Assembly (NCBI RefSeq): GCF_002571385.2
Contig: NW_019217786.1
Location: 1,203,021-1,267,020 of the forward strand
Origin: Stylophora pistillata
Lineage: Eukaryota
Direction: 5' to 3'
Length of the DNA stretch: 64,000 nucleotides
Shown here: positions 1 through 64,000 of the stretch, piece by piece
Position numbering within the stretch: the stretch's first letter is position 1
Layout: the number at the start of each line of letters is the position of its first letter
Program-made: the position numbers and the translations under genes
Notes under the pieces: generated by a model
Database searches by the model: none
What the model was told of the DNA's origin: nothing
What the model saw: the letters and a program-made list of their open reading frames with translations, nothing else

Positions 1-93
1 CGCATGAATAAATATTTGATTGATCTGCATTTAGTGGGTTTTGACTGTTTTTCAACTGGCGTACGGCAGAAAATTTAGTGGTGAACAATAAAG

Positions 94-277
94 ACAATAG
101 AGTGTTTATGTCTCGGAACTATCGGTCTGACAGTTGCCCCTTAGAAATTTGATGTTCTTAAAACTAGCATATTTGCCCTCGAAGCTTCGCTTCTCGGGAA
201 AATATTTGTTTCAAGAACATCAAATTTCCGCGGGGCAACTATCAGCCGATAGTTCCTCGACAGAAACACTCTATCGT
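94..277. repeat. Imperfect foldback (palindromic) repeat element, ~180 bp
   Basis: Left arm aatagagtgtttatgtctcggaactatcgg...gaaatttgatgttctt is near-complementary to right arm aagaacatcaaatttc...ccgatagttcctcgacagaaacactctat, centred on gaagcttcgcttc. Confidence 0.85.
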
Positions 278-424
278 TTGACTGGTAAGCTCCGAAATTC
301 CAATTGAACAAATGTGTACCCCGCTTCCTCTTAAAGAATCATTTCTTCGGCCTTACTCTAAAATCAACCAAGTGGGCCTCCCTGAAACTACTGATAATCC
401 AAGATATGACAACCTAGAGAGTCA

Positions 425-786
425 GTTTGTTTATTTACTTATTTATTTGCAATATTGAGACAGCCTGGCCCTGATCAGCTCTGAAGGGTTCCTATATAAA
501 CAATAACAAGGCCAGACCAAAACGTCAGGAGCTACTTTCCTTACTCTTTGGGAGAAGAACGGGGGTTCTTTAACGTCCCCTACTAACCATCACAGAGAGG
601 ATGCAAGAGAAGGGGCTACAGTTTATCGTCCTTATCCGAGAAGACTAGAATATGAAACCATTTTTGGATGTCATAGCAAAGGCAGCACATTCTCCTCAGT
701 TATTAGCATACCCTGACGATTGGCCAGTTGAACCCTCAACCTCCGGCAGAGCAGTTCCGTGCTCTACGACATGAGCTAACCAAGCG
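425..786 (-). mobile_element. tRNA-derived SINE (degenerate, near full length)
   Basis: Minus strand begins ggttagctcatgtcgtagagc...gagggttcaact (A/B-box-like head), has body ataactgaggagaatgtgctgcc...tctcggataaggacgataaac and an (aaat)n-like tail. A similar head occurs at 49663-49725. Confidence 0.75.
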
Positions 787-922
787 AACACTCATATACC
801 GAACTTACCACTCAAGCACGGGCACCTTAAATAAATCCCTTTGTAACGAAGTCTTAATTTGTTGATATAAATGTTGTTCAGCCGTATTAAAGTCGAAGTT
901 AACATTAACGCTATTTTAACAG

Positions 923-1081
923 AATTCAGCCCACGCAAAAGTTGTTGCAATCGGTATTACTTCAGAAGTGGATCTAGCAGAACTTATAATGATGGCTGGA
1001 GAAGATCATTATGTGTTTGTGGACAAATTTGAAGATCTCTCCGACCATATTCGAGAAGTGCTGGACAAAGTGTGCGATTAG
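923..1081 (+). CDS. Terminal coding exon of a von Willebrand factor A (VWA) domain gene; upstream exons lie outside the window
   Basis: Acceptor ttttaacag| then NSAHAKVVAIGITSEVDLAELIMMAGEDHYVFVDKFEDLSDHIREVLDKVCD*. This is a typical VWA C-terminus (xxAIGI, ELxxxA, final helix ending in Cys). Not in the ORF track. Confidence 0.8.
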   Translation, partial: NSAHAKVVAIGITSEVDLAELIMMAGEDHYVFVDKFEDLSDHIREVLDKVCD

Positions 1082-3349
1082 AGAGACAGGTATTACAATT
1101 ACATTTTCTTGGTTTGTGGCACGTTAAGTTGAAACTTATATACAAAGGCGGGCGGTTTAGCGCACTGGAACACGATGAGTTGCAAGAACACGTAGCGGGA
1201 AATTTTACTCTGCGCGCGTTGGCGATTTTGTGTGTTGCGGAAACGAATTATTGCAGTTCCAGGTTAATTAAGTTCTTCCTAAAAACTAACTCTTGCGATC
1301 TTCTGTTAATGAAGAAAACACTAACACAAAAAATGGCAATGTTTAAAAATTTCCTTTCTTCACAAGTTATTCTGAACGGAGTAAAACGCATTTTACTTCG
1401 CGGCTCTGCGGGATACTGTCTTAGCGGATCGTGGACATGCCTAAAACATTGGAACCCGCAAAATTTTCATCCGACTCGGTAGGCAAGGATTTCAATGCAT
1501 GAGGAAACTCAAGGGGGTTGAAAATGTTTTTTCGTATTTTAACAACTGCCGCGGAAATTCTTTGATGGGTCGACACTACCACACTTTTCATTTGTTTCCA
1601 AGAATTTCCTAGTTTTGAGATTTTTAAGGGGCATAAAAGGTTGCCATAGAAGCACTCTTAACCCCTATGGAACGCACTTGACCTAAATTAAAAAATATTC
1701 TGTCCTGCGACGTGGGGTAATCACGCATGTAACCCAGTTGCTTCACATGAATCTTCAAGTTCGATACTACTGTTATAAATTATTTAAAATTTTATAAACA
1801 GTTAATAAATTAACGTTTTCTCAGTAATGTCATTGTTGTAATTAATATCGGAATTTAAAGTTTTGGTAATTAATAACGTAAAGTACTGTTAGCATTGTAT
1901 GTAACGTTTTATCATGTTGGGCTTTGTAGTGCAAGTAATAAGTGCATATAAATAAAAAATGCTGTTAAATTTAGAAAACCTCAACAGATCAGGCAAGCAA
2001 TGTATTAACAACCTCTTTTCATTATTTTGCAGACATTTTTCCATGAATGATGACATAACAGTGTCAGAATTAAGGAAGACAAGAATTTTCATTGAAATTA
2101 GGGACAGAGGAAATGGGAACCTATATATCAATTTTAAAATGGGCACATTGACTATTTATCATATAAAGAAAGTCAAGTATAATTAAACTACAGTAATCAT
2201 TGAAGCATGTTCATGGAGCAGTAATATAATACATGAGAGATTGTGATAAATTGCTTTTTAAATACATTATTCATTGGCTCAAAATCTGCACAAGTCAAAT
2301 CTTTTATTGAATATTATTAACACTCATTAAAAATGAATAATCCTTTAATGTACACTGTAATCAGTAGTACTTAAATATTGCAACACAACTAATATCTTAT
2401 TTGACAAAGAGTATTTACCCAAATATTCAGGTTAGGAAAAATTCTAGTTCTAGCTTCCACAACACAACTTATAAATTTCTTCAGTGTCAGTGACCTTAAT
2501 GTGATTAAAATACAATGTAATATTCTAATTTACATGAGGAAAAAGTAACCAGCCTTCTCCTCACATAACAACCTTATGCTATAATTTACTGGTTAAATCA
2601 TTTCACTTAAATATATCAGAATGAAAAAAATTATGACCTAAATTCCACAACACCAGCATGGAATACCCTTCTGTATCAGAGGCAAAACAAATTAAACATC
2701 AACCAGGTATCCAAAGGCAGTCAAGATTATACCTTTTAAATTCTAATCCAAACTGCACTCAGTGCTGTTCCATTCTTTAACAAGATTTGAGCATGACTCA
2801 GTAAAAGATGATCCTTTGGCTCCTCTGTAACTTCTCACTTACACCTACATGTAAACCTTCTGAAATTAAAGTCTTAACTTAAGAGCCTCTTGAACCTTGT
2901 TCGCTTATTAATAAATGATAAACACCACAGCGCACACCATTGACTTGTGGATGCATCCAGGAGGTTGGTAAGCACAAAAGAACGTTAACAGTTGCGTGAG
3001 TACTAAGCAAACCTCCTAAGTGCATCCATAACTCAATAGTGTACACTGTGGCATTTACAATTTGTTTTATAACAAACATTGAAATATTGCAGCAAAAGAG
3101 TTTTCTTTTATTTAACAAATCTTACATGACCAGAAAAGACAAGTGCATGTGGAAAACTAGTCTTCGCATTTGCTCATGTCAGCAATGTACACCCGTGGGT
3201 AGATGATGGATGCTGAATTGACCAATCAGATCATGTGCTTTACTTTGGTTATGTTATAATAACTTATCCAATTTAAAATGTCAACTATTGTCTACCACAT
3301 GCCCACAATACACTTTAAGCAATGTAACAAAAAAAAAGTCAATCTAAAA

Positions 3350-4906
3350 TCAAAGTTCATCTCCAGAATCTAAATTTATCTCCTTCATCTCTGCATCCCA
3401 AGTACTGTCATTTTGGGAATCATTCTGAAAGCCTGAATAATGCACTTGTGATTTCCACTTAGTCAACCTCTGTGAAAGAGCAAACAGCAAGCCTGTGATA
3501 GCACTTGTTACTGCCAGACTTCTAAAAAGAATTCTTGGTCCATAACTATCATAAATGGCCCCTCCACCAAAGCCTGCAATAAGTTTTCCTAGACCAAAAT
3601 GTGTTGCCATAACCAAACTCATGACTGTTGCACGCATTCCCTCAGGTGAAATAAGACCACCATAGGATGTTGTAGCAGCCCACATTGCTCCAAAAGTAAC
3701 ACCGTGTAGAGGTTCAACAGCCAATATATACCAGGCATTGTGAATAAATGAGTATAACACATATCTAATGGTATAGCAAACAAATGTCAAGTATAGGACA
3801 CCATGATGGCCAATACGATCAATTAACTTCCCAGAAAAAAACATAACAGGGACCTCTGAGACACATGTCATGCAAAGAGTAAGGCCCATTAACAAATGGC
3901 TTCCATTCATGTCTTGAATAAACCAAAACAAAAATGTGCCAATCGTTGAAAAACTTGCTCCCATGATGAGGATTGCCAACAAAAATGTGACAATGCAACA
4001 GTCAGAGAGAATGATACACACATTCTGGAAAATCTTGGGCTTGGATTCACCCTCTAAATATTCCAGTGGCAACTTAATTACTGTTATGAAAGCTGCAATG
4101 TTGAACAACAAAAAACCACAGAATGCTATGAAAAACTGACTCTGATTTGAATTCTGGGCAGACTGATCAATTGTGAACCCTGACAAAATTGCAATACTTC
4201 CCCATCCGACAGCACCCCACAGTCTTTGCTTGCCATAGTCACCACTTCTGCCAATATCTGTCAAGTATTTAACCGTGGCCGCATCAGCCAAGGAATTCGA
4301 GCCATCGAATAATGACCATACAAAGGAAAGAACAATAATAAGAAGAAATACATCGTGGTTGTCCCCACTTCCTACAGTTTTGGCGATATCCGTCGTATTT
4401 CCACCTAAGTCATCTGTACAGTTTTTTTCTGCAAAAGACGATGAGTCGTTATCTGGATTTATAGACGACAATTTTTCAATTGCAACCTTTTCCTTTCCAG
4501 TTATGTTCAAGAATGAGTGATTACTACAAAAGTTTGTTGCCGTGTTTAGTTCTTCGTTGGGCCGAACAAACACCAAAGAAAATTGAAGAGCAGTTGTAAC
4601 GATACACATGATTAACATAGCAATCCTGTGTTTTCGATATTTGTCCGCTAAAGCGCCAGCGATGGGTGTTCCAATGAAATTCGCCAGTGGTTGTAGTCCG
4701 ATTACAAAGCCGGTCTGTTCAGCTGATAGTCCCACGTGGCGTAGAAACACAGGAAAGAATGGCTGGATACAAGCTTTCGCACTAAACGCAAAAAAGTAGT
4801 AAAGCTTTAGTACCAAAAGATCCTTGTTAATCCGGAAAAGGCGCCCCAGATCTAACTTATTTTGTGTTCGAATTCCATAGTGTTTTTCCTCCTCTAATCC
4901 TTCCAT
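3350..4906 (-). CDS. MFSD6: Major facilitator superfamily domain-containing protein 6-like transporter, single exon, 518 aa
   Basis: About 12 hydrophobic segments with motifs GALADKYRKHR, DYGKQRLWGAVGWG, SEVPVMFFSG and EPLHGVTF typical of the MFSD6/MFS_1_like family. Confidence 0.88.
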   Translation of the reverse strand: MEGLEEEKHYGIRTQNKLDLGRLFRINKDLLVLKLYYFFAFSAKACIQPFFPVFLRHVGLSAEQTGFVIGLQPLANFIGTPIAGALADKYRKHRIAMLIMCIVTTALQFSLVFVRPNEELNTATNFCSNHSFLNITGKEKVAIEKLSSINPDNDSSSFAEKNCTDDLGGNTTDIAKTVGSGDNHDVFLLIIVLSFVWSLFDGSNSLADAATVKYLTDIGRSGDYGKQRLWGAVGWGSIAILSGFTIDQSAQNSNQSQFFIAFCGFLLFNIAAFITVIKLPLEYLEGESKPKIFQNVCIILSDCCIVTFLLAILIMGASFSTIGTFLFWFIQDMNGSHLLMGLTLCMTCVSEVPVMFFSGKLIDRIGHHGVLYLTFVCYTIRYVLYSFIHNAWYILAVEPLHGVTFGAMWAATTSYGGLISPEGMRATVMSLVMATHFGLGKLIAGFGGGAIYDSYGPRILFRSLAVTSAITGLLFALSQRLTKWKSQVHYSGFQNDSQNDSTWDAEMKEINLDSGDEL

Positions 4907-5695
4907 TCTGCCGTTAGTAATTTGTCCTCCATCGATGGCCCTGTTGGTTTTTGTTCACCCGACTATTACCAGGCGTTGCAAGTTGGAGTTGTTTTTGTGT
5001 TCAGGCCCTCGCGGGTACCGTTGCAAGCGTTGTGAAGGAGCACACTTATTCAGCTACGCAGGAAAACACAATGTTTGTCCTTAAAATGTCGTTTCAAGGG
5101 TGTCATTGGGCGAGAGTTCATGGTTTTCTGCTACCTCAGGTTATTATAAGAAGGCACGTCTTGTTGCATTGATCGTTGATTTCCAAGTGAATAATTCGGA
5201 TTATATTTTTGAGTGAGTCAGGACTACACAGTCTACATTATGTACTTCCGGTTCAAGTTAGTCCGAATGGAGAATTCAAGCAATCGCGCCAAAACTCTTG
5301 GTATTCAGTTTAGCCGGTTTCAGTACAATCAGACAATGACACAAGAACCGAAAAAAAAATGGAGTCCACCTTCTCCCAGACAAAGAAGTTTGGGATAACT
5401 GTTTCAGTTTTAGGATAACTGTTTCAGTCTTTCCTTTCGGAAGAAGATAGCAGGATCTTAGCTTTAGTCTTGGCCCTGCATTTCAATTGAGAATCTTCTA
5501 TCTGCCTGCAAGGACTAGATTACGCCAGTTTATTTCACTGAGACAATGTGCGAATACAAAGTTATCATGGGAGTTAAACGGGGCATGGTGAAGAGGGTCG
5601 TAATAGGGACACCTGCATTTAAAGAGTACACGCTGAGGTCCTCTCATATCCCGCTCTCCCACCATTTTAAATCCCACGATGCCGTCGTAACTTTC

Positions 5696-5830
5696 TAAGC
5701 AGTCAGGACGGCAACGCCAGGGAAGACGTCGATTAAAAAATGAGTTTCTACTTTTAGTTAGAATTTCGAAAATGGCTGCATGTGTTTACCGTCTCATAGG
5801 GCGCTAGACCTCGAACTCAATATAACGCGT
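5696..5830 (+). mobile_element. Left part of a MITE of the same family as 25515-25873, cut by an N gap
   Basis: taagcagtcaggacggcaacgccagggaagacgtcgattaaaaaatgagtttctac aligns with 25522-25580. Confidence 0.7.
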
Positions 5831-6791
5831 NNNNNNNNNNNNNNNNNNNNNNNNNNNNNNNNNNNNNNNNNNNNNNNNNNNNNNNNNNNNNNNNNNNNNN
5901 NNNNNNNNNNNNNNNNNNNNNNNNNNNNNNNNNNNNNNNNNNNNNNNNNNNNNNNNNNNGTACTGTTGTTGTATTTCAGACTGCTGTTGCTCTCAGGCAT
6001 TGAAGAGCTCTTTAAAAATTGTAAAATGAATCAAAGAGCTTGGGTTATTGAACAGAAACGACAAACAAAACAATTTGCTTCTTTTAAAGAGAGAACTTTA
6101 TTTGAAAGTGGTAGATAAAGCAGGTTCGGGGCCCACGTGAAATGAAAACGAGAGTAGTCTATTGCAACACTCTGCTATCATTGACTTCGCGCATGATTAA
6201 TACTCTTCAATTGGCCTAACATGACATATTTCAGAGTTCCTGCTCAATTCGACTTCATAAAAGTTATTTTTGAAGAGCATTATTACGAATCTATAAAGTT
6301 GAGTAAATATACCCAGTACATCATACATGATTTTTTCGTCCAAGCAATACTTGGATTTGTCAAATATCATAATGATAAATAATTCTTTTTCCAGCGTTCC
6401 AGTTTGTAACAGGTCCAAAGTGATGTTCCTAAAGACACGTTAAAGGCTAATGAAGCCTACATTATCCTTAAAAGATCTAATGCAGTGTTAGCTTTCTGAT
6501 ATAAATACTAAACTTATCTCAGCTACTTTCTCCGCCAAACATGTAATGATATAAATCAAGTATAGCGCAGGCCATTTCTGACAACTTTTTGAACACTTTT
6601 AATCTACAATTTTCCTATCAGGAGGAATGAGTGGTGTTGTTAGAGAAACAGTCTCGAACGAAAACTTCTACAAACTCACTCTTGCAACATTCGAAGCAAG
6701 AACAAACATAATCATATGTGTTCTAGGTCGTTTCGCGTCGTTTTATCGAATAATAAGCCAAGCTGAGTTACTTCTATAAATCTTTTCATGG

Positions 6792-6856
6792 TCAGCCGTG
6801 GCAAATTAAGTTGATCACTTTTTTGAGCTCGTTGCTAACGCCGCTGCTGCAGCCGC

Positions 6857-6888
<32 letters not shown>

Positions 6889-9800
6889 CGGCGACGTCGA
6901 CGCCGACGGCGGTCATCACACTCGTCCTCATCATCATCACGACGACGACGTTTGCGGTCATCTCCGTCATCATCATCATCGTCCTCACAGCACTTGCCTC
7001 CTGAACTGGTCTCGAACGTCAGAATAAGATCGCGATCATTTCGCCCGGTAAGTACTCGAAGCCCAAGAACGTTAACGGAGCCAGCTTCACCTATACCTAA
7101 GCCGATAACTCTGGCATTGAATGTCTGGGAGAAATTAAAAAGAAATAATTTTAAACCTTAAGAACTTAGAACAAGTTTTTGTTGATCAAAAACAGAAATC
7201 TCACCCTGACTAACAATAACTCAGAATGTAAATTTCCTGAAGCACTGGAAGGCGCGTTTGATCAATTTTCTCATTGTTTTGATTGCGCATTTGATAGGAG
7301 GTGATGCGAGTTTTTACATTAATGTAGTCCCGCATTATTCTTGACAGTCGGTTGAAAATTGCTTCCTACAATTAAGGGCAAATCGACATGCTATAGACAG
7401 TGACTGAACTTGTGATCATTACACTTTATCGTCCTACAGTGTTGAACGGTAGTGTAACGTGTAACAGTTGAAGTTCTGCGATCAACAATTAACAGCCATG
7501 ATCACGCCATGAAAGGCAATCAGGAGTCTGAGTCCCACATATTCTTCGGGCTTGGAGTTCAAAGTCGAGAGCTCTGATCCTTTTTTAGAGTCATCCTTGT
7601 TCTTAGTCTCTCTCCCGATTCCCTCTCTTGGGAACGAGGTTGCATCAAATAAAATTTGAAATTTATAGTTTGAAATAAACTTAAATTTGAAATTAAATTG
7701 AATTTTAAAATATGAAGCGATAATGAAGTCCGGAATCTGAACGGGTGCACTAAGGAATTACCTAATATACGATTTGTAGTGTTACGACAGAGAAAGTAAA
7801 CACTACAGTCATGATATTACTAATCATTTCCTCCAATATACTCACCGAGACATTTCTCAATTCCTGTGCTGGCAGAACAAGTGAATCAGTTCCACCAAAA
7901 TTCACACCATCAGTTACAAACACGACTACTTTTTGTGCGTTATCGCGGTTTGCGGAGCTAAGTAAATTCTTGGCTTCTTCTATTGCCGTATTTATCACTG
8001 TAGCTCCGGCAGTAAATTGTAAGCTGTTTATCTGTCTCTTAATCTCAGATCGAACTCTTGTTACTCTATCACTGAAGCTTGATGTTAGACTATTTATCTG
8101 GTCATCAAAGGCAAAGACGATGACCCGTGCGCCATTTGTTTTGGAGATTTTGATGTTATCCACTAACGTTGACAGAAATGTCTGTAGTTGTCTAAATTGG
8201 TTGTCGTTCATGCTGCCAGACACATCTGCTGCTATTACGATGTCTAACTTCTTACTGCATAAATATGCTGGGAAAGGAAAGAAAAGGAAAGGATAAATAA
8301 GTTATTTCAACTAGAAAAATTAATCACAATGGCAAATAGAGCTCAAAACATGAAGAAAGTGGGCCCGCTTCAAAACCATATCTTTCCACCTACTTGTAGA
8401 TTTAAAAGAGCTTTATTTTCCTGTTGATAGATATTAATTTTCGCCAGTCTAAGAAGCACCAGAAGTCGCTACCTTAACGAGTTCATCACATATAAAGCAG
8501 TTTTCAAATGAGTTTCGAAAACCTAAACCAAAACAATCACAGCGGCCAATAACAAGAAAAGTTTACATTATCCTTAACAATTAGAACTCGAAGGAGAAAA
8601 CCGGCAACCTGATTAATATTAGTCGTTTGAAACGAGCTTTATATCTGATTGGCTGAGAAGTAGGCGCGAGTTTTCTTGACCAATCACAGAGTGAAGTAAA
8701 GTAAAATAAAGTTTTCCAGAATAACTTTCGATACTCAACTGAAAACTTCTTTTTCTGTCTATTTAAATCAGTTTTCAGTACGTGGCCAGGGGAAAAATGT
8801 TTTTCTCCAGAGCTGAAATCGTAAACGGGTTTTGTCATAATTGAGGCAAGGCAAAGGAACTTGTGTTACGAAATGAGACATTTCAGCTTTCAAATTTGCT
8901 TTTTTTACTTCATAAAAAAGAAAGAAATTACGAAATTGAACAACAGACAGATCATCTTTTTACTGGCACCAAATCTTCGCTATCTCAGATTATAAAAACA
9001 CCAGCGATGTCTGTTTTACTGATGTCATGGAAGAGAGGTTTGACCTTTTCGCTCATAAGTTATACTGCTTACTGTCTGCCATACAATTCTTATGATATTA
9101 GATTGGAGAATTTGGTATTGGATCATTACCAAGCTTATCTGCTTCACATTTTATTGAAGGAGAAAATCTGTCTCGGTTACTCATGGGAGTTAAAAGGTTT
9201 ATAATAGTTCTGACGTAGAAGACTGCACAAAAATATGCGAGGCTCGAACAACTTGAACAATATAAGGCAATTCAAGCATCAAGGATAGCGAATAGTGAAC
9301 TTTTTTTTCTTAAATCAACCCCTTTCAGATGACGATAGTTTTATATCGCGATAATTTTCTTGAAAATTTCGACTACCACTGACGCTGATTCAATTAATAT
9401 TGCCAAGCGATCTTTCGAATTCGCTCACAGGAAGAAAATTTCAGAGCCAATAAATTTGCACGTGACCATGTTTTGTTCGCAATCAAATATTTTTAATTAC
9501 AATAATATAAGACCTTTTTGAAAGAATAGCACGGCTCATCTGATGATTTCTCGATGCCTTTTAAAAATATTTTCTTTGGTGTAGAAAAAGATTATCAGGG
9601 AGAAAAATGTTGCCGATCAGTATAATAGCGTCCACAAATAAGTTGTTCTACTAGAATGTATCTAAGTCTTGTAATACTGAGGGCAAGCGTAATATCTGAC
9701 TGCGTGCATTTTAACACTTATCACTACAGCTCCAACGAAATAGAGCGTGCAGTACTTTTCACGACCGACTTATTTCATATTCATACACTGAAAATGTACT

Positions 9801-11760
9801 TATTTCAATTGAAACATGAATTTATCGAACATATAGCGAGTATATATGTTATACTGTCATTCGGCTGATGATGAAAAAAAAACTGTTTGAAATCAATTTT
9901 AAAATTAACTGCTAGTAACTTGATTGGTAATAGGACAGAAATTATCTGACAGAGAAAAAAACTACCTGATGAAAAATGGGAATTATTTTGATCACAGAAT
10001 AACTTTTTTAAGGCTTCCAAGTTTTTGTTTGTTATCATATTGTTTAGGGTTTGGGTAAGCTACATCATTTTAGTTTCCACTTATAAAAAATCAGCTTGTG
10101 TTCGCGCATCCTTCTACTGATGAATAGCAACTTCCTTTATCAACGATTGATTACACGACATTCCATGCACTAAATGACCTTCCAATACATCTTTAAGCTT
10201 TCTAGTTTCCAGCTGCATACCAAAATGTGTATCATCATTTGTTTTTTTCCTTGTCACGTGAAGCTTTGACCGGGCTTCGGGATTGCATTTCTGACAAGTG
10301 AATGAGTCATGACTGTGGTTTACCGCGGTACTTCTGTTGAAAATAAGCTCAGCTTTTTCGTTCCTGCGGTGGTTCTAAATCGAGCTACAACAATTGAAGG
10401 AATTTTTCACCCCTAAATATTGACAGGAAACACTCGTCTATTTTTTATAGCAATCAGACAAAACTATATGGGTTTAATCACTGAAGCGACATCCCAGAAG
10501 TTTCCAAAACCACCAACGAAAGAAAAGTTAATCTGACCACTCAATGACTTTATAATTGAATGCTCTTTCAACTTGTCGAACGTTTTAACCTGATTGAAGT
10601 AATGCTGCAAAAAAATCGTTTCAACTAAATATCACTAATTGATGTTAAGACTCCAAAAATGCACCAAAACGCACAGGCATTTGTTGTTTTTAAGAAAAAT
10701 CTTCTTTGGGGGATATTTTTGTTGGAAAGACATTTGATATTAGCGCCCTTCATGGCTGAGCAATACAGCTTTTAGAAGTCTGTTTATTTCGTTGTTATTT
10801 TTAGGTTTATCATATCTTCCGAGGAAGGATAAAGAAGGTTGCCAAGCTTTTGTGGTATTCTCTAGAGAGAGGGGCATCAATTTGTTGCGAGATTCAGTTT
10901 CCGAAATTTGGCCGCGAAAGTCCATGAAGGTCAATTAGATTGAAAAGACGATATCAAGACAACTTTCGTGAGTTGATTAATGAAAGACTGATTTCATTCT
11001 GGAATAAAATATTTGCCTCATTGCAGGAACTGAACCAATCACCCAATAGTTCTAATTTTTATCAAAAACCTCAATACTAAGAAAGAAACCGACACCTGAA
11101 GATAGTTTATGGCACTAAGAGAAAAGTTTTCACACAATTTGAGACCGAACGAAATCTCCAACACGAGTGCAGTGATCATCTCTCATCCTGAATTTATTGT
11201 AGACGTTTTCAATTTGCGCCTTTACAAAAACACTTGAAGCTAAAAAAGGCTTTGCACTGATTATAATTCTCTTATCTAAGCGATCAATGATAAATTTAAT
11301 TTGTTATTTCAGTTGCCCCGCCGACGCTAAAACAGTTACTTTAGAAACTCAAATTCTCACCGCATATTTAGTTTGTTCTTATGGTGGTAATATCCTTGAA
11401 TAAATACGACTTTGAAATTTAACTTTAACACCAATCCAGTTTCCATTAACTGGCAAAGACAGCTTGATAGAAAGCCAAAAAACTTACGAGTAAAAGAACC
11501 GACTAAAAGAACCCAGAAATAGGATAAAAATACGAAAACTATAACTTTTATCAAAGCACGTACTCACCCTCTGCTTCTCCACTAACACACAAAACCACAA
11601 GAACAAGAGCAGCGCCTACAACTTGAGGGTTAAGAAAACAGAAAGGCGTTAAAATCATTTACGAAAAACATGCTTTTTACGCCCTGTATATACAGCTTGT
11701 TTATAAATCCTGGCGAGTTCTCCTGCGATACATAAAAAACATCTTACTTTTCCTCGCCAT
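6792..11760 (-). CDS. Secreted single-VWA-domain protein (~273 aa) with alternating poly-Asp/poly-Arg insert
   Basis: Exons 11760-11748, 11621-11568, 8267-7846 and 7124-6792 with GT-AG sites and matching phases (1,1,0). Signal peptide MARKIVGAALVLVVLCVSGEAEA; MIDAS DVSGS...T...TDG; C-terminus CCEDDDDDDGDDRKRRRRDDDEDECDDRRRRRRRRDDDDDDDDDDGGC...LICHG*. Confidence 0.85.
8492..8750. repeat. Degenerate MITE-like dispersed repeat in VWA intron
   Basis: Approximately inverted ends gcagttttcaaatgagtttcgaaa / tttcgatactcaactgaaaact, with internal ccaatca/tgattgg motifs. Confidence 0.5.
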
Positions 11761-14700
11761 GCTGAATTTCTGCCGAGATGGCAACCTTCATCTAATATCT
11801 GCAAGCTCAACTGAAGTCATAAATGGTTCACATTTTATTCTAGTCTACATTATATTGAACCGACCCGCAAACACTCAAAATCTGTCATTCATCCTCTCTG
11901 TCCAATAGCTGGCCAGTATTGTTGCACTCGTCATTTCATCTTCCTTACCGAGAACGTGTTAATAATAGATATCTGGGGATATTTCATGGGAATATCAATT
12001 TTTTTGAAGACAGTGTTAATTGTCACGTTGCATAACTGATTTAGTTTCCTTATTTGAATGATTTTTTTCGTTCTTTTCTTCTTTTTTTTTTAAGGAAACT
12101 TTATGAAATGATTCAATATTGGCTAAATATTTGCAACTTAAGGGAAGCGTCATCACTTTTCAAAATATGGGCTCTTACAAACAACTTTGAAGAGGACAAC
12201 GTGGTGTTCTTTTTTTTGTCGTGGGAAAAAATGTTTAACAATGATCCATTTCTCTGGTAGTAAATAACATTAAAATATTTCTACAGGGTAAATTATAAGT
12301 AATTTTTTGTTCTGTGCCATAATGCTGTTCTACCTCAGTTACAACAAAAGAAGTTTTTTTTTTAAAACATTGGGTACAGAAGTACAGTCATGTCCAACTG
12401 TACTAAGCGCACGAGAGCAGAGCTCTTGGCCACTGACTCACGTTTTGTCGGTTTAACAGCTGTGTAACCCACGCGAGATGTTGTTACATGAAATAAAATG
12501 TTTGTATAGAACGCGAGCCGAAAGGCGAGTAGTCTTTGCGTTCAAAAATTCGCCCAACCAGTCCAGGAGAGTTTTCATGCTGGTAAACCGATAGAAGGTG
12601 CATTTCGTTGCTTTTTTTAATTATAAAATGGTTCAGTTTTCTATCATTTTACCTCCTCAAAAACGAGATACATTTTGACCAGTAAGTGTATGTAGTTGCT
12701 CAATTATTTCTTGATTTAAGATTTTACGAACATTCGGAGAGGTTGTCAGAATTCAATTACTGTTGCTCAAATGATAAATAATAACGATATAAATAATTAC
12801 CTTTATTCTTTTCAAACCCTTACCAATTGTTTAAGCCAACGTAACAATCATCTTTCCTCATTCAATTTTCTCAGGTGAATTATGACAATTATCGGCTAAC
12901 TGAGAAATATAAAAGGACCCCCCCTGGATAATTCGGTTCGTGTTGCTAACCAGAAAAATTTGATCACTCAGACCTTCATACTACGCTGTCATAGCTTGTA
13001 CAATTGGAAAGCGATCTCTGATAGACACGACGGGGTACTTCACCGGACATATCTCACCGCTTGGATGGAACGCTTCACTCTTAAGAGAGGTTACACCTCG
13101 CACACTGATTGGCGTCAAGCAGTGATACTGTTCACATCATTGCATTTCTCTGGTCAAAAGCTGGTCGTTTTATACCTAACGGCATGCATGACTTTTAGCC
13201 GTTCATTTCGTCGAATAACTCAGTAGGCGTTTTAAGGCAAGCATGTTAGTCATAAAATTACTCAGTCCTCCTGTTCAATCCACAGTAACTTCCTACTTTA
13301 CTGTTGGTAGAGCGTAGTACAGCAGTCTTAAGAGATATTCTGTGGCACACTTATTCATAATAATCACTTTTTTCCCCCATATTCGTTTGTTTAGACACTT
13401 CACACTGTGACACGGCTCTGGTATACCGATCGAGTCTGTCCCGCGCTGCGTAACGCTTCAAATACTCAGCGTAACGCTTCAGATACTCAGCAATATCTTG
13501 GATGGTTTGGCCGGTAGACGCTCAAAGGAAATTATACGCTTCAAGAGAAAATTTTCTCTTGACGCTTTTGCCGCACATTCGTTCGCTGTCTTTCACAAGC
13601 TGAGTCAGCGAACAACCATGTCGATTACGTAAAAGCGGTTACGCTGGCAAATATTGAAGAGTTTGTAATGGGGAGAGTGTGATAGGAAACGAAGAGGAAT
13701 TAATTTCTCATGAGGAATTGTTTTGAAGGAAATGCCTCTGTCTTTTATCCCCGTCTATCCGTTTGCTAACTTTGTTGTTTTTCAGTGATTTCACCGCGTT
13801 CAAATTTAGGCTATTTTCCTTGATTTTCAACGTTATCCAAAATTCCAAATATTACCCACCCACAAAAGCATGTAATCAATCATGACTTCCAAACAAACTT
13901 TGATATTTTCGACGTGACCACTCTTACGCAATACAATCTTCACCTGCTCCTCGGATCTTGAGCTTTGAATGCCGTTTATTAAAGCATTTCCTTTTCCGCT
14001 ACGAAACGCGCATAGTTTTACGCCTCACTCTGTTTCGAAATTAAACATCAACAGCATCTATCGTATTGATCCAAATATTTTTTATCGAATTACGAAGCAA
14101 CCTCCCCCCTTTTACCGGGTGGAAACAACTGATATATAATTTGATCAACGACGTTGATCTCTCTTTGTTGTGTTTATACACACAAAACTGCCTTGAGCTA
14201 GTATAATTAATGATTGCCTCTTAACGGCACGGATATGATCATAAATTCACTTCAGTATTGTTGGATAACTGTTCGAATTTGACAGAACAAGTTTACATAG
14301 TAAGTTTGATCGATGCGAATCAAAAACTTTGTCGGCAGTGAACGGAAATTTCTTCAACTGTATATGACAAAAAGATGCAAGTGCATGTGGAACAACGATA
14401 GATTTGAAATTAAGGTTTTACCCGGTACAGTAGAAAAATTTCGCGATGCGTGATGGTTCATCAATGGTTTTTTTTGCAGAGGTTGTAATTATGCAAGGAA
14501 AATTAAGGTCGCATGAAATGCTAAAAATGGCCGCGTGCCTTCTCGTTCTACCCTAGAAATACTCTTTACTTTGTTCAAAAGGGTACAACAAGCACAAATT
14601 TGAAATGTTGATGGATTTTTATTGCTTGATTGAATGTGAACGTGTTGGGAAGTCATAATACATGACATTTTTTTTCCCTTCCGTGATACCTTAACATCGT

Positions 14701-16328
14701 TAGTTTCCCGTCGGAATTTTTTTAAGCAAATGATTGCGATCCTTTGAGTAGAGCTTTAAAATAGTAGGCTACCTCATTATGGCAAAAGCCGCAGTTCATA
14801 TCTTCTGGTTCCTAATTAGCTAATTGGTTTGCCCCCAGAACGACGGTCTCGATGAAGCGACCTTCGTCAACTGTTCTAAAACTGACCCGTTCCTCTCCCC
14901 CCCCCCCCCTTCAAGGTTACCGCTTTGTTACCTTGCTGTTCCAAGAATGAGTTTGAGCAATGCAGTGACAATGAACTAACGCATTGTTTGTCGTACTTCA
15001 TTAGAAACATTTTTTGTTGATCATGCGTTTCTAATGACTTTTAGGTGTGGTGGTTTCTTCTTGTTAGGCAGTCGGTCTAGTTAAAGACCATTTAATAATG
15101 AAATAAAAGGGAAAAAAAAACCCGTATACGATACGGCTCTTGATTGAGTTGAACTGGTAACTGTAAGAATTCAGTACGCCCATCCGAATTTCCGTGAGTG
15201 ATCAAGTACTTCCTTATGTGAAATGAGCAGCTTTTTACAAAAGATAATTGGTTTGTTAAATTTTCCTGGTGAAGTTAGTAAAAGGCCAAAATCTTCAACA
15301 TCAGCGACCTTTGACGAACTAATGGTCTATGTTAATATATTATCCATATATTAGTCATTGGCTTTCAACGACTCAGTTGGGTATAAAAGATGCTCAGCGA
15401 AATGCTGCTTCATTATTGATCAACAAAGCTGACTTTTCAGAATTATTAGCCTGAAGTGTATGAACTAATATCAACTGCAGGAATTCGTCAAGTCATGAAA
15501 ATAACTAAAACGTGTTTACGATTCAACCATTGATCGGTGCTCTTTGAGCGGCGAAGTTTTGAGAAAAAATATCAGAAAAAAAACTGACGCAAAGAAAAGT
15601 TGTGGTTGCAAATGAATCAAAAACGGAAGTCTGATAAAGACGGAAATATATCTGAGAGTTTTAGGCGTTTACGGTTGTGGTGAGATTGGACACTCTTACG
15701 GATTGGCGGTTTCTCTGTATCCTAGCCAATCGTTTGATAAACCATATTTTATTTTGAATTTTCTGGAAGTCCTACACTGACTTATTAATGAAGCAAAGTG
15801 ATCTGCATAATTTGAAACAAAGAGGACAAAGCCATTTTATCAAACTAAATCGTATAAGTATGGTATTTGACGTAGCATGTATGCATGACAGTTTGACGTG
15901 TACAGACTGAAGAATCTATTATGTATTGAACGTGCCTATACGCCGGTTGATGTTTCCCTTATTAATCAACGACGACGACAAGAGGTTGTTTCCAGACTGA
16001 CGTGAAACTTAAAAATTTATTTTATCAAAGTATATCTTGTGTTAGAGTTCTCAAAATAAACATCAATTTTGATGATGGTCCATCACTTTTCAAAGCCTGG
16101 AAAATGATCTATGTACAATTCCACAACTTTCGTGGTTTATTAAAAGCTGTGCGACGCTATAAAGAAGGTAAGAAGTTTGGAACATAACCTTGACATTAAT
16201 TAAAAAAGAAAAAGTTAACCCCACCGTTTTCGATTCATCTACACTAAAACACTTTAAATGAATTATACATATAAAATTTCATATATTAAATATTAACAAA
16301 TAAGATCTTGGTTGCCAATAATTTGGTT

Positions 16329-19300
16329 TTAGACATTGTCAGTGTCGACGTAAGCAGTTTGTGATTCTTGACAACACCATGATGATGACGATGAGTTGTC
16401 ATCTGTTTGTTGAGAGTCTTCTTCTAGTTGGCTGTAGGAGAGGGACTGGGTAACAGAAGAACTTGGATGACTTGGTGTGGGTTTCAGGTTGTAAACAATG
16501 ACACCCAATATTATTAATACTAAAGATCCAAGGTACAGAGCAGAGAACTGAAACAAAAACATTGTGAGAATTCTGTAGTAATATTGTTTTCTCTAATGAA
16601 CTGCTCATATTGATAAAAGCGCTCTTGACATCCCTCCAGATTCATAATATGTTATTTCAAGTAACTGCTCCCTATAGCCTCTTCCTTTATTGCATGTATT
16701 TTTGGCTATACCTTTCTCTATTTATCATTTCACTTTAAATAAATTAGCAGCTCTTTTCAACCACTTCATCTCAGAACTTTTTCAACTCTTTTCATAATTT
16801 TTTCCCTAATAATATCAAGTAAATGCACCCAACACATTTGATTCTGGTTGGCATCATCCTCTACTTATCCATTCATTTCATCTACTTACAAAATCCATAC
16901 TTTACCAAGCAAACATATGATGAGAATAATTTGGATATATCAACAAAGGTTGAAATGGTAAATTGGCCACCGTAACGATTACAAAAGCTGACGTTTCGAG
17001 CGTTAGTCCTTGGTCGGAGCGAAAGGGCTAACGATGAGAATAAACTGTCAGCAACAGAGGCTAACCTTATATCAAACACTTGGATTTCCCTGAATAATAT
17101 ACAGGGAAATGTACAGGAGGTGGAAGGTTAGTCATCCACAGCCATCCTTGACTAATAAATTTTGCAGCCATTTTTCTTTTTTACAGCCATTTTACCATTC
17201 AACAATTAAGCATGAAGCGATTGTAGAGTATGGAGTGAGTCCAGAGCATGACAAAAAAATGTTTTTTGCCACCTTCACCCTCTTCCTCCATGCATTCATG
17301 TTTGGTAATCCCCTACAGCTCTTACTTTGCTTATACCCTGCAACTACATTTTTGTATTCTTTGGCAATGTAAAAGGGCTGTTCGCTGATTATTTGCTGAT
17401 TAAGGGTTGTGTCACTCACCTTGTAATGGAACAGAAATAATCCACAGAGTAAGCTGTAAAAGTCTGCCGTCAGTAAAGACAAATTTACAACTGTGGCACT
17501 GCTGGCTTTCATAGTAACAGGTACCAGGTTATATAGCAGAAACAAACAAAGTCCAAAGCCAATGAAGTACAAAACTAAAAGGGAATTTAAGAGCTCAATC
17601 AATTCAATACCAACATTCAAATGCTAAGTAATCTACAGCAGTAGAGTGCACAGGAAATATTTGATGCTAAATATTATTCCATAACATTTCATTTTTTTAT
17701 GAATTTAATAGAAGCATTGCAAAAGACAAGAAGTTTAAGAAAGCTCCTTCAACAAACCAATTTTATAGTCCCACTCAATTGCTGACAATTAATGTCTTTC
17801 AAGAATTACCCTGATGAGATAAAAAAGACACTAAATGGAAATGTGAAATTAATGCTGACTACGTCAACAAATGTAAGTGTGGCATATACAGAAAAAAACG
17901 TCAGATTCACTTTGAGGCCTTAGTCTCCCCCCCAAAAAAAATGGTTGGCACCTTAGCAATCCAGAGCTGGTAACTAGAAGCGACAATTTCACATGTTATA
18001 AAAAGACAATCATCATTAATTCATGACATCAAACTCACATCTGAATCGCTGAGATAATACTCCCAAAGAGTCCAATCATGCCAAGAAATTCAACTCTACT
18101 AAAGTTCTTCACCACAAATTCCTCTGCAACATTAGAAATTCCATACATAATAGCTCCACATAACACCAAAACATCCCCTATGGCTTGATTATTACCTGTC
18201 AAGGAACAATATTAAAAAAATCATCAATTAAAGAACATCTCTGAATAAGTTACATTTAAGCAGTTGATACAACTTTAGAATCTGAATAATATTGACTAGA
18301 AACATCAATATAATGTATAATACAAAATAACATCATGAATTTGAGTTCATTGCTTAAAAGATTCCCCTGAAACTTTCACCAAAAACCAAATGAAAATGCA
18401 TGCAAACAAATTATACTAAGCCAAACAAATAATTTTACCTTCTGCAAGGAGAGGAAAAACAAAACAATTGGAGAGAAATTGAAGGAATGATGGACGAGAA
18501 GAATTAACAAATTAGAGACACACAGATAGCACTATCATCAGCACTGCAATTCAGTGAACTTCTGGCCAAATCAGAGAGAGGCACAAACCCAAACCTATTC
18601 AAAAAGCCTGCCCACTAATTTCTTATTTAACCCTAAGATTAGAGAGTTTATACTCCCAAATGATTATTTTTTTCTACTCGCCCAGTCATGGTGTTTCTTC
18701 AAAACAATAACTTTTAAGTGATGATACTTGAAATTTATCACCTCTCTGATTAAACGTATATTAAGAGTACAAAGTTAGGGAATTTATCAACGATCACTTG
18801 TGGGATTGAAAGTGGCAATCTGACTGTTATTACATCTCTTTACACTGTCATTCCTAATGGTGAAGGCCTTCTGGCCCTTAAACATTTTTTTGATCAACGT
18901 ACTGTTAAGGAACCTAAATCTGAAACACTACTACCCTTAGCCGAACTACTGCTCACACTCAATTGTTTTCATTTGGAAACAACTTCAAACAAACCAATGG
19001 TGTAGCCATGAGCACCAAAATGGGACCTAGCTATGCCAATCTTTTTGCAGGTTTTGTCGAACATCAATTTTTCAGCCAATACAACGGCTCCAAACCTGAA
19101 CTCTACGGTCACTACATCGACAACTGTATCGGCGCTACCTCCTCTACCAGAGAGGAGCTCACTCAATTCATAACCGCAGTCAATTCTTTTCACCCGGCTC
19201 TGAAATATACCTGGGAAATTTCTGACAATTCTNGGGGAAGGGGCAGTGACTTGTACTGGACTGACATAATTGAGTGGGGTTGGAGGAGAAGCAATACTCC

Positions 19301-20385
19301 TTAAAACTTAGTGCTAAGAAAGAGAAGGTAAGCCTTGCTGGTAACTTTACCATTGATGCAGGAGCAGGTACTTTCAAATAAGATAAACTCAGTGCTCAGT
19401 AACTCTATTGGTACTGTTTTTTTTCCCTACGTATACCTAAATGCCTAATAGGTTTATTCAACAATGATGACTGAAATAACAAGTTTGCTTGCAAAAAAAA
19501 CTATCAAAACAATTACCGGTATGTCCTTTGTCACTACCTAATATTTATGTGCCATTTTATAATTTTTTTACCATGGCTCACCTGAATGCTGGTTAAATTT
19601 GTATACTGATAAGCTTTTACAACCAAATAATTTGCCTCCACATCACAGAGTGAAATTAAAAAATATTTCCATCCTGTTTCAATAAGTCTCTTTTTAAATT
19701 CAATAGGATGACAGGCCAGCGCTGTTGTGTGTATAAGTCCCAATAATAAATAGTTCAGGAAACTTTGTGTTGTCGGAATCTCAACGTTATAATCAGAAGC
19801 CAGGAGCTGACTAAATACACCAGTCCCACAAACAAGCCATGACAATAACTGACCCAAGGCAAGAATTGCAAGGAATTTCCTAAAGTGGAGGAGACAGTGA
19901 TCAAAACTCAAGTAACATCAGTTGGTTGTGATTAAATGGTAGGGTCCAGTTGTTCTGTTGACTGTTTTCTTGTGTACAATGTCATGAATAGTTCCTTTAA
20001 TTCATATGATATGGTGGCCGTTTTTAACAACTGCCAACAGATTGAAACTGACCACTCACAACCATCATGTTTCACTCTAACAAAGGGCTAATGCTCAAAA
20101 CATCAGCTTAGAAATTAAACTCTTGACAGTGGCCAATAGTCCAGTTTACAGTCGTGTGCTTGGTTGCCAAGCCTTTGAATGGGAGTGAGGCTAGGGTTGA
20201 CCTTGTTATGATACAAACCTTGCTGCCTTTCAAATGTAAATCACTTGGTTATCATGCTAAGTAGATACAGGTCTCTATCACAACAAGGTCACCTTCAGCC
20301 TCACTCTGAATCAAAGGCTTGGCAACTAAGTTCAGAACTGTAAAATGGCCTATTTACTATATCAATGCAATTGATAAAACAAATG

Positions 20386-20446
<61 letters not shown>

Positions 20447-20623
20447 AATATGAGCCAATATACCATAATCTACAACTATGGTAAGCGTACACATCAGCTT
20501 AAAATTAAAAGGGAGCTAAAAATGTAATAAAATTTAATAATTTAATTTAACGTTTTTAATAAAACAATTATTCCACTCACTCTTGTTGGATATGAGATGA
20601 TTAGAGCCAACTCGGCGCTACAG

Positions 20624-20659
<36 letters not shown>

Positions 20660-21194
20660 TGCTTGTGGAATAATTCTTAATTAGCTTGTTATGTCATTTA
20701 GGTTGGGAGATGACAAAATGCAAAGCCCTACTCCATGGAGTACCCTATAGAGTACCCCTAAAAAAAGTATTGGTCAAATAAAATACTTCATAAACATGGA
20801 GTTGGGCTCCGTGTTTTGTCATCTCCCATCTAGGTCTACAGAATATCATGAAATTATATTGCCAGACAATTTTTCTCTTAATTCTTAGAATAAATTTGGC
20901 TCAAGTTGTTGAAACCTCAGTCAAGACATCAATCCTTCTCATGAGATCTAAGAACTACAATCAAGCGGGCAAAAATATTATAATTATATTAGAACAGTGT
21001 TAAACAGGGATGTCCTTCATGTCCCTGACACTGTTTTCTTCAGTCTTTCCACCTTATTAACGCTATGTTCTGGAAAATTTTCAATAAACAAAATCACGGA
21101 AGTAACTTTAACATCAAAAGTGCGCTTACCGCGTGAAAATTCGCTGAAAAAAGGGACGGATACCAACTGTGCGTTCACACTGTTCGTCCGCCAT
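16329..21194 (-). CDS. SLC35F2: Solute carrier family 35 member F1/F2-like; one expected exon absent and an in-frame TAA at 17789-17791
   Basis: Exons 21194-21130, 19879-19582, [exon missing], 18195-18039, 17810-17758, 17574-17420, 16547-16329. Family motifs [42 protein letters not shown] and [17 protein letters not shown]. Confidence 0.88.
16935..17030 (-). mobile_element. Penelope-type terminal repeat fragment with degenerate hammerhead motif
   Basis: Near-identical to 57482-57566; minus strand gctccgaccaaggactaacgctcgaaacgtcagc. Confidence 0.7.
18827..19232 (+). mobile_element. Penelope-like element reverse transcriptase fragment (degenerate), ending at a single-N gap
   Basis: ITSLYTVIP...[20 protein letters not shown]...YIDN...[14 protein letters not shown] are PLE RT motifs; catalytic YxDD reads YIDN. 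Confidence 0.85.
20380..20682. repeat. Foldback element with aacaattattcc...ggaataatt hairpin
   Basis: Hairpin at 20563-20680: attattccac...gttggatatgagatg...agccaactcggcgctacaggcctcgttggct...catctcatatccaac...gtggaataatt. Confidence 0.8.
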
Positions 21195-21712
21195 CTTGTA
21201 AATTCTTTTTATGGATATGATGTCCAAATTAGGAATAACTGCATGCGAGGTTGTTTTGGTGAAGCAACTCTTGACGGAAGAGTTATTATCATCGAAGCGT
21301 AATAATATTTCGTATGGTTTCACTTTCCAAGGTATGCGATGTTTCCCACGTTTTTTCCAAGGGAAACAATTTCATAGGATAATTTTTGATAATGCTGCCT
21401 TTTCGGCAGCTGTAATATATCCACGTTTAACGTTTTACGATGTATCACTTCAACATTTTCCAGTAGAGATCTGACATAATTTATTAGCAATTCACGCAGT
21501 GAACTCGTTCTTACCTTACATATATCTTGTTTTGTGCTTGATTTTAGTTTTAGGAAGTTGATTTTTACTTAAGGATAATGTATTAAATCATTTTGTGTTA
21601 TTTTCGTTGCAGAATTTTCACAGAAAACGATTTGCCTTTGGCCAGTTTGAATATGCATATTGCCACATAATATTAAATTCTTCAAGGTGCTAAGGATCGT
21701 TTAAATCTGAAG

Positions 21713-23880
21713 ATGAGTCGTCAAAGATCTGCAGACGCGGCTCGCTTCAAGCCAAAATATTTTTACCAGTTCAGAATTATTTTAATCGGCGACAGCACTG
21801 TTGGGAAATCCTCGCTTTTGCGGCAGTTTACGGAAGGTCAATTCATCGAAAATTCGGACCCAACAGTCGGTGTGGATTTCCATGTCAGGGTTGTAATGCT
21901 TACATGTGAGTTTTTTTATCATTTTACCTAGCGTTTGTCATGTTGCGTGTCGAATTTTTTCCTTGAGAAATATTAACTATCAGTTGTTTTACTGATAATG
22001 TAACCATTCTTAGCATGTCGTCGCTAATTCTTTTCCTGTTGTAGGAAATGTTTTGTTGCTTTCTCGCGTGTGGTACTAGGTACAACTACATATTTTTTTA
22101 AAGTAATGAGGATTCTGATTAATTCTCGATCGTTTGCCGCGACTGCATTTCGGCGGATGGCGTTCGTTTAATTCTTGTTTAAGTATGAAGATTATATGCC
22201 TTGTTTAATTTTACCAAGTTGAACGTTTTAATATCCACCTTAGATTTGCATTCAACCGCTGCAAATGTGTCTTAAGTAGGTTTTACGGGAGCTAATTTGA
22301 ATTAATAACTCTGCTTTTACATCCTTATTCAAAAAGATTAGCCGTCACCTGTTGGACCCTGGGAGGAAAAAATTCATACATTTATACTCGCTAATTTGGG
22401 AACTCTAATTAGGAAATATTTACATTAGTAATGCCTATATCAACTGTTCGGGTTAAGTGGTTTAACTGAAATCGAACAGGTTTTTTAAATAGTCACATTT
22501 TACGCAGGCCATATTATCAGATATTGCCTCAAATGCATCTTCAACTGATTAATTTAGGTTAAAATGATTTTTGCTTAGTTTAGATGCTGTGCTGAGAAAT
22601 TATTGTAATGTTTATAAATTGGGAAATGTTTTCCAGGATTTCATGGCTTATGTATTTTATTATTGGTTAATTTACAATTCACTGGTGCTGTATTTCAAAC
22701 ATGATTATTACATGTAATAAGTACAGCCTTCCATATCATGACAGGATGGAAACCTTGCTCACTGTAAGGACCTCCCTCCCTTGTAAATCCTGAGAACACT
22801 CTCTGAGGATTTGTGAGGGAGAATGAGAGGTACTTACAGTGTGCATGGTTTCTGTCCTGTCATGATATTTTTATAATTTTGATGGACAGTCACATGCAAG
22901 TCAGTAAGACAGTTTAAGAGCATGCTAAATATTGATCTGACTTAAGCCAATTATTCTAAGTACACCTAAAATACATAGCACTTGTGATCATGATGTACTC
23001 AAGTGTGGAAGGAGAATTGTCTCTTTGTGAGAAGTTTGGGACTTGTCATTCAATACATTTACCCCCCATTATTTGTAGATTTTTACATAATAAGCTACAA
23101 GCTCTCAAAGCTGTGCTCCTAGAAGAATCACTGGATGCCAAAAGGCTTAATTATCAGTTATCAGAGGTGCATGGCTGTTCAAAGCTTTATGGACAGTTTT
23201 TCAAGTCACCAATAAGCAAAAACAAGTTGCCCTGGCAACTGCACTCTGTTATGACACAGTGTGGTAAAGAGTTAGGCTTGAGGTATTGACCAGCTCTATT
23301 TCACAGTAGCTACTGTAATTTATCAGGTGATACAATTTGTTGATTTTCTGTTTTGTGTTCTTCAGCTGATGTCAGGATAAAGTTGCAGATTTGGGACACA
23401 GCAGGACAGGAGAGATTTCGTGCCATCACATACTCATACTATAGAAACACTGTTGGATGCTTGATTGTTTATGATATCACTAACAGAGAATCATTCCTTA
23501 ACATCAAAGACTGGTATACAGAGGCAAAGAATTGTGTAGAGGAAAGTGATGTTGTCTTTATGTTGGTAGGTCATAAAATTGACAAAGAATCAATGAGAAA
23601 AGTTTCCACAGAGGAAGGAGAACGATTTGCAGAAGCAAACAACATGATGTTTATTGAGACATCAGCTAAGGTTTTATGCAATATTGAGGAAGCTTTTTTC
23701 AGAGTGACTGAGGAAGTGCATAAACGCATGGAGAGAGGAGACCTGGGACTGAGAGATGGCTGGGATGGGATTAAGGCACTTCCTATGCGCCCTACAGATG
23801 TGCTGGGTATTGGACATGCTATTTCAGCAGAAGACTTACTGGAACATCATCATGAGTCCAAAAGGTGCTGCACGGGTTGA
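21713..23880 (+). CDS. RAB39: Ras-related protein Rab-39, 235 aa, 2 exons
   Basis: Exons 21713-21905 and 23366-23880 (phase 1). YQFRIILIGDSTVGKSSLL, SDPTVGVDF, WDTAGQERFR, VGHKID, ETSAK, Rab39-typical DGWDGIK and a C-terminal CCTG prenylation motif. Confidence 0.93.
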
Positions 23881-25514
23881 TGTTTTTTTTTTTTTTTCCA
23901 TACATACCAGGAGAAAATGAAATTGACCTTCTAAACAAAACTAAACATATCCCAATAGTGAACATCTAGAATTTTACTCTGATTGAGCTAAAAATATTTG
24001 ACATCAACTATGTTCTTTCTAGAAACAAAATTTACCCAACATAAAACCCTACTCTGTAATCAGCTAGGGGAAAATTTTGTTGCTCATATTCTTCATTTTT
24101 CTTTGTTATGGGTTCTTCTGTGTCTTCTGTTTGGAATGAACTTAGCATTTGTTAAACCTAAGTAACAAGTTGTCAGATAATTTCACTGAGTGTACTTCCT
24201 GTCACCAAATGTAAATGCTGTGGGAAGTGTTGCAATTTATGTAGGTCTGACCCAGGTAGCAATAAGATTACTTGATAGGTAAATAGTCCATTGTTCTGCA
24301 AGCATACCCTTGGCCAAAGTCATGTGGTTTTACTGTAAAGGATTTAAAACACCACTCTACTCTTGTTTTAAGGCCATGAAACATTTTCTTCCATTTCTTG
24401 ACACCTGTGAGAACACCTTCAGAAACTAGAGTGGGTTCTGGAGGTACTAGATGTTTACAATTTTGCCACTCATCAGATATTGTTTGATAGGGAAACATTT
24501 ATTTGTGGTAAGGAACTAGAATTGTGTTAGATATCTATTAAAGAGCTGGAGTGGTAACGTTAAACCTGCCATTACTTGGTATTAAAACATATATTGGACT
24601 CACACAGTAGATAGTTTAAACGCAGGATAAAGGTTGATCATATAGTTTTGTGAGTGAGAAAGTCCTGTAAAGGACTATTACAGTACTTAACTATTTTGGC
24701 ATCATCAAATTTTTCAATTAATTCTGATGATGACTTCTACTTTGTCGTTGTGTCATCAGCAACTGTCACCAACTAAAGTCCTCTCCTTTACCACTCTCAC
24801 TTTTTAGATTACATGATCAACAATTACACTGACTGATAGCATTTTTAAGGGGATGTTATGGGGTATTTCCTCACTTATGACCTTTAAAAGTCAGCCAGAG
24901 TAGATTATAACCTAACTAAAATGTGTGAAGTGTAGCAACAAGGACAGTAGTGTTTTCTGAAGCTAAAAAAGGTTAAGTTTTTGCCAATTTTACTGTTGTG
25001 TAGTGCTAGTAAAAAAATGTGGGGGTGTTTTGGATAAGAATGTCAACTTAAGGTTATTAGCTAAAGAGAGAAGATGTCATTTGCAATACTTTTTAATTGT
25101 GTATAAGTCAAGAAGTTTTTATTTTGTTGATTCAGGTGGTTTCCTACTATTTTATGTTACTTCGTAACTTTTAATGAGCAGGTTTGGTTTTATTTATAAA
25201 TGAGTGTGAAATGTAGAGCTTATGATTAATTTTTTTACTCATTTTTTAAGAAAACAGGCAGATCTAGTTATTATGAGGTTTCTTCAATTAAAAACAAACA
25301 CACCTTTCCCCAAGTTGTTTTCTTGTCATTTTGTTCTAACATGAAATAAGAGGGACACCTATTTCAGTGGACAGCCTTTTTTAAAGTACACTGTAGCCCA
25401 GGCAGGGTTCTTGGATAAGAAACTAAACCATATCCCCACCACTAGGTACATATATGTTCCAGCAGATTGTTGGTGTATGCAAGAGCTCCTGGCAAGCTGG
25501 AGGAGTGAGCTATT

Positions 25515-25873
25515 AGGGACCTTAAGTAGTCAGGACGGCAATGCCAAGGAAGACTTCGCTTAAAAAATGAATTTCTACTCTTAGCTAGAATTTCAAAAGT
25601 AGCTGCATGAGCTTATTGTCTCATACGGCGCACAGCTCAACTTCAGTATGACGTATAAAAGTAGCATTGAGTTCCAAATGGAAATTAAAGTATTTGCCAT
25701 CATTTTGGCTTGCAGATGATGCAAATTTTGGCGATTACACATTGTTTTGCATAGGACGGCTAAGAAATGTACAAAGTTTCAAAATGCACGTGCTGAGCTA
25801 TTGTTCTGCCAATTGGATCTCTTGGTTTTCTACGTCCTTGTTGCTGTCACCATCGTGGTTGCTTAAGGTCCCT
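25515..25873. mobile_element. Non-autonomous DNA transposon (MITE), 359 bp, 3-bp ATT target duplication (PIF/Harbinger-related inferred)
   Basis: TIRs agggaccttaag / cttaaggtccct flanked by att at 25512-25514 and 25874-25876. Confidence 0.85.
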
Positions 25874-38814: not shown

Positions 38815-41009
38815 TTAAATCAAATTTCGCTCTGGCCTTGCTGCTTCATTCCAGTTGTAAACAGAAACTTCCCTTAATGCTATAGATCTCTGGTTTGTGA
38901 CAAGTTTATTGATCCTTAAGCTAATTGCAAAGACTGTTTTATTTGCCAAGTCTTTTGGGAAAGGATGAATTCTTTTATGTCCTATGGTGCTTCGCGGCTC
39001 TGGAATCGAAATCCAACCATCTTCAGTTTTCAGCTTTAGTTCATATTTCATGACCAACTGACCCTACTTCTCAATATCTTCCATCAGGATAACAGAACCA
39101 TTCAGACTTTGAAATGCTGCAAATTTCCAAATTTTCTTCTTTCCGAGTTTTAATCTGGGCTTAAATGATTTTTTGACAGGGTCTTTGTACAACAGTGCAA
39201 TCGCCTTTCCCAATTCTTCGTATGCCTTACGATCTCCCTCGGGTACCAGACCCCGGGTATCGGGATTGAGGTTCAGAATCAAAGTACATCCATGACCCAC
39301 ACTTGTTAGATATTCTCTTAAAAGTCTGCTGACACTTTTCACCGAGTGCTCCGTGTCAGGTTGCCAGAACCAAAAGTGCTCACGAATAACAGTATCGCAG
39401 TTTGCGGGACACAAGAGCTGGCCATAGGGGCTTCCTTGCATTATTTTACCTGTAAGGGGATGGAAAATTAAAATAAAACCTCGTGAAATCAAGTTAGATT
39501 TAGTTTTTCATCATTTCATTCTTAAATTTGCAATTCTAACCAGAAAAGGCCAGGAAGCTGGAGTTTTTATATGGAAACGAACAGTTCGGTGACAAGATCT
39601 TTAACTCACCATCTGGTGTCTTCTCGGAACATTTTCCTTTGGGTACGGCATACCACTGCGGTAAAGGTGCGAACGCCTTTTCGTTACCAACCCAGTGTAA
39701 TCCTTGATTACCAGCAAAAGTGGGACATTCGTCACAGATTGAGTTATTGGCCAACTCACGTATGATTGGTCCGATATCAGGACTCACGTTTGAGACGATA
39801 CCAGCATCAAACCAAATGTAAAAAGGGTCTTTATATGGAGAGCTAGCATTAAATAATTCACGCATTTGTTCTTCTACAATCTTTTTATAGCACTCTTGTG
39901 TTGCGGGAACACCTGTGGTATAGTTATCCACTCCCATATACCAGTTGTTATGCACACTATAAAAGTATCCATATTCCAAACCATATTTTTTGCAGGACCC
40001 GATAAAGTCAGCCAGGACGTTTCCCTTTCCGTCTCTCCACTTTGTATATTTGACGGAGTACCTGTAGTCTGTAGCGGTGGGCCACATGAGAAACCCGCTG
40101 AAGTGGTCGATGGAAAAAAGGATGTATTTGGCACCAAAACTCTTAGCTGCCTCAAGCCATTGATCTGTTGAGAGCTCTTCTGGATTGAAAGTGTCTACGG
40201 GCACAACATGACCTGGCAAACAAAATATATGGTTTTGACGTCCTGTTAAACAGGGAGAGCTCCCTTTCAGCGCGTCTCTCTTCCACGCTTGTTACACGCT
40301 TTCGAACCAATTGCCTGCTACGTAGGCTAAGGAATCCTGATCCTCGACTCTATCAGACAGTGATCATCTCCTTAAAGCCATGTGCGCATTTCAATTGATA
40401 ATTGCAAAACTGAGCAGAGAAACAGTGGGATATGAAAGCAACCAAAGGGGTTTCGAAACTAATCAGGTGACATATTTTGGTCCGGATGGAAAGGTGGATG
40501 ACAAGATCGTCACACGAGCGGAAAATTAAATAAACACACCATTTGACATCGGACAAGAAATAAGTTTCTTTGCCGCCTACACTCGCTGTTATTTTCCAGG
40601 GTGAAGAGCAACGGAAAGAAATATTATCCATTTAACGTTTCGGTCGATTTTAAAATCTACTACACGAAATCATAGTGTACAAACAACAGCGTTTTGTTTG
40701 TTATACAATTGAAACTACGAATGAAAACAGTTAATTCTTTCCAACAATTTTTTGACAAATCCGTTTAATGAAGCCGCAGTAACTGGCCATGATACATAAT
40801 CACGTCATTGCTCGAGGAGCAAATTTCTTACCTGGCTTCATATAGCGGTTAAACGTTTGCATGTTGAAATGAACAATCGCTCCCACTTCATAATCCAGCC
40901 ATTTTGCTTGGGTTTTGGTCGGTTTTGGTACCGTAAAAGTATTCACACTTCTCATCCAGTGAACATATAGAATAATTCCTAAAACTAACAAGATGTGAAG
41001 ATTTACCAT
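38815..41009 (-). CDS. Secreted alpha-L-fucosidase, GH29 (subfamily B-like); in-frame TAG at 39064-39066
   Basis: Exons 41009-40832, 40212-39610 and 39449-38815. Signal peptide, PTKTQAKW..VHFNMQTF, FNPEELSTDQW, DHFSGFLMWPT, nucleophile motif IWFDAG, WVGNE, SVGHGCTLILN and MEDIEK*GQLV. Confidence 0.87.
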
Positions 41010-41612
41010 CCTGTTAAAGGTATTGAGTGCCTGACAATGTAGGTTTGCTTCGTCGTTTTTCACGTTGAGGAGTGTCAAATAGAGATACCTGTTCACTGGC
41101 AGGTCGCATAGCACGCATGATGAACGTTTTTAAGGCTCTGGCCCCCCGGTTGTTCAAAGGTTGGATGACGCTATCCACTGAATAAATCCCTATCCAGGCC
41201 AGTGGATAACGTAGTGGGGTCCGTAGTGTGTTTTGCAATCAAACAAATCGAGCAAAGATGAAATGAAATAAAACAGTTTTCGAAATGATTCTGATTTTTA
41301 ATCATCTCTTGGAAATTCTACCGTTACGTATCGTAATGATATATTTTTTTTAGATTTTCTTATCTATATAATATAATTCTTTAGAATGTGGCTTATGGAG
41401 AAAATTCTTAATTAACAGTTCGTATCTAAAAGCAAGATAAAAAAATTATGCACTAAAATGTAATTAGGCGGGGGTTGGAAGTTGGTCTTAGTCTTTCTAG
41501 ACATGAAAATGTCACGAAAAATACATATCAGCATTGCTGTTAATTGGAAAAAAATTTTCGTTTATTTCACATTCCAGGAAGATAGAATCTTTTTGTTGTA
41601 TCATTCATCTTT

Positions 41613-44600
41613 TCAATTGCTGACGGTTTCATTCTTTTGCGTTGAATTTGAATTGAGCTTTCCAAGTTTAAGTTCCAGTGTTTCTCGATTTTCCATCATC
41701 TATGAAGAAAACAAAAGGAAAAACTTGTGATTAGCGAGAGATATTTCTTGAGATTAATGAGACAAATGTTCAGTTTTATTACACAGTATCCGTCGGGAAC
41801 AACTCATCTAAATCCTACCGTTTTAAGTTCCTCTTGAAGTTCACTGTTAACTTTAGAGAGCGCAGCATTTCTTTCTTTCAAATCATTTATTCTCGTATTT
41901 AATTTATCCTCCTTGGTCAGTGGTCTACAAAGAAGAGAAAAAGAGAGTCAATGCTAACAGTGGCATTATATGTTCACTTGGTAACTAATGCTTCACGCGA
42001 AAAAGGAAATCTGCCAAAAACTGCTACGTATCATTCCTTTTTTTGATTTAATAGGCCACCGTAAACTGGCTCTAAAAGAGCGTCATGCAATCTCCTTCGC
42101 GGGAAATGGACGAGTGCGTGACCACATTTCATGCCATACTAACGAGCTGATGTGATCAAATTACCAGTGCCATTTCTGACAAAGCTTTACCTTACTACAA
42201 CTTTTGGCGGTTCCGTGTTAAGTTTTCTTTCTTTTTCGCCATCCTTGTCTATTCGCCTTCCTTGTTTCAGTGTTGGAGGACTTGGAGGTTTCTGTGGGTG
42301 GTAAATAAAGATAAGAAAAAAAAAAAAAACAGAACAGTTATTAGTGAATTAGAATGGAAGTGAACGAATGAAGTGAAAAGTGGGGCTACAAATTTTCAGG
42401 TGGATGCGCAGTCTGAGACTCCCGGACTTGTTATTAGAAAAATGCCTTCTCATGCCAACTGAGATCTTACCTAAGTTCAGGTCACTTTATTGTAAAAGCT
42501 AGCGCTAAGAAGTCACGACGTTTCGACCTCTCTGAGGTCATTTTCAAGTGAGTAAGTTTTCCAAATCAGCATAAATATGTTGAAGCAAGTTGAAGACGAT
42601 AAAATGTGGCGAACGCTAAAATATGTGAAAAAATGTAAACAATATACAATGGAAGAGAATAAAAGAATAACGGAATAAAAGAATAAAATAATCGTAGCAC
42701 GAATTGTTCTAAACATATAGTTTGGCGCGAATTGAATCGCACTGTTTGTTAAGCGTTGGTTTCAGTTCTTTGATAAAAAAAACATTTCAAAAACAAGACA
42801 GTCAAATTTGTTCTGACACTTCCTTAAGATTCGAAAACTCTTTTTGATGTCTTCTGGCTCCATGTCGTGCTGCTCTCTGAGGTGGTGTCTGATTGCCGAT
42901 CCTTTGTGTTCTTCAATTCGTTGGTGCAAGTGTCGGAAGGTGTTGAACATTGAGTAACGGGCAAAATTGGCAAAGAAAAAACCCGCTGCAAAAAGGCAAA
43001 GCTGAAGAAACTGCTGAAAAGCACAACAGCAAATCGACAGGCAGCTTAAGTAATACCCTTATCGCTGAATTGAGTTCCCTCGGGTAGGTTTATTATTTCA
43101 TACAATTCGAAGCAGTTGCCTATGTTTTGCATCAAGGCCGGTACTTGCTTATTGAAACGAAAGTTCATTTTTAACCTTATGTACAGCAAATGTAGATTTG
43201 ATAGCGTCTTCTTTGTTCGTAATTTGGATGCCAGCATGGAGAGGAGTGCCAGTACTGTTTTTTTTTTTTCTGACAAAATGGTGCTTTTATAGTAGTGGGC
43301 TTGCGCTGCCTGTGAATATACGTCATCAAATAGCTGCTCCCGCAGTCCCCGAAGTCGCCATGTTAATTAAACCAACACATTCAAATATACATTCTTCTTG
43401 TTAACGTTCAAAAGTGGCCGGGTATTCTACATTTGCTCCAAACTCTGTGTGCCAACTGACAGCCTGACATAGCCCCTTTTAAATTAAGCAGAAAATTCAG
43501 AAGTTTCTTTCCGATAAGCAAACAATAATTAAACCGAACAATAAAGGCTTGGTGCTTCAAGTTTTTACCAAGAAGATCGAGAAATATCGAATGAAACAAA
43601 GGAAACGTGGACGATGCTTAAAAATTTTAAATGTATAACGAGAAACAAATAATATTTGGGATCCATGAGAATAAATTAATCTGAGTCACATGAAATAAGC
43701 TCACTGTCGTGNNNTCTTTTATCAGCCATTCGGGTATGTGAATCCTCAGACACTTTTGATTCAACCAATCTGCGAATGGTTGACTGCACAAGGTCGTCAG
43801 AATAGCGCAGTCGGGAGAAGATCTCTTTAAGGCGTTCACATTCCTCATGAAAAAACTTCCACGTAGACGAGAGTTGAAACGCACGGTTTATTTTATATTT
43901 TTATTCCTTTATTCTTTTTTTTCTCTTCCAGTGTATATTGTTTACACTTTTTCACATATTTTAGCGTTCATCACATTTTATCGTCTTCAACTTGTTTCAA
44001 CATAATGATTTATGCTGATTTGGAAAACTTACTCACTTGAAAATGACCTCTGAGAGGTCGAAACGTCGTGACATCTTAGCGCTAGCTTTTATTTCAAAGT
44101 CGATTTCTAAGAAACTACTTATTAACACTTTATTGTAATATAGGTATATTATATGACACGTACCAACTTCGGAACCGGTCGTGGTAAGGCCTCCTGGGTG
44201 TGAGGAGGTCTGCTCACTGCTGCCGTGACTCCTGAAGAACAGAAGAACTAAAAGTCAGCAAGGACGTACAAGTGTTCTTCATAAAACTAATTAACAAAAT
44301 ACACATCGCAAAACATTTTGAGCCGAAGGTTCTTCATGCCTCACCTTCATTGGTAGTCTTCTGGGCAGGCGTTGAACCAGACCAACCTACCTCCTGATAC
44401 AAGAAAAGTAAACAAAACGAACGATTACATTTCTCTTTCAACATTTAGAGACCATTTTCGGCCTGGCGTTTTAAAATTTATTAGATAAGGAGACGTCACA
44501 TTCAGTTGCCGCTTTCCACTGTCCGGCACCCTACCTTTTCACAGCTGCTCTTCAGCAACAGAGGTGATAATGACGATACACAAAGCAAAGCCCACCCAAA

Positions 44601-47600
44601 AGTACGTGTATACGAGTCGGCCTTTGACACATACGAACGACGAAACAGAGATAAACGAATATCTTAAAACCCTTACATGCGAGTGGTCCAGTGAAAACGA
44701 TCTCCGATGAATCCCGGGACGAACAGATGAACCATGCGTGCCTTCACCTTCCTGTGCTTCAACAAAACTTTCAAATCTGCTGAAGTCTGCAAAATCTTCC
44801 TGTTTTTCTACATTGTCCTTTTCGTCTACAACTTTCTCTTGTTCGGTACCATTCTCTTTTCTGTGTCTGGGTGTGTTGGGTTCGCTCCTTACTGGCGCTG
44901 CACTGTCGCCCGTCTAAAATACAGAACTATAGTTGAAACCTGTCTAGGAATAATTAAACTAAAAAAAATTGCACGCGTCTGATTGGCTGAAAACGAGTGT
45001 ATTTTCCATGTAACATGAGTGCAAAGTTGTAACACGAGTGCAAATTATAAATGGCGCGCGCGCACTGTCAAAATTTCGTCTTTCTCGACTTTCTGTGATG
45101 CTTTTCTCGTGAAAATTATTCTCAAGAAAAAAACACGATTTCTCATACAATTTGGTGAAGTGAGCACATCGAAATTATTCAAAGACTACACATTGCACTC
45201 GCCCTACCGGCTCGTGCAATTTTGCTGCCTTTGAAAACTTTACTCGTGCCTGTTAACACCAACTTGCACTCGAAATCATGTCGATGCCTATAGTAATTTA
45301 TTGACCAAGCTTGCTGTAATTTTGCCAGTTTTATCAAACACCGCATTCACGCACCTGACTAGAAAAACTTGACGACGTTGATGGTGGTGTCCCTGTAAAA
45401 TAAACAAAATAAACAAAAGTGATCTTATAACTCGAGAAATGCTGATTACCAGGAGATGTCCAAATATGCAGATTAAAGAAAGAACATTCCGTAAGTCTGG
45501 TCGCTGTAAATAGGAAAGACGATAGCACTAAAGCTTGTAGACAGGGGGCCTTTCAATTAAAACAATATCAAACGTTATTTTTGAGCAACATAAGATAGAT
45601 AAATGCATAATAATGTATAAGCGAATTAATGGGCGTTTGCCGAATTATCTAAATGAGCACTTAATTNNNNNNNNNNNNNNNNNNNNNNNNNNNNNNNNNN
45701 NNNNNNNNNNNNNNNNNNNNNNNNNNNNNNNNNNNNNNNNNNNNNNNNNNNNNNNNNNNNNNNNNNTTTAAATGCATATTTTAAATGTTTACATATTTTA
45801 GCTTACATATTTATCTGATTATATATTATTAGCCTCTGGCTATTAAGTGCTACCCTCTTTAAATAAAGGCTTTCATTCATTTCATTCATTTATCAAACGT
45901 TATTGATACAGCATACTTCTAGCAGCAGCAAATAACACATATCTAACGTCGCTGAATCAGACAGAAGTAACAGACTGCTTTCACATAACTTGAAGTACTA
46001 TACTGTATCTACTGAGCGACTATGGCGTTTGAAGCTGACCGAAACCTTTCGACAAGCATTTATTACTTCAACTAAGAGTGGGATAGGGCGCATAAAGAAT
46101 GCTAAGGAGATCTAAATTTTCCGGGTTCTCCCACAATATGAGATGTTAAAGAACGGAACAACAAATTTCTAATGATACATTCTAAAACAGGACATATATA
46201 TCTATACCTCTATTCTCTTTAGCTTTTGTAGCAAAAAGCTTATTAAGATCCAACGAAGACGATCTTGAATGACCTTTCTTGTTCCTAGGGGGTGGAGGAG
46301 GGGGGTCTTTCTTTCCTTCTGAAGACACAGAACTCGGACCCTCTTCTTCGACTGGTGTTGTCACCAAACTAGAATCACTTTTAGTATTAAGTTTTACATC
46401 TCCTGTTGACCTCGGCCTCTCACCACTTCTCCTATTCACTCGATACACTACTTCTTCCTTTCCGGCTTCTTCCTTGGGTTGTTCATCTTCCTGCTCCTCC
46501 TGTGCCAGAGATGGAGGTGAAGGTGTTCTCATTCCCTCGGGGGAAAGTGGTGAGGTAGGAGTATCCTCCTCAGGTGAGGAGGGAGGTGATTCGGAAGGTT
46601 CAGGGGAGCCTGAGTCTTTTTGACGCGGTGATGCCTGCTAAATAAATTTATTAGTGGGTGTCCAGCCATCACGAGCTTGTTTTCCAGATGGAGGCGGGAG
46701 CAGCTGCCCTGGAAGAGCATCGAGAAGACTGGGTTTCACTGCTGCTCTTGGTCGCGCTATCTCTATCTCTGCCGTAACTTGGGTGGGGCTCATAGGTCCA
46801 CTGTGTGGCACTTCACCTTGCTGAGAAGGCGTACTTGGCATGTTAATATGAAGAGGGTTCACAGGATTACCAAGGTTGGTATTCCTGCTGGATTGGCCAT
46901 CTGTTATGGCATCTTCTACAGAAGCTGGATCTGACAGTGACCTGGGCTTTGCAACATTGTCCTCATTTCCCTGGAGGTCACCTTGTGATGGTGTGGCTTG
47001 AACAACTGACAACTACATAAAATTATCAAAAAAACCAACATAAAACCACAGTCCTTTGTGCACTTTCTAGTAAAAGGCAAACTTAGAGGCTATGAGATCA
47101 ATTTAAATCTAAGGAAATAAACTGCATTTAAGAACATTTTTCAGTTTTCACAATGTAAAAGTTTACTTACCGCTTTCTTTCTCATAGGAAAGTTGTTAAA
47201 ATTAGTGCGCTGTGCAGTGCTTTCAGAAGAACCACTGAAACGTAACCAGTGCTGTGCAGACAGATAGTGCAAAATAGTGGGTACAGTGCTTACTAACAAA
47301 ATCATCATTAATCACTATGCAGTGCAACTGTTATTTCAAACAGGGATATTTCCTTACAGAAATTTTCAATTGAGTGTTAAATCAACTGGAAAGGCATTGA
47401 ATTTAATTCACCATGTCCAGCCACTCAGTTCTGCAAAAATTTTGCCATCCTCTCATGTAATTAGCTGAAAAAACTAAAGCAAATCAGGCCTTGGTTTTCC
47501 GACAGCGTGTTATGCCAGTCTTTATGAGTTCTCAATGGCTCACTGGGAAGACAATTTTGTTTCAAGACTGGCTACAGTGTTGACTTTGTTTCTGATTTTA

Positions 47601-50600
47601 TGACACCCAATCAAAAATTTTTCTGTGCAAACAACATGACATAGACAATGGTAAAGACACATCTTCTGCATCAAAACTGATGTCAACAAAATTAAACATC
47701 TCAAAACTTATTATTATATAGTTGTATCATTCAACAGGTAAACAGATGAATTTGCCTAGTACATAATCTAGTAACAACTGAAGTTCCAATTCTGCCTCAA
47801 TTAAGAGACATCTGGAATTCAACCACAGAGAAATCTATGTTAACCTACAAATTTCTTTTCAGATTTGTACACTGAGCAAAACTATAACTAAATTCCCAAT
47901 TCATCTCTTGATAAATTTTTATCACGAAAGTTTTCCCACAGGGTTTTGAGGAAGATCAAAACTTGAGAACAATAGTTTATTACATATATCAATGGAATCA
48001 ACAAGAGATATATGATCCTAACACAGCATGAAATCAGTGCTCAAGAGGCACAAATATGTTTTTCCCTTAGTCTACATTATTTTTAATTATAACAATGCCA
48101 ACTTACATGGTGTAACTGACAAACGTTTATCACTTTTGGTAATCTACCCGAGATGTGATCATTTCTAATTATACTAACAATGATGTACCTCTGGTGATGA
48201 AACATTTCCTTTAACACCTTCTGGTTCTTCACTTTCATCTGTTTGAGGTGGCACATCAACTGGACACATGTCTTCTCACAGATGGTAATAAAAAAAAATT
48301 AAGAGATGTGCAGAATAAAACACAGGCAATTTTTAATGAATTTTTTTTCCGTGTGCATTTCATTAAGGAATGCAAGTCACTTACTATGAGAAGGAGAATC
48401 TACCAGTCTATCAAAAATCACCGTGGATTTTTCTTGTCTCAACCCCTTAAGGACTTAGCATTTTCATTCAAACTGAAATAGCAGGCAAATTATTTGTAGT
48501 ATCCCTATAAAAAATGCATTTTCTTAAAGTTTGAGAAGCAATGATTTCAGATATTTAAATCAATTTTATAAATTTGAACATTAAACAGATTGGGAGGTCA
48601 TTCTTTCATGCTGAGACATTTTACTTATTTCAACACCTTTTCTATTTTACCAGAATGTGATCTGCACATACTGAACTAAAAAATATTGTCTGAGATTTGC
48701 ATCTTAAAAGTTCAACTTATTTATAGTGCATTTTTCAATCATTTTTAATTTCAAAGTAACACTTTGAGCAAGATTTTAAAGCAGATGCTTTATCTCAAGG
48801 AGTACAAAGAAAATCCAAAATCCCAGACATGATTTTCATGATTCAAACACTAAACATTACCATGTACTTTCCTAATTCTGGAAATTATCAGCTCATTAAA
48901 GCCAGTTTTTATTTTACAGTGGGTTGGAGACCAGAGATTAACCCATGTATCAACTCAAAATTATTAAGTTTTGCATTAACACAGAGTATGCTAAGTGTAC
49001 CTTCATCCTTTTCTGGTAACAAGACAGTAGGTAAGGTCAGTGGCAGTTCCAGGCCATGTCGCATAGCTACAACAAGATGCATTGCAATGCAAAACTCATC
49101 TAGATTCAAAGCATTGTCCTTGTTGAGGTCTGACAAGTGCCTTAAAAGAGTACACAAGAAAATCATAAATTCAAATAACTGCTTTTACTTGCACTTTTTC
49201 AGGAACCCAATTCAAGAACTTTCAAGGACTTTTTAGGTCATATTCAAGGACCTTAGCTCTCAAGTTCAAGGACCTTTTACATTAATTAGGAGCTTATAGA
49301 AATAAACATTATATGCAGCATCGGTCAAAAATTCCAACAAGTATGCACATCAGAGTGATCACGTGCTAAGTAACCAAGGTTATTTTCAATGTACCAATCA
49401 AGTACAAAATATATAAAAAATCACGTATCAAACATCATAATCGGATGTGGGACTTGAAAAGAAAACTTGTTTTCGTGATTTGTGCCAGAAACTTACACTC
49501 TTAATTAACACTGGCAACAAAAGAAAACTTCGACTTTGATTCCTCTGCACTTATATTCAAGGACTTTTCAGAAATTTTCAAGGACCCGAGTCTAAATTCA
49601 AGGGTTTTCAAGGCCTTGAAAACAAAAAATTAAATTCAAGGACTTTCAAGGACTTTCAACCACCTCCCGGTTAGCTCAATGGATAGAGCACTGGACTGTT
49701 GTGTGGGAGGTTGAGGGTTCGAGCCNNNNNNNNNNNNNNNNNNNNNNNNNNNNNNNNNNNNNNNNNNNNNNNNNNNNNNNNNNNNNNNNNNNNNNNNNNN
49801 NNNNNNNNNNNNNNNNNNNNNNNNNNNNNNNNNNNNNNNNNNNNNNNNNNNNNNNNNNNNNNNNNNNNNNNNNNNNNNNNNNNNNNNNNNNNNNNNNNNN
49901 NNNNNNNNNNNNNNNNNNNNNNNNNNNNNNNNNNNNNNNNNNNNNNNNNNNNNNNNNNNNNNNNNNNNNNNNNNNNNNNNNNNNNNNNNNNNNNNNNNNN
50001 NNNNNNNNNNNNNNNNNNNNNNNNNNNNNNNNNNNNNNNNNNNNNNNNNNNNNNNNNNNNNNNNNNNNNNNNNNNNNNNNNNNNNNNNNNNNNNNNNNNN
50101 NNNNNNNNNNNNNNNNNNNNNNNNNNNNNNNNNNNNNNNNNNNNNNNNNNNNNNNNNNNNNNNNNNNNNNNNNNNNNNNNNNNNNNNNNNNNNNNNNNNN
50201 NNNNNNNNNNNNNNNNNNNNNNNNNNNNNNNNNNNNNNNNNNNNNNNNNNNNNNNNNNNNNNNNNNNNNNNNNNNNNNNNNNNNNNNNNNNNNNNNNNNN
50301 NNNNNNNNNNNNNNNNNNNNNNNNNNNNNNNNNNNNNNNNNNNNNNNNNNNNNNNNNNNNNNNNNNNNNNNNNNNNNNNNNNNNNNNNNNNNNNNNNNNN
50401 NNNNNNNNNNNNNNNNNNNNNNNNNNNNNNNNNNNNNNNNNNNNNNNNNNNNNNNNNNNNNNNNNNNNNNNNNNNNNNNNNNNNNNNNNNNNNNNNNNNN
50501 NNNNNNNNNNNNNNNNNNNNNNNNNNNNNNNNNNNNNNNNNNNNNNNNNNNNNNNNNNNNNNNNNNNNNNNNNNNNNNNNNNNNNNNNNNNNNNNNNNNN

Positions 50601-53600
50601 NNNNNNNNNNNNNNNNNNNNNNNNNNNNNNNNNNNNNNNNNNNNNNNNNNNNNNNNNNNNNNNNNNNNAATGAAATTAAATCTGATTTTTGGACTCATCA
50701 GTTAACTTTTCAACTTTGGGTCTTAATGCCTTTCACTCACAGAGAGCATATTGATTTTCCATGACTTTCCATGACCCACACCTAAATTTCATGACTTTCC
50801 AGGCCTGGAAAATGAAATTTTGAAATTCCATGACTTTCCAGGTTTTCCATGACCTGTACGAACCCTGTTAAACCTTGTAGGGGACCTATGTCCTATTGTT
50901 TCTGCTCCAGTACTTTGTACAAATCCTTAAATACTCAAATACTCAATACTCAAGGAGCACAGAAACTCTTTTTTACAATGCCATCCTAGATAATACGGAT
51001 CAACTACAAAAAATTCATTGTTGCATACCATATTTTGGATAGCACCTCAACTGGTAAGCCAGATTTCATGAAAAAATCCCTTGCTCTTGGACCTACATTG
51101 CAAAGTTTGCATGGTTAACAAATTGTGCTCACAAAGGTAGCACTACTGTTAACACAATACATTAACAAGACCATTCTCATGACAGCCACTCACTACTAAG
51201 CAAAAGGCATATATCAAAATACCAATCCAAATCAGCTTTCCCCTCCCCTCCCCCCCCTATAGGCAAAGTCATTGAGTGCATATAATGTTATTTCCAACAG
51301 TTATTGACAAAAGTGAACATGAATGTTACTAAAACTGTTGGTTACCTTTCACAACACCATCCACAGCTGGTTGCAGTCTTAAAAACTGTTTTGTGTAGTA
51401 TTCTCTTTGATCAGGCAAAATATGCCAAACATTATCTTCTGATTCCTCTTCAATGCTGCTGACACTTTCTGCAAAGCTTGCCAGTGATGGAGCTCTGAAT
51501 GAATGAGAAAATAAGTTTTAAAATCATGTACACATGGTACAATGAACATTGTACTGTGTAGTTCAAAACATACCTAAGGAGAACTTCACCCTCTTCACCC
51601 GCAAGCTCAGGAGAACTGCTGCGATCAACATCTTCATCACTGGAGCTGTGTTCTTCATCCAGTTCATTCACTACTGGTATTTGTTCCAGTGAAGCATTTG
51701 GAGGAAATGCTGCCCATTGTGTACTGTTAGGAATGTTTGCATGATTTTCACCTCGTCTCCACATCCCTGAAAATGAGTGGCAAGATTGAGAACCTGTCAA
51801 ATTATTTGTTATCTGTGAATACATAAATAATGTTATATATCTTGTTTAATTAAAGAATATCACCACAACTGATAACAAAAAAACCATCCCTAGTCTTCAT
51901 CTGGCAGTCAAAAGTGACTGATCATTAATTTTTATGATCACAGGATATAAGAAACATGGGACTGTGGAAGATGAAACTTTAGAACATGGGATTGATGAAC
52001 ATGAGACTGACTGAACAATGCGAGACTGAAGAACGCGAGATTGAAGAACATGGGACTGAAGAACATGGGACTGAGGAACATGGGACTGACAAATATGGGA
52101 CCAAGGAACACGGGACTGAACATGGGACCAAACATGTGACTGAACATGGGACTAAACATGGGACTCAAGAACATGCGACCGAAGAACATGGGACGGAAGA
52201 ACATGGGACTGAAGAACATAGGACTGAAGAACATGGCACTGAAGAACATGGCACTGAAGAACACGGCACTCAGAAACATAGGACTGAGGAATGCGGGACT
52301 GAGGAACATGGGACTGAGGAACATGACAGTGAGGAACATAGGACTGAAGAGCATGAAACAGATAAACATGGGACTGACAAACAAGGGGCTGTGGAAAATG
52401 AAAATGAAGAACATGCACTGATCCATGCTAAGAGCAAAGGAATGAAAAGTGTAAAATTTTCAAGAAAGAGAAGATATGGATAATGAAAACATATTCAATC
52501 TAAGATCCTGTTCAATCGTCTGTTCAAAGGTAGACACACACAAGACTTATCGTATCAAATTCTAAAGAAGTTGTTTTCATTCCTATCATCTACAAAGCAC
52601 TTCTGTAGTATGACATCCAATGCTTACTTTCTCCCCTTGGTTCAGCTGGATGGTTTACCCAGGATGATTCTGCATTATTTGGGGGTGGAGGACTGGCTGG
52701 GGATTTCACTGCCCAACCAGGCTGCCCTGAATTCTGAATCTGTTCACCTGACCAGAACAATGAAGATTATTTAATAATAATAAATTGTACTCAAAATATT
52801 ACGATTTGAATCAATGCAAGCATGGAAAGATACTCATAGTACATGTAATCGAACCTGTAGAAGGAGGCAGGGACTGAGTTCTCGTGAGTACATTGCCATG
52901 GTGAGATCCTGCAACTACTTGACCACTGTATACTACACCTTGAACAGGTGGCCCAACAGGGATAGTTTGGTGATACTGTGGCACAGCATAATGACCTTGC
53001 TGGTATGACTGTGCAACAAATTGTCCTGGTATTTGCTGGGTTGGGGGCCCTGGGGACTGGAAGGGTGTTGCAATAAAGTGAGCTTGCTGTGCAGGCACCA
53101 TGTAGACGGCAGGAATTTGCTGTCGTGGCTGCTGTGGCCAGTTTCCTCTCTGCTGGAGATGTTGTGAGGGAACTTGCTGGACTGCCATAGGTCTGGGTGG
53201 TGGTGGAATTACAACATTTCCTGGATAAACACCTGTTCCTGGAATAATGACTGCTGGGGATCCCACCGGTGATGTTATACTGTCGGGATCAGGATTTACT
53301 GCAGCCATATCAACCATTTCAGCTGGCTGTACCTTAGATGAGCCTGTTATTGAACTGTTATGATGTACATCTTTCCTTCCATCAGCTTTCTTAAAGGTCA
53401 TTTTTTTCTTTTTGTCTGTTTTGCAAATTGAAAAAAATCTTCTAACTATTTTCTGACTGAAGTGTGTATCAATCAGAATGGTATCCAATGTCATGTTTTT
53501 TAATGTAACCAGGTAAAAAATAAAAATGCTTTAAATAATAAGGCAACAACTATACAGTGCTAGTAATGTAACAAATTTCAGGAGACAAGTCCACACAGAG

Positions 53601-53827
53601 AACCATGGCCCATGATCAAGATAACATGAGCTTCGAGAGTTTTGAGATAACATACATCTGTCAAGTATAAACTACAACTCTAACATGAAACAGAGGCTTT
53701 TTCTTCACATAATACACACTTGTAAAGTACCTGCAGATTCTACAAACTTTTCTTTTTCTCTCTTTTTCTTATCTTGTCTATTGGCAACTTCATCATCTCC
53801 TTCTTCAACAAGCAAAGTGCGGTTCAT
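41613..53827 (-). CDS. REPS1: RalBP1-associated Eps domain-containing protein (REPS1/2); in-frame TAG at 46638-46640; 5' end uncertain
   Basis: Exons 53827-53731, 53343-52855, 52747-52628, 51766-51574, 51494-51346, 51092-51029, 49140-49001, 48259-48189, 47251-47171, 47012-46208, 45392-45355, 44913-44677, 44393-44345, 44231-44164, 42291-42191, 41924-41819 and 41699-41613, all phase-compatible. EH domain (QREYYTKQF...SDLNKDNALNLDEFCIAMHLVVA), PPPPPPR..HSRSSSLD, FADFSRF and a C-terminal coiled coil. Confidence 0.88.
42513..42551 (-). ncRNA. Minimal type I hammerhead ribozyme motif (U3-A8 core variant)
   Basis: tcac-TTGAAAA-t-gacctc(aga)gaggtc-GAAAC-GTC-gtga: stems I and II pair. Confidence 0.65.
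44033..44071 (+). ncRNA. Minimal type I hammerhead ribozyme motif (U3-A8 core variant), second copy
   Basis: tcac-TTGAAAA-t-gacctc(tga)gaggtc-GAAAC-GTC-gtga. Confidence 0.65.
44943..45295. repeat. Dispersed foldback repeat in REPS intron
   Basis: Imperfect hairpin gatttc...caatttggtg...aattattcaaagac...attgcactcgccctaccggctcgtgcaat...tttgaaaa...caccaacttg...gaaatc, preceded by a ctgattggctg arm. Confidence 0.6.
49195..49660. mobile_element. Non-autonomous DNA transposon fragment with multiple ttcaaggac subterminal repeats
   Basis: Repeated ttcaagga(c/cttt) motifs at 49210-49275 and 49556-49660. Confidence 0.6.
49663..49725 (+). mobile_element. tRNA-derived SINE head truncated by a ~940-N gap
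   Basis: ggttagctcaatggatagagc (A box) ... gggttcgagcc (B box); resembles the SINE at 425-786. Confidence 0.7.
50755..50867. mobile_element. End of a hAT-like MITE with ccatgactttcca repeats
   Basis: Repeated (tt)ccatgactttcca ending in acctgtacgaaccctg. Confidence 0.55.
51950..52420. repeat. 15-bp minisatellite (gaacatgggactgaa)n in REPS intron
   Basis: About 30 degenerate tandem units; produces repetitive ORFs on both strands. Confidence 0.92.
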
Positions 53828-55069
53828 ATCTGGAAATCATAGAATAAAGACTGTGACAGAAGGTATTTACATAGGGTAATATTGTACCTTTGTTTAAAAA
53901 GGAGTCTACCTGGCCCAGAAACTGCTTCAACTGGAGGAAGTAGAGCTCAATTGAAAAGAATGTTGGTGTATCATTTTACACAGGGCTACCAAGTCATAGA
54001 TAAGTTGGACAGACTTTCAGGGCTTCCGACCGTACAATTGTTTTAAAAAAGGAAAAACGAATATGTATTGCATTTGTGATAACAATATTCTTGGTATATA
54101 TTGCCAGTGTAACAAATATAAGTTCAAGGATGTTTTCATTTCAGCTTTAAGCTGATAACTTTACCTAAAATGCTAAATATTATTTCAAGTGTAAAGATGA
54201 GTGATTTTGCAGTAACTTCCAACAAATTCAAACCTTGCTTAGTTGAATTAGACATGTTGTGGAAGTTTTCAGATTGAAACATAAAACAATATAAAGACCA
54301 ACATAGCAAGCGAATTAGCCAGGCTTTCAGCAATTTTAAGTGAAATACTTTCAATTTAAGAAAGGAAAAAAAACATGTGGTCGTTTTCTTTCAGCAAATA
54401 GGAAATTCTCTCTAAAATTATACGAGACTCCTCATAAATTTTCAAACAGAAACTACTAAATTTAGCAAAATAGACACGCTCTGCCGAGTAAAATGGACTG
54501 CATGTACACCCTCGACAAAAGCTATTGAAGTAACAATGGAATGAAATAAGCTGAGTCAAGGACTGTTTAATTACTGAAAACAAAACTTACCAAAAATAGT
54601 TTTGCTTGAATAAAAGCGCAACGTTTAAGACTTAGAAACTGCTTTAAAAAAGTTATCTGATACCTACCAAAGTGGAACATATAAGTCATGATTTTGGATA
54701 TCAAACACGCGACTTCACCTTTCAGTGGTCAAAGTTATGTGTAATTTAAGCTACATAATCGTGGTAAACAATCCAAAAAGCTCTAGATATCACAGTAAGT
54801 AAATTCTTACCTTTAACAAGTCAATTATGTGCAAAGGAATTAAGTTTTCATCCAGTTTGCGATCAACTTCGATATCCTCCTCAGCAATCCTCCTCAGCAA
54901 TCCTCCTTCGCTTTCAGTAAAAGACGGAAATTCTTCGAAAGGGCCAAAAAATAAATCATTGTGAGAAACTTAACATTTTTCTACGGTAAGCCTCTTGTCT
55001 GATTAGATTAGGAGCTTTAATCAACCATATATTGAACAGAATCAGCAATTTCCTTAACTTAGTAGTGGA

Positions 55070-55180
55070 AATCTGCGGCCATATTGGAACATAGTCACGT
55101 GCCAAAATATGCACTCCCAGACACTCCCGGATGAGAACGAGGCGTAGAATCGGCCATGCCAAATCACTTCCGGTTTGCCT
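55070..55180 (-). promoter_or_regulatory. Candidate housekeeping promoter of the REPS gene
   Basis: Minus-strand cluster of ETS-like ccggaagt, E-box gcacgtgac and YY1-like aatatggccgc, followed by a strong donor aag|gtaaga at 54811/54810. Confidence 0.4.
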
Positions 55181-56642
55181 TTTCAGCCACCCAGAAGAGG
55201 CTCGTCTCCGATTGGAAGTATGCGAAGACTTGACTGAGGACGCTTCTGAATGGTAGTTAACGCTTGGTTTTCTTGCTTTTTTTTTTTAAAGGAGAAAACA
55301 AATTCTTTACTTAAGGCAATTTACAACCACCGACCTGAAGAGTAAATGTTGTTGAAGGATTAAGCCTACGAACTGACATATCCAGCATGCGCAGCGGATG
55401 GAAGGCGACGCGACCTTGAATAGATCTCGATTATGATCCTTTAAAGGAAAAAGGGGTGCATTCCCTTTTAAGAGCAGATTCGAGTAAAATGAGGATCGAA
55501 TTATCATTTCGAGCGCATCCTCAATTTGATGGGTGTGGACGTTCTTTTTCTTTCAGCGGTTCGAGCTGATTCAGTCAATAAGCATTTGATCATACAATCA
55601 TGCCTCTTCCTTTACCTTCTTTCGTTCTTTAAGCTCGCTGCTTATTTCGGTGTCACAGCAGATTTAGACCTTCGCGTATTGGGACCGCTAAGCGGATATG
55701 CCCTCCCAACCCGGAAAATTTCCATTTTTTTCCCCCTCCATTATGAGTGTATCATGTTTAGTAATGCAAGCTTTTTTCAGCTCTCCTCTGATTGTGGACA
55801 TAATACTTCTAACTAATCGTGAGTGATCAAAACAAACGGACTTATTTTTGCAATCTTTTCCGTTTAATTATGGTTATCTGCATGCGTAGTTTATGATAAA
55901 AACACGATTATGTTCGTGTTTGCGAACGACGATGTTCTGTAGACTGTCACTGGAAGATAACAGTAGTATAAGTCGTCTGGATGGAAGTAATCAATCAGAG
56001 AGCGATGCATATAATTAATGTTCCATATATGGACAATAAAAAACAATGAGTTATATGTCATTATGGATAGACATAACAATGAAAACGTGACGTCACGGAT
56101 ATGCATAACAATAAAATGTGACGTGTAAGACGACGTCACGGTCTGTCAGAATGAAGCAATCAGAGAGAGGTTTGCATATAATGAACCCCAAATATGGTAA
56201 ACAGAAGTGAATGACAGAAACACGTCACGAACGGCTCTGGAATGAGCAAATCAAAAGCAAAATGATATCACAGGGGCGAGTTTAGTGCGGGATTAAAAGA
56301 AGAATTGACTTTACCTCATCCATTTGAAATGGATGCATGTCTGGAAAGTTTGGATGGATGAATTACTGTTTGCATGTCTGAAATAGCAACAAAACACGCA
56401 CTTGGATATATTCATGATCTACTTGAAAACATTTCCCGTGATTGTGGTAGTGATACATTACAACGTATTATCAACTGGAAGGACGAATACCTTGAAGACC
56501 CAGAGGGAACCTTAATTAAGTACGAGACACGTGACCGGATATAGTTCAAAAGAGGAACAATGTTATAAAAACTGTTGTGGATTACACTAAAGCTGTCTAT
56601 GAGCGGGAATTTTCAGACGACGAGGAGGAGGAAGAGACGTAA

Positions 56643-56819
56643 ATGCCGTCACATCCATCACCTTTACAAAAAGTAGTAAGGTTTAACCCACACGCACTAT
56701 TCAACACCCCTCGGAGACAATTTTTCTGTAACAGTTGTAGGAGAACTGTAGATACGTTGACTTGTTTGGATTCATTAATCTGTTTTCATTGTAAACATCA
56801 ATTAGTAGGAAGAGATTGA
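56643..56819 (+). CDS. 58-aa C4 zinc-ribbon-like ORF inside the Polinton
   Basis: MPSHPSPLQKVVRFNPHALFNTPRRQFFCNSCRRTVDTLTCLDSLICFHCKHQLVGRD*; ATG abuts the preceding TAA. Confidence 0.5.
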   Translation: MPSHPSPLQKVVRFNPHALFNTPRRQFFCNSCRRTVDTLTCLDSLICFHCKHQLVGRD

Positions 56820-57160
56820 ACAACCTATGGATATACATTAACGAGATGGTAGACAGACAACATTACATAGTCGATAATCCTAAAGTAGCAGTGATTGAGA
56901 TAGAAAGCATTTTGGATATCATTTCATATGCCGATGAGGATGCTTTAAATAGAATGATGCGTCACGCTCTAGCTTATATGAAGCCTCACAATTTTGATCA
57001 TGTTGTTAGGGATTCAAAAGAAACTACTGCAAATAAGGAATTCGACAATGACGACGCATTCGAACAACATAGGAATGAGATTATGAAAGCCATTTTTAGA
57101 TATGTCGAATACATAAACGACAGCCACGAATGGGCTAGAAAGGCTAGCTTATTGGAATAA
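56816..57160 (+). CDS. Unknown predicted helical protein inside the Polinton
   Basis: 114-codon ORF with protein-like composition; its stop overlaps aataaa. Confidence 0.5.
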   Translation: MNNLWIYINEMVDRQHYIVDNPKVAVIEIESILDIISYADEDALNRMMRHALAYMKPHNFDHVVRDSKETTANKEFDNDDAFEQHRNEIMKAIFRYVEYINDSHEWARKASLLE

Positions 57161-57413
57161 AGATTCATTTTTACCTGTACCTTCAACGAGATGGCATGTA
57201 AAGAGAACGTTACTACTGCACTATTTGACCCCATTTTGTACCGTTCACCTTACTGTCCCCACAAGTTGTATGAGTTCGTATACAGTAATACGGAGCCAGA
57301 AGCAGATTCCGTTTACAGAAGAAGACGTGTCAGATGAAGTGAGGTATGATTTAGTTTCAAAGGTAAGTCACAACTCAACGGTATTTTACTTTCTAAAACT
57401 ATTACTACTAATG

Positions 57414-57565
57414 AATAAAGGCTGATAGTTTCGAAAGAAACTGTTTGGGGCTGCGTCGGTGGGAGTAACGAAATAGTTTGGATATATCAACAAAGTTGAA
57501 ATGGTAAATTGGCCACCGTAACGATTACAAAAGCTGACGTTTCGAGCGTTAGCCCTTCGTCGGAG
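57414..57565 (-). mobile_element. 152-bp Penelope-type terminal repeat insertion carrying a hammerhead motif, nested in the Polinton
   Basis: 15-bp TSD ctattactactaatg at 57399-57413 and 57566-57580; minus strand gct-CCGACGA-a-gggc(taac)gctc-GAAAC-GTC-agc. Confidence 0.82.
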
Positions 57566-57986
57566 CTATTACTACTAATGTGGAGAGAAGGAAAGAACAT
57601 TCCAGACCCTCATCATGGAGATCCTACTAGTTATTCAAAGTTGGATGAATACTGTGATGACGTGGACGATGTACTAATTTCAGAGATACGCAAGATGGCA
57701 CACCCCCTTCAAGCTAGCACCCGACTAAATCTATTCACTCAGTGGTACGATTTTTGAAAACTGGGTAATGAATTGAGAGAGAATAACATCGCATTTGCTA
57801 TTATTTATGAAATGTATGAGAGTTTGAGGGTTAATGCAGAAGCCCTAGACCCTGAACGCGTGGGTTTGTGGTACAAAGGGGTAGTTAATTTAGCAAAACA
57901 AGTACGATTATTCTAAGCGATTTCACATGTGTTTATTGTAAGCGATTTCCTGTGTTTTACAAGTAGAGCAAGCAATAAAAAAATTT

Positions 57987-58608
57987 TCAAGTAGCAATGT
58001 CTTGTCTATACAAGTCAAAGCCTCGAGCAGTTAATATAGAATAAATCCACGAATACCCCCTTACAGATAAAGGATCAAAATCAAAGCCATCATCACCCCA
58101 CTCAGGAAATGAAGCAAACTGAATAACAAATGAAGAATAAAAAACGTGCATCGCATTTAAAGTGAAATCGCGTATAACGCGAGTATTAGCCACACTACAA
58201 AATAAGTGTAATGCAACTATATTACAATGCTCGTTACCGTGTAAAAGGAATAAAATGCGTTCTCCTGCGCTTCTTGTCAATCCTTCCCGTAAATAGAAAA
58301 TTACAACAGGAAAAGCTGATCTATTATCGATCTGAAAAATAGAGAAAAAAAAGTTGTTACCTCCTCTTCCTACAAATATGAAAATTTGCTTCATTTTGTA
58401 GAGTGGTGTAATGCCATCTAAATCCTATGATTGGCACAAATCCAGATGGTAATTCTATTTCTGAGTTAAATATTGCAAAAATAACATTTAAATCGAACAC
58501 ATTATTAACGGATGTAAAAAAAACGTAAAGTAACTGTTTGAGTAATTTTCTAAACAAATGACCACCACATAATAATTCTCCAATGTATACAAGTTCGCTC
58601 TCAGTCAT
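57987..58608 (-). pseudogene. Interrupted or intron-containing unknown ORF(s) inside the Polinton
   Basis: Overlapping ORFs 58357-58608 and 57987-58394, with an acceptor-like ttttcag at ~58332; they end near a shared aataaa/tttatt region at ~57930-57980. Confidence 0.4.
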
Positions 58609-58623
58609 TCTATCTGAAACGAT

Positions 58624-59095
58624 GAATCAACTTAACGGACTGCTCCCAGTTGGCTTGTTAGCTCAATTGGTAGAGCGCTGCACTAGTATCGCAGAGGTCA
58701 GTGGTTCGAATCCCGTACAGGCCTGATTTTTTTCAGGTCTGATTTTCGCTATTGCATAAATAGCGCTCTCTACTGCGAGGATCGTGCATCATACGTATTT
58801 AATACCGCAGTTCAAAATATACAAACTTCATATATACATTGTATCTGATTTATCATCACGGGTTTATTACGAATCAACTTAACGGCATGCTCCCAGTTGG
58901 CTTGTTAGCTCAATTGGTAGAGCGCTGCACTAGTATCGCAGAGGTCAGTGGTTCGAATCCCGTACAGGCCTGATTTTTTTCAGGTCTGATTTTCGCTATT
59001 GCATAAATAGCGCTCTCTACTGCGAGGATCGTGCATCATACGTATCTACAACCGCAGTTCAAAATATATGAACTTCACATATTCATTGTATCCGA
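58624..59095 (+). repeat. Tandem pair of 247-bp tRNA-derived repeat units, each with a 73-nt tRNA-like head (anticodon AGT, Thr-like) at 58652-58724 and 58899-58971
   Basis: ggcttgt/acaggcc acceptor stem, tagctcaattggtagagc D arm, ggttcgaatcc T arm, then a T-tract. A tail fragment also occurs at ~31350-31425. Confidence 0.85.
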
Positions 59096-59599
59096 TAAAA
59101 GAAAAATAGCCTACTTATCCATACAATGACGTCAAAGTTCTACAAAGTGAATAAGACATTCTGTTTCAGCCTCAGTAAAGCGTAAACGACGTGATATCTT
59201 TCTAAATTTTTCTTTCCCTTTTGTGCATCCACATATTCTCATTGCTACTTTCACAGGATCCGCATCTACAAAAATCACAAATGCATAGCGTCTAGTTCAA
59301 ACGTTACAGTATGTAATTTATAAGCTTCGGTTCTATTTCTCCAAAATTCTTTTGAATTCATTCCTTCACACAATGAGTAAAAGTAGATTGGCAGCATCTA
59401 GAGTGGTTTAACAAAAAGCCCATTTTTCACTTTTGCTAACACTTCCTCTAATTCACAAGCGGATGAAAAAAGAAATCCTGTGACAAAGTTGGGTTGAAAA
59501 TCCATTCTCTTTTCAATCGATGAAAAGTGTTTCTTCTCAACAATCATGTGACTGCGAGTGTCACCAGTTCCTAAAAGATATTTAAAAAGTACATGTCAA

Positions 59600-60304
59600 T
59601 CACTCTTCTCCATTCATGAAAGCAGTGAGAATGGCCGTATTCTTAATGCTTGGTTTAAAGGCCCACCAGCAGAATAAATCACAATTTCTCTCTCCACATC
59701 TCAAGTACATCCGACCATACGTCTTATCCGATTTTGAAATGGATAAAGTAGCTGCATTACCACACTGACAGACCATCTTGGCAATTCTACCGAGTGTGAA
59801 CCACTCATACGCCTGTTTCTTACACTGATCAGAATACCAGATAACATCATCTTTACAACAAAAGACAGGACAATTGGGTTCTGGACAACGAGGAAACACT
59901 TTTATCTCATCTTCTTGTTTTGATGTCACCTCCTCTAAGTCAGTACGGTGAACTGGACATGGATAGGTCATTTGTAAACTATGCAAAACTTCTTCAAGAC
60001 TTGAATAATGAAACGTTCCCGTACCTTCAGTGAATGGAACCACTGGACCACTGGTTGTCTCACTGTGTACAACTGTGTTAGGCACTTCCTCACTTGATGA
60101 AACCACTTCTATCTGCCATTTCATTTTCTTCATTTCCTTGAGTGGAAGAGGGTCAATAAGGATAGTAGATTTGCCTTGTTTTTTCTGCGAAGCTTTCTTA
60201 TAGGGATGAGCCCTCTTCGTCTCCTTAGCTTGCATTCTTGCTATTGTTATTGTTGAATTATCTTCTCTTTTCTTGACTGTGTTGCGAGAGTGATCAAGTG
60301 ACAT
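59600..60304 (-). CDS. 234-aa protein with GRF-type zinc finger inside the Polinton
   Basis: CQCGNAATLSISKSDKTYGRMYLRCGERNCDLFCWW fits the zf-GRF pattern, with an upstream CPVH...RCPEPNCPVF second Zn site. ATG lies 8 bp inside the right TIR. Confidence 0.8.
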   Translation of the reverse strand: MSLDHSRNTVKKREDNSTITIARMQAKETKRAHPYKKASQKKQGKSTILIDPLPLKEMKKMKWQIEVVSSSEEVPNTVVHSETTSGPVVPFTEGTGTFHYSSLEEVLHSLQMTYPCPVHRTDLEEVTSKQEDEIKVFPRCPEPNCPVFCCKDDVIWYSDQCKKQAYEWFTLGRIAKMVCQCGNAATLSISKSDKTYGRMYLRCGERNCDLFCWWAFKPSIKNTAILTAFMNGEE

Positions 60305-60829
60305 GTGAGTGTTCTTCTTTTAACCCCGCACTAAACCCGCCCATGTGATATCATTTTGCTTTTGATTTGTTCATTCCAGAGCCGTTCGTGACGTGTTTCT
60401 GTCATTCATTTTCTGTTTACCATATTTGGGGTTCATTATATGCAAACCTCTCTCTGAGTGCTTCATTCTGACAGACACCGTGACGTCGTCTTACACGTCA
60501 CATTTTATTGTTATACATATCCGTGACGTCACGTTTTCATTGTTATGTATATCCATGATGACGTATAACTCATTGTTTTCTATTGACCATACATGGAACA
60601 TTAATTATATGCATTGCTCTCTGATTGATTACTTCCATCCAGACGACCTATACTACTGATAACAATAATCTTACAATATTCACACACCAATTAATTTTAC
60701 ATCTGTTGTATCCTGGTGTTTCGTGTATTGTCCATTGCCAATACTATCAGTAAAAGTTTGGATCTTTTTTCTAGAATATTTTGCGGGTGTAATCCAGCAG
60801 AATGATCATTTTATTACACTATACACCTG

Positions 60830-61066
60830 GGCCGGGTTGTTCAAAGCTAGGTTAAGATAACCCTGGGGTTTTGTGATATTTGATTTCAGATGTGAAAGCT
60901 TTCAAAGAAAATTCAGTGTAATTCCATTTACCTACAATTTGACAATTGAATGGTCCAAAAAGGATCCGCAAATTATCCCAAAAGGGCTTTTGAACAGAAA
61001 AATATAGAAAGCAGGATTAAAATTTAACCGTGGGTCAGTGCTACTCAGCCTTCGAACAACTGGGCC
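60830..61066. mobile_element. Harbinger-type MITE, 237 bp, CTG target duplication
   Basis: TIRs ggccgggttgttcaaag / cttcgaacaactgggcc with ctg at 60827-60829 and 61067-61069. A related fragment lies at ~41140-41215. Confidence 0.82.
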
Positions 61067-61500
61067 CTGTACTGTAAGGGACAAGGGGCGAGGGAGGAAT
61101 GGAATCCCATTCCGACACCATTCCTGCTTCCGCCATGGCGTGCGGCCCTCATATAGGGACTTTTGCTTGATAATTTGCAATAAAAGTACTCACGGGGCTA
61201 TAGGGGTCATGTAACAATATTTATTATCTAAATTATTCAAACAAGCTGCTCTTGGAATAAAACTGCCGTCCTTTTCAGTGATCAGATGGGAGAAAATTAT
61301 AGATGCCTGCAAATTCCCTATCTCAAAATTGAATGTTTCTTTTGCAAATTTTTAGTGTGAGTTCTTGCTTACCGCCTCCTGATTTTAAAATCAACCAGAT
61401 TCCATGCAAAATATCGCAACAAATATTTTCTCTTGTGGCTTGGTTTACGAAACAGAATGCTTACATTTTCGCCGTCTATCATATTTTCCCCCGAGAAAAG

Positions 61501-64000
61501 TCACTTCTGTAACAACGCCAGCGCTTTGTGCAAATTCTCGATTGCTGTCTTAACGTCCTGGTATTGTAAGGCACTGGCAGCAAAGCGGCAGTATTTCTGA
61601 GCTTTTTCGTTATCCTCAAGAGATAGGCTAGTTTGTGGAGCTGCCGTAGACGGTATGGTGGGTGGTATTGCTGGCTGGACTGGGGCTACTGCAGGACACT
61701 GACAAAAAAGTTAATGAAAAATACCAGTAATTTTAAAATGGTGTAAGTTACTGCCGCTAACAAGGTTCGGTATCCCGGTGAGCATATCGCTATCATTGTC
61801 GTCTGCTTTAAAATGTTTATAACAGCTGTTTGTGTGGGATGCGCCCGCTGTAACAAACCCCACAAGCCTTTATCAATTAGTGGCAGCAGTTGAAGGAGCT
61901 ACGATTTTTACATCTTACAAGGTTATCATTTCCAGTCCAAACCAATCAACCCCTTCCCTGGCAATCTTCCTTTCATTTGGGTTTATTCTTTTGTTAAATT
62001 ACTCAATAAACTCATCGTACGAAATTAGGCCATGACAAGCTGAACATGCCATTCGCATAAAAAGCTGGGCAATGAAGTTGAAACTCCTCTTACACAGACA
62101 CTTACCGGCTGTGCACTCGGCTCTGTTGGTGGTATTGGAAAATTTGTCTGATCTGATGAATATGGCAGAGAAGGAAACTGCCCTGGTACTCCACTTGCGT
62201 TGGTTGGGTAGGGAGGCTGCTGTGTGTTCGCTGGGCCTGGGGGAGGGTAGGGTGCAATCCCTCCCTCAGCCTCCCCACCCAGACCTTCATCATCTCCACC
62301 AGCGGGACCTGGTATAGGTGTTTCTCCGCTTTTCAGACACTTGTGAATGTAAGCTGCCTTCCATTTCGCATATTTACGGTGATGCGATGCCTTCGAAGTA
62401 AAAAGCAGCTTATCAACAATCCAAAGAAGATGCACAAAACCACAACAAAATCCTTACTGCCCTTTAGGCAAAAACAATTAAATGACATGTTCTATTCAAT
62501 TCAAATGGTGTTCTTATGAATTATTCTCGACAAGCCTTTACCATTTAAAACTTTTCAAACAAGGGTTTCAATAAGTTTTTCCATAAGTGGCTGCTGATGG
62601 TGTAATAGCTTGCTGTGGGCTTACTACTCAAGAATAATTCAATTCAGTTATCACTCAGTTCAGATCAAAAGACCATTACATAATTCCATGACAACCCTAA
62701 ATGAAAGTGCAACTTAAAGAAACAAGTGTACTGCTTAAAGTATACAAAAATGCAAATGATCAAGCTGCAATTGGTTCTAGTTTTAACTCTGATTCATTGA
62801 GAAAGTAGCTCAAGTTTTCTGTACCAATTACACCCACAGGGAAGTAAAGCAAAACCACACCATTGCAGAATACTTTTGACACTTAGTTTTATATCATGCT
62901 TAAGCATATTGTGTTTGTCACATTAAAAATTTAAAAAAAATTAACTTTTCTAGTCACCTCTTCTGACAAATCTCCAAACTGCTCCAAAACATCATAGAGA
63001 AGACTAGATGTATAAAATGACTTGACAACATTTCTGGAAAGAGTCACAAACAATCATTCCATTCACACTTAGCATGAATTTTAGTTGAAAAAATTGTAGA
63101 TAGTCCCTCCTTCAACATTGCACAGCTATACCAGACAACAAATTGCAAAGTCATTAAGTTTTGGTTTTAAGCTACATATAAGGAAGTTGACTAAGCATTA
63201 GTTCACCATACTCTTGTGCTGCTTCAAGGTAAAGATACAGAAAAGCTAGAGGATAGAAAACTGGATTCTAAAGTACTATTGGACAAGTTAATAAAGGGGT
63301 GATGGGCATAACGAAAGTAATTGGGGTTTTATCAACTGAATTGATACATAAATGTAAATTAGCCACCATAGAGAGTTATAAATGCTAAAACTCTTTATGG
63401 TGGCCAATTTACATTTAACAATTATTGGATGAGGTTGAGCCCAATAGCGTTAATTATCAAGGCCAAAGTTTGTGTTACTGATCTGTTGAAGCAGAAGGCT
63501 GAGGCAAATAACACAAACTAAGGCCTTGTCAATTATTGCTATCATACAAAAACCAAATCCAATAATTGTTTTATTATGCATATTCCTGAGCTACACTAGT
63601 CTCGTAAAGACAAGAGCACATAAAACTATTGTCTGTAGGTATGACATCACTTCTACATAATTATATAAAATCTGTTGTCCGTAGGTATGATGTAAGAGAA
63701 TGTATAATTACATCAATCATTGGATAAGACAGTTTATTCAAACAGAGCCACTCCTTACCCAACATTACACACAGGTACAAACAGGCAAGTGACCCAACGA
63801 AGACAGGTATTAATGAGCATTCATCTGGTCTTTCATATATAAATTATGTCAAAATGTTTGTATGCTCTTTTTCAATGACTGTTTAGAAAAATTCAACCTA
63901 CTTGTTAAAATTTGCAGCACGGTCTTCAGTGTCTGCCCACAGAAATAACTGTACAGCTTTCTCTTCTACATGAATCTTGGAAATAGCCTCATCAGAAACA
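61501..64000 (-). CDS. VTA1: Vacuolar protein sorting-associated protein VTA1 (3' exons; gene continues beyond the window)
   Basis: Exons >64000-63902, 63033-62958, 62390-62106 and 61698-61501. LFLWADTEDRAANFNKNVVKSFYT, RKYAKWKAAYIHKCLKSGETPIPGP and VSL domain AQKYCRFAASALQYQDVKTAIENL. Confidence 0.94.
63415..63575. repeat. Foldback element with ttaacaattattgga...tccaataattgtttt termini
   Basis: Imperfect ~160-bp hairpin sharing the terminal motif of the elements at 20563 and 38013. Confidence 0.75.

What the first reader, a model, noticed from the sequence alone, without database searches (positions are those of the whole stretch)
6792..7124. Secreted VWA protein with alternating poly-Asp/poly-Arg blocks: candidate biomineralisation protein
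Seen: a signal peptide, an intact MIDAS VWA domain and, between the last beta strand and the final helix, a Cys-bracketed insert CCE-D6-G-DD-RKRRRR-DDDEDECDD-R8-D10-GGC. The paralogous exon at 923-1081 has no such insert. Known: Asp-rich proteins and VWA proteins occur in coral skeletal organic matrix, R-X-K/R-R is a furin site, and oyster Pif couples a VWA part to a cleaved D/K/R-rich aragonite-binding part. Inference: a polyampholyte loop whose Arg blocks mask the Asp blocks until convertase cleavage exposes or releases Ca2+-binding peptides. The ORF track misses this exon.
Basis: partly seen in the sequence, partly recalled or inferred. Interest (0 to 1): 0.8.

Follow-up and report, generated by a model that had tools for sequence, protein, structure and literature searches.

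The report
Coral skeletal VWA protein, Asp/Arg loop
This is the last exon of a Stylophora pistillata gene for a small secreted protein that has already been found in the coral's skeleton; its loop of alternating aspartate and arginine runs is real, transcribed, and seen only in Stylophora and Pocillopora among the corals found here, while the other stony corals found carry a purely acidic loop at the same place.

Summary
Window 6792-7124 (minus strand) is the terminal exon of a four-exon gene identical to S. pistillata XP_022783323.1 (273 aa). All three splice joints appear in RNA contigs from four studies.

The protein has a signal peptide and one VWA domain with an intact MIDAS. A 48-residue, four-cysteine loop (E-D6-G-DD, RKRRRR, DDDEDEC-DD, R8, D10) sits between strand beta6 and the last helix.

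The biomineralisation reading is already published. The protein was sequenced from cleaned skeleton (Peled 2020) and named SpiUSOMP12 (Mummadisetti 2021). Neither main text mentions the Asp/Arg loop.

- Syntenic orthologues occur in robust and complex stony corals (Orbicella, Desmophyllum, a poritid, others). All carry an acidic, cysteine-bracketed loop at this site, with almost no Arg or Lys.
- The Arg blocks occur only in Stylophora and Pocillopora. There they are nucleotide-identical, while the acidic tracts vary even between alleles.
- All 13 Arg codons are CGN (8 CGT). They pair with the GAY Asp runs as hairpins, which suggests an origin by fold-back inversion of a (GAC)n repeat.

Convertase cleavage at the Arg blocks is plausible but untested. 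Calicoblast expression could not be checked.

The parts
11748..11796 (-). Exon 1: 5' UTR of at least 36 nt, then ATG at 11760 and the first 13 coding bases (M-A-R-K plus one base).
   Evidence: Joint 11621|11748 in RNA contigs of three runs.
11568..11621 (-). Exon 2: the rest of the signal peptide.
   Evidence: Joints 8267|11568 and 11621|11748. SignalP-positive in the Peled 2020 supplement.
7846..8267 (-). Exon 3: N-terminal cysteine C26 and the VWA core, with MIDAS residues D37-x-S39-x-S41, T112 and D142.
   Evidence: Pfam PF00092, E 1.6e-17. Family alignment. AlphaFold2 pLDDT 80-92. Foldseek hits to TRAP, MIC2, collagen VI and integrin I domains.
6792..7124 (-). Exon 4, the finding: VWA strands beta5-beta6, the charged loop, the last helix with C271, and the TGA stop at 6792-6794.
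   Evidence: Joint 7124|7846 in four runs.
6849..6992 (-). The 48-residue loop (residues 208-255), bracketed by C208/C209 and C255 with C232 in the middle. It has 27 Asp/Glu and 14 Arg/Lys.
   Evidence: Predicted disordered. One RNA contig (run X4) spans it with 111 nt instead of 117, still in frame.
6939..6956 (-). Basic block 1, RKRRRR (codons CGC AAA CGT CGT CGT CGT). It fits the R-X-K/R-R convertase consensus.
   Evidence: Nucleotide-identical in three Stylophora alleles and in P. verrucosa.
6888..6911 (-). Basic block 2, R8, built only from CGN codons. R7 in Pocillopora.
6858..6887 (-). Acidic block 3: ten GAT codons in the reference allele. Other alleles have a mixed D/G/E/Y/N tract of similar length.
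6120..6791 (-). 3' UTR of about 0.67 kb. The end is approximate.
   Evidence: RNA contigs cover 6300-6837 and run on beyond. The transcript contig L017 tail maps near 6145.
3350..4906 (-). Neighbouring single-exon MFSD6-like transporter gene. It is not part of the protein. It was used as the synteny anchor that shows orthology across corals.
   Evidence: The same neighbour lies downstream in L013, L015, L016 and L022.

Best explanation
What it is:
- The exon ends the S. pistillata gene for SpiUSOMP12 (XP_022783323.1). This is a secreted single-domain VWA protein that is built into the skeleton's organic matrix.
- It belongs to a family found in both robust and complex stony corals. In this family a metal-binding (MIDAS) VWA domain carries a disordered, disulfide-bracketed, strongly acidic loop between strand beta6 and helix alpha7.

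Most likely working (inferred):
- The VWA domain docks the protein onto framework or acid-rich matrix partners.
- The acidic loop binds Ca2+ or the carbonate mineral.

The Arg blocks:
- Two CGN-coded Arg blocks entered the loop in the common ancestor of Stylophora and Pocillopora. They most likely arose by fold-back inversion of the Asp-coding (GAC)n repeat.
- They fit the furin-type consensus and lie in an exposed loop of a secretory protein. I therefore infer that they are cut in the secretory pathway and trimmed by a carboxypeptidase.
- Each of the three acidic blocks holds a cysteine, so the pieces would stay tethered by disulfides, much as proinsulin loses its C-peptide. Until they are cut, the Arg blocks would partly neutralise the Asp runs.

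Shown: gene model, transcription, family, conservation pattern, codon and hairpin pattern, and (from the literature) presence in skeleton.

Inferred: Ca2+ or mineral binding, cleavage, trimming, disulfide map, masking.

The confidence of 0.45 is for the whole mechanism. The identity of the gene and protein is near certain.
For: Identity and expression:
- Exons equal P0013. Accession and names. Splice joints in RNA contigs of four studies.
- Skeleton proteomics in PMC7115838 and PMC8086859.

Family:
- Orbicella XP_020615288.1 and Desmophyllum KAJ7363594.1.
- Unnamed coral contigs L013, L014, L015 and L022. L013, L015 and L022 keep the MFS gene downstream.
- On the MFS neighbour-gene tree, L013's species is sister to Stylophora plus Pocillopora (support 99/99). 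L015's species groups with Porites and Montipora (97/95).
- Every orthologue with the last exon in hand has an acidic Cys-bracketed loop at this site. In the four the script measured it is 29-34 residues with 15-16 Asp/Glu and 0-1 Arg/Lys. L013 and L022 show the same by eye.
- MIDAS residues and the terminal cysteines are kept in all rows that cover them.

Arg blocks under constraint:
- Both blocks and all four loop cysteines are present in 3 Stylophora and 4 Pocillopora sequences, while the acidic tracts differ in length and sequence.
- There are 0 nucleotide differences in the 13 shared Arg/Lys codons between the genera. Synonymous divergence elsewhere in the gene is about 0.24, so about 3 differences are expected (p about 0.02-0.03).

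Origin:
- 13 of 13 Arg codons are CGN, against 14 of 27 in the rest of the gene plus the neighbouring gene (Fisher p 0.003). CGT is 8/13 against 2/27 (p 0.0006).
- In P. verrucosa the Asp run and the Arg run form a perfect 12-bp inverted repeat with an 8-nt loop.
- The Stylophora insert folds at -61.4 kcal/mol, z -4.3. The Arg-free L013 insert does not stand out, z -1.2.

Cleavage is feasible:
- Signal peptide present. The R-X-K/R-R motif occurs twice. The loop is predicted disordered.
- The genome holds at least 36 matches to the convertase P domain above the cut-off.
- Precedent: Pif is cut at RMKR, and its VWA part binds the charged Pif80 and a carbonic anhydrase (PMC11291548).
Against: - No data here show cleavage. 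Both published studies used trypsin, which cuts after Arg anyway, so they cannot reveal convertase-made ends.
- Arg-free orthologues show that the family works without any such site.
- The Arg blocks neutralise only about half of the loop's acidic charge, so 'masking' is partial at best.
- Flanking acidic residues and disulfides could hinder a convertase.
- The lack of synonymous change in the Arg codons could reflect constraint on the nucleic acid (a hairpin) rather than on the protein. With 13 sites it is only marginally significant.
- Skeleton proteome lists contain some obvious intracellular carry-over, so inclusion alone is not proof of function.
- Calicoblast expression could not be checked.
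- The AlphaFold2 model is of low confidence for residues 176-258.
Confidence: 0.45

Rival explanations
1. The loop is not cut. It works as an intact, blocky polyampholyte. The Asp blocks bind Ca2+, and the Arg blocks bind carbonate, sulfated polysaccharides or the very acidic CARPs. In this way the protein bridges framework and mineral, or drives Ca2+-dependent coacervation that stabilises amorphous carbonate, as shown for Pif80.
For: [quoted passage not shown]
- PMC8086859 reports spatial interactions of the VWA-domain proteins, USOMP12 among them, with CARPs and STPCA2 in the skeleton.
- The Arg blocks and cysteines are conserved while the acidic tracts drift. That fits selection on charge blocks as such.
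Against: - Runs of six to eight Arg in an exposed loop of a secretory protein match the convertase consensus, and would be expected to be cut unless protected (general knowledge of furin specificity).
- The loop is 48 residues on a folded domain, far shorter than Pif80.
- Other corals manage without basic blocks.
Confidence: 0.3
2. The Arg blocks have no function of their own. They are a tolerated by-product of triplet-repeat instability (inversion and slippage of a GAC/GTC repeat) in a disordered loop where only net acidity matters.
For: - The codon bias and the inverted-repeat structure point to a mutational origin.
- The acidic tracts are length-polymorphic. The reference allele holds a pure run of ten GAT codons.
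- Basic block 1 has 9 basic residues in P. damicornis, against 6 in the others.
- All the other corals found lack the Arg blocks.
Against: - Both Arg blocks and the extra cysteines are kept in both genera, across a synonymous divergence of about 0.24, while the neighbouring acidic codons change freely.
- The R8 block uses four different CGN codons, so it is not a young pure repeat.
Confidence: 0.15
3. The acidic loop mainly regulates the VWA domain itself. The beta6-alpha7 loop leaves the domain on the MIDAS face, so a loop carboxylate could occupy the metal site as a built-in pseudo-ligand. That would keep the domain closed until Ca2+, mineral or cleavage pulls the loop away.
For: - The insert position is conserved family-wide at beta6-alpha7.
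- The MIDAS residues are conserved.
- In integrin I domains the beta6-alpha7 loop and helix alpha7 are coupled to the MIDAS state, and ligands supply an acidic residue to the metal (textbook knowledge of integrin I domains, not tested here).
Against: - No coordinates or confident model of the loop are available; pLDDT is below 50.
- Nothing here distinguishes this from simple Ca2+ or mineral binding.
- It does not explain the Arg blocks.
Confidence: 0.1

Closest known systems
SpiUSOMP12 (XP_022783323.1 / PFX34594.1 / UniProt A0A2B4SV97), S. pistillata skeletal organic matrix protein
   Same: It is the same gene and protein. All four window exons match it exactly. It is published as a skeleton protein with a VWA domain (PMC7115838, PMC8086859).
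   Different: The main texts of the two papers that cite the accession do not describe the Asp/Arg loop, its cysteines, its convertase motifs, its orthologues or its origin. There are no hits for 'furin' in PMC8086859. The database names ('VHS3-like', 'Matrilin-3') are artefacts of the Asp run and the VWA domain.
Pif (Pif97 + Pif80) of the pearl oyster and the related BMSPs
   Same: - A matrix protein that couples a VWA domain to a stretch rich in Asp and basic residues.
- Pif is cut at a dibasic site (RMKR).
- Its VWA part binds Pif80 and the carbonic anhydrase nacrein (PMC11291548).
- Pif80 forms Ca2+-induced coacervates (PMC5540247).
   Different: - There is no chitin-binding domain here; Pfam finds only VWA.
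- The charged part is a 48-residue loop inside the VWA domain, not a separate 80-kDa C-terminal protein.
- The charges here come in long blocks, not in mixed DDRK repeats (PMC4971512).
- No specific kinship is shown beyond the shared, very widespread VWA fold.
- Cleavage is unproven here.
Coral acid-rich proteins (CARP4/5, SAARPs) and the acidic-loop CUB proteins of the S. pistillata skeleton
   Same: These are secreted coral skeleton proteins in which Asp-rich, low-complexity stretches sit in or beside folded domains. They appear in the same proteome lists. The CUB case was noted earlier in this scan (s1-771601).
   Different: - The host domain is different (VWA with MIDAS).
- The acidic part is short and bracketed by disulfides.
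- I am not aware of poly-Arg blocks described in those families; this was not checked here.
Mussel byssus proximal thread matrix protein 1 (PTMP1); integrin alphaM I domain; TRAP/MIC2 and collagen VI VWA domains
   Same: These are the closest solved structures by sequence (PTMP1, E 1.7e-14) and by fold. They are extracellular MIDAS-type VWA domains that bind matrix partners.
   Different: None is known to me to carry a charged insert at beta6-alpha7. Identity is only about 20-25%.
Proinsulin C-peptide excision and the charge-neutralising pro-piece of alpha-defensins (analogies of mechanism only)
   Same: - In proinsulin, basic sites inside a disulfide-bonded precursor are cut by convertases and trimmed by a carboxypeptidase, which leaves chains held by disulfides.
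- In alpha-defensins, an oppositely charged pro-segment neutralises a highly charged mature part during export. Both points are textbook knowledge.
   Different: There is no homology. Here the segments that would be removed are the basic ones. Processing is inferred, not shown.

Membership tests
VWA domain (Pfam PF00092), MIDAS-bearing subtype | Significant match to the family profile | tested here: met
   PF00092 at E 1.6e-17, 64.7 bits against a cut-off of 23.8. PF13519 at 2.6e-15.
VWA domain (Pfam PF00092), MIDAS-bearing subtype | MIDAS residues D-x-S-x-S, Thr and Asp | tested here: met
   D37-V-S39-G-S41, T112 and D142. T112 and D142 are invariant, and S39/G40/S41 nearly invariant, in the 15-row family alignment.
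VWA domain (Pfam PF00092), MIDAS-bearing subtype | Alpha/beta Rossmann-like fold | tested here: met
   AlphaFold2 core pLDDT 80-92. Foldseek probability 1.00 to TRAP, MIC2, vWF A2/A3, collagen VI and alphaM I domains. The part after residue 176 is of low confidence.
Coral skeletal organic matrix proteins | Peptides identified by MS from cleaned skeleton | tested here: met
   Checked in the papers, not measured here. PMC7115838 Table 1 and supplement: 4 and 3 unique peptides, 10.6% and 8.8% coverage, insoluble fraction. PMC8086859 found it again.
Coral skeletal organic matrix proteins | Secretory signal peptide | tested here: met
   Hydrophobic N-terminus encoded by exons 1-2. SignalP-positive in the Peled supplement.
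Coral skeletal organic matrix proteins | Expression in calicoblastic cells | not testable with these tools
   The held supplements of the Stylophora cell atlas (PMC8162421) do not contain the accession. Bulk polyA RNA holds the transcript.
Pif/BMSP family | VWA domain together with chitin-binding domain(s) | tested here: not met
   Only VWA-type families match exon 3, and nothing matches exon 4. The protein is 273 aa with a single domain.
Pif/BMSP family | Cleavage at a dibasic site that releases a carbonate-binding part | not testable with these tools
   The motif is present twice. No cleavage data exist.
Furin-type proprotein convertase substrates | R-X-K/R-R motif in an accessible part of a secretory-pathway protein | tested here: met
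   RKRRRR and R8 lie in a loop predicted to be disordered. Signal peptide present. Convertase P domains are present in the genome.
Furin-type proprotein convertase substrates | Demonstrated cleavage after the motif | not testable with these tools
   The published MS used trypsin, which hides such ends.

The most novel reading that the evidence does not exclude
A microsatellite inversion created a new processing device. A fold-back copy of the Asp-coding (GAC)n repeat, read as CGT, inserted poly-Arg spacers into an ancestral acidic loop of a coral skeleton protein. These spacers now act as convertase-excised, charge-masking 'C-peptides'. The mature Stylophora and Pocillopora protein would then be a three-chain, disulfide-tethered bundle of free poly-Asp tails on a VWA anchor. 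That would be a newly evolved pro-peptide system within a biomineralisation gene, datable to one coral lineage.
Probability: 0.25. Interest if true: 0.7.

Novelty: new variant of a known kind. Interest (0 to 1): 0.45.

Why it matters
The protein itself is already on the published list of Stylophora skeleton proteins, so it adds no new player. Three things are new and testable.
- **A wider family.** This 'uncharacterised' matrix protein belongs to a syntenic family found in both robust and complex stony corals. Its hallmark is an acidic, disulfide-bracketed loop grafted onto a metal-binding VWA domain.
- **A natural experiment.** One well-studied lineage (Stylophora and Pocillopora, the main laboratory models of coral calcification) has added two poly-Arg blocks to that loop. 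Arg-bearing and Arg-free orthologues can be compared directly for secretion, processing, Ca2+ binding and CaCO3 control.
- **A simple origin for a blocky polyampholyte.** The codon and hairpin pattern suggests one triplet repeat read on both strands. This may apply to other low-complexity biomineralisation proteins.

If cleavage is confirmed, it would extend the theme of proteolytic activation of acidic matrix proteins (Pif in molluscs, dentin proteins in vertebrates) to corals.

Tried and rejected
- **Close paralogues.** tblastn of exons 3 and 4 against the window, and protein searches of the whole genome, found none. The best other VWA exon is 31% identical, and there is no second copy of exon 4. 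The plus-strand exon at 923-1081 is only a distant relative.
- **Earlier findings of this scan near the place:** none.
- **Cell-type expression.** The cell-atlas paper's held supplements (3 small files) do not contain the accession. Its main text does not mention VWA or furin. No other paper holds the accession, the names USOMP12 or 'VHS3-like', or the orthologue ids.
- **Literature on furin or convertases in coral skeletal matrix.** A paper search gave nothing relevant.
- **More named species.** A word-based search with the family alignment added only unnamed fragments. The ENA contigs L013-L015 and L022 carry no organism names. I placed three of them only indirectly, through the neighbouring MFS gene. 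L014 stays unplaced.
- **L021.** It has a different C-terminus and no MFS neighbour, so I did not count it as an orthologue.
- **Non-calcifying anthozoans.** Whether they have an orthologue could not be tested. The named hits of the protein searches came only from stony corals, but most hits are unnamed.
- **AlphaFold2.** It gave no usable model of the loop or of residues 176-258, so no disulfide map or MIDAS distance was derived.
- **The 41-nt direct 'module' repeat** is weak (66-76% in low-complexity sequence). I give it little weight.
- **Joined spliced model.** It was never typed or sent to a tool. Searches used single exons by reference, an open frame around exon 3, or the database protein P0013. 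P0013 was checked exon by exon.
- **N runs** were left alone.
Full report
**Observation**

On the minus strand, window 6792-7124 is one open frame that ends in TGA. It encodes, in order:
- the last strands of a VWA domain;
- GGK-CC-E-D6-G-DD-RKRRRR-DDDEDEC-DD-R8-D10-GG-C;
- a final amphipathic helix that ends in L-I-C-H-G.

The exon has no start codon, which is why the mechanical ORF list lacks it.

**Gene model**

- Exon 3 (7846-8267) is a VWA domain (PF00092, E 1.6e-17).
- Two small upstream exons (11748-11760 and 11568-11621) encode the signal peptide.
- I did not send a joined model to any tool. A search with the open frame around exon 3 returned the database proteins. P0013 is XP_022783323.1 / PFX34594.1 of Stylophora pistillata, 273 aa.
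- P0013 matches every exon exactly, including the two split codons. The introns are GT..AG.
- The window is therefore S. pistillata. The genome is about 398 Mb.

**Transcription**

- Eight runs on record as RNA, among 20 runs from 9 studies, hold the stretch.
- Contigs of four runs from four studies were laid on window 6300-11900. They show the joints 7124|7846 and 8267|11568. Three of them also show 11621|11748.
- The contigs break at the repeat (6838-6954). One contig (run X4) spans it with 111 nt instead of 117, still in frame.
- That length fits the 271-aa transcript variants P0001 and P0014.
- Depth from contigs cannot rank expression, and I make no claim on level.

**Already known**

- The accession occurs in two papers.
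- Peled et al. 2020 (PMC7115838) list it among 60 proteins sequenced from cleaned skeleton. It is in the acid-insoluble fraction: 40 spectra, 4 unique peptides and 10.6% coverage in one preparation, and 3 peptides in another. It is SignalP-positive.
- Mummadisetti et al. 2021 (PMC8086859) found it again in BS3-cross-linked skeleton and named it SpiUSOMP12. They noted that the 'decarboxylase' name is wrong. They reported spatial interactions of the VWA proteins, this one included, with CARPs and STPCA2.
- PMC8086859 has no hit for 'furin'. None of the passages I retrieved from either main text describes the Asp/Arg loop.
- So 'candidate biomineralisation protein' is correct, but not new.
- Caveat: such lists also contain evident intracellular carry-over. 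Two separate papers, a signal peptide and several peptides make this entry fairly solid.

**The family**

- An exhaustive profile-free search and cluster look-ups found single-VWA relatives in Orbicella faveolata (XP_020615288.1) and Desmophyllum pertusum (KAJ7363594.1). Several relatives lie on unnamed coral contigs.
- I read the last exon on four of those contigs.
- The MFSD6-like gene that follows the VWA gene in the window (3350-4906) also follows it in P. verrucosa (L016), L013, L015 and L022.
- It lies on a contig of the same recorded length (308,537 bp) as the VWA gene in Orbicella. In Desmophyllum the two genes carry consecutive locus tags. These are orthologues.
- On a tree of the MFS neighbour, L013's species is sister to Stylophora plus Pocillopora (support 99/99). 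L015's species sits in a clade with Porites and Montipora (97/95).
- L022's MFS is 93% identical to the Porites cluster representative.
- The family therefore spans both robust and complex stony corals.

Every member with the last exon in hand has an acidic, cysteine-bracketed loop at the same site.

| Group | Loop length | Asp/Glu | Arg/Lys | Loop Cys | Net charge |
|---|---|---|---|---|---|
| Orbicella, Desmophyllum, L014, L015 | 29-34 | 15-16 | 0-1 | 2 or 4 | -14 to -16 |
| Stylophora and Pocillopora (7 sequences) | 40-48 | 21-27 | 13-16 | 4 | -6 to -13 |

The script could not parse L013, and L022 was read later. By eye both also show an acidic Cys-bracketed loop without Arg blocks.

The MIDAS residues, and the cysteines near the N- and C-termini, are kept in the rows that cover them. 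All full-length members have an even number of cysteines outside the signal peptide. This fits a disulfide that closes the domain plus disulfides within the loop; that reading is an inference.

**What varies and what does not**

- Three Stylophora alleles have identical VWA exons but very different acidic tracts.
- The run of ten GAT codons is peculiar to the reference allele.
- In contrast, the codons of RKRRRR and of R7/R8 are letter-for-letter identical in all Stylophora alleles and in P. verrucosa, apart from one missing CGT.
- Synonymous divergence between the genera is about 0.24 in exon 3 and 0.22 in exon 4 before the loop.
- About three synonymous differences are therefore expected in the 13 shared basic codons. 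None is seen (p about 0.02-0.03).
- This suggests constraint, but it does not say whether on the protein or on the nucleic acid.

**Origin of the Arg blocks**

- All 13 Arg codons of the loop are CGN, and 8 are CGT. In the rest of the gene plus the neighbouring gene, 13 of 27 Arg codons are AGR and only 2 are CGT (Fisher p 0.003 and 0.0006).
- (CGT)n is the reverse complement of (GAC)n read in another frame.
- In P. verrucosa the Asp run and the following Arg run form a perfect 12-bp inverted repeat around an 8-nt loop.
- The Stylophora insert folds far better than its shuffles: -61.4 kcal/mol, z -4.3, with none of 200 shuffles as good.
- The Arg-free insert of L013 does not stand out (z -1.2).
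- Short palindromes and inverted repeats are also seen at the DNA level.
- The simplest reading is that fold-back (template-switch) copies of the Asp-coding triplet repeat became the Arg blocks. This would have happened after the split from the L013 lineage and before the Stylophora-Pocillopora split. It is an inference from pattern, not a reconstruction.

**Structure**

- AlphaFold2 with the 15-row family alignment gives a confident VWA core (pLDDT 80-92).
- It places strand beta6 at residues 197-199, a disordered loop at 208-255, and the last helix at 261-272.
- Foldseek and a sequence search name the usual extracellular MIDAS VWA domains as closest: TRAP/MIC2, collagen VI, vWF A2/A3, integrin alphaM, and mussel PTMP1.
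- In this fold, loops that follow strands leave on the MIDAS face. That is textbook topology; it was not measured here.

**Mechanism**

Shown:
- a secreted MIDAS VWA protein that ends up in the skeleton;
- an ancestral acidic loop;
- lineage-specific, conserved Arg blocks that match the convertase consensus;
- one cysteine in each of the three acidic blocks;
- many convertase P-domain matches in the genome.

Inferred, and my preferred reading (about 0.45):
- The VWA domain anchors the protein to matrix partners, and the acidic loop binds Ca2+ or mineral.
- In Stylophora and Pocillopora the Arg blocks are cut out during export. The acidic pieces stay tethered by disulfides.
- Before cutting, the Arg blocks partly offset the acidic charge.

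Rivals:
- an uncut blocky polyampholyte that bridges to CARPs or polysaccharides, or coacervates like Pif80 (0.3; PMC5540247);
- a tolerated by-product of repeat instability (0.15);
- the loop as a built-in MIDAS pseudo-ligand (0.1; not exclusive of the others).

The published MS used trypsin and cannot tell these apart.

**Comparison with Pif**

The analogy with Pif holds at the level of design:
- a VWA domain plus a charged carbonate-binding part;
- a dibasic cut;
- a VWA that binds the charged part and a carbonic anhydrase (PMC11291548).

Membership fails, because there is no chitin-binding domain and the architecture is different.

**Verdict**

- The biomineralisation reading is confirmed by the literature and is therefore not new.
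- The cleavage and masking mechanism is open.
- The family-wide acidic loop, the restriction of the Arg blocks to one lineage, and the inverted-repeat origin are new details of moderate interest.
Acidic loops grafted into folded domains may be a recurring design in this coral. I did not test that note.

Noticed in passing
window 3350-4906 (-): A single-exon MFSD6-like transporter gene (518 aa) lies directly downstream of the VWA gene. The pairing is conserved in Pocillopora, a poritid and two other unnamed corals. In Orbicella and Desmophyllum the two genes are recorded on contigs of equal length (consecutive locus tags in Desmophyllum). The NCBI model for Stylophora is shorter (488 aa) than the open frame.
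   Followed up: partly
window 923-1081 (+); upstream VWA exon at G000:C3:1198363-1198761 (L009): This is the last exon of a distant VWA paralogue (about 25-28% identity) whose body lies before the window. It has no charged insert. More VWA exons lie near orthologues in other corals (L014 11992-12507, L022 20108-20477).
   Followed up: partly
window 8544-8730 and 8918-9291 (intron 2): RNA-contig word depth reaches the thousands here, with many loose ends. This suggests high-copy repeat or transposon fragments inside the 3.3-kb intron.
   Followed up: no
L016 11240-11250 versus window 7846-7852: Pocillopora transcripts and NCBI models use a donor site two codons upstream of the Stylophora one. 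The exon 3 protein ends ...ELRD rather than ...ELRNVS.
   Followed up: no
window 6838-6990 (-); L016 12122-12250: The mRNA of the loop can form strong hairpins between the Asp (GAY) and Arg (CGU) codon runs. The z-score is -4.3 in Stylophora. P. verrucosa has a perfect 12-bp stem. Whether this affects translation or repeat stability is unknown.
   Followed up: partly
L013 8223-8998 (-): A long tandem array encoding repeats of a motif like PALPRFTPLY lies about 1 kb downstream of the orthologous VWA gene in the unnamed sister-lineage coral.
   Followed up: no
L017 ends (1-19 and last ~25 nt): The Logan transcript contig carries Illumina adaptor sequence at both ends, so its true length is slightly shorter than recorded.
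   Followed up: no
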